A stretch of DNA of 64,000 nt from Guillardia theta CCMP2712. Taxonomy: Eukaryota; Protista; Cryptophyta. The notes under the pieces were generated by a model that saw only the letters and a program-made list of their open reading frames with translations, had not been told where the DNA came from and searched no databases. Each line of letters starts with the position of its first letter. Position 1 is the first letter of the stretch. The translations under genes were made by a program, and so were the position numbers. The stretch covers positions 1,133,474 to 1,197,473 of the forward strand of contig NW_005434667.1 of the NCBI RefSeq assembly GCF_000315625.1, in the 5' to 3' direction. This document shows, one piece after another, positions 1 through 64,000 of this stretch.

Positions 1-955
1 TACCCACCGATTCGTTCTCTCCGTTGAAGTTGATCGAGTTGCCCGTCAGAGTTCCGTTCTGAGTCCCTTGAGCGGCATCATCTGCATTCCCCGTGCTTGC
101 GATCGATCTTCGTTTCTTCGCTTCCTGTATGCTATACCAGATCGCTTTCCTCCACCGGGCGCGGGAGCTCGTCTTGCTGGGCAGGTAAGCGGGAGACTTG
201 TGAACAGGAGACTGATGGACGGAGGGAAAAAGGCTGGAGGGGGAGATGATGACTTCTACCCCCCACTCGATCCGAGCATGTCCGGGTGAGAGTCGCTTCT
301 GAGATCGAGAGAAGGAGGACTCCCAAGGCTTCATGCGAATACTCGGGCGATTCTTATCGAGCCGATGAGCGTAAGCCGAGGAAGGCTTAGTGTTGTCTTT
401 GTCAAGCTTTGACTTCTCTTCCCTGATCTGCTCGAGCTCCGAATGACCGAGATGCGTTGGCAGATGTTTGTTTCTCACTACGTTCACAGGAAACGAGGAC
501 GGTCGAGCGAGTGAGGTGGTACGGGGGATGAACAGGGAGACAGGACGAGGAGGAACGATGTCCGTGTCTTCGGAGCTAACAACTCCTGTAGACATCCTCG
601 TAGTTGGGCTGGCCTTGTTCTGGCTCATCTTGCTCTCGTCAAAGCACATGAGGACGCAATCCCGTCTGCTGACATGCCCACCCTCGTGCTGCTCCGGGCT
701 GAAGACCTCCTGCAACGTGATTGACGGACATGAGCTGGAGTAGCTTGTCAGCGAGAGCATGCCCTTGCGGCGCTTGTCTCGTTCTGATGACATGCTTGAT
801 CGTGTTGAGGTTCCTATCAGTTCATCCGACAACCACGAAGACTCCGACACCTCAACCTCAAACAGCGCTGGACCTGTCCATCCTGGTGAAAGCCATCAGA
901 GACAGCTGACGTATGATGGAATGTCGCTTCTAAAGTTCTCAATGCTGTTGAACAT
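1..955 (-). CDS. Hypothetical protein, 5' part; runs off the window edge
   Basis: One minus-strand frame is open from about 895 to position 1 (..SSRARWRKAIWYSIQEAKKRRS..). It is missing from the ORF track because it has no stop inside the window. A candidate ATG at 955 needs a short intron near 870-910. Confidence 0.55.
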
Positions 956-1435
956 CTAACTGAATCGATCCTCAGTGAAGACAACCAGCTTTCGACCCTT
1001 CACAACGATTTCATACTTTTCCCGCTGCACCGCAGCCCTTCACTCCTTCACTCCTTGTTGTCAACACGATGCTCGCTATCGACTTCATCATCGATCTAAT
1101 GTCTCTCTCATAATCTATCCTCTATCTACATTGTTTCTGCCTCCTCCTCTCCCCCTCCCGCTTTCTCCCCCATGAACTCCCTGCAGTACCTGTGCGAGCA
1201 TATCCTGGTTGTAAAGGTACTTTGATTTCAACTACATGCAATTGAAGTTTCATTTTTTGATTACATATTTGAAATATTTCAATCAGCGTTAGCACCTCTT
1301 CTTTGAGATATGTTACCCTCGAAACTTTCATTCATTTATTCAAATGAAAAGGTACATTTTCAAAAACTCTCCAGCAGCAAAGAGGTACCTGCCCGGGCCC
1401 GGCCAGGGGCGGTCAGGGACCCGGCATGGAAGTCC

Positions 1436-1463
1436 CTGATTTTTAGCTTAACTTTGAGTAAAG
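1436..1463 (+). repeat. Solo copy of the intergenic ~30-bp motif (CTGATTTTTAGCTTAACTTTGAGTAAAG)
   Basis: Near-identical to the copies at 32928, 33424 (reverse) and 49283. Confidence 0.85.
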
Positions 1464-1698
1464 TTTTGGAAAGGGTCTACCATCTTCTGCGGTTCCTTAC
1501 ACCCTAACACGCGCACCCATGTATTAAAGAGACTGCAGGTCAGAGGAGAGAGGAGCGGAGAGGAGGAAACAATGGAGGGTACACAAGAGGAGAAGAGAGG
1601 AGATCTGAAGGAAAGAAGAGAGCAGAGCGAGTAGTTTGTTTGCTTGTTGGTTGTTTTTTTAGAATTGGTTGGTTGGTTGGTTGGTTGGGTTTCTAGTG

Positions 1699-1764
1699 AT
1701 AAGGAAGAACAGTGGGACGAAGGAAGAAACGTAATAAGGAAGAACAGTGGGACGAAGGAAGAAA
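1699..1764 (+). repeat. 31-bp direct duplication with a 35-bp period, upstream of SUV3
   Basis: ATAAGGAAGAACAGTGGGACGAAGGAAGAAA occurs at 1699-1729 and 1734-1764. Confidence 0.85.
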
Positions 1765-1971
1765 GCGAAACATAGAGGAACGACAGTACGGACCATACAA
1801 GAGAAGCAGATAATTCTCGAAATAGCCCATATTCGCAAGAGAGAATAAAGTAATAATCGAGATCGCAGGTACAAGGATAGAGGCGATGCTATGAAACACC
1901 GAGAATTACAGTGAACCCCAGCTCGAAAGGCGAGGAAGAAGCACCGGGATAGATCACGAATCAAGTGCAAT

Positions 1972-4060
1972 ATGACGATCTTTAAGCTCGGAGCTCGAGG
2001 TCTGGCGATGGTGGGTCAATGGACGAGCAAAGGGGTTGTGCCTGCAAGGAGTTTCAGCTCCATGGCGAGTGAGCTGAGGGTGCTGACGGACTTGCGATCT
2101 CCTCACCTGTGGTATCCCCTTGCGAGGAAGATGAAGCGAAGGTATGAGACCGGGACAATCCGAGTCGTTGATGTCCTCCACTAGGTGGGTCCTGCACATA
2201 GGGCCAACTAATAGCGGGAAAACGTTCGAAGCTCTGCAGAGGCTGGCGGTAAGAGACTCTACGGGGAGAGCTGCGGGAGAGCAGTGAGTGACTTGTCGTG
2301 GCAGTCCGTAGAGTCGGGGAGATATTGCGGGCCCCTGAGGCTGCTGGCATGGGAGGTGTATGACAAGCTGAAAACAGGAGCAGTGAACGGGTCCATGCCC
2401 AGCCGGCCTTACCTGCAAGGCTGACGCTTCCTGCAGGAAGCCGGTGCGATGTAGCTTGATGACAGGGCAGGAGAAAGTGTTCGACCCCAAGGCAAACCAT
2501 ACCTCGTCGACTGTTGAGATGGCGGACCTTGACAAGGTGATCGACGTGGCGGTCATCGACGAAGTTCAGATGCTCGAGAGCAACGATCGAGGATGGGCGT
2601 GGACGCGAGCATTGCTGGGACTTCCTGCTGCTGAGATCCACCTGTGCGGCGAGCCACGGGCACAAGAGCTGATCACGAAGCTGTGTGACCTCTGTGAGGA
2701 TGAGCTGGAAGTGAAGGAGTACGAGAGACTGTCGTCGCTATCGGTCGCCAACCATTCTTTGGAGGGCAGCCTTCGCAACATTCAACGAGGGGATTGTATT
2801 GTAGCGTTTGGGAGGTCAAAGATTCATCAGCTGAAGCGCGACATTGAGGCGAAGACTCCATTCCGCTGCTGCGTCGTGTACGGCTCGCTGCCTCCTCTGA
2901 CTCGGCAGGAACAAGCGAAGCTGTTCAACGAGAGGGGTTCGTTTCCTAACGGTCAAAGCTTCGACGTGCTTGTGGCCTCGGATGCCATCGGGATGGGGCT
3001 GAATCTGGAGATCTCGCGGGTTGTTTTCAGCTCCCTGCGCAAGTTTGACGGGCAAGAGGAAAGGCTCTTGACAGCTTCAGAGATCCGGCAGATCGGAGGA
3101 CGAGCAGGAAGGTTCGGGACCAACACAGTGGAAGGGATTGTGACGAGCTTGCACAACAAAGACCTCCCGCTGCTGAAGCGAAGTTTCAAGACGGAGCTCC
3201 CTCAGATCGCGAAGGCTTGCCTCCGCCCGGAGATCGTCATGCTCGAGGATTTCGTTCACTCCATCCGGCACGTGTGGCCGCGGGAGGAGGGAGAAGACTC
3301 GCTATCGCTCGACACGGCCCTGCAGCTCTTCAAGGACTTTCACCAGACAGAAAGCAGCTTCTTTCTCGGGACGACCATCGACGAGTTGCGGGTGAGTAGG
3401 CAAGAGACGGAGGAGTTGGTTGACTTTGGCTGCAGGACCTCGCAAAGACGATTGAGTCTGTCAAGATGCCCCTCACGGATCGGTTCTCCTTCTGTTTGGC
3501 TCCGATCGATCTCAGCAAGGAGGATCGACGGAGAGCAGCATTCTACGAGATGGCGCGCATGTACTCTGAGAAGAGACTCGTGAGGATCTCGCAGGTCGCC
3601 ACGTTCAACAACAGGATCCCCGACACCATGTTCAAACTGCGAGAGGTTGACCTCCTCCTCCCTCCTCCCTCCTCCCTCCTCCCCCTCATTCCTCGTGGCA
3701 GGCGGAAGAGACGCACGTCATCCTCGAGTTGTACGCATGGCTAGCTAATCGCTTTGAAAACGCTTTCTGTGACTTAGAGATCGTTAAGCGACAGATCGCA
3801 AAGAACAGCATCCTCATCCAGGTACTCCTTGGACTCCCTCCCCCCCCCTTTCTCGTCTTCCTCCCCCTTCTCTCGTTTCCCCTCCTTGTCCTTCGACTCG
3901 TCAGTGATGGAGGCTTGTCATGCTGTCACCTCACCAGCTACTCCAGGAGGGTCTCAGGAGGCTGACGAGGGAGGCGAGGTCGCAACTTCGTCAGGGGAGG
4001 CCGAGGAGAGAACTAGAGGAGGAACCTGAGTTGCAGTCGGAAGAAACCGTTTCGACGTAG
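1972..4060 (+). CDS. SUV3: Mitochondrial ATP-dependent RNA helicase SUV3 (multi-exon)
   Basis: Spliced motifs: P-HLWYPLARKMKR, HIGPTNSGKT (motif I), GPLRLLAWEVY, IDEVQM..RGWAWTRALLG, VLVASDAIGMGLNL, QIGGRAGRFG. The N-terminus is rich in basic and hydroxylated residues, like a mitochondrial presequence. Confidence 0.93.
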
Positions 4061-4079
4061 CTTCCTCTACCTCCCCCTC

Positions 4080-4359
4080 CTTCCCGGATGATCTTGAGCT
4101 CCACATCGATTGAGCTACAGGAGTTAGGGAGGTCAACCGAAACGCTTGCTCACCTGTAGTCGACTGCATAGTGGCCACTGAGTGGTGGAGAGGAAACAGA
4201 ATTCAGTTGCCAGCGATACGCAAGGCAGAGCAAAAGTGCTCACCATGGCAAAGTGTAGACTGCATGCTTGTATATGTTTGACTGAAGAAGATCCTGTTTG
4301 TAATCAGCTTACTCCTCAGCATCTTCAATCCTCATTCTCTCCCAAGCGTTCTCCCCCTT

Positions 4360-4400
<41 letters not shown>

Positions 4401-4795
4401 CTCCCCTCCCCCTTTTCAATTACTTGTGCCATGACGCCCTCGTACTCTTGCGTCGGGTCCCAACAGTAGGAGTACCTTGTCTGCTTCAGAGTCCTCTTCC
4501 CCTCCTCCTCTCTGCACCTGTAGATCTTGACCCCTCGCGCCGACCTTCTCATGTAGCGGATGTTTTGTTTCGTGCGGACATCTGCATATTCCTTAGCATC
4601 TGTCACATCCAGAGTTTCTCCTCCCCCGCACACAAACTTTAACTCCCGAGCTCGCGCCTTACCTGACAGGAATAGCAGAGCTGTGGTTGCAGCAGTCGCA
4701 AGGCCCCACACTATGTGAATCTGGAGAAACAACATCAGCACGGAATACAGCCTTGGCTTCCATCTCATCCTTTGAATCGTCACTCGCGCTTCTTG

Positions 4796-4827
<32 letters not shown>

Positions 4828-7800
4828 CCCTCCCCCCTTCCCTCCCCCTCCCCCCAACCTCCTCCTTCTCCTCCTCCTCAACGTTGTTATCCACCCCCTT
4901 GTTCTCATGCACCCTCCTGGTGTTCCTCGTGGGTCATTGCTCTCTTCGCTCTCATCACCTTGGTCGCTTCCCTGCTTGCTTCCGCTTGCGCTCTTGCAAC
5001 TTCTGCTGCAGCCATCGCTTGCTCTGCCCGCAGCTTCTCGGTTGCATGTGCGAGTTGAAGCTCCTGAGGCATGCATGAGACAGCGCAGGGAAGCGAAAGA
5101 CGCGAACACCTGGAGACGAATCTGATTCTTCGCTTTTGTTAACACAACCACTGCAGATATTCCTTGAAAAATTCTCAGATCGACAAGAGGAGGAGGCAGA
5201 GGGTGGGGTGCGCTACCTGCTAAGACTAGGACGATCGTCCCCGTCTGCACGACAGGATGGGCAAAGAAGCCTTTCCTCTTAAACATCTTGAAGGTCTGAG
5301 TAATGCTGTTCGGCCCTGCATCCCCTGTCACCTTCAGCAAGTTCGGTGGCAAATCGTATGTTTTGAGAAGATGGAGATAAAGAGAATGGAAGGGTTTGCT
5401 GTACTGATAGCAAGTGGTAGAGGCTGAAGGTGGTGGTAATGATGATGATGATGATGGAAATCGAAGATGGGGAGAGCAAGTGCTGGGAGTTTTTTTGGTA
5501 TTCGCAATGTAAACGACGACGTTGAACTGTCTTTCACCGTTTGCAATGTCAGTCGGCGGAGTTGACTCGTTGATTGCATCTACGGTATCGTTCACCTACA
5601 CCCTCATCAGATCCCTTCTCTTCCCTGTCTTCCCATGTTTGCCAGACCGCGGCAAGAGCAAGCTGTAGGTCATCGAACGCACTGATATGCAAGTCAGGTA
5701 AAAATGCACAAGAATGAAAAGTATCTGCTCCTGTTGGTTATCTTCCTATTCTATTGTAATCAACCTCGCCCACCTCGTCCTTCTCCTTTCCATATCCTCA
5801 CTTCACTTACTTCCGATCTGACGTGAACTCAAGGATGTGACCGAGCAGCAGGGGGTATCGCATCAGCCGTTGAACAGGCATGATCAGGTATGCATCCAAC
5901 GCCTGCCAAGATCTCAGCTTGCCCCCTCCTATCTCCAGCTTCCAATTGCTCCTCGCTCCCTTCCTCAAAATAGTGTCCTCCCTCCCTTCCCTTCCCTTCC
6001 TCGCCCTCCTCACTTGAGAATCTGCTCCTAATCCGCTCTGGATGCAGTCACGGAATCTGAAAACAAGTCAAGAGATGCAAGGCAAACAAGCTCTCAACGT
6101 CTTGCTGTTCCTTGCAAGGTCCTGCGCCAGTATCAACACTTGAAGTACTCGGTCTCAAAGTCCTCCCCTCCTGACCTGCAGGTTGCTGTATCCTTCGAGA
6201 TACTTCGTCACATAATCCTGCTCACGATCGTCATCCTTCTCTGAAACCAATTAGATCGTCCAACTTCGTAATTTCTCAACAACGTCGAGGCAAACTTGCG
6301 CATGATTGCTCCAAGACAGCTCGGACCCTCCTTGGTGCAACCCTTCTCCAGCTGCGGAGACTGTGAGACTGGTTTGGACAAGTAGAAGGAGGAGGAGGAG
6401 TAGGAGTAGAAGCAGTAGTAGTAGGAGGAGTGGACTTTGTGGCGGTAATGGTAAATTAGGATAGGTAAGTCCACCTGCTCCAAGAAGAACTCGTTGTTCC
6501 TGAGGAGGATCGCAAGATCGAAAAGCATTCGCATCTGATCAGAATCCAAGTCTGGCTGGACGCCTTCTTTCAACTGGCAACAGGAGAGGATGAGAGAAGA
6601 TATGTGGACTTCTAGTCTCACTTGTTTCCTGAGCGGAACGACCACATGCTGGCAAGCTTGCTCAGAGAACATGCGTTCACATCTCCTTTCTCACCTCCAC
6701 CACTCTCGTCAAACGTAGGCAGTACTCCCTCTCAGAGTCGATGAGCTGCACATGCGCTAGTCAGCGTAACTTTGCTTTCGCCCTCCCGCCCGCTGATTCT
6801 CACCTCCGAGATCGCCATACGAAGCTGGACATGCGTCTTCGTAGTAACCTGTCAAACGTTGACTACCAGGCTCTCTTGTCTCGCTCGAGCGCACTGAGTG
6901 ATCGTCGTCCTTCTCGCTCACCGTCATGGTAGCAAGCCCCGACCAGACACCCTTGGACATGATGGTCGCCATGCTGTTGTCATCTCAGAGATGTCAGAGG
7001 CCCCCTGACGTCCAAACCTCATCCTTGGAGGTGAAAGCTGCAACGCGGAGCGCAAGACAGACCGCAGGGCTGCACAGTAGAGTGAGATGCACAGGTCAAA
7101 GCCTTCTCCTGCTTCAACCGGGGAAGCGAATCTTGTCATCCTGTACGACATCTGACTCCAGCTGAGCGATGACCTGCAATAGTTCTCAGCACAACCACGT
7201 TTGCGTCAGGAGTGCCATGACCTCCATCACGTCAGGTCTCGAGTCATCCACGAGGATGTCGGGCTGCCCGCTGACCTGCCACCTCCTCTGAGTTTGTCTT
7301 GGCAGGATCGAGCTGGGAAACCATCTCATAAAGTATCTTCCCGAACGCCCAGACATCTGAATCTTGCGAGGCCAGGACGATCTCGCTGTTTAGGATACTC
7401 TTCGCCTGATGTCGCTGCAGCATCACAACAACTAAGACCTCCTGGTCTTGCTCTCTTACCTGCTCTGGCGGACAGTAGGATGAAGTGACTTCGAACCTCA
7501 CTGCAAGCACAGCAGCAGATTCAGATATTTGTATGAGATCCCATGCAGAGTTTGAATCACCGCTGCCGTCCTCTGTGGTGCTCCCAAAGTCGCAAAGTTT
7601 CCACTGCCTTCAACGGTCTTGTCACACAAGGAGTCATCGCTCCTCCAGTCTCTCTTACCCACTGGAAGATCGGAGAAAGTTAGCAGGTTTCACATCATTG
7701 TGGATCAGCCCGAGAGAGTGTAGCTCCTGAAACAATGATGTAATTAGACATGTCAGGCTGAATACTCTGACACACGAGCGGCTCGTTCACCTGTAAAGAG

Positions 7801-8590
7801 GACCCAAGGGAGCTACCGACATCCAAGACCTCCAATCAGCTCGTTAGACCCTCTCTCTCTATCTCTCTACCAATCACCTCAACCCACGTAGGCTGGAAAT
7901 TCTTCTGCAAGAGCCAGCGATCCAACGACATCGTCGCATACTCCAGGATCAGGCTGCCATTTTTTTGACAACAGGTTGGATGAAAGTGATAGGATGGAGT
8001 TAGCTATCTTACCAGCCCAGCTTTGTGTCTTCATCTTGTCTTCCTGCCATGTGAGGATGGAGAAGTAAGCCGAGGATACAAGGATGAGGGAGGATACCAA
8101 GGAAGGGGAGGATTTCTTCATGGATCATGTAGTCGAGGAGCCGCACGAAATGATTGCACGAGACATCTTGGCCATGCACGTGTCAGGAGCGTTGGAATGG
8201 CGGCGATGGAAGGGTCTTCTTCATCTACCTTTCTTCTTCAACTCCAAGAGCACTGTTATGAGAATGAGTCGTATCACGAGCAAAGCAATGTTCAGCTGAC
8301 CTTGCCGTTCCCTTACTGCCGCGTTCTCTTCTGCGACCTTTAGCACCACGCTGCAGCCTCGTGAGTGCACATGAGGAAGTGAGATGAGTGGAGACCTGTC
8401 TCCTGCCTTGGACTCAGCCTGGTACACGTGGGCATGCGATCCTTCGTGGATTTTCTGAAAGAGCGCAAAGTCAAGAGGATTTTGACGGTGGGAGTCGAGT
8501 ATTCATGGCAACCTTGACGATCTTGTAGGCGCCAAGGAAGCCATCATGCAGGAACTCGCTGGTCTTCATCCTCTGGCCGACATGCAGCGC
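4080..8590 (-). CDS. Protein kinase + Dbl-homology (RhoGEF) domain + single TM helix protein (multi-exon; both ends approximate)
   Basis: Kinase motifs in order: YKIVK|KIHEGSHAHVYQA, VVLKV, HFVRLLDY, IHNDVKPANFL, WKLCDFG, YCPPE, SDVWAFGKILYEM. DH motifs: QLIDSEREY, LDAYLIMPVQRLMRYPLLL, VNDTVDAINES. A TM helix TGTIVLVLA|GISAVVVLT is followed by a coiled coil. Confidence 0.75.
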
Positions 8591-9112
8591 CTACAAACAA
8601 TCAACCTCAGCATTCGAAGGGTTTGCGCCACAAATTCGTCCAAAACACATTTTACGACATCAACAGAAGCTCGCTGCTCATGATCGTTGGTTCTATCACT
8701 ACCCCATTACATCTTATGATACCTGTCGCTCAGACTGACACTCGGAGCTACTCGTTTCTGCTTATCTCCCTCCATCCTCTCTCAGTTTCTGGTCATCCTT
8801 GAAATCGCTGGCACATTCCATACAACCGTCCTCCATCTTCCATCTTGAACCTGCTAGTCCAGCCGCTACCTCCTCTCCTCCCTCGCTCTAGTTTGCTTTC
8901 GCTCACTTTCCTTCCCTTCTGTGCTGTTTCTCCTCCTCGTCCTTCCCTCCCTCCCCACACCCACTTCCGCAGTCGCATCTTTGGTCGGCCATATTTGTGG
9001 TGAACCGCATCTCAGGCAGAGCCGAATTTTTTGTTGCCGTCGGGCAGCGGTCCATGCGGATCGATGCCGAGCTCGAAGGGGAACAGCGGACGACGATGAA
9101 GAGAAAGTGAGA

Positions 9113-9181
9113 GGAGCAGGAGCAGGAGCAGGAGCAGGATCAGGAGCAGGAGCGGGAGCGGGAGCGGGAGCGGGAGCAGGA
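9113..9181 (+). repeat. (GGAGCA/GGAGCG)n hexamer microsatellite in the divergent intergenic region
   Basis: Directly visible in the sequence. Confidence 0.9.
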
Positions 9182-9208
9182 GGATCCCTCACGGGGCTCA
9201 GGGAGCAG

Positions 9209-12200
9209 ATGGACGAGAACTTGATAATGAAAGAGTCTTGGTGCTGAGAGCGAAAAGGGGAGGGAGGGAGAGCGAGGGAGGGAGGGAGGGAGGGAGGCTG
9301 AAGCAAGAGAGGGGCTTGAAAGAATGCAAACATTAGTAGATGAATTCCTTGCAACCGCACAATCCTTCCCCGAACACAGCGCGATCGAGCTGGCCGATGG
9401 ATTCAGCATCTCCTATCAGCATGTGAGCTCGCGATCAGATGTACGTCACGTGTGATCACACCTGACAGGTGAAGATGCTGGTTCTTCATGCTGCATGGGT
9501 GTTGGCAAAGCATGGAGTGCAGCAGGAATATGCTATTGCGCTGACAGCCGACGAGGGTTTGACTATGGTGCTGAGCCAACTCGCAATCCTTGTGGCAGGA
9601 GGCTATTTCGTTCCTCTCGACACGAAGCTGCCTCATGAGTGAGAATAAAGAACAACAACAAGATGGTTCAATGCCCACTGATTTGATACAGACGACTGCA
9701 ATACATAATCCAAGATTGCAAGGCGAGACTGATTGTTTGTCATGATCAAAACATTGCCAAGGTTCTGCTTTCTTCAGATTGCTGTTTGTGCTGATACTTG
9801 AAACAGATCAACCAAGTCTTGGACGGATTGAAGGCTGGGGGTCAAACGAGTATGTCACCACCGACAGTCTTGTCGTGTAAAGAACTGTTTCCGGTGGACC
9901 TGGAGAGCTTAGTAGAGCTGTCGGGGTTCTTGTTGGGGATGTCAGCTGGTAGGCAACTAGCAACTTGTGATCTGCCAGTCACACAAGTAACTGCTCATCA
10001 TCTCTGTTGGGTCTACTACACATCTGGCTCGACGGGTCGGCCCAAGGGAGTCTTGTGCGAGCACCGCAATGCGCTAGCCTACGTCCGGAACCACCCTTTC
10101 TACTCTGAGATGTCGGAGAGCGCAAGGAAACGAGGAGAGGAAAAGCGCAAGAGAATTCTGTGCGCCAGCGCTTTCACCTTCGACCCTTCTTCCGGGGATA
10201 TCTTCGCTGCTCTGTGCCATGGCGACGTGCTCTGTCTTTCAAGCCGATCGAAGCTGATGGTAGACTTTGGTGAGACAATCCTGAGCTGTGGCGCGACCCA
10301 TGTGTGTAGCACTCCCATCCTATGGCGGACCATCCAGGAGCCGGTAGACAAGTATACAGAGCTAGAGGTCGTTGCTCTTGGGGGGGAGGCGATGCCACGG
10401 GAGCTGGTGGAGAAGTGGGCAGATCGTGTTTGTCTGTTGAATGTTTACGGGACGACGGAAGCGACTGTCTACCAGACGATGAGGAAGATGGAGGTCGGAG
10501 ACAACCCGAGGATGATCGGCAGACCTCTGACTGGAGTTCTGGTGAAGGTGATCGGTGAGGATGGAGAGGAGGCTAAGGAAGGGGAGACGGGCGAGTTGCA
10601 TGTGGGAGGAGAGCAGGTATCGCGCGGTTATCTTGGACTACCTGAGTTGACTGAGAGCAAATTCTACTCGCAAGAAACAAGATTCTACAGGACAGGAGAT
10701 CTGTTCCGTGTACTTGGAAGTGACATGGAGTTCATCGGTCGTCTTGATTCACAAGTGAAGCTGATGGGAATGCGGGTAGAACTGGGAGAGGTAGAAGAAT
10801 CGATCAAAGCAAGCGAGGTCGTGGTTGACACCGCTGTCTTGCTCGATGAGACCAAGACGTCTCTGTCTTGTGTATGCCAGCTGAAGGACGAACTGAAAGA
10901 TTTCAAAGACGACGATGTTGTCGAGAATGTGCTTCGTTCTCTTTGTAGTCGCATACTTCCCAAGGCTCTTTGTCCCAAGATTTACAAGTTCGTAGATCTT
11001 CTGCCGGTGTTGCCGACAGGAAAGCGCGACATTGTGACACTGAGGAAGCTTGTTAGCGAGGCCTCGCCTGTCCAGACGTCTGCGACTCATGGCTGGGTTC
11101 TGACAGAGATGGAGAGCAAAGTTGCGCATGTATGGAAGAGCGTCTTGGGGTTGAAAGAATCAGAAATATCTCCTCACGACGATTTCTTCCTTCTTGGAGG
11201 CGATTCTCTCGCAGCCCTGGCGGTCACTAAACGTCTCCTTCAATGGGAGCAGACAGGCTCTCTTGTAAGTTGCTTATTCATCCTGCCAGGTCTGAAGAAT
11301 ATCTCGGTGTAGGACGGAAACAAACCATTCCACTGGCCTGTTGACGGGGTCGTGCAAGGACCTTTATCTGTCAAATTCCTCCTCAAGCATTCGACTGTAC
11401 GTGACTATAGTTCACACCTACAGGCATTTCAATATTTCTATTCACTCTCTTTCTGCAAAGACTGACCTCGATCTAGTCGTCAAGCGTCGTACTACCGTCG
11501 TCGGAGGCCGAAGGGAACATGTTGAAGAGAAAGTTTGAAGCTGAAAGCATCGAGTCAATGTTTTCTTGAGCATGCATTGACGTACAACTGCTCACTGTCG
11601 TTGCAGGGACATGAGCCGAGGATATGAAAGTAGGGAAGAGAAGGAGGAGCTTTCAAGCTCAGCAAAGAAATCTATCAACTGCTTGTATAAAGTAAGGCAG
11701 ATCAACGTTACACAACCGATCTGACTGGTCGGTTGCAACAAGATTGCTCAGAAGGGCTGCTGGCTTCTAGCAGAAGTTCTGCTCCGAGACAAGCAAGTGA
11801 GACCGGATGGGTTCGTCACCAAGCATGTGAGTCGTTCAGAGCTTCGGATGGGATCTCACATTATCCCCCCGTCATCTCAGCATCCCGGGAATTCGCCGTT
11901 GCATCTTGCGGCAGCTTCTGGACACCTCGAGGTCCCTGAGAGCTCTCGCTCCCCTCGATGTGAAGGCGTTTGTAGGTTGTGAAGGCGCTGATCGAGGCAA
12001 ACGCTTCTCTCAACATTGTGAACCCGGTTGGCTTCTTGCTTGCCGACGTCTAGATTTCATGGTTGACCTCACCAGGAACACGTGACCCCATTACACCTTG
12101 CTGCTGCCAACTGCGTCAAGACGCTCAAGGTGGTTCGTTCCTCTTTTGTTGACGCATCATGACGTATCGTCTCAGTACCTGCTGGACTTGGGCGCTCCCG

Positions 12201-12639
12201 TAAGGTGCAAGGACGCAAACAAGCAGGTGGATCATGATGCTGTTGCCGTGTGAAGCGAGCTAAGTTGAACTCGTTGCAGACTGTGCTGCACTATGCTGCA
12301 AGGAGCGGCAACCTAGAGACTATCTCAGAGCTGCTGGCAAGAGGCTCCAAGGATCTTGATGCGTCCGATAAATGGAATCGACAGCCGCTACACTGGGCGA
12401 TCCTCAACGAGCATGCAGATGCCGTGGAGCTCCTGCTGAGAAATGGTGCGAAGCGAGAACCTCCGCTCATCCCGGATCGCGTGCACAGGTCGTAGTGATG
12501 ATTGTGAAGTGTCGAACTGACTCCAGCTGGTGCACTCAGGAGGAGGACAAGCTTGAAGGCAGAAGGACCTGTCGAACTCTCGCGACGACTCTTCCCCCCC
12601 GATCACAGAATCAACCTTCTTCTTGAGAGCTTCAAGTAA
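9209..12639 (+). CDS. NRPS-like protein: adenylation domain - thiolation (PCP) domain - ankyrin repeats (multi-exon; start approximate)
   Basis: A-domain cores: ILVAGGYFVPLD (A2), VYYTSGSTGRPKGV (A3), FTFDPS (A4), NVYGTTE (A5), GELHVGGEQVSRGYL (A6), YRTGD (A7), GRLDSQVKLMGMRVELGEVE (A8), PTGKRD (A10). PCP motif: DDFFLLGGDSL. Ankyrin repeats: SPLHLAAASGHLEV, TPLHLAAA, TVLHYAARSGN, QPLHWAILNEH. Stop TAA at 12637-12639 is followed by AATAAA. Confidence 0.9.
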
Positions 12640-12806
12640 CCTCAATAAAGTTTCTATTCTGCGCATCACTATGCAGCTAGCATGAGTTGAGTCAGTTAGT
12701 TCAGTAGGATAGAGAGGCGCTCGGGCAGACTTCCAAACCCTAGACTAGGTAGTGTATGTCTGGGTGAAAGGAATTTTTGACTTTTTTTTCCCCTCCCCGA
12801 CGGATC

Positions 12807-15029
12807 ATGGCAGCGGAGAAAGCGCGATGGCTTGCTCGTCTGGGCTGTCTGATAGCAGCACAGCAAGAGGAAGAGGAAGCGAGTCAGTCAGACAGCGAGC
12901 AGAAGGTCAGCCTGTCAAGCAGCAGCGAAATCAAGTACGTGAGGGCGATGCATCGGGCACAGAAGCAATCCACTGAGTTGTTGAGGACCTTGTTTCATGC
13001 CGTCGTGAATCAGCGTAATGCTGATGAAGGTGTTTTGCTGGAGGAATGTCTGCAGGTCCCGAGACATTGTTGTTGACGATTCTAGTTTCTGCCATTCACC
13101 TGATGTACAGGCTTATGACGAGATTGAACGAGCACGAAATCAGATCAAGGTTGAAGCAGACCAAGTTTATTTGAACCTGTTCTCTTCAATCCTCTCCGAA
13201 ATCGAACGATTTGCAGTCACCAATCACTCAACATCTCAACAAGACGGCAACGAGATAGGAAAGATCGTCTTATCTCTGGTAGTACAAAACATCCAAGTTC
13301 TTTCCCGATGATTGCTGCAGAACATCATGGATACCGCCAACATATTTGATGCATGTTTGGAACAAGAAATAGCATGCGGCATAAAACCACAAATTTCTGA
13401 TGTAATCCTTCACCTTCTCCACTCTCGCTTACCCGCGTTTTACAGTCTGGAAACGTGGAAATCGAGAACAGTGTCAGACGTACCTGCTGATAAGCTCTTC
13501 TTCAGACTAACACTTGGCATATTGACAGGCCTTGGTTCACTTCTAATCGAGTCCAAGAGTCAGCATCGTCTGGTTGAAGACATGTTGTGGGAAGAACGAG
13601 TACAGCTTCATAGTTCTCATATCTTCAAAGCTAACAAAGTAGTGCAGGCCAAGTGCGAAAAATTGGAGTCCAGGCTCCGCAACTTGCAGCATCGTTGTAC
13701 TTCTTTAGAGCGCAAGTTCCAAATCTCGAAAGAGAGCGGAAGGGACGATGGAAGTCTCAGTTGTTCTGAAGATAACACATTCCAAGGATTTCAGAGCCCT
13801 GGCGAGGATTTCAGCAATATCCTACCTAGTCACGAGTCGCTGACACCAACCAAGTTTGACAACCTTGGAGCATCCAGCACTCTACAGGAGCATGTCAACC
13901 AGCATTTCAATAAGTACCCCAGCGACAAAATAGAAGACTTGCAAACGTCTGCACAAGAGCATACTGGATCGAATCTGCATCCTCTCACACACAACAGCGT
14001 CGTCGTTGACACTGCAGAGGATAGCGCAACTGACGTTTCTCCTCAAAAATCTTTTGCTTCAATTCTGAAAGACTTCAGAAGATTATCAGGAAAGGAGCCC
14101 AAGAAAGCAGAACAAGAGCAGGATCCCTCCGAAGTGGAATTACGACAGATTTTTGGGATCAGGTTGTCACAATCATATCCCTTCACAATAGAAGAAGCGC
14201 AGTCGGAACACGTGAAGCATACTCTGCCGGTAATGCAATCAAGGGCGAATGATTGTTTTACTATGGTACAGGCTGGTAGCATTCTTGTAGGCATCAATGG
14301 CAAACGAACTAAACAGATGGCTCGCAAAGAAGTCCTTCAACACTTTCTGCAAGGAGATGTCGTACTGCAGGTATGCTTCATTAACAAGGCTGGATTCTCA
14401 TTCCTCACTCAGGTGCTGTCAAGCAACAACGACGTCGTCAGCTCTCGCATGGTTAAACCACCTTTTGCAGACAAGCCGCGTCACGTTTGGGCGTATAGCA
14501 TACATTTGATGCGTGAAAACAGTTTAGAATGAAGTCCATCTCAAGAAACCAGCAATCAAGATAATTTCAAATACAGAACTGCTTTATTCTTCTCAGCCTA
14601 CAGGGGTACAGATTACAAGTTTACTTGTACCTGCAATGAAAGAATCTCAGAAGAAAAATCATCCAATGCAACAGCTACCAGAAGTTTTGCTTCTTGGAAA
14701 ATCCAGTGGTGTGGGTAGGGTTCATGTCTCCACCATTGACTCCGTCCACACGATGGTAGAAGGCATAGCCGTTGTCGTTGCCACTGGGCCACTTATGTAT
14801 AGTCAAACATTTGCATCATGACAAAGAGGAAGAAACTCACGAAGTCGAGATCTTCCGTGGTTCTAACGTTAGCGAAAGTCTGCAACACCTGAAACATCTA
14901 ACAAAGCTGTCAAGCGATCGAGACAAGGAACCGCAACACTACTTGAAATCATCTCTGATCGGACTAGCATGCTCCATTGACATGTATCAACTAGGAGGTG
15001 CAAGGAGCAATGCAAACACAGAGCACTGA
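12807..15029 (+). CDS. Hypothetical coiled-coil protein with a PDZ-like segment (multi-exon; 3' end uncertain)
   Basis: ORFs 12777, 13018 and 13312 can be joined by short introns. VQAGSILVGINGKRTKQMARKEVLQHF resembles the C-terminal half of a PDZ domain. Confidence 0.6.
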
Positions 15030-15539
15030 CTAGACTCCCAGCATCATGGGGGACATTCGCAGGAGTGCGCTTCTACTTCTATCACACGGTCTCGCTGCAG
15101 ACATGGCATCGACTGTTCTATTTCCGGAGTCAAAAAAATTTCAAGAAACTAGACCGCATCCCCACTCAAGATGGATACTACTGCCAGGCACCTGACTGCC
15201 AGGCTTGAGCTCAGGGCAGAGCTCAGGGTGCGTGCCGCCGGGCCAATCGCCGGGAGTGCGGTGACCGACAGCCTCGGGCCCGGCTGCTCCGATCGGACTC
15301 ACGACCCGCCGGGCCTCTACAAGACGGTTTCGAGGCTCTGATCGTCACGCTCAGCCTCAGCCGGGCGCTCCGATAGCGCACAGATTGGCGGCAGCATCGC
15401 GCCGATCGTCGATCATGGTCACACAGTACTACAACGGTGGGGGGCCGCTGGCCATCAGCTGGACGATAGTTCAAGGGCTTGACTCCTGGACAGCTGCGCC
15501 CGGCTCGGTACGCTGATCAGCTTGTAGCCCCGACTGGCA

Positions 15540-16545
15540 CGATGAAAAGAAAACAAGAACTATGAAGTACCAGCGCAGATTTCGCACGGCAGAGTTGAAT
15601 TGATTCACAACTTGATTCCGCTCCTTTATTCCCTTTCGTTTTCCCATCGCTATACCGACACGGCAGTGGACTTTCCTAGTTGTGTGCAGCATCTGCTTAT
15701 CATACATACAACACGAATCGTTTTCACAGCATGGCAAAGCAGCAGATTAGCTGCACCTGAGAATGAGGTCAGAACCTACTTCGAGGGCACAAATGCTGTT
15801 TCACATTGAAGGAAATCCAGGTTGATAGTCGGTGTTTACTGTGACAGTTGTATCGATAGTTCCGACCTGGTGAAAGACTTACGAGACAAACCATCGCACT
15901 CCAGGCTTACTGCTGGCTCGTTCCATAGATCAGTGTCTCCGCTGACCTGTCAATAGCAACTTGAGGGATACGGAAAAGTCGGAAGAGCAAGGTCACCTCT
16001 GATTCCGTGATTGGCTGTCTTCTATCGGCCATGGCATCGCACGCTCCTGAACCTCAAGTAAGGTCGTCCGTATAGATCAACATAGATCTTTGAGCGAGTC
16101 AAAATCACCAAAAGCATCGACGGTCATGAGTGACTGCAACTTCCTCACGATGCCAAACTGTTGTATTGGTTTCAGCTGATTGATCGAAGAGCATGCGCCA
16201 AGATACATGCAATCGAAGCAGGTTTACATGTGCGAAGATATCAAGGTAATGACGCAAGACCAAGGACAATCAAACAAAGACATCATCGCTGTGACGAACA
16301 AACATGATAAGTTTAGTGTTCCTATCGTGAGTTCATCAAGAGGTTTCAAGGCAAACAAGTATTCTATTCTAATGGAGTTCAACATATCAACACGGGTAAG
16401 GATCATATTTGTCATGAAAGAATATCTTTTCCCAGCAAGAATGCTCCATAAATTTCATTTGTTCGGCAGAGTATCGCTCACCATGGCTCCCGATTTGGAC
16501 AGAAACGGAAATGTAACCGAGAACTCGTTGTCAACGGTAAAGTAA
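15540..16545 (+). CDS. Hypothetical protein (many small exons)
   Basis: The last exons lie in ORF 16180-16545. Upstream there are short exon/intron alternations. No family recognised. Confidence 0.35.
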
Positions 16546-16690
16546 CTGAAATCGTTGACAAAACAACGAGTCAAAGGGTGGGGTGGTTGATTATTTTAAG
16601 GGGTATGTTTCTGGTCAATGATAGGGGTGATATGGTACCTTATGGTTGGTGGGGTGGCCAGGGGAGATGGGGGTGGAGAGAGCAACGGAC

Positions 16691-18088
16691 ATGGCGGGGG
16701 TCGATGGTGGTGATCGGCCATGCTGGCGGCTGCAGATGCACCGGAGAGGAGAAGATGTGCCAGATCCGCATGGTCCTCCTTCATGGCCGAGACGACCTCC
16801 TGACATGGGAGGGTTCCTGTCATCGATTGAAGGAACTGAGCGGAGAGGGAGGAAGCATTTGTACGATCCGCCATCAGGATATGTGAGTGCTCCTTTATAT
16901 CCCTTCATCTGCACACTCCCGCATAATCCTTGCTCTGCAACCCAAAACAGAAGTCTATCTACTTCCTTTTTTTTGCCTATTAACGAGTGCTTGCCGCCTC
17001 TCACGTTTCTCATCAGATGCCGCCAATCAACAGGGAACAGGTCTGGAAGTCGACGAGCAAGTTTGTGCAAGAACCGAATAGAATCAGCAACCAGAAGACA
17101 GGCAGAAAGTTTGTGGAAAATGTGAGTATCACTCAATTGGCTTTGCTTCTTCCTTGAAGTCTGATCATATCACACAGTTTGCTCAACAGAATCGGGTTGA
17201 AGATTTGGGTTGGACTGGTAACTTCAACAACTACACGGGCCCTCGCCACTATGATCCAAAGCCGACGACTCTTCATCCTGATGACAAATCCAAGTCTTTC
17301 TATGTAGAAAACATGATGGGAACGAAGAAGGTGGTCCTCTCGAAGGATATGGGATTGAAACTGTACTACGACGATGGGGAAAGGCGGTGCGAAAGACCAG
17401 CCACGGAGTGGTCTCTTGAATCACTGATACAGCGAAAGATTAGAGTCCCAGATCTTGAAGATAGACGAAATGGCATCGGAGTTGCAAATCCTGGCGACAA
17501 AGGTTATGGGACAGCGGATCATGCGCCCGAGTATGCAGCCATGTTGTTGGAAGAGAACATGAGAAGGGGAAACATGTCTAGAAAGGTGATGAGTACCATA
17601 GGAAAGTCCTGGTCGCAGTCATCTTCCGATGTGAACTTGGATAAGAAGGGACGCAGAATGAGCGATTACATTCAGATCTACTGCAAAACTCCTTACCGGA
17701 AGAACTCCATGTACATTCATCGAAATGCAACGACCAGCGAAATAGCGGATCTGGCGGGAGGTAATGCCATGCCCTTGTTTGTTTCGTTTGTGTAATGTGT
17801 ATCCTTGAGAAATCTTGTACTGAAACGTTCATGACAGAGGGAGGATCTCGGAAATTTCATATTCTTTTCAAGGGCAAGATAGTCCAACCACATCATCGTC
17901 TACTAGAGCTGGGAATTCGTGCCAAGAGCACCGTCGAGCTGATCCTCGAGCCCGAGCCGACTGAGCACAAGATGACATACGTTGAGAAAGAGAACCTGCG
18001 GAGGATTGAGGAAGATGTAGAGACAGTTAAGGAGCTGACAGCAGCAGAGTCAAGATTTCCAACGTCCCAGGAAGAGAAAGAGGACTGA
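16691..18088 (+). CDS. SPATS1/SASRP1-like protein with an inserted ubiquitin-like domain
   Basis: RRNGIGVANPGDKGY..APEY and the C-terminal TYVEKE..EEDVETVKEL resemble SPATS1 motifs as I recall them. IQIYCKTP...ILFKGKIVQPHHRLLELGIRAKSTVELIL has a beta-grasp/UBL pattern. Confidence 0.6.
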
Positions 18089-18229
18089 TAGAGTACATAT
18101 AATTGATGATTTGGTTTAGTTAATCACAGCTCTTTGAATCTACATGGCAGTGTAAAATATGTCCAGTAATGTTTCACGGGATCCTAATGTCCGTTAGAAT
18201 GTGATTTAGTAACCGGGCCTGAGTGGAAG

Positions 18230-19828
18230 TCAGTTGCCTGGAAAGGATAACAGGGATTCCCTTGCCTGTGCAGGAGTCAAATTCAGACGATCTGCAGTCT
18301 GATGCAGATTCGAAAATGACGTGCCGTCGATTTGCAACGCATCGTCAATCTGTAAATCGCTTATAAGCCACTGCAGGAAACTTTTTGTTTGTGCAGAACT
18401 CCACGAGAGAATCTGCAAGAAAGATCAAGGTGCAATCGTGGCAAACGACAAGCGTAACCTCTGGAGGTAGATACGGCCACGGAATGACTCGCGATGATCG
18501 ATACGCTCTTGATGACTCCTCCTGTATCTCCTCCTCGCCTGATGTTGAAGGTTCGGCAGCGGTGTTGAGAAGAAGTTTTAGAAACAGATAAGTCTCGTTC
18601 GATTTGACTTGCGAGAAAGGCATCTTGTATTTTCGCTTGACAATGAGCTCAAGCTTGTCAGAGTATGATGATTTGATTGTCGATTTGATTATGTTCATGC
18701 TTTCCTGCCACCTGAATGACACAACCATGAGTTTCTTCTCCTCCTGACCAAAAGCTCACCTCCTGTTGACCAGGCATTCAGCATTGACCGCCACGAGCTC
18801 GTCGCGCAATCTGAATGGTACATCCTCGTCCAGCACATGGAGAATCGGTTGAACTTTCTTCACAAGAATTGCCATTCTGTGTGATGTGGAGGTGATAGGT
18901 TCAATTTTTGATGTCGGCGACGTTCTAAACCCCTCAGGTGCTACTTCACAGCAAGTAGAGATCTGATTAAGCCCAACAGTGATTCCTAGCTCGCTGATCA
19001 ACTCCTTGGCCGTCTCATCATCCGAGCTGCTATGATGCTGCTCATCAAGTGAATGTCTGTACGATGGTTGAGTTTCAATGACTGTTGCTGGAGTGTCCTC
19101 CGAGTTCGCGGATTTTTCCTTGCTGTACATTCCAGGGAGTGAGAAGAACGAGATGGTTTGAATAGGAGCCATACCGGTTTTGTGCGATAAACTCTTCCGA
19201 AGTCAATAGGATCTTCTTTTGGCGCCGGACTTTGGAAGTAGCAAGGTAATATTTTACCTGTCGAGATGCATTATTATTAGTGCAGATTCAAGAAAACAGC
19301 AAAGGTGTAAGTTAAAAAATTCCACCCTCTCCGAGGCATCAACATCTTCTTCTGTCTAACATTGAGATATGTTTGAGAGGTGTGCATCCTTATTGTCTTT
19401 GGATCTCAACATCAAACCTTTCTTCTTTCCTGCTCCATCGCAATCATCACAATGCTTACCACGTCCTTCATGTGGTCGCCATCTTGTGTCGTTCCCCCAG
19501 AAAGGGTGTTGAGGGTGGGGTAGCATCGACACCCGTTTGGATGACATTGGTCGTTGCGGAAATGTACCGGGTACAAGAAATAAACTACCCTACCCTCGGA
19601 TTGCTTGCATCGGTGATTGAGATTCAATCGGGGGACAAGACAGTCGCAACACCTTGACTGATATCCTTGGGGTCGATTATTTCTGCCCCAAATTCTTGAC
19701 TATGTCTTGCTCTGAGGTGAACTTAGCACCAGCACCCAACAGCAGCGATCTTGTCAAGGTTTTTACTGAGTCTTGAAGCGAGTCTTGAAGCGAGTCTTGA
19801 CTAGTTTGACTTGTTTAATCTCCATCAT
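18230..19828 (-). CDS. Hypothetical protein with a PDZ-like domain (multi-exon; ends approximate)
   Basis: ILVKKVQP...FRLRDELVAVNAECL...ESMNIIKS...KLELIVKR resembles PDZ. Covers ORFs 18756, 18345 and 18230. Confidence 0.5.
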
Positions 19829-19874
19829 GACAATAAATAAAACATCAGGTTTCGTCGCATGTCAACGTGACACA

Positions 19875-20694
19875 TCAATCATCATCATCATCATCGGAAT
19901 TGTCTGAGACCGATGTGTCTGACAACGTCACCGAAGTGACCGAAGTGACCGAAGTCGCTGATAAAGTATCTTGTGACTCCTCCTCCTCAGCCTCCACCTC
20001 CTTCTCCGCGGTTTCTTCAGATGTCAATGCGCATGATTTCGCCATTTCCTCCCTCGGTGATGGTCTGCAGGGCAGATGAGAACGAGCTTGTATCGGAGAT
20101 CACTCACCTGATTGTTGGATCAGAGTTCTCAACAAACGTTTCGTTGTCCACGAAGTTGTGCAGGTATGACAAGACGTCGTAGGCCGCTGCGCTGGCATCC
20201 CTGCAGGCATGCATGAGCGCTACATCCCACACAGCCGGCGCGTACGCAGGAGAGGAGGGGTCCAAGGAGACTTGAATGTAAACTTCGATCACCCGGGAGT
20301 TTGCGATCTCTCGGAAGGAGTTGACGGTGTAGTCCTCATAGCAGAACTCCGGAGAGCTGTTGGGGGACAACAATCAAATCATCGGAGAGAAGAGGTCGCA
20401 GGTCGCAGCGGGAAGAGGAGGAGGGGTTCAGTGAAGTGATGAGCTACCTGCAGTGCAAGCAGACGGTGGAGATGGCTCTTGCTCCCTCCTGTCTGAGCTG
20501 GTAGGGCCCCGTGAGGCAAAGGGAGATCACTGCGCTCAACCCCCCTCGCTCCAGCACGTATCGCACAGTCTGCGGCTCTCCGCCGTAGATGACCGCGGCG
20601 ATGGTTCGCATGCCCTGGAAGGTGAGGATGAGGGGGGCAGGAGTAGAGAAGTAGAGAGAGAGAGAGAGAGAAAGAAGTAGAGAGAGAGAGAGAG

Positions 20695-20742
<48 letters not shown>

Positions 20743-23700
20743 AGAGAGAGAGAATGTTCGGAAAGGAGGAGAAAAAAGTGACGGAGGTGGAGGAGATGAG
20801 GGAGGAACAACCTGCCATTCGAGGTGTCGAGGCCTCTCTGAACTTCTCTCTGCCAGCTGCTCTGGTGTGAGCGTTTCTTCCGGGAGCGCACGGAGGATGT
20901 AGCTGCGCAACGACAGACGGGATATCTCCTTCTCTCCCCTGCTGATCCTCAACAAGTCTTTGAGGGCCTTTCTTGCGCAGAACTCGGACGCAGCGTGATC
21001 TTGAGCAGCGAAGTACATCAAACTCTTGCATCCTTCATAGACGATGGTGTAGTCGTCTGTGTATCCTTGAGCGATCGTTTCCAGGAGGTAGTCAAGCACG
21101 TTGTCTTGCATGAGACTCTTCTTCACCTCCATCAGCTCCCTCCCCTCGAAGTTCTTGATGAACATCCCGATGGCAGCGCAGGCAAGATTCTCAACCGTCT
21201 TGCCGACGTCGCTCTCTCGTATCTTGATCAGATCTCGAGCGATGTGCTCCTTCACCAGGTACTTCATCTGGTCAGCAAGGTGAGACAGCGCCGCGATGAT
21301 CATCATGCTGTTGGTGATGACGAGAGCCTCTTGCCGCCTCACGAGGATCAGCAGCGCGTCCAGCAGCCCCAGGTCGCAGACTTTGACCGCATGCTCGTCT
21401 CTCACGCACATGTAGAAGATGCAATTCAGAGCCCTGCCCACCACGTCCTCTCTCTGCGCAAAACTCGCCAGGTCAACCAGCGTGACCGGCAGGATCGGAT
21501 GGTTCAAGACAACTTGTAGCAGCTTCGGCTCGTGGCAGAGGAACTTCGAAAGGACTTGCATTGCAGCTGACTGCAGCTCGTCATGCCTTGCTCCGATCAT
21601 CTTGACGATGTACTCGAGTGCGTTATCCTGGATGAGCTTCTGCCTCCTCTCTGGGATCTCAGCGAGAGTCCAGAGGACTCGAGCAGCAATGCTCTGGATC
21701 CTAATGTCATCGACGAGGAGGAGCTCGAGAAAGGCTCCTGTCATGGAGGAGATGGAATCCTCTGCCAGGACGATCTCGGAGACGATGGGGTCGGACAGCA
21801 TGTTGGACAGCAGCTGACACCCCGAGCTCTTGACTCGAGAGTTGGATGAGGCAACCATGTTGCCAATCACTGCCAGACCTCCGATGGAAATGAGATGCAT
21901 CTGAGCCGCAGAGTCGTTCTCGCACCATCTTCCCAGCGCTTCACAGGAGGCAGCCTGAGCGAGGAAGGATGAGAATCATGTCAGACTTCAAGGCTCTTTT
22001 ACCTCCACATGCACACTCTCCGAGTGCAGGACGCTGTCGAGAAGGACATGCATGAAGTTGCGATGCGTCAATGCTGCCTTGCCCTCTGCCGAGTAGAATG
22101 CAAGGTTACCCACGAGGATGAAGCTCAGCCTCTGAAGGTCCTCGTTTGGCAACCTAGAGAGGATGGGTCAGTAGGGTCTCACAAGTCTGGATGACGCCAT
22201 ACTGGGTGAAGGAGGAGATTCTGTCCCAGATCTCGTCGTAGGTTGCGATCTCCTCTGCCTTGACTGGGTTGCAGCTCAAGTCCCGCAGCTCGGTGAGGCT
22301 CGCCATTGCTCGTTCAGGGTGAGAGAGGTCGACGATCTACCTCGCTGTTGTCAACGGGGCAGGAAGAAGACGTGAAGTACCAGGCCTGCGACACTTGAGT
22401 GCGTGGAGAAGGAGAAGCTGTGGACGGTGCTCGACGCTCTCCTCCATTTCAACAGCCATGCGATTTCAAACTTGCCGGCAAGATATTTCCCGATCTCATC
22501 CACGTGATCTCTGCAGCATAAGTGAGGAAATCAGAAGCAATGACGAAGAAGAGCTCACTTGCTCAGTGCAGCTCGGTACGCAATCAATTCCGCCAGGTTT
22601 CCATCAAAGAAGTGATGCCTTTTATGCTCTGAAAGGATGCCCTCTACCTCCACCACGCTCCTCCCAAGATATATCTGATCGATAGAGAGATCTATGGCCT
22701 CGTTCTCTTGGCTCCTGACAGAAGAGTTCCTTGAGGACATTCTGCTCTTCATTCTCTGCTTGATCGGGTCGTTCTTGTCGTCTACCTCTGTTACCAGAGT
22801 CCCAGGAGCGATAGCATCGCACTCGTCACCGTTGATCCACCATCTGACTCCCGTCTTTTCCTTCCTCACAGCAATGATCTGCGTCCTTTCCATGTCCACG
22901 TTGAGAGGAGACTGCCTAGCGACGTTCCCGAACAGCAGGGTGTAACATGATTGCCCTTCTTTGAGGTCAGCGCTGATTTCAATCCTGAACTTGTTGCTGG
23001 TATCGATGGCAGCCTGTCAGAAAGGTCAACTTGCAGAAGCGTGCAAGGAGAATCATTCACTAGCAGAGGCCAGGGCGCCGATCCCTCAGTGCATCGAGAC
23101 AGGACGACCACGAAGATTGTGAAAGAGGAGTCTCGGATATCACCTGGTTGCGTATTACATGTGCTCCCTCTACCCCTTTCACTCCTTTGGTTACCACTCA
23201 GCATGTCAAAGAACATGCTGTTGCCAGCCAGGCATAAGAACTGGCTCTTGCCATCGAAGCTTATCACAGGATGGATTCCTGTGTGCCATGGAATGAGTTG
23301 AGTGAAGAGAGTGGAAGAGGTTCAGCTTTGCTATGGGGTAAGATTGTCACCAGCTCGATTTCTGTGAAAGGTGGGCCTCAACTCAGCGATTTCTTGAGAC
23401 GCGCGCTCAGGGCGAGCAGCAGGGATAGGTGTGACTGGCGGATGCCATCCGGTCCTCCACGGTCGTGCTGTGCAGTAACAATTCAGAGCAGTTTGACGGC
23501 TGAGATCATAACGCACCCTCGTCTTCGATCGCCTCTACTCGACCCTTCTCTTGCTGTCCCCTCCTTTCAAGCTGTAACCCCAGCGTCACCATTCCTGCCC
23601 GCATGAACTCGGAAATTTCATTCGCGACCTGCTCGAGATTGAACCAGAGCGCCAGAGATGGCTCGTTCCTCCATGGAAGGGGCTTGGATCTTACAGGCTG

Positions 23701-23854
23701 CGGAAGATGAGCATCCGACGATGATTGAGAGTCGAGCTACCTCCTTGTACGCTAACAATGGCCTTGAAGGGAGAAAAGTGAAGGGGCCTGGACGCCTCCT
23801 GTTTTTCGGTCACTAAATGAGTTTTCAGTGCTTGCCCGGGCCGCTTAGTGGCAT
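19875..23854 (-). CDS. LamG/concanavalin-like beta-sandwich + armadillo-repeat protein (multi-exon; start uncertain)
   Basis: N-terminal LamG-like motifs: LALWFN, ISFDGKSQFL, SFTIFVVV, VRWWING, YLGR...FDGNLAELIAYRAALS. ORF 20536-21900 has tandem ARM-like helical repeats (GGLAVIGNMV.., AARVLWTLA.., ALEYIVKMI..). The tail is acidic. Confidence 0.72.
20644..20752 (+). repeat. (GA)n microsatellite inside an intron of the ARM gene
   Basis: Directly visible; it lies between minus-strand splice sites near 20617 and 20815. Confidence 0.9.
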
Positions 23855-24078
23855 ACCACCCTTGCTTCTCCTCTCTCTGTCTCTGCTCTCTCCCTCCTCT
23901 CTCTGTCTCGCTCGGACCTGCGTGTCGTCATCCGGCCATGGCTTCAGTATGAAAGATGTTCAACGGTTGTGAGATCCAAAAAAAAACATCATGGCACCGG
24001 TGTATGAGGGCGATGAAACAAAACGAGGGCGATGAGTATGTCGGGTGGGGGATGAGGGCGTGTGCGCGAAAGGGCAGC

Positions 24079-25891
24079 ATGGCGAGGGGGAGGGTGATGG
24101 TGGTGATGGCTGCCGCCGCTGCCTGCTGCATCGCCATGTCCTTGTACTTTAAGGTGACATAGAAGATGTTCTGACTGCATGTTGACTCTGACTTGTTGAT
24201 GGCAGGGCGAGGGAAACGAGCTGGTGGAGTCCGACTTGCACGTTTACCCAGTGGATGCCAAGGCTGTAAGGCAATATTTGAGCCACCAGCAGGATAGTTC
24301 TCTTCATAGCAAACAGGCGAAAGTGAGAGCATCTCACGCAATGCTCAAATCACAAAGAAAATCTCGAGCAAGGAATGCAGTACCCCGCGACCGATTGCGA
24401 ATCGTGCCCAGGAGGCAGTCGCAGATGTTGTCGGATGACGTGGATGCGCTTGATGGTAGTCAAGGTGTCGTCCATGCTGAGCCATTGGAAGATCCCACCA
24501 CTCAACCTGAGAATGTCTACACTGTTGCCGGTACGTCATTCCCGACCAACCTCAACCTCGTTGCTCCTACTCAGTACGCAGCGTCATCGGGGAGTGAAGA
24601 GAGCCCAGCCAACACTGAGAGTGAGGAGGCGGCTCCTGCTTCAGACGACTCCAGAGGCAGCAGTGAAAGGCCATGCACGGGTCCAGTTCGACATACCGAT
24701 ACAGACGATTGCGTGGCGAAGAAAGCCATGGCGCAGGCATTGCAGGCCGAGAAAGATGTCATGTCTGTAGACAGCAACATCGACACGACATCCAAGCACA
24801 TTTCATCTGTGGAGCAGTGGGAAGAAGATGAACATGATACGATCAAGAAAGATTTGACAAGGAAGTTCCATGCTTTGGATCGTCTTCTCAGGAAGCAAGA
24901 CCGATTGCTGGACACAACAGATAGGCGAATCACGAACGGGGACCAGATTGCATCATCAAAGATCAAGCTGTTCAAGAACGATGAGATTCAGCATGTAGAA
25001 TCGATCATCAACAGGGCAGAAAAACTAGAAAGCGAGGTAAGCCGTGTCTTGCCGTTACTCTCCTGTGGGATCATAACTGTGGGTCATAACTTGTGTGTGG
25101 CAGGGTAAATTGATCTCACAAATGCGAGGTCCTCCCGGCTTTCCAGGGCCTCCAGGGCCCCGTGGCGCTCAGGGCGCTCAGGGTATACAGGGGCCGCGCG
25201 GACCTCCCGGGGATGAAGGCACTCCTGGAGAAGTGGGAAGACGAGGTTAGCCCAGCGACTGTACCTCTTTCTTTGTTCATGGGCCCTGACTCTGACGCTG
25301 ACTCTGACTCTGACTCTGACTCTGACGCTGACTCTGACTCTGACTCTGACGCTGACTCTGACTCTGACTCTGACTCTGACTCTGACTCTGACTCTCACTC
25401 TGACTCTGACGCTGACTCTGACTCTGACTCTGACTCTGACTCTGACTCTGACTCTGACTCTGACGCTGACTCTGACTCTGACTCTGACGCTGACTCTGAC
25501 TCTGACTCTGACTCTCACTCTCACTCTCACTCTGACTCTGACTCTGACTCTGACTCTGACTCTGACTCTGACTCTGACTCTGACTCTGACTCTGACGCTG
25601 ACGCTGACGCTGACGCTGACGCTGACTCTCGTCCTCTCCTCACTCCTGTCGTGCAGGTCGAGGTGGAAGCCCAGGGCTGGAGGGAAGAAGAGGACCGGCA
25701 GGACACTACGCGCATCTGCGGGTGATCGGCGACAATTCCAATCAGGTCCAGTGTTGATTGCGTGGTGAATGGTCGGCTGACAAGGATGGCAGGGAGAACG
25801 TGAGCAGCAATCTTACGAGAAGTTCAAGCGAAGCCTGGACATTATGAATAGCATTATTGATAGGTTGAAATCTGCTTCACAAAACAAATAA
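24079..25891 (+). CDS. Secreted or type II membrane protein with a coiled coil and a short collagen-like (Gly-X-Y) domain
   Basis: Hydrophobic N-terminus [58 protein letters not shown]|[16 protein letters not shown] keeps Gly-X-Y register across intron 25246-25656. Confidence 0.75.
25287..25628 (+). repeat. (GACTCT/GACGCT/CACTCT)n hexamer microsatellite, intronic
   Basis: About 57 hexamer units inside GT-AG intron 25246-25656. Confidence 0.92.
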
Positions 25892-26243
25892 CATCTTTAT
25901 TGAACGAATCCATCTGCTCCTTGTTGGATACAGCTGTGAGACCAAACGCGCAGTCGATGAACAGAGACATAGTAGACAGAATCTCTGAACCCTTGACCAC
26001 GCGCTATTCTCAGCCAGTCTTGTCGTCTTTATTTAATGCCTTGTAACTTAAGAAGCAAAAGTGCGACTATCTGACCACTCTCCTCGTTCCTCCCATCCCT
26101 GTCTTGTCTTGATCTTCTGCATCCTCTTCTTCTCCCCTCGCACTTGGCTCAACCAGAGAACTGGAGGTTGTTTGGCGGGTCCATGGTGAAACCAAAAAAA
26201 AATTCAAGATTAGTCACAGGGCTCATCAAGGGGCGAAATAGAA

Positions 26244-27843
26244 ATGCAGGAGCTGGTGGGGCGGCGGCATCAGGCCATCGAGCCCACCCTGTCGGTAGAC
26301 CACGACATGGAGCATGACGAGGACCAGCTGAGGTCGATCTCCGACCTCTCCGAGGACACCAGCGGCTTCTGCTCTCCCAGCGCGAGCAACTTGACTGCCC
26401 CTAGCCCCTCCTCCTTCAAAGTTCGCGCAGCCGAGAGTTTCTGCACCTGCCACTTCCTCCCGGTCAACGAGCTGTTGGGCAAGCACACGGTCGAGCAAGG
26501 GGATGGAGTCGTCCTGGAGGGTGAGTGGATGAATGGCAAGATGAATGGCAAGGGTACTTTGCAGAGCGACAAACTAGGGTCATACGCAGGGGATTGGTCG
26601 GATGGTATGATCCATGGCAGGGGAACATTCTACTTCCTTGATGGGCAAATCTTCGAGGTACTTGAGATTGAATGATGCAGGTCTTGTTTCTGGGAAGATC
26701 CTGACGCTGATGTCTCCTACCTCTCTCTCAGGGACTCTTTGTTCATGGAAACCCAACCAACGGAGTGATGAAGAGGTTCGAGATACGTCAAGAGCGGAGC
26801 TAGTTTTTGACGACAGCTTGCAAGCAGAGTCGATGGTTCCAAGGATCTGGTCAAGTTCGACGGGACCAAGTCAATCTTCGATCCTCACTTGCAGGGCCTC
26901 AGCGACACCTCAGACCCTCGGCCAGGTCCGGCAATGGAGCGGCCGCGTGAAGGAGAAGCGAAGTCTTCCCCAGCCATCATGGTCCCTCCTCTGCGATTGC
27001 CGACTGAGAAAGCAGAGACAAGGTTCCCCATGCGCTGCAGTTGCCATGGCAGGAGCGTGCAGGAGATTGTCGGGAAGCACACAGTGGAGGCCTCGGACGG
27101 TCGATTCTACCTCGGAGAATGGCAGGACGGGTTGTGGCATGGCAAGGGCAAGTGGGAGCACCCGACCATCGGGTCGTACATCGGTGAGTGGCATGCGGGA
27201 GTGTTTCATGGGAGGGGCAAGTTCTGCTGGTACGACGGGTCGAAGAGAGACAAGTCAGTCTTCACGTCGCTGACGGTGAGTCAACAGCATGACATGCCTG
27301 TTCTCATCGCTGCTCGTCGCAGGGAGAGTTTGTCATGGGCTGCCCACTGCACGGGATCTTAGAGAAGGAGGATGGCACAAAGTGTCATGTGTACTTCGAC
27401 GGGAAGACTTCGATCCTTGACAAATCGCTTGCGCCCGTGACGATGTACTCGATCAAGTCGACGACCTGCAAATGTCATGGGATGTCATTCGAAGGCCTGG
27501 AAGGGCATCATGTTGTAGAAGAGGCAGATGGAAGGAGGTACGATGGTCATTGGAGGCATGGAATGTGGCATGGGAATGGCACCCTCAACAACCCGGTAAC
27601 AGCTTCTTACTCTTCTGACTTTGATGGTTCTGTTAGATCATCGGTTGTTATGAAGGTGGATTCTACTTGGGTTCATTCCATGGGCAAGGGAGATTGGAGC
27701 TCAAGAATGGCAAGGTGAGGAGATTCGAGAGGATTCCTGTTGATTTCCTCACTGACTGAGCCTGGCAGATTTACGAGGGGGGTTTCGACCATGGAAGATT
27801 TACTGGTGGAGGCGATCAAGCTCTTCTCACGTCATTCACATGA
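26244..27843 (+). CDS. MORN-repeat protein with three MORN blocks, each preceded by CxCH
   Basis: LEGEWMNGKMNGKG, YAGDWSDGMIHGRG, YLGEWQDGLWHGKG, YIGEWHAGVFHGRG, YDGHWRHGMWHGNG, YEGGFYLGSFHGQG. Confidence 0.85.
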
Positions 27844-27972
27844 GAGCTAGTTTGCTGGGGGAGTCCTGACCCTACCCGAACCATTACGATAAGAATCCTA
27901 GGGATTTTATATTTCTTGTGACTCCGAGAAGTCATGTCGTCAACAGGTGTTTGCCTCTACTATTGCGAGAGA

Positions 27973-28398
27973 TCAGCTCATCCGCACTGCTGCGAGCTTC
28001 TTCTTCGGCTTCTTTGCATTCCCTGCCTCCCACCCCTCAATGTCAATGTCTTCGTCCATACTCAGACTCATCTTCAGCGCAGAGGCCTTCGGGGTGACAT
28101 CGATCTTCTTAGGAGGCTGATAGTTGGGTTGTAGTCCCAGCTGACCGAAGAAGTCTGGTTCCTCCCTCGTTTCCTTTTGCTCCATGGGCGCCATCCCATC
28201 GAAGTCTTCCAACCTCTGCAATACAGGAGGCGGCCCGGTGTTGGTGGGTTTACTGTCCCAGTCGTCGAAATGATCCCAATGAGCCCCTGCTTCAAGAGAC
28301 TCCAGCGACGAGTCTCTAGGCGTGCTGTCGCTCTTCTTGGCTGCGTTGATCTTCCTCGGACAAGGGAGGCATTCAAGAGCTTTCTTCAGTGCCCACAT
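27973..28398 (-). CDS. Small intronless protein, EBAG9/RCAS1-like
   Basis: WDHFDDWD...EEPDFFGQLGLQPNYQPPKKI...EGW and the C-terminal KLAAVRMS resemble EBAG9 motifs as I recall them. The likely start is MWALKK at 28398. Confidence 0.5.
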   Translation of the reverse strand: MWALKKALECLPCPRKINAAKKSDSTPRDSSLESLEAGAHWDHFDDWDSKPTNTGPPPVLQRLEDFDGMAPMEQKETREEPDFFGQLGLQPNYQPPKKIDVTPKASALKMSLSMDEDIDIEGWEAGNAKKPKKKLAAVRMS

Positions 28399-28657
28399 GC
28401 CGTTCTTCCCCTCTTCTCCTACAGTCGCTCGTCCTTCCTCTTCCTCTTCCTCTTCCTCTTCCTCTTCCTCTTCCTCCCTGCTCTTCTTGTCCACTTTCCC
28501 TCCTGTTTTCTATGTGCGCGTGTTTCCTCGCATAAAAGAATCGCCAACCCAGCTGTCGAACGTTACGGATGCGTTACACATCGAAAACCTGGATGCGAAT
28601 CCGAAATGCGTCAGTGGCTGGGGACGAGCGAAATGATGCGATAGGCGAGGGAGGGAG

Positions 28658-28709
28658 AGGAGGAGGAGGAGGAGGAGGAGGAGGAGGAGGAGGAGGAGGA
28701 GGAGGAGGA
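28658..28709 (+). repeat. (GGA)n trinucleotide microsatellite in a divergent intergenic region
   Basis: Directly visible in the sequence. Confidence 0.9.
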
Positions 28710-28838
28710 GACGGGGTGGGGGTGGGGGTGGAGGGGGAGAGAGAGAAGGTGAGGAGAAGGAGGAGAAGAGTAAAGGCGGTTGTGAAGCCAGCAAGTTGGT
28801 CGTGAGCAAGGAATAAAGGTGCAGAACAGGCGGCGAAT

Positions 28839-31037
28839 ATGATAAGTGCCAACAAGCCAGAACACAGACCCCTGTCCGAGCGGATCATTGACGATGATCA
28901 GCTCCGCTACGACCTGATGCAAGTGAGAGAGAGGATAGAAGACCTGAAACGCACTAGGATGGAGATAAGGAGAAGGCAGGTGCTCCAGCAGAACAAGATT
29001 GCAGGTGACTACCTATTGGAATCATTTTCCTGTCCGCATGTCGATCTTCCTCCTTCACCTCATTCTTCTCTTTCATTCTTCTATCTTCCCTGTTCTCCTT
29101 GAATCGCTTCTCATCTGCCCCTCGGACATCACCTTCTTACCGCATCTCTTATGCAGATTTCACCGATTGGCTCGACGTCTCGCAGCTCAAGGATGTCCGA
29201 AGATCTGCTTCAGAACTTCTCAGCATGGCAGGTCGTCAAATACAAGTGAGCTCCGAAGAACTAGAGCAGATAGAAGCGAGCATCGCCCAGGAAGAGCGCT
29301 CGTTCGCCATGCTGGAGTCACGGGTGAAGGACACAGAGGCGCAGCTGAAGCCGTCTGAGGTCTTGCTCGTCACTTCCATCACCCCGCCACTGAGCTGGAA
29401 ACTTGACAAGACTCTCGTCGAGAAAGTCGACGAGCCTTCCACAGAGCAGCTGGAGGAGGAGGAGGAGGAGGAGGAGGAGGAGATCGAGGAAAGACATGCA
29501 GGGCATGATGACGCATTATCGACGGACGTATACCGCTACATGCTCTCCTGTCCGGAGGCTGTGTGCTTGTCAGGAGAAGGAAGCATCATAGTTCTGGATA
29601 GTGCCAAGAGCAGTGTGTTCAAAGTTTCGTCATCAGATAAGGTCGAGATCTTAGCCGGCATCGGGATGTCGGGTTACAGCGACGGGAGCACATCCCAAGG
29701 CTCAAGCAAGCATGACGCGCCCGACCACGTTCCTGCTGCATTCAGTCACCCGCGGGGAATGAGCATCGATGAGAGTGGAAACATCTTTGTGTGCGATACT
29801 GGCAACCACTGTATCCGAGGCATCTCCGTTCATGGAAGGATCACAACGATGGCCGGGACTGCGCAGTCTCCCGGGAGTGCCGACGGGCCAGCCCTGAGCT
29901 CCTCGTTCAACCAGCCATGGTGCTGTGTGAGTGGCAGGTTTCATGAAGAGGATTGTTTGTACATCTGCGATTCAGGGAACGACTCGATCAGATGTCTGCA
30001 TGCTGATGAAGGCGGGGCCATGGTCAAGACGATCGTTGGATCTACGTCACAGCAACACAACAGAAACAAGTTGAAGTTTCCCTGGAGTATTGCGTATGTT
30101 GACAACCTCTTATATGTCGGAGACAAGTACAACTATCGATTGGTTGAGCTGAGCCCGGAGAAAGGAGAGATTCTCAGGTGGAAAGCTGCCATACTGCTGG
30201 GCTTAACGTAACTCTTTGTCAGGAGCATCTCCGATCTTTGGCCGTCGAGCTTGCGATTTGCCCCGAGAGGGATAGCGATCAGTGACGACGGCAACATGTA
30301 TCTGACAGACTCTTGGAATTGTAAGGTATCCATGGCGGTCCGAGCTCCTCCCTGTTCTTGACTTCCACAAGGTGTGGAGGTGGAAGGTGGACGGGACGGA
30401 GGCCCTTCAAGAGGTGAGAACGGGTCTTGCATGTCTTGTGGAGCTGAAGTTCAAGTCTCAAGGTCGCGGGCTCTGGGATTCGCTCCCACCGGGACGGTAG
30501 AGGAGAGTTCGCTCAGTTTCTTTATCCCTCCGGAATCGCGGTAGGAAAGTAACAAGATGCAAGTAAATCTCTCACGGGAGACAGGTCGAGTCTGCTAGCT
30601 CTGTGGTGGTTTGCGATACAGGCAATCAGTGTTTGAGAAGATGCAAGTGAGATCGCACTGATGTTGGCTACATGGGTGTTCTCATAGCTGCTCGCAGAAT
30701 GTTGCGCGATGATGAAGTGAAGGAGAAGATGAAGAAACTGGTTCAGAGCATCAACACGAGGAACATCCGTCAGGTCCTTGAACTCTTTCAAAGCTCTCGT
30801 TGCTTAGTGGCATCACAAATTATTCAGGCCATCATCACATGGGCAGTAGCCAGTCAAACGGATTCGACAACGTGGCAGCCGTTCGATGTAGTGCTTTCCC
30901 TTGCACTGGGATCTATTGGTTCGGATTCGTCGGAGTGTCCACTGAAAGTCTTTGAGGACAGGAGCCCTGATCTGCGTGCGATGGTGACAATCAGATATGA
31001 TGTGAATGGTTCTGCATGTGAAGGTCCAGTAGGTTGA
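28839..31037 (+). CDS. Coiled-coil + NHL-repeat beta-propeller protein (multi-exon)
   Basis: FSHPRGMSIDESGNIFVCDTGNHCIR, FNQPW..LYICDSGNDSIR, LKFPWSIAYVDNLLYVGD, FAPRGIAISDDGNMYLTDS, AQFLYPSGIAV. Confidence 0.82.
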
Positions 31038-31167
31038 AACCATTGCTCGGGTCCTGCAGTGGAGGGTTGTGAAGAGCAGATCACAGGCTGAGTTTGAGGT
31101 GCGCAGATTTTACTGCCAGTCTTGAAACGCTGATGCCCTGTATTCATATTCATAGAATTCGCTGGAA

Positions 31168-31740
31168 ATGTCAGATGAGGAGAGAAGAGCGAAGATCGTC
31201 GAGGCGAAGCAGATCTTTGACACGTACGACCAGGACGGTGGTGGGAGCATTGATGCTCAGGAGTTGGTAGAAGCTTGCTGTTTGTCGCCATTCACTCATA
31301 GACATCATTGTAGAAAGAAGCTCTGGCGGCTGCGGACGTCGAGATGAGCGAGGAGGAAGTGGCTTCTCTTCTTGAGGAGTACGATGAGGATGGCTCGGGA
31401 ACAATCTCGTTTGAAGAGTTCTGTCAGATGCAGGTCAGGATCTGTTGACCTCCCGCAGCTCCGTTGGTTGATGCTCGTGCAGGGCCTGAGTCTCACTGAC
31501 ACGGAGAGGGAGGAGTTTCTACCCTCGAGCAGTGACGATGCTACTGGGGTAGACTCCGATCACTCCGAGCTTCCTGACACTGCAGCACAATCTCGCAACA
31601 GGCAGGAGGAGATAGCGCCTTCAGAGGAGAATTCGGAGAAGCAGGGAGCAGAACAGAAAGCTGCAGGCAGTAGGAAATCTTCAGAGCAGCGAGTTGATGA
31701 GAACAAGTCGAAGAAGTCTGTCCCAGCAGCGGACCAGTGA
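31168..31740 (+). CDS. EF-hand calcium-binding protein (two EF-hands plus a disordered tail)
   Basis: FDTYDQDGGGSIDAQEL and EYDEDGSGTISFEEF are canonical EF loops. The gene has two short introns. Confidence 0.85.
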
Positions 31741-32059
31741 AATCAGCTGTCGCAGACTCTTCTCGTACCTCCAAACCTTCAGCAGCATCTTCAGATAAAC
31801 TAGCCAGCCAGACTCAAACTCGAAAGAAATGATAGGTAGTTCATGAGGATCGTAATGTTATAGTTGTTGTTGTATATCTACAGGTAGCTGATGAAATGGA
31901 AAAACTCATATGAGCTCGTTCAGACTCTCTAAGCCGATGGGATCCTTCCTTGACATGGCTCTGGCGGCCATGATATAATCTCTTGGAGAAGGAGCAAGTA
32001 CCACATGCCTGTTATTGTAGTTTCAAACACAAGTGTACAAAGATATGTTCTACAAGTGC

Positions 32060-32834
32060 TCAAAAGATGCTCACCTGTGGATGATCCCACGAGATAGTTT
32101 GGTGTACATCCCCAGCACTATCGAGCAGCCCGGCTTGCCTCGGAGCAACTTTTGAACTTTTCCTGGGTGCATTCCATGCACATCCTTTCCATCCACCGTG
32201 ACAAGGATGTCGCCTACCCCACAGACAGCCTGTCGCTGTAAGAAGAACGATCAGAGGCAGGCGGGTCAAAGAAAAGCACATGGCGCACATCGCAGCATCC
32301 ATACGGCTCCACCTTGGAGATTCTCAGGCAGCCACTGGAATGTTTGACCCCGTTATACTCAAAGTCTTCAACTGATCCCTCCAGCTCTATCCCACAGTCT
32401 ATTTCATCCTCTCCCCGAAGAGAATCAGCAAACTTCTCGACTTGAGCTTGAGCAGCCTTCTGCTTGACATCGGAATCTTTGCCATCAGGCTGCTGATGAG
32501 TTTTCAGACCACTCTCCAAGTCTGCATTTGACCGCAGGATAGCAACTTCTTCTTCTTGTTTCGATGCTATCTCTTCATATTCGTCTGTGAAACAGCAAAT
32601 ATAATTGTAGATCACTTTCATGCAGACTACGAAGACAAGCGCCAAGAATAGGATACTTCCTACAATGACAGCAAGGTTCTTCCATGTGTTCCCTCCTGCT
32701 TCGTTCATGTGTTGCTGGCTTGCACGGAGAACAAGAAGGGCACTGCCAAGGAAGAGGAGAAGGAGGAGAGTAGCGACCAAGTCTTGCTTCCCTGCATTGA
32801 AGATCGGCAACCTTCCTCCCCGCGCCCCCACCAT
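32060..32834 (-). CDS. Hypothetical membrane protein with two hydrophobic segments (3' end uncertain)
   Basis: ORF 32214-32834 contains LVATLLLLLFLGSALLVL and LAVIVGSILFLALVFVVCM. Short exons probably follow. Confidence 0.6.
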
Positions 32835-32927
32835 AGCGCCGCAGGCTCCAGAAATAGAACAAGGTCACCGGTACGGCACAGCCAGCCTGGCCGCCGGGCG
32901 GCTGCCGGGCCGTCACACTGTGTCCTC

Positions 32928-33454
32928 GTACTGATCTTTAACTTAACTTTGAGTAAAGGCCGCGCCTGGGTCGACCCGGGCCGCCGCCGCTGTAGGCTGT
33001 CAACACAGTCTATCCGAGGCCCCCGCTCCCGGGAGTCCGGGCCGCCGCCGCGGCTGAGTCACTACTAGGCTACCCGGTACGGAAGGCTCCGAGTCGGTGT
33101 CAACGGTCTACAGTGTGCATAGTACAAGTCTAACAAACTTGTAGCACTGTGACTCAGTAGTGAGTCGGAGGTGCGGCTCTTTAGCGGCTAGTCACGGCGG
33201 GTCACCGGCAGGCGCACTGGCCGGGGCCCGTGGGCCGGGGCCGGCGGCACCGTGGCACTGTGACGGGCTTAACTTTGAGTAAAGAAAACGGGGCGCTTGA
33301 AGCGGCCCGGCAGCCTTTTTATCAAGTTGAGTGAAATATCAAGTAACTTTTAGTAGTCACCAGGGTCGGACCGTCCGATGGGACCTCAGCCGCAAGCATT
33401 ATGGCATGCAGGGACACAGGACTCTTTACTCAAAGTTAAGTTAAAGATCAGTAC
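32928..33454. mobile_element. Putative MITE-like element bounded by perfect 31-bp inverted repeats
   Basis: GTACTGATCTTTAACTTAACTTTGAGTAAAG (32928-32958) and its exact reverse complement (33424-33454) flank a GC-rich non-coding interior with a partial third copy at 33268-33284. No transposase is present. Confidence 0.55.
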
Positions 33455-34059
33455 TATTGACTTTTTAAAACTCATTATATCACTCTATTAAGACCCTTGT
33501 TGAGTGAAAATAGTGTAGAGCTAGTCCAAAAAGGCCTCAGGCTCATGTCTCTTCGTGGTACGTGCTCGAACAGTTGGGTTTGAATTTTTACAAAAAGATT
33601 AGTTTTCAGATATTTTGCTGACCAACGTCACGAGGTCTCGCTTGTAAAGATGACCGTTTGGAGGTCTAACTTGACTACCCCACCTGGTAAAGCAATGACC
33701 TCTCTGTCATGACCCCTACTTTATGCTTTTTTCCACCTACCCTATGATAAATGCTGTGTACCTTTGGATCCACTTTACCACCCCACAGAAGAGTATCTGT
33801 CTTTACCAACGCCTTTGCGCGCAATGCTAACCAACAATGCCGGCCTCAAGCGGTCAGGCACGAAAGAGTTAGCCATTAACTCAAGGACGGCAGAGCTTGA
33901 CCATATGTGATTAGTGATAGAACCAAGCACAGTCATTGACTGGCAGGAACCGCAAGGCATCTGAGTCTTGTACTTGGTACAAGGTCAAAGTTATCGCGGT
34001 AACTGCTCTAAAGCTCGTATCGACCCTCGTCTTGTTTCTTGGACATTGTTATCAACGTC

Positions 34060-37000
34060 ATGTCTCCTTTGAACAATCAAGAGGAAAGAATTCAGATCAA
34101 TGGCAACGGTCACACAGATATCAATGACGATGCAACGATGAAGAAGATCACCTCGTTGAATAGCCTTCGGTCTGCCAGCGTCACCTCTCCCGTCCACGGC
34201 TTGTTGGAGGACGAGAAAGACAACGATCAGAGAAGTGTCCATAGTCCTCTGTTTTCGAGAATTCTTATCGGGGATACAAATCAAAAGAACTCTCTGAATC
34301 GAACTTCCTCTAGCAAAAGCGCGAAGGCAGCAGAAAAAGTATTGAAGGGGTTTGGTATTTTTTCCCGTCCGGAGAAGAAGCGACACACTATTCTGGTTAC
34401 CCCTGAAAGAAAGCTCCAGAAATTGAAAAGCTCTCAGATCAAGAGGAAAATCCGCAAAGTTCACTTCCGTCTCCCAAAATCCAAGAACGACAAGAGGCTC
34501 CATATCCTAGAGCCTGGGTCAGCGTTCTTAGAGAAATGGTTGAGGTTTATGATGCTTCCTTTGGCATATGAGCTGTGGGCGTTCCCGTTCAGACTTGCGT
34601 TCTGTGATCCAAGATCGTCAGAAATTCTGATCTGTGATCTTGTCTGCGATATCATCTTCTTCTTCGACGCCATGGTTCGGCTCAACACCGCCATCCCGGC
34701 GGAAACGTATCCAGGTCAAACAGAGGCTATAACAGAATGGTCAGGAGTTGCAGAAATGTACGTCAGACACTCTCTCCTCCCCGATCTCCTCCCTATCGTC
34801 ATGTACTGGGTAAGTAACGGCTGATTGTGTTGCAAATCAGTGAAATCTTAACGTTTAGGTGACAACGCTGTCGTTGCGCTCTTTCTCAGGGAGCCTGGTC
34901 TGGATCTGGTGGGCGTTCATGATCCCAAGGCTTGTCACGAGAGTCTCTCGTCTCGCGTTCTTCTTTCGGTCTATGGAAACGAACCTCGAGCTCAACGTTC
35001 GAAACCTTCAGGCGGTCAAGATCTGCCTTGTCATTCTCCTGTCCTCCCACTGGGTGGGTTGCCTATACTACTTTCTGGCAAGAGTGCAATCGTTCAAGGA
35101 GACAACATGGGTACATTGCACTCTCATCGTTTTTTCTCCATGTCGCTGAAATGCCTCGGCAGGTGCGGGACTTTGAACATCTTCTTCCGCTCTACAAGTT
35201 TGACCACAGCACGGTTGCAACGAACTACCTGCTATGCATGTAATGCTTCTTGTCTTTTCCTTTTATCTGTCTCATCTCTTGTTCAAGGTACAAAGGATTC
35301 AATGCACTCTCAAACCTTGCATACGACCTTGGCCTGCCGTCGAACATTGTGGAGATGTTGTACTCGCTGATGGTCATGACAATACAGGTTGACATGCCGC
35401 CATGTATGTTACCATGGTTAAGAGCATGTTGCAGATCTATCTCAGCGCTTTGATTCTCGGAACTCTCCTAAACTACCTCGTGCGCAAGAACCCGACGGAG
35501 GAGGCGCACAAGCAGCACATCGAGCAAGTGAAGCAGTTCATGGAGAGTAAGAGCTTGCCCGTGTCCCTGCAGGAGAGGGTGCTGGGCTACTTCGAGTTCC
35601 AGTACCAGAAGAATGTCAACAGCTCTCTTTCTACTTCCATGGATCTCCCGCGATCTCTTCGCATCAAAGTTGCCAACGCCAACTACCACGATCTCATCGT
35701 CAAGTGCGCCAACAGGGGAAAACCCCTCAACGGCTGTAGCTCGCAGTTCTTCAACGTAAGTGCACCTTGTATTCCTTGATTGAGCTGAGCTCGTGCTGGG
35801 TCTTGCAGGCGCTCATGACGAGGCTCCAAGTGATGCACGTCATGTCAAGTGAGGAGATAGTGAAGAGAGACGAGTGAGTCTTGTTTCCTGCTACCTTCCA
35901 GCTGAGGCTTGCTCCTCCTCCAGGATCCCTCGCGAGCTCTACTTTGTGAGTGAAGGGGCCGCGCTCATCATTGATGAGAAGGAGAGGACGATCGGAGTGA
36001 TCCGAAGCGACGTGCCCGACATCGCTCCCATCATCGGAGAGGTGGAGGGCTTCTCGACTTGATGCCGCTGACTTTTCTTCAGGTTCCCTTCTTCCTCGGC
36101 ATCAACTACGTGCATACCATCAAAGCAAAGGCGGACGAGGATCTTGAGTTGCTCGTCCTGTCCAAGGAGGACAGCTCGGAGCTGTTCAGTAGCTATCCGG
36201 AAGAGCATCAGATCATCTGCGAGAACCTCCTCCGAAAGTTCGACCTGGACGCCAACGGGGACTCGATCAAGGGAGCGCAGGAGGACCTCAGTGACGTGGC
36301 CAAGTTAGCAACCAAGACCAAGATCATTCAGTCCATCAAGAGCCGAGCCGAGCGGCTCTTCTTCTCCCTCTCGCACTCAGCAAACTCGGGTGATGTGGAG
36401 ACTGTCCTGCAGCTAATCCGGCAGGGCGCAGACATCAACAAGTCAAACTACGACAAAAGGACCGTGCTGCACATGGCGTGTGCGGAAGGAAACTATCGGA
36501 TGGTTGAGATCCTCCTCAACAATGGAGCTGAGAAAGACCTCAAGGATAGATGGGGTCAGACGCCTCTCCAGACGGCCATCAACCACAAGCAGCTCATGAT
36601 CGTTGGGCTGTTGACGCAGTGGAAGGCGAGTCTCGGCTTCGAGAACGCGGCGTCAGCGCTGTGCGAGGCATCGGGAGGAGGAGACCTGGCGCAGGTGCGG
36701 AGGCTGATTGAGAACGGGGTCAACGCCAACCTAGGAGACTACGACAGGAGGACAGCTCTGCATGTGGCCAGCGCTGAGGGTCATGACAAGGTGGTGGAGT
36801 ACCTGCTGAGCAAGAAGGCGGATCCCAACGCCGCTGACCGCTGGGGAGGAACGCCGCTGCAGGACGCGCTCTTGAACGGGCACGCGCTGGTGGCAACGCT
36901 GCTCAAGGCGAAGGGAGGGTCGATGCCCAAGGACGTGGGGAGCGAGGAGGTGTGCTCAGCTGCGGGGCTCGGAGACGTGAAGAGGCTGCGGTTGATGCAT

Positions 37001-39582
37001 GACTACGGTCAGCCGACGGACGTTGGGGACTACGACTTTCGCTTCCCCCGTGAGCCGTTGCTGACGTCACCGTGACCATCTGACCTCTCTTGCAGTCCAT
37101 CTTGCAGCTGCTGAAGCCAAGGTCCTGGCTGTCTCCTTCCTCCTCGGCGTCAGCGCAGACCCAAACTGCACCGATCGATGGGGAGGGACGCCAATGGACG
37201 ACACGCTGCGAGGAGGAACGTTGTATCACATGTACTGCGCGAAGCTCATCCAAGGTACTGCGTCTGCTCGCTCCTTCTCTCTGCTCCAAGAGTTTCTCAT
37301 GCCTCCTGTGTTGACATGCTGTGCTCAGGGTGGGGGGGAGAGCTGGGGCTCTACAAGGACACGGAGGAGGGGAGGAGGTTCATGGAGAGGCTGGACTCCA
37401 TCTCGATCAAACAAGTTCGACTGCTGATCAAGTCGCTGATCGACCAAGGGCTGGACAAGACGTCTCCCAAGCACCTCACGGTTGAGGAGCTCAACCTCTA
37501 CCTCAAGGCGAGCGGCGAGATGATGCCTACTGTCCTCCAGCTGTCGTCCAACATCAACAGCGTGACTGGCGACATCCAAGTCTTCCGCGACCTCCTACAC
37601 ACGCAAGTTCTCTTCCTCAAGAGCAAGATTCAGATGATGTTTGATGCTGCTCCTGCCGTCCGAACTCCCTCCTCGTCTCCCGGAGTCAAGTCAGTGTGGA
37701 TGGAGAAGATTCATGCAACGATGCAGAGCATGCAGCTCATAGGCGTGCAGGACCTGGAGAGCATGGTGATCGACGAGCTCGACCTGGATGGCGACATCGA
37801 CTCCGAGACCGAGTACGCCCTCTACGAGGAGCTGGACGAGCTGCTGGAAGCGCAGGAGCGAGCTGAGGCGCAGGGAGTGCACTGGGAGAAGCTGGCGGTC
37901 TCGTCGTTCCGTCAAGCGGCGATGCGGCTGACCGACATCGAGCTGGCGTACGAGCTCTTGACGCGGGTCGCGTGCTCGGCGAAGTCAGACGTGGTGTCCT
38001 ACTTCAGCTCGGACCCCTACATGAGCAGCCAAGACCTCGGTATGGTGCTCTCTATCCTCCGGGTGGAGACGGGGAACATCGACGTGGACGACATGCTGTT
38101 TGAAGTCCAGCAGCACCTCGAGCTGATGGGCAAAAGAACCTTCTCCGACGGCGAGTCCAGCCATCCCGAGGAGGAGCTGACCGGCGCCAACCTGTCGGAG
38201 ATCTTTGCGGGCAGCCCCAAGTTCAGGAAGTGTCTGCTGGGGATGCAGGTAGACTCAACGCTCTGCTCGCTCATGAGGTCGGAGTTGAAGCTGCACTTCA
38301 CTGAGGAGGAGGTGCTGGAGCTGCTCAAGGATCACGGGAAGTTCAACGCCAAGGCAGGAGACACGATCTTTGACGCCTCCAAGCCGGATGGGTCCAGCTG
38401 GTACTTCGTTGTCTCCGGGGACGTCAAGTGCGCACAGGAGGACGGAGGAGCGAACTCAGCTGGGTTCGGAACCAACGGAGGAGGAGGGTCGTTCTTCGGA
38501 GGGATGTACTACCTGACCGGAATCCAGCCAGCTCAAAGTATCGTCGCCCACAGTCAGTCAAAGATTATCAAGCTCAGCAGGAAGAAGCTGGAGGAGCAGA
38601 TGCGAGGGAGGAAAGAGGAGAGCATCCGAGCTCTGGCAAGGCTGATGTTGGAGGCTACGGACGTGAAGAGTCTTGAGGAAGGAGGAGCGAGGAAGGCGAG
38701 CACGAACAACGACTCCTTCCAGAACTCCTTCCAGACCATGCTCAAGAACTTCTCCTTCCGGTCATTCAAGATGTCCACCGGGACGAGCTTGTCGAACTCG
38801 AGGGTAGTTCCCTTTCCTACTCACGAGGCCGGGCAAGGGGGAAAGGGAATAGGCGACAAGCTGTCGAGCGCCTTTGAACTGGAGGAGGAGGAGGATGATG
38901 TACTGGACATCACCATCACAGAGGAAGACCGTCGCAAGCTCAAGGAGGGTTTCACGCTGGTGAGCGAGTGCTGGAAGACTCTCTCCCTTGGCTCCTCGTC
39001 CGTTGCGCACGGGCAGGTGAGGAGCATCAAGACGCTGGTGGGGGAGAGCGGAGCAGAGCTGTTCGAAGGCTTGTTTGCAGACGTGCTGCAGAACGACGCG
39101 ATCGACATCACCGTGAACCGGTTCTGGGCCTGCTGGATCGAATTCCTACATGCCGGAGTGACGGAGACCGACGAATCGCTGAGGCTGAGATCACACAAGG
39201 TGTCCTTCAACCAGGAGGAAAAGAAGGAGAAAGCCGAGCTAGAGGTGGTCGACATGGAGGACGAGGAGCAGGAGGGCATCTTCGAAGCTCTGCACGCGAG
39301 GTTTGCTCCAGTGAGGAGTCTGAGGAAGAGGTTCGCGGAGTATGAGATGAGCATGTGGGAGAGGGAGTACGGCAGGATCGCTGGAGGGCTGAATGAGCCG
39401 CTGAGTAGCGACAAGGTGGAGCAGCTGCTGCGGAATGTGTTCTACGACCATCCGTTCAAGATCACGAGAAAGAACTGCAGGGAGCTTTACGAGTTTGTGG
39501 GCAAGCGATACAGCAGCGATACCAGGATCTTGTGGTCTGACCTCAACAAGGTACCCTGTCGTCTCCTGCTCCTGCTCCTGCC

Positions 39583-39623
<41 letters not shown>

Positions 39624-39624
39624 C

Positions 39625-39681
<57 letters not shown>

Positions 39682-42600
39682 CACCTTCTTCCTCCTCATC
39701 CTCATCCTCATCCTCGTCCTCCTACTCTTTGTTCTCGTCCTATGTCCCTCGTTTCTTATCCGTGATCGCTCTCTCTTTCCCTCTCGTCATCATCAGCCGC
39801 ACTCTCTTGGTCTGTCCCCCTCCTCGTCTTATGATCATCCGCTGCCTTCCTCTCGTCCCCCCTCCCCCCCCGGCCCATCTCTCCCTTTTAGGCCTTGCTC
39901 CTCTTTCCATTCTCCTGCCTCCATTGCTGACTGGAGTACAGGCTCTGCGAGATCAGCAGGCAGGCATCGGCGTGGAGGAGACGGGCTTATTCGTCGGCCG
40001 GGCGCTCAATCCCAACAGCATCGTCTACGACTACTGGCGCCTACTCCTCAAGTTCGTCGCCGTCTATGACTTTGTCGCTGTTCCCATCCGCATCGCGTTC
40101 AAGCCCTGGGGCAGCATGCTGAGTCCGGTCGCGCTGGGCACGGACCTGACAGCCGACTCAGTCCTCTTCCTCCACCTGTTCCTGGAGCTCAACACAGCCT
40201 TCAAGAACGAGCGATCCCTGTGGGTCACTCAACGGTACAAGATCTTCCGTCACGCGGACCTCTTTGTCATCTTCTCTGCTCTCCCTCTCGACTGGTTCGC
40301 CTACCTCTGCGGGGCCTCGCTCGAAGCCTGCGACTGGCTGCGGCTGAACAAGCTCTTCCTCCTGCGAGGAAAGATCTGGGAGATGCGAGGGGGGCCGAGC
40401 TTGAACCTTTCCAACACAACCACGATGATCTTGAGGATGGCGAAACTGATGGCAATGACGCTGCACGTCTCAGCTTGCATCTGGTTCTTCATCGGCAGAA
40501 GTTACGAATCCTGGTTCCCCAACAGAGCCATTAGCTGGTTCTATGTCAGCCCCTCCTACAGCAACATCACCTTCGATCACAACCAGAACTTCGCGATGGT
40601 CAACAGGAGGACGGGGGAGGAGTACCTCCTCTCCCTCTACTGGGTAGCCGCCACCCTCACTGTCAACGGCGCCGTCGGCGATATGATCCCGCAGAACGTG
40701 ATCGAGATCTTCTTTACTATCGTTCTCATGGCGCTCAACATGACGCTGTACCGCTGGGTGATCGGAGAAGTCTCGACGATCATCATGAGCGCAGACGATG
40801 ACGTGGTGAAGAGGAGAGAGCAGATGGAGAAGATAAAGATCTTCATCTCGGGAGGAAAGTTCTCCTCGAAGCTCCAGGAAGAGATCAAGTCTCACTTCTG
40901 GGCGGTTCAGAACGGCTCCACCCTGGATCAGACGGTGATCTTCAAGGGGCTCAACCATGGGCTACAGGTGGAAGTCGCTCGCTTTATCTCCCGCAAGCAC
41001 CTCGACAACGTGGAGCTGTTCAAGGGATGCAGCGAGTTCCTTCTGGACGGCGTGTGCGTACTGCTGAGGGAGGTGTCGTTCATGCCGGAGGAAGTGTTGT
41101 TTCATGTGCTTGAAGGTAAGATGAGATGATAGCGTTGGCGATACAGTGTGGCCTCCTCCTACTCGTTTCCTGCTCATTTTCTCTTCCTCCGTTTCTCCTC
41201 TTCTCCACCTTCTTTCTTCACCTGCTCTTCTCTTCCTCTACTCCGTTCCCTCCTCCGCTTCCTTCCATCTCCTCCACTGTCACTGACTTGTTCTTCTAGT
41301 CTCCAAGGCCATGTTCTTCGTTGTGAGCGGGGCAGTGGAGGAGGTACAGGAGAAGGATGAGGGAGAGACAGTGACTGCCGTCCGACGCACCAACCACTCG
41401 GTAGGAGGCCTTGCCTTCTTCTTCGGGCTGCGGCAGCTGGAAACAGCGAGGGCGTCCAAGGGAGGGGCAGTGTGCTTGCGGTTGGAGCGAGAGAGCTTTG
41501 TTGAGCTCCTCAAGACCCACCAGAGGGACGAGGATGTCATTGCACAGAACGCAATGCGGTCGTTCGAGGTGGTGAACAAGTCTAGGATGGGAGGCAGCAG
41601 CAAGCACTCGGGGTACTCGGGGATGTCAAGCCAGTCGAGCGGGTCGTCGAGGAAGAGGAAGAGGAAGGAGAGGTTCGACGAGGAGACAGCGTCCAAAAAG
41701 TCCGGGGGTAGCACCTCCAAGAAATCGTCCAACTCCAAGATGTCAGAGGAGAAGTCCACCACTGTCTCTACCAATCTTGAATCTGACAACTCGGTGAGCC
41801 TGCTGCCTGCTGTCTTCAGTCCTGTTGTCTTGCCTGCCCCCTTGCTAGAAAGTGCTGAATGTGATGATCGTGACGATGGTGATGAATTTTTCTTCCTCTC
41901 TCTTGTCCTCGTCTCTGCTCTGACTCTTCTTAGGACGATTCCTCGGAGCTCGTGGCTGGAGAAGGCACCAACGACAAAGTAGCGATGCTCAAGGTCCGGA
42001 GAAAGAACGAGAGGATCGTCCTGCTCCTCTCTCTCGCCGCGCATGGCGATGTCGATAAGGTCAGGAAGCTGCTCGCCAACGCCGAGGCCTCGGTCAACGA
42101 CGAGGACGGACTCAAACGCACAGCCCTGCACTTGGCGGCAAGCGAAGGGCACGGGGAGCTGGTGAAGGTTCTGCTCAAGATGAAAGCGGACGCGAACCTC
42201 AAGGACTCGTTTGACAACACGCCGCTCAACGACGCTGTTCGCATGAAACACGACAAGGTCGCCAAGCTCATCCGCGATGCTGTCCCAGGCATCCGCGTGC
42301 TGCTCCCTGGCAACCAGGCAGGCGTTCTCATGTGTCAGGCTGCGGCAGACGGCGACCAGGAGCAGATCAAGCGGCTGCTTGAGAATGGCGTTGGGATCGA
42401 CGAGAGCGACTACGACGGGAGAACGGTACTCCCCGCCCCTTCGCTAGCTCCTCTTCTTCTCCTGCTCCCCCTGTTCCTACCCCCGCGCTCGCTCTGTTCT
42501 GTTCGCTCCTTGACTCCCTAGCCTTATGTATTCTGCGCTCACTCGCTCACCGCAGGCACTACATCTTGCTTGCTGCGAGGGGCATGTCGACTTGGTTCAG

Positions 42601-43623
42601 TTTCTGCTCTCCTCAAAGGCGAACATCGCATGCCAGGATCGCTTCAAGGGGACGCCGCTGGAGGACGCGGTGCGGCACACGTTCGACATCAGGAACGCGG
42701 GCCACGTGCAGTCGATCCTTCGAGAGTTCGGGGCGAGTCTGGCAATGAAGAAGAGCGACTATGCCGCCAAGATCTGCTCGCTTGCAGCTCGGGGAGACCT
42801 GAGGATGATGCAGGTGCTGGTTGACAACGGGGTTGAGGTCGACATCGCCGACTATGACGGCCGTACCCCCCTCCACCTGGCGGCAGCCAACGGGAACACG
42901 TCGATCCTGGAGTACCTCATCCAGCAGGAGGGGGTGGTGGTCAACGCGACTGACCGGTTCGGCTACACCCCCCTCGACGACGCGCTGCGGCACAGCAAGA
43001 AGACGGCAGTCGCGATCCTGGAGGAGGTGGGCGGAAAGACGCACGAGGATCCGGCGCTGGTAGCCATCATGGAGGAGCATACAGCAAGGATGAAGAAGAG
43101 GAAGCGAGAAGAGACCATCCCCAAGATCGCCGAGCTAGTCAAGAACAGCCCGGAGAGTCATGCACTGCAGTGGACGGAAGAGGAGCTGCTTCCAAGGATG
43201 AAGGACGAGCTAAGGGCGGTGGAGGAGACGCTGCAGGAGATCGAGAGCCTCTGGAAGGAGACCGAGCTGAAGCTCAACTCGCAGATTCTGGACTTCTACT
43301 TGGTCTGTGTCGAGCTCAGCACGTCCATGGCTCCTCTGTCCAAGGACTGCAGGAAGAAGATGATAGCGATGAGGCGGCTGCTTGAGAGCGAGTACTCGGA
43401 GTCAGGCCCCATCTCCTGCAAGATGTGGATCTCCCTGTCGTCAAAGTTCCGGCGGGTGATCGGAGATATCATGCTGGACTTCAGGAACTACCTCCAGCTC
43501 CTCAGGATCGCTAAAGACCTCCTCAAGGAAGTCAGCAAGCAGCAGAAGAGAATGAAGTTCGTGACTGAGCAGAGCTCGCGCCGCGCTTCGTTGATTGCGG
43601 CAATGGAGGAAGGACCGGATTGA
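34060..43623 (+). CDS. Giant tandem CNBD/ankyrin (AKT/Shaker-like) cation channel with two 6TM-CNBD-ANK units and a central CNBD-like domain; about 14 exons, about 2,750 aa
   Basis: Unit 1: S1 WLRFMMLPLAYELWAFPFRLAF, S5 HWVGCLYYFLA, P-loop ALSNLAYDLGLP, C-linker VKQFMESKSLPVSLQERV, CNBD, ankyrins DYDRRTALHVA. Unit 2: WRLLLKFVAVYDFVAVPIRIAF, HVSACIWFFIG, SLYWVAATLTVNGAVGDMIP, CNBD, ankyrins DYDGRTPLHLAA. The linking introns (about 37050-37094, about 37255-37328, and 39551-39941) are phase-compatible. Confidence 0.88.
39565..39680 (+). repeat. (CCTGCT)n microsatellite in intron 39551-39941
   Basis: Directly visible; it produces the false poly-Leu and Cys-Ser runs in the ORF track. Confidence 0.92.
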
Positions 43624-43904
43624 AGATCCAAGGAGGATGTACTTTTTTCAACTGTGGGACGACTATGTATTTTTTTCAACTGTGAAAACGACTATGTACA
43701 AGGATGAAAGATAGGCATAGTATTGAAGGAAATGGAATGAACAAGAATGTAAGGTAGACATAATAATGAAGGGAATTGAACAATCAAGTATGCAAGAGAG
43801 GCGTGATGAGGGAAATGGAATGAATGAACGAGTATGAAGGAAGGGAAGGGACGAACAGGTATAATAGCGTGCACGAGAGGAGGAGGGAAATGTCAGTCAA
43901 AACG

Positions 43905-45371
43905 TCAGTCATGCGGCTGAAACAACATCTTGGATAGCGAAAGTTCGTCCATGGCCCTTGCGATTCCCCGCATTCGGTTCCTCCTCGCCTGTATGTTCTC
44001 CTCCATTGCTCGCTCCTCCTTCTCCTCCTCCGGCTCTCCCACGTACAGGAAGCCTTCCGGCGGCTCCCAGTACTGGGTCAGGTCTGCCATGCACATTCAG
44101 CAACACCTTCAGCTGAACTCCAGCAGTCACGTGTTGGCAGGTAGGGTCCGATGGGCTCCCGTTTCGGCCCCAGCAGCATCTGGTTGGGCGGCCGCTTGCC
44201 CCAAAGCTTGAACATGCTCGCGAGTCTGAGCGCCTCCTCCCCCCACCAGGACGGGAAGTGCTGCACCCTCGCCTGCGCAGCTGCGGTCAAGCTCAGCTAC
44301 CCCCAAGCTCACCCACCTGAATTTCGACCTGTGTCCTCTCTCCTGCAAGCTCGTCAAGTGCTGGAGCTAGCTGGCGGGCGCAAGTCACCTGTACCATTCC
44401 CGAAGTCTCGATAGCTCGGGAGGGTCAACGTGATGTCCTTGTGGAGCTCCTGCCAGCAGCAGCATCGTTAGCGTCGTCATCTACCTCGCCAGCCTCGTCA
44501 CGACCTGATCTGTCAAGAAGGACAAGAGAGTCTCGGCGAAGTCGATGGACGTCAAGTTCCAGGCGTTGAACTTAGAGGCGTCAAATGTCTTCTTCTGCTC
44601 CTCTAGGAATGTTCTGATCGCTTCCTCGCTCCTGTTGGTTCGCCCATACGGTACCGTGTGCAGCCTCGTACCGAAAGGGCAGCAGCGCGCGTCGTAACTG
44701 ATGACGCCATTGTAAGCGCAGTACGTCCACTCAGTGCCGTGGAGGAAGATGCTGAGCTGCCACATCCCGAACTCCATCGGGTCGCTCGCGTCCTCGTCTG
44801 ACGCCAGGAACCTTGCTACTCCCCTGAGGTCGTAGTAGTTCACATAGACGCGAGGAGCTTCGGGATGCTGCTGAAGCTCAGCCTCCTCAATCGCCTCCAC
44901 CATGATCTCATCTGCTTTCGTCTGAATTGCATGGCAGATAAGCTCCTTGTCCGATGAGACGCCATTGCTGATGTTGCCGCGAACGGCACACACCCGAATT
45001 TTCTTGTACCTTGTCTCCAGTTGCTCATCCAGCGTATGATATGCTGAGGGATCTGCATCGGCATCGAATCCCAGGAGATCGTACAGTTCTCTCTTTCTGT
45101 CTTCGTCCTCTGCGCACTCTACCGACCCTGATGCTTCTCCTTCCTCCTCCGGATCGTGAAAGCCTCGGGCATCACCGACAGCTCCTCCTCTCAACTGCCA
45201 GCGCAGCCCGACGAGAGGAGGAGGACTTGAACTTGCCGCCATGCACATCACTGATGCACTTCGAAGCTCTTCAACGTGCCGCTGGCTCGCCATCGCGCTC
45301 ATCATCCACCATAGCAACGGCATGATCCGCCCCCGCCCTCGACCCGCCATCACTTTGTCATCGTCCCCCAT
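43905..45371 (-). CDS. PPPDE/DeSI-family protein lacking the catalytic His/Cys dyad (pseudo-isopeptidase)
   Basis: VYVNYYDLRGVAR...GMWQLSIFLHGTEWTY...GRT...FNAWNLTSIDFAETLLSFLT aligns to the DESI1 pattern VYDLS.G.AR...GIWHTSIVVH..E...[20 protein letters not shown]. Confidence 0.72.
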
Positions 45372-45479
45372 TCCTCCAACCCTACCCCTGATGACTACCC
45401 CTACCCTTGTTTTTGTACAGGGGAAGAACCCCCTTTGATCTCGTTTTTTGTACCACCCTACCCTCTTGTGGTGTGCGAC

Positions 45480-47070
45480 ATGCAGATCGAGCTTGCTCAA
45501 GGCGTGTTCGTGAGGTAAGCATGCACTGGAGGCGAGGGGAGACGGTGAGATGGCAGCAGCAGCACAAGGAGGGAGGGAGAGAGAGGGAGAGAGAGAGAGA
45601 GTCGGAGGAAGATCAGGAGGAAGATCAGGAGACAGAGCAGAGTAGGGGACGAGGAGGAAGGAGGAAGGAGGGGAGAGCGGGTAACCAAGTGATGGGACGG
45701 GGTAGACATCGTTGTAGCTTGTGAAAGCCATGCCGTCAAGCAGAGGAGAGAAGATGATGCGTGTGGCACTTGCACTGAAGTTTCTAACGAGACAGCTGGG
45801 GGAGCTGCTGGGATCAAGATGCTCGAGACGCTTCCATCACGCACGCCATCGTCTTCACCAACAAAGAGCAGCAGGGCGAGTTCAAGGGCGAGACGTTGCT
45901 GGTGCGAGTGCATGGGAACAAGGGGGAGGATCATATGAAAGCTTTCACGGACATCCGGCAGTTTTGCAGCCATGCTCTCGCTTCAGATGTCAAGATCCTC
46001 TTCACGTGCACCGAGTATCGTCGGAGCCCCCACGGCTCTGGGTTGGATGGTCGTGTGCTGACCGGCGCGATATCGTTCCTCATGTGCCAGAGGCAGCAGA
46101 GCCTGCGCGGGTGCTGTGATGAGGTACAGGATGTGCTGATGACGTCTGGAGTCCGCGAGGAGGAGATGAGAGCTCTCAGTCCGTACCTGTTCTCCTCCCT
46201 CCTTCTGTGGTCCGAGACGCTGGAGTTGGCGGATTCCGCGTCAGCGGTCGAAGAGGCGAGGAAGTTGCTGGTGGAGAAGAGCTCGTATGTTTGCCTGGCG
46301 AGTGAAGGTTGTTGACTTGCTCTTCTTTCAGCGATCAAGCTTGGGTTGCAAGCCTTCCGTTTCGAGCGGGAGACGGCGGCAGAGCAGCGGGGAACGCCTG
46401 GATCTGCTTCGAGGGATACTGGCTTGAGGTGGAGATGGTGCGGTCAGACCCGCGTGTCTGCTGCGTCAAGAATCTTGTGAGCCAGGAGGAGGCAGAGGAT
46501 TTGATTGCAGCAGCGAGCGACGTGGGGCTGAAGCAGAGCCTGGTTGCATCCATGAGGGAGAAGATGGGAAAGGGTTCTTTCGACGCCGCGGGCCTGAAAG
46601 AGCAAGGGATCTCCGAGGGGAGAACGTCGACCAGCTGCCGCGTCCCTCGCAGCCACCCAGTAGCAGCAGCTGCAGTGATGCGAGCAGCGTTCTTGTGCGG
46701 TGTGAGCCCCCACTGCTCCGAGGCTGTTCAGGTAGTGCATTACGAGCGAGGGCAGCGGTACGACGTGCACAACGACTGGTTTCAACCCGGCACCCCTTAC
46801 TACCACGACAGAGTCTGTCTGAGCTGTTGCTTCCTCCTCCTCTGACGACCGTTAGATTCGATCCCGAGGGCAACGCATCATATCGTTCTTCTGCTACCTC
46901 TCCGAAGTACCGGAGGGACAGGGAGGATGTACCTTCTTTCCCGAGCTGGATCTCCGCTTCCGTCCCAGCAAGGGCTCAGCAGCCTTGTGGTACAACCAGG
47001 TCGGTCCTCGAGGTCCCTTGCCATGTCATGACCATCATTGCAGAAAATCTCAGGCGAGATGGACGAAAGG
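45480..47070 (+). CDS. Degenerate dual-specificity-phosphatase-like domain fused to a prolyl 4-hydroxylase-type 2OG-Fe(II) oxygenase; the 3' end is lost in the assembly gap
   Basis: The spliced N-terminus (intron 45515-45795) reads MQIELAQGVFVSWG..ASITHAIVFT..VKILFTCTEYRRS..AISFLM..SPYLFSSLLLW. P4H motifs: DPRVCCVKNLVSQEEAEDLI, RTSTS, VQVVHYERGQRYDVHNDWF (HxD), RIISFFCYLSEV..GGCTFFP. Confidence 0.75.
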
Positions 47071-47127
47071 TGTGCTCCCTCCCTCCACACTCAACTCCCT
47101 CCCCTCCCCTCCCTCCCTCCATCCCTC

Positions 47128-47227
47128 NNNNNNNNNNNNNNNNNNNNNNNNNNNNNNNNNNNNNNNNNNNNNNNNNNNNNNNNNNNNNNNNNNNNNNNNN
47201 NNNNNNNNNNNNNNNNNNNNNNNNNNN
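47128..47227. other. Assembly gap (100 N)
   Basis: Run of N characters. Confidence 1.
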
Positions 47228-47299
47228 GATCCACCTTCCTCCTTACTTACTTTCCCTATTTCTCGTACACGTCGCATGGTTCAACTTTAATCTCCGCGC

Positions 47300-49107
47300 T
47301 CACTTAGTCGGGGTCTCCAAAATTTTCCTGAGGGTCTTGAAGAACTCGAGCCCCTGGGACGAGCGTCAAAAATCGCGAAGGAGCAGCGACGTGCTCCTAC
47401 CTCCTTGCCGAGCGAGTTAGCGAGTCCTGACTTCTCCATCTCATCGATGCTGCGGAACATGTCCTCCAGGTTGATACCCATCTCCTGTTCATTCCAAAGT
47501 TACCCTCTCTGCACATCGCTCGCTCCAACAACGCTTCTACTCCCTCCCCCTCCCGCACCTTGAAAGATCTTTTGACTTCTGCGACCTCCTCCGGGCTCAC
47601 TCCCTCCTTGAGCACCTCAGACAACTGCGCTTGCAGCATGGGGAGAGCAGCCTGAGGATAAAGAGGTCAGCAGGAGGAGCAAGCAGCTCCAGCACGGGGT
47701 TACCGCCATCATCTCAGGGTCCATCTCCCCGGGATTCTGCATGCCCTTGTTCAAGAGATCGTCCATGGAGAAGTCACTGATGATCTTCTCGCGCTCCTTC
47801 TCGTCTCCAGTCTTTGGGCCATCAAACTCGCCCACCAGTTCGACCTGCTCGCGCTCAGCTGGAAAGCTCCTGACACGATCAGCTTGTACCGTGGCAGAAG
47901 ACCCTGAGGCTTGCTTGGTGCTGTTGGTCCTGCAAGAGGGCGATCAGAGAGGAGAGAAAGGCATGAGAGAAGGAGGTGGGAGCTCGAGACTGACTTGAAG
48001 TTCATATTGGTTTGATCCTTCGCCATCTTCTCCAACTCCTCATCGCTCAACTTCTTTGACTTCTTGAAATTGTACTTGTCGCGAACGTCCTTGACCAGCT
48101 TCTCGGGAGGAGCGCGATACGTTCCGAACTGCGGAGCATTAGTGTACTGAAACGTCTTTGCTCCTGGTCCTGATTGCGCATGTCAGGCTAAGAGAACATG
48201 TGCAGCATGTGCTAACGGTTGATGCGCGGGTCGTCAAGGATGGAAGCGTCAATCTCGATGCCAGACTTCTGTGACAGCATCTGCCTCAACTGCAAATCCA
48301 CGTCACTCATCACGCGAGAGCAAGAGGACGACCAGAGTCTACCTGCTCTGCCTTCTTCTTCTCCACGTTCTGATAGAGCATGTAACCCACTCCTCCAGCT
48401 GCGACTATGCCTGCTCCCCCGATGAAGGCAGGGTGGGTCACCACACGCAGAGGAAGAGGCTTGAAGTTTGGATCCGCTAGCTCTGCCACTCTTGCTGCAT
48501 ACGCCTCCTGCGAGGGCAAGACGATCTTCGGATCTTGCATGGCTTGCTCCACCGCATAAGCTGCCTTCCCGCCATTGAACATGGCGGGAGATGCGAAGAT
48601 CGCTGCAGCAGCCCCAATCTTGCCCATCATCTTGCGAATCCTACAGGAATGTAAGTATTGTGTGACATCCACGTACGAGAGGTCACCTCCCATCCTTCAT
48701 CTCGACGTTGCAGGCAGCGGCATTTCTCCTTCCCTTGATCTTAATCGTATCAAGTCTACCAGCGATGCCCAGTGGTGATTGAAAGGCAAGAGATGTCTCA
48801 AGAACAGCTCCTACGAGCAGCAAAGTCCAGAACTGATGAAAACCAATACATCATGTTCGCCCAAATCCATTGTTCTTGACCTTGTGTCAAATAATATATT
48901 GCATATCACTCCAGATAAAACAACAAACAAAAATATCCGAGAAAGCAAGCAAAGTGAAAGAGAATTCAGACATGTGCAGCACTTGCAAACATAATCTGAG
49001 ACACCTTCGTGTCATTTTCAACAAGGACATGTTCTATCATTCACGCGCATCTCAACCCGGCATGACTTCTATTCCCGCCACGGAATTCCCTTCCTCACCT
49101 GCGCCAT
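47300..49107 (-). CDS. Hypothetical plastid-targeted membrane protein (multi-exon)
   Basis: MAQ|FWTLLLVGAVLETSLA-FQSPLG..RRNAAAC is a signal peptide plus a Phe-initial transit peptide (ASAFAP-type). A later TM helix reads AFIGGAGIVAAGGVGYMLY. The protein ends GLEFFKTLRKILETPTK*. Confidence 0.75.
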
Positions 49108-49282
49108 GGCGGCCGCCTCTCGAGGTCTTTGCCGTTACACCTGTAAATTATTCGTAACGGATTTCATCCGACACAGTCACTATTCACAGTACGGGGTCAA
49201 GCCTCCGGGCCGGCGCGGGGGAATTGTCATGCCGTTGTGCGCGCAGTTAAGTGAAGGTATCAGTTAAGTTTGGGGGACAGCA

Positions 49283-49313
49283 GTACTGATTTTTAACTCA
49301 ACTTTGAGTAAAG
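49283..49313 (+). repeat. Solo copy of the intergenic ~30-bp motif (GTACTGATTTTTAACTCAACTTTGAGTAAAG)
   Basis: Two mismatches against 32928-32958. Confidence 0.9.
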
Positions 49314-49529
49314 AGAGGCCCACGGTGCCCGGACGGCAGCCGCGCCCGGCCCGGCAGCGAGTTGGTATCTGCGCGGCCCGCTACTTGAAGTTGCAAACTT
49401 GCAGAGTTGAGTTCAGACAAATTTCTGATTTTCGAACCAACGATTGACATTCTTTCAATCAGTCGCACTTACACTACAAGCAAAGTCCAGACACTCCTTT
49501 TGGATCGCTAACTTAACATATGCTAAGCT

Positions 49530-51129
49530 TCAGGCTGCCGCTAGTGAATTATAGAAACACAAGAAAACCAGATTCATCCAGCAGTCATCCACAACACCAC
49601 GACAAAAACAATCTTGGCTGTGATAAACTGTCCAAAAGTTAATGTAAATCGATCCAGATGATTTAGCTACACACCAGGAGAAATCCCAGAAGATACATCC
49701 TTTTCTTCCTTCGTTCGATGTCTCGCACCCTTTCATCGACTTGCTGTCCGCCTGCGGCATCTGCAACGAAAATCAAACACGACACATTAAACGGAAATAC
49801 AGTCGGTATCTGTTGAAAGCTGGCATGGCTCGTACCTGCTCCAAGCTGAGGCTGTGCCGCTCCGAACTCAATCAGGGTTTTCAAGTCCACCACCCCAGAC
49901 AAAAGCGCAGGCACCCATCCATTCTCCTCCGTTTTCAAGTGCGTCATGGTATCTCTTCTAGTTTTGTCCAAAAGTCAGCAAAAAGAATGCACAGTACCAA
50001 ATCCGCACCTTCCGTCAGGCACGTATGCCTGCGTTTCAGACGGCACTGAGTAGCACATGTTTTGCATTACATCGATCACATGTGAACCATCCTCCTGTCA
50101 AAAAGAATATCAATCCAAACCCTTGAGGAACAATCTCATGCAGACATTTGCCGCGTTCAGTTCAGTTTGCTCTGCCAACGTTGTAAGAACTCAGCAATCA
50201 GGCATACAATCTCTTACCACTTCCCAGATAGTTGCCAACCAAGTAGTCTTCTAGCGACAGCATGCTCTTCACAACACTTGCCATACCCAAGTTGTGCTGT
50301 GATGGATGAGAAAATGAAATGGCGCACACTAAGTCACAACCTGCAACATTGCGAGGAGTGATCCTCCATTGGCAGGATCTGTGTCAAGCTGCAAGGTTAT
50401 AGCAGAGTTCTGCACGGTTGTTGATTTGATGAGCGTGATCACTTCTCGACACGAGGGACAACACCAGTAACCCCGATCACGGATACCCACACTGCAGCAA
50501 CAAGATCAACAGAGGGAGCAAACTTGACGCCAAACCTCTCACCTCTCACTGGTACGGCAACAGTCGATGTGAAAGCAATGATTGCACGCGGTGACTACAC
50601 TTTGACCAAGAAACATCTCTTCCAGGCAAACGGGACATACGCTCGATTCATCGCCCTCTACAGTACATCGGTTGAGATCGTCCTCTCTCGCCAGCCACAA
50701 GCGCCGTTCAATCTCCAATACCACAAAGTCTCTGGCTTCTCTGCCTTCATTTGGTGGTTTTGGCGCCATTGTGGGTCCATACACATATTGAGATTGGTCA
50801 GTAACGGTACTCATTGCAGCATACATGTGCTGGTGATTGTGATGATGATGGGAGTGGGGAAGCTGCTGTTCGCTTTGATTCATGCCGTTTTCCGGCTGCA
50901 TCATCCAAACCAGCTCGCCCTGAGTCGCAACATGAGGTGTTTGCGTCGCATGCGCACCCATGTAGTGATCGTTCTGCGTCCCTGGGTGTTGAGGCATGAA
51001 CCGGCTGCTGCTCGCAGGCTGGTACGGCAAGGGCATCACAGCTACATGGGAATGGTCGAACTGCCCCTGATTATAAGAATGTCCATGCGCAACCCTCCAT
51101 CTTGGTACGATGGCAACGTTGCCCTCCAT
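49530..51129 (-). CDS. RING-H2 zinc-finger protein, putative E3 ligase (multi-exon; ends approximate)
   Basis: CPVCLEEMFLGQSVVTACNHCFHIDCC...|...CCPSCR. The N-terminus is His/Gln-rich. Confidence 0.78.
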
Positions 51130-51869
51130 CCGTACGGCGCTGGTGAAAGAAACATTAGAACGATGCGTTTGATGGAGATGGCGCTAAGACAGATAACGAA
51201 GCCTGCCTCATTAAGAGGTTTCGCTCATTCGATCTAGCTTGTCTGCGGGGTCTCAACCTGAATCTTGAAGGGTCGATCTTTACCTTCGATCTATTTGGCT
51301 GCCTTGGCACAGAAGAATCTAATCAGGATCAGCAGCAACAGGCGTGCTGGCGGTTCTCAGATCTGGAGACCTCAAATGCTTCCAAGCATGTTCTCTCCTA
51401 AGCTATCGCTAAACTCGAAGCCTGTATGCCTCAATCACTCTCGCCATCTTCTTCCACCTGCTCACTTTGCGTGCTCCTGCTCTGCTTCACTAATGTTGCA
51501 TCTTCAGTCCTCCCGCCATATCGTAGGCTTAGGACTTCAACGGGGAGGTCCTACCTCACCTATTCTACGCAAAAAGTCCTAGGACCGGAACCACCCTCTG
51601 TGACTGCTCTGTGACCCCCTTTCTCACTGGGATAACCCACCACCTCCTCATAGCAGGGTCCTAGATCATATCTTCTTCATCGGGTAGGGTCATACCTATA
51701 TTTCCTAATACCTCTTAAAGAATTTCTATGACCTCCTATCAAACTTCCGTCTGGAAGTACCATCCGGACTTTCCGGCGATCACTGACCGGACGGTCACTG
51801 GCCCCGGCCGGCGGGCCGGGCAAGTCCCGCCGGGTCACCGGTCGACTTGTACTATACTAGCAACTGACG

Positions 51870-54622
51870 TCATTGTTTTACTCTCAGTTTGGCCCATCCC
51901 TCATCATTCAAGTTTGCCTCAGTGGTTTGGTCAAAGCGAGGATCTCGGAAGACGACAGGAGCTTCGTCCCATCGCCTTTGAACGCTTGCTCTCCCCTTGT
52001 CAAACTCGACGGCGAGGAGTGATCCGAGCACAGCTGATGTCGCTGGGAAGCCTTCGACCTCTCTCGTCTGCTCGGGGCTGCGTTGCGCACGGATACGAGA
52101 GAGTTCGAGGACGAGGTCGCCGTAGACCTGAAGAGAGGAGGACAATAAGGAGCTGGCACCGGCACGGGAAGGTAAGTGCAGTGACCTTGGAGAACGACGA
52201 GTCATCATTGGGGTCCCAGTGAGCGGCGCCGAACGCTCGGGAACTTGAATGGAAGCTGCTTCCTCTCGCTGCCTCGACAAGGGGCGGTGGGTTGGCTCGA
52301 TGCTCAGGGTCAGAAGAGTTTGAGTTTGCCCCTTGTGCTTCCGTATGGTCGTCGGATCGCTCGACACGCTTCCCTGCCACAAGCAGTCTGGCCCGTCGCT
52401 CTGAATGTTTTTGTCTATAAGAACATCAGTGAGCGATATAAGCACTTGACACGAAGATAGGGGATCACTTCTCTAGGGTCTTCGACAAGCCTTCCGTCCT
52501 GTGTTTGGCTTCCTCGTTTGCTTGCTTCGATAGCTCAGCAAGGGAGGTCACTTCGCCTGGCATATACCTGAAGTGACAGCATCTTGGATTTTTCGTTCTT
52601 GTCGTAGCAAAGTTAGCAAATCCAAAGAACCGTTATTGAAGGACAAACCGATGGCTCGATGAGGTCAAATGCTCGAATTCTTCGCATACTCGCTTGTTGC
52701 TCTTGCAACTCTTCTAGCTGAGGTGACAGTTCGTTTAACGCATCCTCCTGCAGCATTATCAGCATTTGACCGCATCTGAGCATTTGACCTGATCGACCAG
52801 ATACGTTTCTTGCACTTTTTCTTTCAGCAACTTCATGGCCTTCTCATACCCATCCCAAACTTTGGTCAGAAGCGCATCTGAAACCTCATTTTCCTGGTGC
52901 AAAAGGCTTAGGAGAGAATCTTTTCCACGCTGCAGATTTGAACCTGAATGGCTTTGTCGATCGAGCTTTGCTCCTAATATCTTTTTGTTCAATTTGTTTG
53001 TAACATTCATGAATTGAAAGTAACCTGTAAATATTCTCCGGTTTTACCGTCTTCAGAATTTAGATGGCTCACTTGACCCAAAATCTGCGATGATATTTCG
53101 GCCACATAGTTCACATCCATTGTCAAACCTGAAGTGTATATTGACTTGTCTTCGTTAAGATTCTCTTTCTTTGATCATTCAAAATTGTCTCAGACCTTTC
53201 AGGGGTGTAAGATTTCTCTTTGCAAGGTCTTTGATCCAATCCTTACTGGAGAATCTGTTGGTAACAGGCAAGTGCTTCCTGGTCACTCGAATTCAATTCC
53301 AGAAGCTGAGAAACGAACAGCATCAGATCCCATTGAACAAGAGTGTGAAGTTTTGTCATATTCAACCATTTCAAAGAGAGGCTTCGCCTTTTGCAGCTCC
53401 GCTTTCTGATACAACTCAAGTGCTTTTTCACGAATGGTCGATTTCTCTTTCTCCAAAGTGACTAGTCTCGACTTGCTCCTGGGTCATCGAGATCACGCAA
53501 AACTGAAGAACCTTACAAGATCTGTATCTACCTTCGAAACAAAGACTGTTAAGCAGTAGACAGACAGGTCAGAGTCTTTCAACGATGGCTAGCAACCGAC
53601 CTCGTACAAGAGCGAATCCTCAAGCGCTTGTTTCAGACTCTCTTGCAAGCTTGCATTCTTTTGTCTCTCCTGCGGTATTCAAAGTTCAGACGAAATCGCG
53701 GGGGCGTTTCGAAACCTCTCGAGAGATTTTCATGCTTACCAAATCCAATGCTGGGGAACACTCACTCAATCTGCGACGAAGTTCTACAACTTCATTCTCC
53801 ATTTCGATCCTTTCATTCTCAGCATATTTCCAAGCCTGCTCCCTTTATCAGCTTTTTGCCACAGTTGAAACTTTCAGAAGTAAACATGGTCTTACCTCTC
53901 TTGCGCTGTGTATTTCGTTTTGCAAGAGCACATGTCGATCTTCGAGCTTAAGAATGTTCGAGATGTAGGTGTTCTCCCTTTGAATGTTTTCTTGGTGCCA
54001 TGCATGAACAGACTCTATGATGTCCATCAGGTCCAGCCTAGATATCCGGATCTCTTGCTTGAGGATCTCTGTTTGTCTCTTAAAATTTTCGAGCAGTGAG
54101 GCGTACAGTCGCTCTCTGGAGTTGAACTGTTCTTTCTTCTGCTCCACCCCCAGCCACAAAGCCTGTCATGGACCACTGGTTTCTATTCCAACATGCACAA
54201 GAACATCTCAGCCTCACCTTGACGGTTGGCCAATCATGAGGCAGCCTCTCGAACTTTGCCACCTCACTAGCTGCTTGCACACGGTTCAGCTCAGCCCTGC
54301 CAGCACCATCCTTGGATCAGCTCAGAAGCTGAGGCCGTCACTACCTGAGTTCTTGCTCTCTTCTCCGAATGTCTGCCAGCTCCTCTTCCATGGCCTTGGC
54401 CATCCTTGCCTCAAACTGAGCGACAGAGGTTGCGTCGTGTACCGCTCCTTGCCGTAGCCTCCTTTCCTCCTGCAGGGAGAGCTCAAGCTGCAGGCATTTC
54501 ATCTTTTCCTTCTTGTGCTGCTCCTTCAAGGCCGCAAGCTCTAGAGATGCTGCCTCAAGCGCCTCCTGGGTTCTTCTCAGAGCTCTCTTTACTCGCACAT
54601 CGTCCTCTCCCCCGGGCGCCAT
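51870..54622 (-). CDS. Long coiled-coil hypothetical protein (multi-exon)
   Basis: A chain of minus-strand ORFs rich in E/K/L/Q heptads (54341, 53848, 52759, 51870) is separated by short introns. Confidence 0.6.
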
Positions 54623-55286
54623 CCCGGCAACGTGACTCTGCTTGCCGCCTCTAAGTAGTCTTCTCTCAGAGGCTCTCCTCCATGCCACTGGCTAGTCAAA
54701 CTTGTCAAAGTTTTAGGCCGGACTCTGGGAGCCGCTTCCCGGCGCAGTTTCCTCAGTGGCCCAAGTTACCGCGGCGGGGCCGGCCCGGGGTCCGGCTAGG
54801 CCCGGGTGCTCGGACATCTGCTGGGCGGAGTCGGATCCGCCAGCCATCCATGATAGAATGGTCACCGTTGCAGAAAGCGCCGCAACGCATCATCCCCGGC
54901 GCCAAACTTCGGGCCCATCGCCAGCACTGATCATCGGATGGTGAGCACATTACCGTCGGATGCCCTCGGATCTTCCTGCTTGCAGTTCCTGCTTGCAGTT
55001 TGCCCCCCAGGGAGTTCCGGCGGAGCCCGGCCATCGCGGCCTAGACTCATCATCATGGCATAGTCTCCTGCCGCCCGGCCTGCGGCCAGGGCCGGCCCCA
55101 CGGTGTACTGCTACTGCCAACTCCGGGGCGCTGAACTTCGGCGGCGAAACTACGGAGGCTACCCTACCCACCAAGTTCATAGGCTTGTACCCCCTAAAAT
55201 CAAAGCACCACTTGATGTTAGCTACCCCTGCTACCTGCGCTTTGAGAGTACCCCCCCTGAGCTAGACGGGTGAGGCGCACGAGGGC

Positions 55287-55937
55287 ATGGTGAACATTCG
55301 GCGGGCGCGGGTGGAGGATCTGCTTGAGATGCAGGCGTGTAACCTCGCCTGCCTCCCCGAGAACTACCAGCTCAAGTACTACTTCTACCATATCTTCTCT
55401 TGGCCCCAGCTCCTCCACGTCGCCGAGGACTCTTCCAAGAAGATCGTGGGCTACGTCATGGCCAAGATGGAAGAGGATGCCTCGGAGAGCCACGGCCACA
55501 TCACCTCACTTGCTGTCCTCCGCTCGCATCGCAAGCTTGGGCTTGCCACGAGGCTCATGAAGGCTGCAGAGTACGACATGGTGGAATGCTTTGACGCTGA
55601 GTATGTTTCTCTGCATGTTCGAAAGAGCAATCGTGCTGCTTTCCACCTTTACAGCGAGACGCTGGGCTTCCAGGTTCATGACATAGAGAAGAGTTATTAT
55701 GCAGACGATGAGGATGCATATGACATGCGAAAAGATCTTCGAGATCACCCAAGGAAGAAGAAGAACAGGGAAGCAGCGGACCAGCTTGCGTCCGATGTAA
55801 AGAACATCTCGCTTAATGGCAACAAGGACGGAGAAGATGGCGGGCCTGAAGGGGTTACGAACGAAGGAGGAGTCGATGTATATGCAGAATCGAACGAGGA
55901 GGATGGCGCCAAGAAGAACAAGAACAAGAAGAAATAA
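55287..55937 (+). CDS. NAA10: N-alpha-acetyltransferase NatA catalytic subunit (ARD1/NAA10), intronless
   Basis: [82 protein letters not shown]. Confidence 0.96.
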
Positions 55938-56043
55938 CGTGTTAAGCTTCCAGCAGCGTAAAGCGTTTGGCTGATCACGTGCTGCCAGACAGTTTTTGTA
56001 TCTACTTTGTAATATCTATTCGATTGAATCATCAGCTGAAGCA

Positions 56044-59000
56044 TCACAACCCTCCTGCCCTTTCCCTCTCCTCTTGCCCTTTCCCTCTCATTGTCTCTCT
56101 CCCTGCTGTCGTGTAGGAGTCGAACGCGCCGGTGAGAAGGGCTGGACGGACTCGCCGCAGCGCTTCCAGGAAGTGAGAGTGCGAGACAAGCTCGTTCTCC
56201 ATGTTCTCCCGCAGACAGACCATCGCTGCCTGAAACATTGTGAGCGAAGAAATGCTACCTCTCTCTCCTGTTCCTCTCCTCCTTGTTCCTCTCCTTGTTC
56301 CTCTCTGTCTCATGCGTCTCTCTCTTCGTCCCCCCGCCCCCCCCCCGCCCCCATCCATCCTTCTCCTCCTCCCCCTCCCCCTCCCCCTCCGCTTCCATCC
56401 TTCTCCTACCTCCACCACGAGGCGATTGATTTCCGCTCCTGGGGGAAGGTCAGACCACAAACAGACCAGCAAGGAGAGTGAACCTGTATATCCTTCCGTC
56501 TTGTCGCTCATCGTCTTGAGATCCACATCTGCAGCTGGAGAGACTTCATTCCAGTAAGAACTCATCACACCTCACATATTGGCAGCCTCCTGGAGCATGT
56601 TGCAAGGATTTCTTGTCGTTCTGCGCAGTCACATTGTCAGGTAGGAGAAGTCTGACGTATCCCTCCCACCATGTGAGTCAGGCACAGGAACCTCAAGCAC
56701 AACGTCAAATCTCCCGGGTCTGCAAAACTTTGGTCACTCCCAGCTACACAGCCAGCTCAACTGCTCATGACCGAAGGAGTGCAGCGTCGATCATGTCCAG
56801 TCTGTTGGTGGCTCCGACCACGACAACTCCTCCGCTCGAGTCAACTCCGTCCATCTCGTTCAGCAACGTCGAGAGGACGCGCTGCTGCACTCCGTTCGCC
56901 TCAGTACCATCCCCGGAGCCATCCAGACTCCTGCAAGACGATCAGTCGGAGCCTTGGGCGGAGGAGGGAACCTCTTGCCAACGATCGCGTCGATCTCATC
57001 GAGGAACAAGATACACGGCTTCATACGCCTGCGCAACCCAGGGGTTGACCATGGGCAGGAAGTGCATGATAGTACCTTGCACGTCGGAAGAGTTGCCGTA
57101 GGATAGCTTCACTCTGAGGCCAATGCGATCAACAAGCACACACGCCCCTTCTTCGCCTCTCACTTCTCCCAGATACGCAGAAAACAACTCTGATCCCGAA
57201 GCCTTGACGAACCCCAGACCCACCAGCCCAGCCAAGGACCGAACCTGTCAGAAAGTGAATCCAAGCCAACATCAACCGTCCCTGCACCAGCGATGTCTTG
57301 CCACATCCTGGCACTCCGTAGAGCAGAACCCCTCTAATCATCTTATCACTGAACACAGGCACGAAATGCATTGAGAGCGTGGGAGGCACGGGAGCAAGTC
57401 AGGCAAGGAGGGCCAAGCCAGAGGATGGAAGCCAGGCGAAGGAGGGAAGGCAACGCCAGGCTTGAAAGGAGAACTACCGAGAGGGGCGAACGTTCATTCG
57501 TCTAAAGCTTTCGGCTTTAGTCAGAGGCCACTCGATCGCCTTGAAACCACTTTAGGAAACGAAAGAGAAGAAGAAGCGCAGAACTCAACCCGCCTCAAGG
57601 CTTCTTTGACCCCCTCCATCCCCCCGAGAGAAGACATCGACTGCGACTCGTCTGTTGACTGCCGACCGAATCATCTAGCAGTTGCAGACTTCAAACAACT
57701 CACCGTGACTTGAATTTGAAAGTCTCTATGAACAGGTATCGAAATCTGCACAAGAGATTCTTCTTGACATTGAGGACAACAAGACACTACCAGGCGATTC
57801 ACCTGTCTCATCGCATCCAAGAAATCAGAATGCATTACAGCGTGAGATCCAGTATGAATGTCTCCCTCAGATGCGTGCCTAAGAATACAGTTTCCTATTT
57901 CGACATGTCAGTCAAATCATTGTCGGAAACTGTGAATTGCACATCGCAAACACGAGGAAATGACTACAGGCGATCATAATGTTCGAATTTGAGGTCACAG
58001 TGAATGAGTTCACGTTCACATTCAAGAGCTTGACAATCGTATCAATGGTTTACCAGCAGCTTGAGAGCAGAGGGATTTCAAATTTGCACCGACGTAACCG
58101 ACTGTCATCTTTGCTAACTGTGCATCAGTCAGAGAGCAGGCCAAGTGAAAGGATCTTATCACTTCTCGTGTCGAGACCGAGGGATGTAACTGCATGCTAC
58201 CCACGAACTTCTCCAGCAGGACCTGCAAGGCCTCAGCATCGCGATTCTCCTTGTGATGGACTAACAAGTCGCTCCTGGACGTCAGGTGCTTCCAAGGCGA
58301 CCTCGCTGCTCATGCCACGTCATCTTCATCGCACGAACCAGGGCCAGCAACCTGTCGAATCGCCCAGGTCGTCTCAGCGCGATGTCGATGGCGTCTGGGT
58401 TGCCCGTGCTGCCGACGATGAGGAGCATTTTCTGCAGCGCTCAAGTTAAGACCAAGAGAGAGGAAGCAGAGAGCAGCTGACTCGCGATGTCTTGGCGTCA
58501 ACGCCATCCATCAGTGACAGGAGCTGAGCTACCGTCTGAAACTACCTCAGGTGGGCAGCTCAACATGCTCGAGACAATACCCGGGCTTCCTTGTCCCTTC
58601 CCTGCGCCCTTGAAGGACAGAGAACGTCAATGTCCCTGTGAGTGACTTCAGATCTTCGAATCCCTCGTTGTTGCTTGTGCTGACTTGAAGTGAATGATCG
58701 CTCGTCCTGCCTTCAAGGCGTTCCAAAACACTTCTCGGATCAACTCTTCTCCCTCGCCTGCCGCACCTCTATAGACTTGATGCGGCCGCACCTTTAAGTG
58801 ACATTGCACGTCATGATATTCACCGGCGCATCTCATTGGTGCTCACGGTGAAGAGCTGAGCAGCGAATTCCAACGAGAGAGATTTGACCTGATATCAGCA
58901 TTTGATCATCATGATGGACTCGTACATCTCTCACCCTCTCACCAGTACAGATTTTCCTGTTCCCTTGGCTCCGATCACAAGAATGCCCGAGGACGGTCTT

Positions 59001-60408
59001 ATCCCCATGGTCTCAACCTTATACAAGAGTTACCCAGGGGTTTGCAAGGGAGATCGAGACCTTGTCCCTCTGATGGAAGATCATAGAGCACATGTCTCGC
59101 AGCTGCGACACAACCTGTGGAGAACCGAAGAATTCATGCTCAACCTTTGCAGTGTTGCTTGTGAGCTGCAGTCCTGACAGACTGCGGGATACAAGAGGAG
59201 AGTGCGGTGAGAAAGGAAGGTCGATGCTCGCGTCCGCTATCGCCTTCTTGACCTCAGCTCGAGTCATCATCGCACTCTTCTGCGCACTTCGCTCTTGTAC
59301 GGGAGTTGACACGACCGGGGAGGAGAAAGAAATCGCCTCCTCGTTCTCGCTCTGACCGGGAGATCTCAGCAAGCTGTCGGAGAGGCGAGGTCCGGCTCTT
59401 GCTCCCTCGAAGATGATTCTTGTCTTCTTCAACACAGTCACGGCCCCATTCTCCGGCACACAGCTCGTTACGACAATCTTCCCTGAGCGACGTGCATGTC
59501 AGCGCATACCCTCACAAGGCACCGAGGAGGCAACGAGATTGAGGAGCACCTGCCGACGGCACGTGCAAGACAGCGTCCTTGGTGAGGACCTGGCAGCACG
59601 ATCAGGTTCAGAGATAGAGCAAGAAGCACGACATGTCGTTCAAGTGCTGAGGAAATTGCAACACGAACTTGCGGTGGCGGATCTTCTTCGAACCCATCGC
59701 AGTTTAATCGGACGACACTCGCGATTCCGACGCTCCTCGCAAGTAGCCGCACACAAGCCGTTCCCAGACACTTTCCGCTCCATGTCTTCGTGTGGGAAGG
59801 CAGCGGCACTTTGTTCAAGGAGGCAGCAGAAGGGAGGCTGCGGTGTAGCTCCACACACCCATCAAAGAGGACGAGGTCATCGGGAAGCTCTGCGTCTCTT
59901 CAGCCCCTCCTCACAGCGCATGTCCTCCTTGCCTGGCTGTTTCGACGCAGAGCAGACGTACGTCATCTGCGATCCTTCCAACGTGACTGCCAACGCGTCT
60001 CCTGGGACAGCCTGCAGCAGATGGAGCGAGGAGGTAGACAGACGGCATCGTCCCGTGCCCTAGACATGGACGAGAGTGAGAGGTAGCGATACCCGACCAA
60101 TGCTCACCCCGTCGGAAGGCCCCGGGATGAAAGCGACGCATCGTAACATATCTTGACGGCACCTCGTCAAACTCGATAATTGATCGGAAGCTACTCGAGT
60201 GACCGAGCAAGTTATCTTGGCAGTTCAGCGGAGCTCATAAGCGTCAAGCTCCTTGTCTTGATCACGTTCTTTACCTTTCAAGGTTGACCTGTCGCGTTTG
60301 TCAGGCTCTTCTCGTCTTTTCTCTACTTTTCTTGTCATTCCATTCTCCTTCTGCTCATCTTCTCAGCTGTCGCTTCTTTCCCGTCCATTGCGACCGCTCA
60401 CCCGACAT
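56044..60408 (-). CDS. CDC48-family double AAA+ ATPase, AFG2/SPATA5(L1)-like (multi-exon)
   Basis: D1: ILVIGAKGTGKS, QLLSLMDG, DIALRRPGRFD, TVGYVGANL. D2: LLYGVPGCGKT, GSELFSAYLGE, ILFLDEIDAI, RVLSTLLNEMDG, GATNRLDMIDAALLR. Confidence 0.85.
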
Positions 60409-61238
60409 GCCTGAGAGTTTGAGGTCCCACTGACTTTCTCTGAGGCAGCCTGGCTGGCTGTTCCCAATCACATGTATATTTATTTTTATTATTAAAAGTA
60501 ATTATTGATTCCGTAGGTCAAATGGACCTGGGACTTGAACGGAAATACTATGAGGTAGGGGTGGGCCGTATCAGCAAATAGTGTACCGGCAAAAGCGCCA
60601 GTACCTGGTGGAAATCCGAGAAAACAAAAGCTGAATTGAGGGTGGGGGGTTGTGGAAACGAAAGGGCTGAGGAACTCCGGGCGCTGAGGGTGGGGTGGGG
60701 GTAGTAAAGTTTTCCGGAGAACATACGGGTGGGCTGCGAAAGTTTATTTCAATGGGGGGTGGGGTGGGATGCTGTAGGGTGGTATGGGGTCGGGGGCTGG
60801 GGTAGTTGGGGTTTGTCCCCCCAGCCTGCGATCTGTCGGCCGTCAAAGGAGTAAAAGCGTCGCTAATTATAAAACTATAAACATTTAATGAATTTTAAAA
60901 ATATTTAGAAATTGAAATGCTACTGGTGAGAATACAACTCTGTTTTAAAGATATCGAAAAGACGTGGTGTCGGCGACCGGTGCTTTCCATGCAGCGACAG
61001 CTTCAGCACTCATTTCGGTGGCATGGGCTAGCCCTCGTTCCTCGTCCCGTGCCCACCATAGTCCTCTGATCTCTCTCCCCCCGCGTCTCTCTCTCCTGTT
61101 CCCCGCATCGCGGAGCAGACAACGCGTGTGGAACGATTATTTGCAACATTTTTGATACTGGCTGAAAATGAGCACTTTTTGCGACGTGCAACGTTGTGAA
61201 TTGTTACTGATGTAGACATCATTCTTTCCGACGAAGCG

Positions 61239-64000
61239 ATGATAGACGAGAATAGCCATGGAAGCATTTCCGCGATAGCTGAAAGATGGAGATCGTTCAA
61301 TGTGCCTGCCACTCATTCGCCAAGCTCGTATGATTCGCAGAAAGGTGTTCTATTGCCACATTTGAAGGAAAAGAAAGCAGGCAATACCAACAAGACTGTC
61401 CGTTTCGAGGGAAATTTTGCCATCGCAACTCGGCATTTCTCCGAGCCTCCCACATGCCCGGATTCACCTCCATCTACGCCGAACCAACCCGAAGCTGGAA
61501 ATGGAGGCGACTTGTTGCTGACGGAGATCGCCAGGCAGACACTACCAGATGAAGATTTGGCGTCGGAGCTGAAGAAGAAAGAGGTCTCTCCTATGCTCAC
61601 TTTCAACGGCGACCCGGAAACTGCTAATTCCTCTCTCGTCTTCCTCGAACCCAAACAGTTACAGAAGTCCAGGCCACCTCCGTTGGAGCAAGGGTTCCAG
61701 CATGCGAAGAGACAACTGATGGCTGCCCCTGAGCTGTCTGACCAAGATGAGGTGTCTAACGAAGATTCTGATGAAGGAATCAACATGAACAGCCCTGGTC
61801 AAGTCGCTGAGACAACAGGCATCTTGTTAGAAAACTCCCCCATGGTCAGTTCACAGAAGGAAGGAAGGAAGCGCAAGGGACTGCGTAAACCTCCTTCCTT
61901 GAAGCTCTATCCCGTGCAGAAGGAAAGCCCCAAGGCAAAGGGAAAGCACGATCACAGGCAGCTCGTGCTGTTCGGCCTTGAGATCATGAACGACCTTCTT
62001 GCCGAAAGGGAGAAGGCGTCGAATCAGATTGACCGAAGAACGGATTCTTGGATCCGGCGGAAGGAGGAGGGGACGCTAACAGAGAAAGATTACGAAGCTG
62101 ACTTCGGGCGGAGGCAAGCGCGTTTCGTGCGCGAGGAGATGCTGGAGTCAAGGAGGTTCATCCACAAGGGATACGTGCACAGGTCCTCCAAAGAAAAGTT
62201 GCAGCGGGATCATGATGCGTCTGAAGAACGTCTTCTGATCCTCGATGGGATAGGAAACCTCAACTACGTGAGTGAGAGCAACTCAGGTAGTGCAGTCACC
62301 CTGTGCAACCTTCACTCCATCGTCGAGTGTCACGCGTTGGAAGACTATGATGGTGAAGGGCATTTTCCCTTCATGGTAGTTTACGTGGATAAGTCGGGGA
62401 GGATGGATGGGAGGGCAGAAGAAAAGAAGAATAGGAATACTCTTATGATAGATACTAGTGTTGACTCGGATAGGAAAGAGCTTGTCTTAGCCTCCCGGAC
62501 ACCGGAAGAGCGGATTCGATGGATGTGTCAGCTTACCTCAGCAACGCCAGCGAGATTAAAACCCAAGAACGAGACGCTGGTACTTGTCAGTGCTACCTTG
62601 CCTTCTTCTGACTCCCTGCAGTGGAAAGTTCAGAACACTTTGTTCAACGCTTCGAGGAAGATTGTGTCGGGGAACAGGAGGAGGTATATGGACGGCAAGT
62701 ACAACTTAGACCTCACTTACATCACCCCTCGGTGACCTTTGCCGTTGAATTTCAATCACAAAGAAAAAATTGATCGACTTGCTGTCATTGCAGTGTGATT
62801 GCCATGGCATTTCCCGGATATGACAGCATAGGTGCATGGCCTTCCTCTTCCTCCTCCGCTCCTGTTCCTCCTCGTCCTCCTTGTCCTGTTCTTCTTCCTC
62901 GTCCTCGTCCTCGTCCTCTGCTGCTGCTGCCTGCTGCTCCCACTACCCTCATGTTCTCTTCTCCGTTTGCTTCGTCTTAGGCTATTTCCTTCCTCCATCT
63001 CTAGCTACCTAACTTCGCTACTTCGCTTTGCAGGGGAATTTTCTCTTGCCGTTAGGAATGACTTGCGAATCGTCAAACAATTTCTGGACGAGAAGCACAC
63101 GGGGAGGTAGTTGTGATCGGGAGGGAAAGGAGGAGAGGTGCTAACTGACAGCATCAGGTATAAAGTTTACAACCTTTGTGTTGAGAAGAACTACAGCGCT
63201 AGCAAGTTCGACGGCAGGATGGAGTGGTTGCCCTGCAATGACCACCAGCCCCCCAGCTTGAGGCAGATGATGCGGTTCTGCTACAGGTCCCAACCCCAGC
63301 ATCTACCTCCCCCCCCCCCACTCCCCATCTTTTGCTCCCCCTCCCTGCTCCTCCTCCCCTGCTCTTTCTCTTTCCCGTTCTCTCCTCCTCGCTCCTCCTC
63401 AGCACTGCCTCTCCTCTTCTCAAACTTTGCGACTCTTAAAGCAACTCACCATCTCGCAGTGTACAGAAGTGGCTGCTGATGCATCCGGACAACGTGGTTG
63501 CCATCCACTGCAAGGGAGGCAAAGGGAGGACGGGACTCATGGTCTGCAGCTACCTCAACTTCAGCGGCTTCCTGAGCTCTCCAGAGGAAGCTCTTTCCTT
63601 CTTCCAGGAGAAACGAACTCTCAATCCCGAAGGCCCTCTTCAGGCATCCTCCTCCTTCTCCCGTATCACCTGAAATGCCACTTCAACGCCTCCTCATCGT
63701 TATCATTTCCTGTTGATCTCCGCCTGCTCCTTGTCCTACCTCCCATCGCTCCTCCTTCTTGCGTGTCTGACGGGGCTCTGAGCAGGGCGTGTCGGGAGCG
63801 AGTCAGAAGAGATATCTTGAGCTGTTCTCCGACGCTCTCACCTCCCGCATCGTCCAGAAAACTTTCCGCATCCTCCAGGTGGGCATGCGCGGCATGCCTT
63901 GTCAAGCTAACGGCCGCTGCAGGTTGTCGTGCACACAGTCCCTCGACTGGATGGGGTCAACAACTTCACGCCCGTGGTAGTGGTGAGGGCAGCGGGCGAC
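61239..64000 (+). CDS. PH domain + PTEN/TPTE/VSP-like phosphoinositide phosphatase; runs off the window edge
   Basis: PH-like segment: KGYVHR...RLLIL...LVLASRTPEERIRWMCQL. Phosphatase motifs: VSGNRRRY.DGKYNLDLTYIT, IAMAFP, YKVYNLCVEKNY, DHQPP, AIHCKGGKGRTG, QGVSGASQKRY. Confidence 0.9.

Follow-up and report, generated by a model that had tools for sequence, protein, structure and literature searches.

Within a 64,000-nucleotide stretch of Guillardia theta CCMP2712 DNA (hereafter the window, meaning the whole stretch analysed, from whose first letter all positions are counted) we find one expressed nuclear gene with 14 exons that encodes an NRPS-type adenylation (A) domain, a carrier (T) domain and a C-terminal ankyrin solenoid in a single protein of 891 aa. 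This A-T-ANK protein is a member of a large, old, widespread and so far uncharacterised eukaryotic family, and we regard the gene model and the family membership, taken jointly, as very nearly certain. The best overall explanation, to which we would give an even chance, is a self-loading A-T enzyme whose ankyrin repeats dock either an acceptor or a transferase.

Transcript contigs from three runs (X4, X12 and X13, bearing two organism labels) map to 9317-12663 and contain 13 joints, corresponding to 14 exons and 13 tiny introns of 44-54 nt. Twelve of these introns are GT..AG, some of them once the cut is shifted by 1-4 nt, and the thirteenth is, in our own reading of the joined exons, GC..AG once the cut is shifted by 2 nt. 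When joined, the exons form one uninterrupted open reading frame from the ATG at 9324 to the stop codon at 12637-12639. The exon boundaries listed here can be moved by 1-4 nt wherever both sides fit.

9324..12639, + strand: whole A-T-ANK coding region (spliced transcript contigs, single ORF, 891 aa)
9324-9422, 9469-9638, 9692-9759, 9805-11264, 11313-11421, + strand: exons 1-5 (transcript contigs)
11475-11559, 11607-11691, 11743-11826, 11881-11929, 11974-12025, + strand: exons 6-10 (transcript contigs)
12075-12127, 12174-12222, 12276-12485, 12537-12639, + strand: exons 11-14 (transcript contigs)

The contigs span 9315/9317 to 12663, and their 5' ends lie 7-9 nt before the ATG. Because an in-frame stop is present at 9228-9230 and no ATG occurs further upstream, the start is placed at 9324 and not at 9209, where an earlier note made from the bare sequence had set it about 115 nt too early. 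The single A-T-ANK transcript proposed in that note is borne out by the one open reading frame that runs across the ankyrin exons in the contigs of all three runs, its gene end at 12639 coincides with the stop codon, and the splice it suspected inside the carrier domain (QWEQTGSL/DGNKPF) is located in the transcript contigs exactly at 11264/11313. The public gene model returned for the locus comprises a 277-aa fragment only (P0152), and the public annotation appears to be truncated here.

The A domain begins at residue 1 of the protein, with no N-terminal targeting extension. As the earlier note had claimed, the set of adenylation core motifs is complete: the NRPS-type motifs A2-A8 and A10 were located and are all intact in the spliced protein.

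9324..11030, + strand: adenylation (A) domain, residues about 1-521, exons 1-4 (PF00501 2.9e-42, PF13193, TIGR01733)
9589-9621, 10014-10049, 10179-10190, + strand: A-domain motifs A2, A3 and A4 (FDPS)
10440-10460, 10590-10634, 10686-10703, + strand: A-domain motifs A5, A6 and A7
10737-10796, 11013-11030, + strand: A-domain motifs A8 and A10 (with its Lys)

The hallmarks of ANL enzymes are kept, namely the P-loop of A3, FDxS with Asp235 in A4, NxYGxTE in A5, YRTGD in A7 and Lys517 in A10. With TIGR01733, the exon-4 open reading frame alone reaches 241.6 bits; it stays under the cut-off for the full length, 317.4, since other exons encode the first 150 residues. The specificity-conferring code of the protein reads DPGCAGVVYK, and about 140 members of the family show it with hardly any variation, as DPG-x-[AST]-G-x-V-Y-K. 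The mapping of the pocket positions was checked on bacterial controls and returned the canonical Gly, Val and Phe codes.

The A domain is followed by a carrier domain with an unusual insert.

11100..11476, + strand: carrier (T/PCP) domain, residues about 545-636 (PF00550 1.3e-8)
11196-11210, + strand: GGDSL
11205-11207, + strand: phosphopantetheine Ser580
11241-11360, + strand: carrier insert of about 20 aa between helix 2 and helix 3

The match to PF00550 amounts to 35.4 bits (cut-off 20.8) and covers model positions 2-41 only. The domain is split by the intron at 11265-11312, and its end crosses the next intron (11422-11474). Its phosphopantetheine site is intact, as read before, and the serine is kept in 23 of 23 relatives compared. 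Likewise, the insert of about 20 aa that had been noticed before the last helix is present here and is common to the whole A-T-ANK family, with varying length; with this insert, PF00550 covers only model positions of about 2-45 in the family. The insert is predicted to be disordered in an AlphaFold model of the homologue P0185 and contains an FGE motif that is conserved in the family and degenerate in the protein studied here.

The C-terminal part of the protein consists of a linker, which is rich in Ser, Glu and Lys and is unaligned and variable among homologues, and the ankyrin solenoid.

11477..11670, + strand: linker of about 49 aa, residues 637-685 (no Pfam match)
11671..12636, + strand: ankyrin solenoid, residues 686-891 (Pfam: Ank 1.4e-13, Ank_2 1.6e-13)
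11671-11886, + strand: N-cap (family alignment, homologue model)
11887-12075, + strand: ANK1
12076-12217, + strand: ANK2
12218-12372, + strand: ANK3
12373-12465, + strand: ANK4
12466-12636, + strand: degenerate terminal repeat with loop
12637-12639, + strand: stop codon

The earlier estimate of about four ankyrin repeats agrees with the four canonical repeats, which are framed by the N-terminal cap and the degenerate terminal repeat. Six helix pairs are seen in the ankyrin part of the P0185 model, whose T-ANK part as a whole consists only of a four-helix carrier with the disordered insert and the six-repeat solenoid; P0185 is 25-35% identical to the studied protein in this region. A Foldseek search matched only ankyrin proteins (DARPins). 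Among 111 sequences, the residues D, Q, H, AAR and G of ANK3 and D, W, R, LHWA, N and H of ANK4 are conserved at about 0.9. Much of this conservation coincides with the general ankyrin consensus; what seems peculiar to the family is limited to the K-Q in ANK3 and two Trp in ANK4.

No release domain was identified in the gene. A Pfam analysis of all exons yielded AMP-binding (2.9e-42), PP-binding (1.3e-8) and Ank (1.4e-13) and was empty for condensation (PF00668), thioesterase (PF00975) and reductase (PF07993) domains, so that the absence of all three, as proposed from the unspliced sequence, also holds for the spliced product. PF13570, the PQQ-like beta-propeller, did not match any exon either, the C-terminus being ankyrin. 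In the linker or the tail, Pfam, the AlphaFold model of the homologue and Foldseek gave no hidden catalytic domain, and among 13 relatives scanned with Pfam no domain beyond AMP-binding, PP-binding and Ank was found.

The gene is not the one-off that the earlier note might suggest: the family is very large and is already present in databases under automatic names. It occurs in cryptophytes, dinoflagellates, a haptophyte, green algae, many chytrid fungi and Balamuthia; AMP-binding and Ank occur together in more than 110 cluster representatives, and ESM Atlas clusters carry the name 'Ligase/ankyrin repeat fused protein'. In the intron-poor green picoalgal contigs the relatives are single uninterrupted open reading frames. 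The Guillardia theta genome itself contains at least one more A-T-ANK copy, and in a paralogue on contig C36 the T and ANK parts lie within one open frame of 760 aa. The full breadth of the family was exposed by a search with P0158 as the query. A profile search with alignment A1, whose words come mostly from one clade, had recovered few members, and the best 150 matches of an exhaustive search of representatives were all giant multimodular NRPSs, as scores sum over modules. In IQ-TREE trees of the A domain, a branch with 100% SH-aLRT support divides the family from all sampled bacterial A-T proteins; as these trees are unrooted, the monophyly of the family presupposes a root placed within the bacterial set. 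The A-T-ANK fusion is ancient and selected. Automatic names of its members copied from bacterial synthetases (ppsB, srfAB, tycA, SimD6) are misleading. The earlier note had named an already characterised A-T-ANK family as something that would refute its reading; our literature searches turned up no characterised A-T-ANK enzyme, only a passing mention for dinoflagellates.

The genomic surroundings do not resemble a biosynthetic cluster. Upstream of the gene lies a Suv3-type helicase and downstream an open reading frame without a Pfam match, and an ARM-repeat protein is also found nearby, in line with the earlier remark that biosynthetic neighbours are absent. In each lineage examined the neighbours are housekeeping genes, which differ between lineages; in green picoalgal contigs and three chytrid genomes no conserved neighbours were found beyond the local synteny of close relatives. 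In the whole Guillardia theta genome no condensation domain (PF00668) scores above the Pfam cut-off, and the few KS matches lie in short frames.

For the reaction cycle we propose a sequence of steps of which the first three follow established NRPS chemistry. A PPTase, of which one is encoded in the genome, would bring Ser580 into its holo form; one conserved substrate would be adenylated by the A domain and then thioesterified onto the enzyme's own phosphopantetheine arm. Since Asp235 and Lys517 are kept, this substrate should bear an amino and a carboxyl group. In the following, weaker step, the ankyrin solenoid may serve as a docking platform that brings a partner to the loaded carrier, a reading suggested by the lack of condensation, thioesterase and reductase domains. 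This partner could be the protein that is to be modified or a transferase acting in trans, and its nucleophile would take over the aminoacyl group from the carrier. We hold this mechanism of docking and hand-off tentatively, at somewhat less than an even chance. It is plausible that, as the earlier note had it, the tethered aminoacyl thioester is passed to a protein partner; this is favoured by the lack of a release domain in about 140 relatives, by the conservation of ANK3 and ANK4, by the housekeeping contexts and by the genome without a condensation domain above the cut-off. That the enzyme performs a new ribosome-independent aminoacylation of a specific protein, with the ankyrin part recruiting the target and the amino acid being transferred to a side chain or terminus, we consider rather improbable. 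If true, this would represent an ancient eukaryotic system of post-translational modification, and AASDH would be a beta-propeller-bearing analogue or relative of such protein-aminoacylating enzymes.

Docking as proposed here follows the same logic as that proposed for AASDH/ACSF4, with its A-T core and beta-propeller scaffold. Like the studied protein, AASDH/ACSF4 is a single-module eukaryotic A-T enzyme with a C-terminal scaffold instead of a C, TE or R domain. PMC10531068, which refers to Drozak et al. 2014, names AASDH/ACSF4-U26 as an enzyme that activates beta-alanine and mentions a suggested role in post-translational modification. The AASDH scaffold, which has no established catalytic role, is a PQQ-like beta-propeller, whereas the studied protein has an ankyrin solenoid without PF13570. 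The pocket of human AASDH likewise opens with DP, with A-G-V in its central part. In addition, contig C55 of Guillardia theta bears a paralogue in which an A domain with the family code, here DPGCGGLVYK, occurs together with weak, colinear matches to the ACSF4 beta-propeller; in the A-domain tree it groups with the clade of the studied gene. The likeness to AASDH proposed in the earlier note receives indirect support from this C55 paralogue. When the ESM Atlas was searched with the A-T exon, ankyrin families excluded, all clusters returned were bacterial A-T clusters, none of them of the ACSF4 type. As a functional analogy, and no more than that, ACBD6 and zDHHC13/17 may be compared with the proposed hand-off: each joins a module that carries or transfers acyl groups to ankyrin repeats, by which the protein to be acylated is recruited. 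They are not homologous to the studied protein; their folds (acyl-CoA-binding domain and DHHC domain) are unrelated, and their substrates are fatty acyl groups.

Other explanations of the ankyrin part have to be considered. In an Ebony-like release, which we judge to be unlikely, the amino acid would be passed to a free small nucleophile (amine, alcohol or nucleotide), with no protein partner involved; this acceptor would be bound in the groove of the ankyrin part or by the insert of the carrier. The invariance of the pocket code across supergroups would fit one conserved metabolite, the C-terminal module is swappable (a metallophosphoesterase replaces ANK in the close relative P0547, and C55 has the PQQ-like propeller), and ankyrin domains are able to bind small ligands, as in RNase L with 2-5A. 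However, ankyrin repeats are overwhelmingly protein binders, and Pfam, the homologue model and Foldseek gave neither catalytic residues nor a known condensation fold. Ebony itself (the Drosophila beta-alanyl-amine synthase) is likewise a one-module A-T-X enzyme without a canonical C domain, which charges itself with an amino acid and hands this on to an acceptor; its X, however, is a catalytic amine-selecting condensation domain. Such a domain is absent here, where only the linker and the six-repeat solenoid, with no enzyme fold, follow the carrier.

We see a comparably low probability for the ankyrin part acting only as an anchor, at a membrane, on the cytoskeleton or on the surface of an organelle, or as an autoinhibitory regulator, with discharge by hydrolysis or CoA/thiol exchange in an amino-acid sensor or an unusual supplier of acyl thioesters. 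The missing release domain, the long flexible linker ahead of the ankyrin part and the lack of an N-terminal targeting extension would fit this. On the other hand, a carrier with a conserved serine in all members would be costly if the product were merely hydrolysed, and the conserved motif of the carrier insert suggests a specific interface.

Slightly less probable again is that the protein serves secondary metabolism as a loading didomain in trans, docked by its ankyrin part onto a PKS/NRPS megasynthase that receives the amino acid as a starter or extender unit. For Symbiodiniaceae, Beedessee et al. 2019 (PMC6361889) describe frequent fusions of stand-alone PKS/NRPS domains with ankyrin, HEAT or PPR repeats and suggest an action in trans, which speaks for this explanation, as does the nature of the nearest relatives outside the family, free-standing bacterial A-T didomain proteins, for instance those of Streptomyces annotated as 'non-ribosomal peptide synthetase' (about 620 aa). 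These bacterial proteins are 33-36% identical to the studied protein over A-T and are predicted to share its chemistry up to the thioester, but they lack both the ankyrin part and the carrier insert, have other specificity codes, which vary among them, and lie on the opposite side of the fully supported branch. Against a loading didomain stand the lack of condensation domains above the cut-off and the scarcity of KS matches in the genome, the housekeeping surroundings without a cluster in tiny green picoalgal genomes and chytrids, and the single code across supergroups, which is unlike diversifying secondary metabolism. A special kinship to the Gly-activating module of the linear gramicidin synthase LgrA, suggested by a PDB match of 1e-87, was rejected because the alignment shows this value to be the sum over two modules, at 119.5 and 176.2 bits, and even the higher-scoring one does not surpass TycA.

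An artefact, be it two adjacent genes (A-T and ankyrin), a pseudogene or bacterial contamination, for which the fragmentary public model and the automatically guessed 'RNA' label of the runs could be adduced, is already refuted by contigs without any of the 13 introns, the single open reading frame and the C36 paralogue, in addition to which all catalytic motifs are intact, homologues show the same architecture as single open reading frames, and 13 spliceosomal introns exclude a bacterial contaminant.

As single-module A-T-X enzymes, Lys2, Ebony, ATRR and AASDH belong to the few enzymes of NRPS type with a place in eukaryotic core biology, and A-T-ANK constitutes a second A-T-scaffold family beside AASDH. 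Its very wide distribution over unrelated algal lineages, chytrids and an amoebozoan, together with the almost frozen pocket and the missing release domain, makes an orphan question testable, namely what the loaded amino acid is and what receives it; this might help to understand AASDH as well. Some organisms that possess the family, such as Spizellomyces punctatus and Ostreococcus, are genetically manipulable. Lys2, carboxylic acid reductases and the glycine-betaine reductase ATRR (A-T-R or A-T-R-R) resemble the studied protein in their stand-alone A-T core and belong to eukaryotic primary metabolism, but they release their products by a reductase domain (PF07993), which the studied gene does not have. 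An ATRR-like gene is also present on contig C101 of Guillardia theta, and its A domain groups with bacterial proteins and not with the A-T-ANK family.

The DNA of the window is eukaryotic, and its introns are very short. Pieces of an adenylation (A) domain, a carrier (T) domain and ankyrin repeats (ANK) are found in three stop-free frames between positions 9000 and 12900. Contigs from three transcriptome-type runs, which carry two organism labels and come from different studies, as well as the raw reads of one RNA run were mapped on positions 8700-14600 (5901 letters). Each of the three contig sets begins at 9317 (or 9522), ends near 12663 and lacks the same 13 stretches of 44-54 nt. Since all 13 introns are absent, the contig runs represent spliced RNA, the RNA label of the runs itself being a guess. 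Twelve of the introns are GT..AG, some of them after a shift of the cut by 1-4 nt. The remaining one (11422-11474), given as AG..CT with 2 ambiguous bases, reads GC..AG after a 2-nt shift and thus appears to use GC-AG. Depth is zero before position 9291 and after 12837, and the raw-read run, with only 2 reads on the locus, adds nothing.

Joining of the exons results in a single open reading frame of 891 amino acids, from the ATG at 9324 to the stop codon at 12637-12639. The start at 9209 proposed in the earlier note is wrong, as an in-frame stop codon at 9228-9230 is followed by no ATG before 9324. Apart from this coordinate, the A-T-ankyrin gene described there is confirmed, including its expression as one transcript, and the splice postulated inside the carrier domain is exact (intron 11265-11312). 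A GA/AG-rich microsatellite just 5' of the start codon (9089-9307), which gives Glu/Arg/Gly/Ala runs in all frames, was left out of the read mapping as a repeat. Among the protein-search matches, the sole model of the locus is P0152, a 277-aa A-domain fragment (window 9795-11309); compared to the transcript-backed 891-aa model, the public annotation thus appears truncated or split. In P0151, the orthologous transcript model of Hanusia phi (577 aa), QWEQTGSL is followed by sequence resembling the intron of the A-T-ANK gene and then by exon 5 out of frame; it looks as if the intron inside the carrier insert had been retained. The model stops without ankyrin repeats.

Pfam analysis of the gene detected AMP-binding (2.9e-42 on exon 4; exons 2 and 3 match as well), AMP-binding_C, PP-binding (1.3e-8) and Ank families (1e-13), and no other domain, in agreement with the proposed layout lacking condensation (C), thioesterase (TE) or reductase (R) domains. 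The best NCBIfam model is TIGR01733, the amino-acid adenylation domain, and core motifs A2-A8 and A10 are complete. The phosphopantetheine serine is residue 580 (GGDSL, 11196-11210). Intron 11265-11312 falls within an insert of about 20 additional residues between helices 2 and 3 of the carrier domain, which is followed by a linker of 49 amino acids rich in Ser, Glu and Lys. Of the ankyrin part, about four repeats had been predicted from the sequence; four canonical repeats are indeed present, preceded by an N-terminal capping repeat and followed by a loop and a degenerate terminal repeat.

A search with the A-T exon gave its best match in Hanusia phi, to a protein of 75% identity, and the next in Baffinella; the A-T-ANK gene is a cryptophyte nuclear gene. 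It shares its architecture with other proteins, as a member of a large family. A first protein search returned AMP-binding + Ank proteins of 830-882 amino acids, among them one from Symbiodinium under the wrong name ppsB. Marine metagenome clusters and a protein of Chrysochromulina came from a profile search, and the ESM Atlas contributed two eukaryotic clusters, one of them called 'Ligase/ankyrin repeat fused protein'. With protein P0158 as query, more than 110 cluster representatives of this architecture were found, in Chytridiomycota (Spizellomyces punctatus SPPG_07049, Geranomyces, Powellomyces, Chytriomyces, Cladochytrium and others) as well as in Balamuthia mandrillaris, several dinoflagellates, Cymbomonas, Tetraselmis, and MMETSP and Tara sequences. 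Pfam analysis of 13 members gave A, T and ANK only, with the exception of P0547 from Effrenium voratum (1137 aa), in which a calcineurin-like metallophosphoesterase replaces the ankyrin repeats. A literature search found no characterised A-T-ANK enzyme; an already characterised family of this kind would, according to the earlier note, have refuted its reading. In Symbiodiniaceae, fusions of stand-alone PKS/NRPS domains to ankyrin, HEAT or PPR repeats are reported to be frequent (Beedessee et al. 2019, PMC6361889). The A-T-X kind of enzyme is already known, and the A-T-ANK gene is a variation of this kind rather than categorically new.

In 111 aligned family members the serine motif of the carrier domain is conserved at about 0.9, as are ANK3 (D...QT.LH.AAR.G) and ANK4 (D.WGRTPLHWA..NGH). 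The conservation of these two repeats partly reflects the general ankyrin consensus; K-Q of ANK3 and the two Trp of ANK4 look specific to the family. A family motif, G-x-FGE-x-LG-x-x-AP-x-x-LL-x-RP, extends from the C-terminal end of the carrier insert into helix 3 and is degenerate in the 891-aa protein and its cryptophyte and Symbiodinium relatives. In the AlphaFold model of the homologue P0185 from the T domain to the end (mean pLDDT 80.7), the carrier domain consists of four helices and its insert is disordered; a short linker leads to six ankyrin helix pairs, the last of which is preceded by a single disordered loop. Foldseek matches of this model are DARPins and natural ankyrin proteins only, so that there is no hidden TE, R or C fold; Pfam revealed none either.

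The ten specificity positions of the substrate pocket were located by motif (A4, GGE region, A5, A10). This mapping is validated by the bacterial rows, which give textbook codes (DILQLGMIWK for Gly, DAFFVGGTFK for Val, DAWTVAAVCK for Phe). The 891-aa protein has DPGCAGVVYK, and about 140 members share the code DPG-[LCQT]-[AST]-G-[TVAG]-V-Y-K with few deviations. P0547 has the family code as well, and an A domain on contig C55 of the same genome reads DPGCGGLVYK. So little variation speaks for one conserved substrate in chytrids and algae alike, which is unlike a diversifying secondary metabolism. Asp235 and Lys517 are kept, and the substrate should therefore have an amino and a carboxyl group. 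No pocket residue is charged otherwise.

As stated previously, the gene has no biosynthetic neighbours; it is surrounded by ORFs without Pfam match and by the following two genes:

2444-3580, forward strand, Suv3-type DExQ helicase fragment
20536-21897, reverse strand, ARM-repeat (ARMC5-like) protein

No Pfam family matches the 406-aa ORF at 13312-14529, and the mapped transcript contigs give it no depth. On green picoalgal contigs the orthologue lies among genes for DXP reductoisomerase, GST, DnaJ, WD40 and neurobeachin proteins, and in three chytrid genomes its neighbours are mutually unrelated and none is biosynthetic. A phosphopantetheinyl transferase (PPTase) is encoded in the genome.

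According to established NRPS chemistry and the intact motifs, a PPTase would prime Ser580, and one amino acid would then be adenylated and thioesterified onto the arm. Release domains are absent from all members of this very large family, so that the tethered group would have to leave in trans. The ankyrin fold nearly always binds proteins, and the solenoid is the sole other conserved structured part, which favours its docking an acceptor protein or a trans-acting transferase; handing of the tethered group to such a partner is plausible. Release of the loaded amino acid to a small molecule seems improbable, and so does a purely anchoring or regulatory ankyrin part. Least probable is loading of a megasynthase by the A-T-ANK protein, against which the near-invariant pocket code also speaks. 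In the whole genome no condensation domain exceeds the Pfam cut-off, and KS matches are few and lie in short frames, so that an assembly-line loading-module role is unlikely in this organism.

Further adenylation-domain genes of the same genome are:

contig C36, about 335195-338323 (L015:4195-7324), reverse strand, second A-T-ANK gene, A domain 38% identical
contig C8, about 179600-183700 (L016:2636-6689), reverse strand, third family member, A domain with code DPGLAGVVYK
contig C55, about 61000-66100 (L019:4021-9113), forward strand, A domain with code DPGCGGLVYK and propeller-like matches
contig C101 (L017:3415-7583), reverse strand, A-T-R-KR gene with AMP-binding, PP-binding, NAD_binding_4 and adh_short

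The C36 gene (code DPGCAGTVYK) has its carrier domain, with GGNS instead of GGDS, and ankyrin repeats in a single open frame of 760 amino acids, independent proof of the fusion. C8 carries the family carrier motif (GGDSLAALR ... FGELLGVFAPAELLARP), with assembly gaps (runs of N) and low-complexity sequence at the expected ankyrin position. Downstream of the A domain on C55, the ACSF4 beta-propeller model PF13570 matches twice, weakly and colinearly (E 1.9e-5 and 2.9e-4); the locus is possibly an A-T-propeller gene of the AASDH type, divided into many small exons. The C101 gene has the architecture of the fungal ATRR glycine-betaine reductase, and by its A domain it clusters with bacterial proteins.

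Unrooted IQ-TREE phylogenies were computed for the A-T region. In these, all 24 sampled bacterial A-T proteins and the ATRR-like gene are set apart from the eukaryotic family by a branch whose SH-aLRT support is 100%. The A-T-ANK gene clusters with Hanusia, Baffinella and one metagenomic sequence; C36 and C8 fall into other clades, and the duplication is thus old. C55 is placed only tentatively: its exons were roughly concatenated, and in the unrooted tree it joins the clade of the A-T-ANK gene (support 94-95) by a branch that is very long. An unrooted FastTree phylogeny of 165 rows gives the same picture. Contig C31 (L018:2537-9997, forward strand) contains an open frame of more than 2480 amino acids, in which a family-2 glycosyltransferase is fused in an unusual manner to full AMP-binding and AMP-binding_C domains.

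What the first reader, a model, noticed from the sequence alone, without database searches (positions are those of the whole stretch)
34060..43623. Covalent tandem of two AKT-like channel units, both with non-canonical selectivity filters
Seen: phase-compatible splicing joins two full 6TM-C-linker-CNBD-ankyrin units into one ~2,750-aa ORF (e.g. SDLNK|ALRDQQ across intron 39551-39941). Where K+ channels have TTVGYGD, unit 1 has ALSNLAYDLG and unit 2 has TLTVNGAVGD. Established: plant AKT/Shaker channels are single-unit tetramers with GYG. Concatenated CNBD channels are known mainly as the four-repeat CNGK, which lack ankyrins and keep a K+-type filter. Inference: this is a two-repeat channel that would work as a dimer with an asymmetric, probably non-K+-selective pore, parallel to two-pore channels but derived from the CNBD-ankyrin lineage.
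Basis: partly seen in the sequence, partly recalled or inferred. Interest (0 to 1): 0.85.

Follow-up and report, generated by a model that had tools for sequence, protein, structure and literature searches.

The report
Two-unit CNBD-ankyrin ion channel gene
One 2,743-residue gene of a cryptophyte alga (by all signs Guillardia theta) joins two complete channel units of the CNBD-ankyrin type, both without the potassium-filter signature; it is one of eight such genes in the genome and an undescribed variant of the two-repeat CNBD channels known from other protists.

Summary
Window 34060-43623 (+) holds one 14-exon gene with 13 GT-AG introns, an 8,232-nt CDS and 2,743 aa. It encodes 6TM-C-linker-CNBD-ankyrin, a 740-aa linker, then a second 6TM-C-linker-CNBD-ankyrin. 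The linker holds a third CNBD fold and two tentative EF-hand-like lobes.

The linker-to-unit-2 splice appears in a spliced contig of a public run. The unit-1-to-linker junction aligns without gaps to ten homologues. It lies inside an uninterrupted ORF in two paralogues, in a 3,020-aa MMETSP transcript ORF that maps entirely to a paralogous locus here, and in 2,440- and 2,511-codon metagenomic ORFs. The genome has eight such loci.

Each unit has its own conserved non-canonical filter: unit 1 is S-x-Φ-[G/A]-Y-[D/I/V]; unit 2 is mostly T-x-x-G-x-Φ-G-D, with one extra residue. Unit 2 is under purifying selection (48 synonymous against 7 non-synonymous codon changes). No CNBD has the phosphate-binding arginine.

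Two-repeat tandem CNBD channels were described in dinoflagellates and oomycetes in 2020, though with TVGYG filters and no mention of ankyrin repeats or of cryptophyte tandems. The dimeric, asymmetric, non-K+-selective pore remains an inference.

The parts
34060..43623 (+). Whole coding region of the tandem channel gene: 14 exons, 13 GT-AG introns, 2,743 aa plus stop
   Evidence: spliced CDS of 8,232 nt with a single terminal stop. Exon borders were chosen by alignment to intron-free homologues and by reading the DNA.
34537..35476 (+). Unit 1 transmembrane core S1-S6 (aa 160-398), interrupted by introns 34814-34889, 35111-35162, 35240-35287 and 35388-35434
   Evidence: Hydropathy peaks. Weak Pfam Ion_trans hit. 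The paralogous unit 1 aligns to SKOR from S1 to the CNBD at E 5.5e-23.
34901..34969 (+). Unit 1 S4 (WIWWAFMIPRLVTRVSRLAFFFR), with 4 Arg; the family pattern is PR..xR..R
   Evidence: alignment across the family; alignment of the paralogue's S4 to SKOR.
35304..35333 (+). Unit 1 selectivity-filter position: ALSNLAYDLG. N-L-A-Y-D stands where K+ channels have T-V-G-Y-G.
   Evidence: Close paralogues have LSTLGYD[IV]G; the C53-type clade has LSSIGYIPIVP.
35477..36196 (+). Unit 1 C-linker and CNBD (aa 399-590), with introns 35756-35808, 35874-35923 and 36042-36082. The phosphate-binding-cassette position reads GEVPFFLGINYVHTIKA, with no Arg.
   Evidence: In one search the paralogue's CNBD aligns to the SthK CNBD, and the PBC Arg column is not Arg.
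36344..37253 (+). Unit 1 ankyrin repeats (aa 640-927), with intron 37050-37095 inside a repeat (DYDFRFP|L|HLAAAEAK)
   Evidence: Pfam Ank_2 2.1e-30; DNA read.
37255..37328 (+). Intron 9 (74 nt, GTACTG..CTCAG). Its removal joins the last ankyrin repeat of unit 1 to the linker (..AKLIQ-G-WGGELGLYK..).
   Evidence: phase-compatible. In one search the spliced junction aligns without a gap to ten homologues. In one search the same junction lies inside an uninterrupted ORF in paralogues C53a and C53b.
37329..39550 (+). Exon 10: the 740-aa inter-unit linker, conserved in all paralogues
   Evidence: 117 relatives at E<=0.001. AF2 model with mean pLDDT 75.
38294..38671 (+). Third CNBD-like domain, inside the linker. 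The PBC position reads FGGMYYLTGIQPAQSIVA, with no Arg and no Glu.
   Evidence: Pfam cNMP_binding 5.5e-8. Foldseek matches to the MloK1 CNBD (TM 0.72, rmsd 3.1 A over 131 columns) and to HCN2 C-linker plus CNBD. phmmer against PDB found nothing.
38900..39544 (+). Two helix-loop-helix-pair lobes (EF-hand-like fold, no canonical Ca2+ loops) just before unit 2; tentative
   Evidence: AF2 pLDDT 81. VIA-align Z 5-6.3 to S100P, the TPC2 and AtTPC1 linker EF domains and calmodulin-type lobes. All Foldseek top hits are calmodulin or troponin C, but at E>=0.07. The nearest Atlas clusters are CNBD+EF-hand proteins. No member hits a Pfam EF-hand model.
39551..39941 (+). Intron 10 (391 nt, GT..AG), full of CTC/CCT-type microsatellite
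   Evidence: A spliced 594-nt contig of run X1 skips it (table 8). In paralogue C135 the linker runs into unit 2 with no intron, in one 1,208-codon ORF.
39942..41115 (+). Exon 11: unit 2 S1-S6 (40026-40775) and C-linker
   Evidence: phmmer against PDB: SthK 6.5e-20, GORK 1.4e-16, hERG, SKOR, CNGA and HCN1. Hydropathy. 31 synonymous against 6 non-synonymous codon changes versus relative L019.
40335..40379 (+). Unit 2 S4 (WLRLNKLFLLRGKIW). Only one Arg and one Lys are conserved across the family.
40653..40682 (+). Unit 2 selectivity-filter position: TLTVNGAVGD, one residue longer than T-T-[VI]-G-Y-G-D
   Evidence: HMMER places a gap in SthK: TLTTIG-YGD; family pattern T-x-[TS]-x-x-G-x-[VIY]-G-[DENKA] in nearly all compared sequences; two metagenomic sequences lack one of the two glycines.
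40776..41526 (+). Unit 2 C-linker and CNBD, with intron 41116-41299. The PBC position reads GGLAFFFGLRQLETARA, with no Arg and no Glu.
   Evidence: Pfam cNMP_binding 6.8e-7. The best solved relative of this CNBD is the SKOR CNBHD.
41994..43026 (+). Unit 2 ankyrin repeats, with intron 42426-42555 (DYDGRT|ALHLACCEG). They follow a Ser/Lys-rich low-complexity stretch (41569-41966, holding intron 41794-41933).
   Evidence: Pfam Ank families; splice choice.
43027..43620 (+). C-terminal tail of about 200 aa after the ankyrins, with no recognised domain (no KHA)
   Evidence: In one search, Pfam lists only ankyrin families for 42514-43620.

Best explanation
This is a single gene for a two-repeat ('tandem') channel subunit of the CNBD superfamily. 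The layout is unit 1 (6TM, C-linker, CNBD-like domain, ankyrin repeats), then a conserved 740-aa cytosolic linker, then unit 2 with the same layout as unit 1. The linker is helical at its start, then holds a third CNBD-like fold and two EF-hand-like lobes. The gene is one of eight paralogues in this genome, which is very probably Guillardia theta. Relatives occur in Hanusia phi and in marine metagenomes.

Shown here: the gene structure, part of the transcription and splicing, the family, the per-unit conservation of the odd filters, and purifying selection on unit 2.

Inferred:
- Two polypeptides assemble so that four pore modules (1-2-1-2) line one pore, as in two-pore channels.
- The resulting filter is two-fold symmetric and lacks the four identical TVGYG strands needed for K+ selectivity. 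The pore probably conducts cations non-selectively, and the acidic residues (GY-D in unit 1, G-D in unit 2) may give it Ca2+ permeability.
- Unit 1, with the more charged S4, is the likelier voltage sensor. Unit 2 keeps only two conserved basic S4 residues.
- None of the three CNBD-like domains has the phosphate-binding Arg, so, as in plant Shaker CNBHDs, they probably act as structural or gating modules rather than cAMP/cGMP receptors.
For: One gene:
- A complete 2,743-codon ORF appears after removal of 13 GT-AG introns.
- A spliced contig bridges 39548|39940.
- The ankyrin-to-linker junction created by intron 37255-37328 aligns without gaps to ten homologues.
- That junction lies inside an uninterrupted ORF in paralogues C53a and C53b, and the linker-to-unit-2 junction lies inside a 1,208-codon ORF in C135.
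- MMETSP transcript P0123 (3,020 aa) is 100% identical over its first 1,064 aa to locus C53a of this genome. It maps colinearly over all 3,020 aa and contains both units.
- Hanusia phi transcripts P0152 and P0153 (2,763 and 2,812 aa) have the same layout.
- Single uninterrupted genomic ORFs of 2,440 and 2,511 codons in marine metagenomes cover the unit junctions.
- Eight of eight unit-1-type loci in the genome have a unit-2-type partner downstream on the same strand, the matched cores being about 4-5.5 kb apart.

Functional, not decaying:
- Against a 94%-identical relative, the exons have no indels and show 48 synonymous against 7 non-synonymous codon changes, while the two larger introns are 84-90% identical with indels.
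- The filter motifs are conserved separately in each unit.
- Unit 1 and unit 2 form separate clades (SH-aLRT 97 and 99) with mirrored subclades.

Channel nature: the best solved relatives are SKOR, GORK, KAT3, SthK, hERG, CNGA and HCN.

Assembly: a co-fold of the pore modules of paralogue P0154 (2+2 copies) scored ipSAE 0.38 against a best control of 0.00. The tool calls this weak support. Its mark was reached by 51 of 78 solved complexes and 2 of 108 mismatched pairs, but at 0.60 or under by only 5 of those 78 and by all 4 mismatches that passed. The runs agree in at least 85% of contacts, and the partner's pLDDT is at least 58.

CNBDs: the PBC Arg column is not Arg (and the sequence itself).
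Against: - No read or contig covers the unit 1-to-linker junction of this particular gene. The raw RNA run gave only two reads. An internal promoter that also yields a unit-2-only transcript cannot be excluded.
- Nothing measures conduction, selectivity, stoichiometry or ligand binding.
- Selectivity cannot be read reliably from a filter sequence; PMC7576140 makes the same point for HCN against Kv.
- The window's unit 1 sits on a long branch (0.7) and alone has Ala for the first filter Gly. This copy may therefore behave differently from its paralogues.
- The co-fold result is weak and could reflect general K-channel likeness.
- The EF-hand-like assignment rests on Z 5-6 and a language-model hit. 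No Pfam EF-hand model matches.
Confidence: 0.6

Rival explanations
1. These are two adjacent paralogous genes: a unit 1 gene ending near 37425 in the unspliced frame, and a gene starting near ATG 37383 that encodes the linker and unit 2. They only appear fused because an in-frame splice can be drawn.
For: No RNA evidence covers 37050-37330 in this gene. Left unspliced, the ankyrin frame stops at 37425-37427, and an ATG lies at 37383 in the linker frame. Some public gene calls for family members are unit-sized fragments.
Against: The two hypothetical genes would overlap, with no room for a terminator or promoter. The spliced junction is colinear and ungapped with ten homologues. The junction is continuous ORF in C53a and C53b, in transcripts of G. 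theta and Hanusia, and in metagenomic ORFs of 2,440-2,511 codons. Eight of eight loci keep the order.
Confidence: 0.03
2. The protein is intact and under selection, but its pore no longer conducts. It would serve as a membrane-anchored sensor or scaffold (voltage sensor, ankyrin platform, CNBD/EF-like modules), or as a regulatory partner of other channels.
For: Both filters depart strongly from every filter with a known conduction mechanism. The protein has large cytosolic interaction domains: about 20 ankyrin repeats and three CNBD-like folds.
Against: The P-helix, the filter length class and S6 are conserved per unit across deep paralogues and species. That would not be expected if the pore were irrelevant. 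Selection acts on the TM exon.
Confidence: 0.15
3. It is still an essentially K+-selective, Shaker/AKT-type channel. The unusual filters would fold into a K+-coordinating cage, as the variant second pore loops of K2P channels do.
For: Most unit 1 sequences keep G-Y, and nearly all unit 2 sequences keep two glycines and the following acidic residue. The best solved relatives are K+ channels.
Against: The second filter Gly is replaced in every unit 1, by D, I, V or L. Every unit 2 compared has one more residue in the filter than the canonical motif, between the two glycines where both are kept. From general knowledge, comparable changes in NaK and CNG channels abolish K+ selectivity.
Confidence: 0.12

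Closest known systems
[quoted passage not shown]
   Same: Two 6TM-CNBD repeats sit in one polypeptide. First and second repeats fall into separate clades that branch alike, pointing to co-evolution and specialisation of the repeats. CNBDs are partly degenerate in some members. All are known only from sequence.
   Different: Those channels have TVGYG-type filters and are predicted to be K+-permeable. The paper never mentions ankyrin repeats and describes no domain-bearing linker. It sampled Cryptophyta (Goniomonas) but reported tandems only in dinoflagellates, oomycetes and chlorarachniophytes. Whether the cryptophyte family shares an origin with them was not tested here.
Plant Shaker K+ channels with ankyrin domains (AKT1, SKOR, GORK)
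   Same: The domain order is the same in each unit: 6TM, C-linker, CNBD-homology domain without a cNMP-binding Arg, ankyrin repeats. SKOR is the best solved relative of unit 1 (E 5.5e-23) and of the unit 2 CNBD. GORK's tetramer reduces its symmetry from C4 to C2 (abstract of PMC12742848), an arrangement that a dimer of tandems would hard-wire.
   Different: Plant Shakers are single units that tetramerise. They carry TxGYGD and a C-terminal KHA domain, and they have no inter-unit linker. None of these hold here.
CNGK / tetraKCNG four-repeat channels
   Same: CNBD-channel repeats are concatenated in one polypeptide.
   Different: CNGK has four repeats, not two.
Two-pore channels (TPC1/TPC2)
   Same: The subunit has two 6TM repeats and dimerises to give four pore modules. 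The two repeats have unequal voltage sensors and filters, and an EF-hand domain sits in the inter-repeat linker (general knowledge). The linker lobe of this protein matches the TPC2 (327-408) and AtTPC1 (316-400) linker domains at Z 6.0 and 5.1.
   Different: I found no sequence relationship: TPCs do not appear among the solved-structure hits of either unit. TPCs lack C-linker, CNBD and ankyrin domains. The fold matches are weak.

Membership tests
Two-repeat tandem CNBD channels (architectural class of PMC7576140) | Two 6TM-CNBD repeats in one polypeptide | tested here: met
   for this gene; for paralogues and relatives.
Two-repeat tandem CNBD channels (architectural class of PMC7576140) | First and second repeats form separate, similarly branching clades | tested here: met
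   unit 1 clade SH-aLRT 97, unit 2 clade 99, with matching window-type and C53-type subclades. The root, on a long-branch metagenomic protein, is unsure.
Two-repeat tandem CNBD channels (architectural class of PMC7576140) | TVGYG or a close variant in both repeats | tested here: not met
   NLAYD in unit 1 and TVNGAVGD in unit 2.
Two-repeat tandem CNBD channels (architectural class of PMC7576140) | Common descent with the dinoflagellate and oomycete tandems | not tested
   Their sequences could not be obtained. The paper itself suggests several independent origins.
Plant Shaker / AKT-type K+ channels | 6TM, C-linker, CNBHD, ankyrin order, with similarity across S1 to the CNBD | tested here: met
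   (SKOR E 5.5e-23, aligned from S1 to the CNBD).
Plant Shaker / AKT-type K+ channels | TxGYGD selectivity filter | tested here: not met
   No alternative GYG exon in the locus.
Plant Shaker / AKT-type K+ channels | Single-unit subunit (tetramer of four polypeptides) | tested here: not met
   Two units in one ORF.
Plant Shaker / AKT-type K+ channels | C-terminal KHA domain | tested here: not met
   Pfam scan of 42514-43620 lists only ankyrin families.
CNGK / tetraKCNG | Four 6TM-CNBD repeats | tested here: not met
   Two TM units only.
Two-pore channels (TPC) | Sequence homology of the 6TM repeats to TPC | tested here: not met
   No TPC among the listed hits (best 60 of 75-76) of either unit.
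Two-pore channels (TPC) | EF-hand domain in the inter-repeat linker | tested here: inconclusive
   VIA-align Z 5-6.3 to EF-hand pairs, including the TPC linkers. Foldseek E>=0.07. No Pfam EF-hand hit in 23 family members.
Two-pore channels (TPC) | Dimer giving four pore modules | tested here: inconclusive
   score 0.38 against best control 0.00, which the tool calls weak support.
Cyclic-nucleotide-gated channels (functional CNBD) | Phosphate-binding cassette with the conserved Arg (and Gly-Glu) | tested here: not met
   Alignments to SthK and SKOR and direct reading. In the Arg column, unit 1 has Tyr, the linker CNBD Ala and unit 2 Gln. Actual binding cannot be tested with these tools.

The most novel reading that the evidence does not exclude
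Cryptophytes carry their own family of pseudo-heterotetrameric CNBD-ankyrin channels (eight genes in G. theta). In it the pore is built from two different, co-evolving filter types, neither of them GYG: unit 1 G-Y-[D/I/V] and unit 2 G-x-Φ-G-D. This would be a new selectivity-filter design and possibly a new ion preference. It would have arisen independently of TPCs and of the SAR tandem CNBD channels, with division of labour between a charged unit 1 voltage sensor, a nearly uncharged unit 2 sensor, and a CNBD/EF-hand-like module captured in the linker.
Probability: 0.35. Interest if true: 0.75.

Novelty: new variant of a known kind. Interest (0 to 1): 0.55.

Why it matters
Internal concatenation of channel subunits is how TPC, CaV and NaV channels arose. 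Each independent case shows which asymmetries evolution exploits once subunits are tied together.

In this family both tied units have abandoned the K+ filter, each in its own conserved way. They have also diverged in S4 charge, and each keeps a plant-Shaker-like CNBHD-ankyrin tail.

That makes the family a natural experiment on two-fold-symmetric filters, and it can be tested directly by expression and ion substitution. It also extends two-repeat CNBD channels beyond the SAR supergroup to cryptophytes.

G. theta is already a source of optogenetic channels, so its channel repertoire has practical interest too.

Tried and rejected
1. RNA evidence for the unit 1-to-linker junction. Read laying on 35300-41299 (6,000 letters) gave two reads from the raw RNA run X6 and three short contigs from X1. 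None covers 37050-37330.

2. Two-gene model. Rejected; see the rivals.

3. Alternative splicing that restores GYG. A six-frame scan of 33000-44500 found no G[YF]G in a pore context.

4. Rooted phylogeny with named single-unit channels. The word-indexed protein searches returned only family members and fragments. PDB sequences cannot be imported. The tree is therefore rooted only on a long-branch metagenomic multi-repeat protein, and internal duplication versus fusion stays open. By raw scores the two units are no closer to each other (about 150-240) than to that outgroup (195-256). Unit 1 is closer to P0176 and to a Cymbomonas protein.

5. Whether P0176 is truly single-unit. Its contig continues into more ankyrin coding and then ends, so this is undecided.

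6. The search for related loci in metagenome contigs. The single protein found nothing.

7. phmmer of the linker CNBD against PDB found nothing. The fold match and Pfam carry that assignment.

8. EF-hand by sequence. No Pfam EF-hand hit in any of 23 members, so I call the lobes EF-hand-like only.


Full report
**What is there**

The + strand between 34060 and 43623 carries stop-free segments that encode, in order: 6TM pieces, a CNBD, ankyrin repeats, a long open segment, a second 6TM block, a CNBD and more ankyrin repeats. I delimited the exons by reading the DNA. I also scored every GT/GC..AG pair against intron-free homologues.

The resulting model has 14 exons and 13 canonical GT-AG introns, ten of them 41-76 nt and three of 130, 184 and 391 nt. 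It translates into 2,743 residues with a single terminal stop. Hydropathy gives two sets of S1-S3, S5 and S6 with a P-helix each, at aa 160-398 and 1697-1946.

**Is it one gene?**

Three junctions matter.

1. Linker to unit 2. A 594-nt contig of public run X1 lies on 39275-39548 and continues at 39940-40259 without a mismatch. Such a contig can only come from spliced RNA. In paralogue C135 the same junction has no intron and sits inside a 1,208-codon ORF.

2. Unit 1 ankyrins to linker. Here two short introns (37050-37095 and 37255-37328) must be removed. Both are GT-AG and phase-compatible. They yield DYDFRFP-L-HLAAAEAK, a perfect ankyrin motif, and AKLIQ-G-WGGELGLYK.

   No read covers this junction in this gene. 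Even so, the spliced peptide aligns without any gap to ten homologues. In paralogues C53a and C53b the last ankyrin repeat and the linker lie in one uninterrupted ORF.

3. The whole protein. MMETSP transcript ORF P0123 (3,020 aa) is 100% identical over its first 1,064 residues to locus C53a of this same genome. It maps colinearly over its full length and contains unit 1, linker and unit 2. Hanusia phi transcripts of 2,763 and 2,812 aa have the same layout.

   In marine metagenomes a single 2,440-codon ORF holds both TM units (P0157). A 2,511-codon ORF runs from the unit 1 CNBD through the unit 2 ankyrins (P0008/P0118).

In the genome itself, every unit-1-type core has a unit-2-type core downstream on the same strand. 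The matched cores lie about 4-5.5 kb apart. There are eight such loci: C7 (this window), C85, C135, C115, C124 and three on C53. Four of them were mapped piece by piece.

A two-gene reading would need overlapping genes and is contradicted at every point. I put it at about 3%.

**Organism**

The assembly is 87.1 Mb in 669 contigs. A paralogue's transcript carries the UniRef name Guillardia theta and another is identical to the genome. The nearest named relatives are from Hanusia phi. The scan's own unchecked notes mention GtACR2 in this genome. I therefore take it to be G. theta.

**The filters**

HMMER aligns unit 2 to SthK as TLTVNGAVGD over TLTTIG-YGD. It aligns the intron-free unit 1 of C53a to SKOR as LSSIGYIPIVP over MATVGYGDIHAV. 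The window's unit 1 reads LSNLAYDLGLP at that place.

Across the family the deviations are not random:

- Unit 1 is always L-[SA]-x-Φ-[G/A]-Y-x. The second filter glycine is replaced by Asp in the window/C85/C135 clade and by Ile, Val or Leu in the C53/P0157 clade.
- Unit 2 is T-x-[TS]-x-x-G-x-[V/I/Y]-G-[D/E/N/K/A] in nearly all sequences, with one residue more than the canonical motif between the glycines. Two metagenomic sequences lack one of the two glycines.
- The window copy is the only one with Ala for the first glycine of unit 1, and its unit 1 sits on a long branch.
- No exon-like alternative with a GYG or GFG filter exists in the locus.

**Selection**

An ENA metagenome contig (L019) is 93.9% identical to 39655-42136. 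Its exons have no indels and are 95-98% identical. The two larger introns are 84-90% identical with indels. Changed codons are 48 synonymous against 7 non-synonymous. Unit 2, odd filter included, is therefore maintained by selection. The same contig supports the window's reading frame at the G-run at 40389, where one low-depth DNA contig lacks a G.

**Sensors and ligand domains**

The S4 of unit 1 keeps the P-R-x-x-x-R-x-x-R pattern plus further basic residues. The S4 of unit 2 keeps only one Arg and one Lys family-wide.

In all three CNBD-like domains the column of the phosphate-binding Arg holds another residue, and two of them also lack the Gly-Glu (and direct reading). The best solved relative of the unit 2 CNBD is the CNBHD of SKOR. 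From what is established for PBC mutants and for plant Shaker and KCNH CNBHDs, canonical cAMP/cGMP gating is unlikely. This is inference.

**The linker**

The 740-aa linker is a conserved block, not a spacer. There are 117 relatives at E<=0.001, and the long ones place it between ankyrins and a unit 2 core.

An AF2 model from 30 sequences (pLDDT 75) shows a helical N-part and a CNBD fold. Foldseek matches the fold to the MloK1 CNBD (TM 0.72, rmsd 3.1 A) and to HCN2 C-linker plus CNBD.

After a disordered stretch come two lobes of paired helix-loop-helices. Modelled alone (pLDDT 81), these lobes match EF-hand pairs at Z 5-6.3. The matches include S100P, calmodulin-type lobes and the inter-repeat EF domains of TPC2 and AtTPC1. 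All 50 Foldseek rows are calmodulin or troponin C, but at E>=0.07.

The nearest Atlas clusters by language-model features are small CNBD+EF-hand proteins, scoring 0.94 and 0.92. No family member hits a Pfam EF-hand model, and the loops lack the Ca2+-ligand pattern. I therefore call the lobes EF-hand-like and tentative.

**How it most likely works**

A polypeptide with two pore modules cannot close a pore alone. By analogy with TPCs and with every tetrameric 6TM channel, two copies should assemble into a four-module pore with alternating units. Heterodimers between the eight paralogues are also possible.

A co-fold of the S5-P-S6 modules of paralogue P0154, two copies each, scored 0.38 against 0.00 for the best of three controls. 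The tool rates this as weak support. Its mark was reached by 51 of 78 solved complexes and 2 of 108 mismatches, but scores of 0.60 or under came from only 5 of those 78 and from all 4 passing mismatches. Contacts agree at 85% or more and the partner's pLDDT is at least 58. It may merely reflect general channel likeness.

With two filter strands of one kind and two of another, none able to form the canonical carbonyl cage, strict K+ selectivity is unlikely. A non-selective or Ca2+-permeable cation pore, gated mainly through the unit 1 voltage sensor and modulated by the cytosolic CNBHD/ankyrin/EF-like assembly, is my best guess.

I put the gene structure at about 0.95 and the whole mechanistic package at about 0.6. 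A non-conducting sensor or scaffold (0.15) and retained K+ selectivity (0.12) remain open.

**Comparison with what is known**

Pozdnyakov et al. (2020, PMC7576140) reported two-repeat tandem CNBD channels in dinoflagellates and oomycetes, and tandem Kv-like channels in those groups and in a chlorarachniophyte. First and second repeats formed separate co-evolving clades, and the filters were 'TVGYG or close variants'. The text never mentions ankyrin repeats.

That survey sampled Cryptophyta (Goniomonas), but tandems were reported only in the three SAR groups. A phrase search for tandem CNBD channels found no other paper on such channels.

The architecture class is therefore known. What is new here:

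- the lineage (cryptophytes);
- an ankyrin block after each CNBD, a plant-Shaker-like unit design;
- the domain-bearing linker;
- loss of the K+ signature in both repeats in unit-specific, conserved ways.

The proteins already sit unannotated in UniProt and MMETSP as 'Cyclic nucleotide-binding domain-containing protein'.

The tree of unit cores shows that the tandem predates the paralogue radiation. For lack of named outgroups it cannot tell internal duplication from fusion.

**Verdict**

This is a new variant of a known kind, of solid interest to channel evolution and biophysics.

Noticed in passing
window 39551-39941: Intron 10 is largely CTC/CCT-type microsatellite. It translates as poly-Leu, poly-Pro-Ala or poly-Ser-Cys, depending on the frame. 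Read laying skipped 39556-39732 as repeat.
   Followed up: partly
window 40389-40395: This is a run of G inside exon 11. One low-depth DNA contig of run X2 lacks one G, which would shift the frame. The 94%-identical metagenome contig L019 has no gap in this exon, so the window's version is probably right and the X2 difference a homopolymer error.
   Followed up: yes
P0158 (Hanusia phi transcript), aa 591-619: The closest named relative carries a 29-aa in-frame insertion exactly where the window gene has intron 37255-37328. This may be a retained intron or an alternative donor in that transcript.
   Followed up: no
G000 contigs C53 (about 139.7-146.4 kb, 412.5-418.7 kb, 496.5-502.9 kb), C124 (190.5-196.9 kb), C115 (109.8-117.4 kb), C85 (69.4-75.9 kb), C135 (19.4-26.4 kb): These are seven further loci with unit 1 upstream of unit 2 on the same strand. 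Three lie on one contig, which suggests local duplication. The C53-type copies have far fewer introns than the window copy.
   Followed up: partly
L020 8166-9128 and 9530-17065 (ENA metagenome scaffold): In an uncultured relative the unit 1 TM part is called as a separate 320-aa ORF, 400 nt upstream of the 2,511-codon ORF that holds the rest. It is probably one gene split by an intron or by the gene caller.
   Followed up: no
L018 7269-10429 (Logan contig, protein P0176): This is an 837-aa 6TM-CNBD-ankyrin gene in a compact, intron-poor eukaryotic contig. It groups with unit 1. Ankyrin coding continues in another frame to the contig end, so the call may be truncated, and its single-unit status is unclear.
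   Followed up: partly
L017 (Cymbomonas tetramitiformis, protein P0177): A green-algal protein scores nearly as high against the unit 1 core as cryptophyte paralogues do (688 against 183 for unit 2). Within 8 kb downstream I found no linker or unit 2 match, but its introns are large.
   Followed up: partly
P0160 (ENA metagenome, 2,283 aa): This protein has four Ion_trans stretches, three cNMP_binding stretches and a weak C2 hit. It looks like a CNGK-type multi-repeat channel and was used only as a long-branch outgroup.
   Followed up: no
Channel concatenation may be recurrent in this organism.
   Followed up: no
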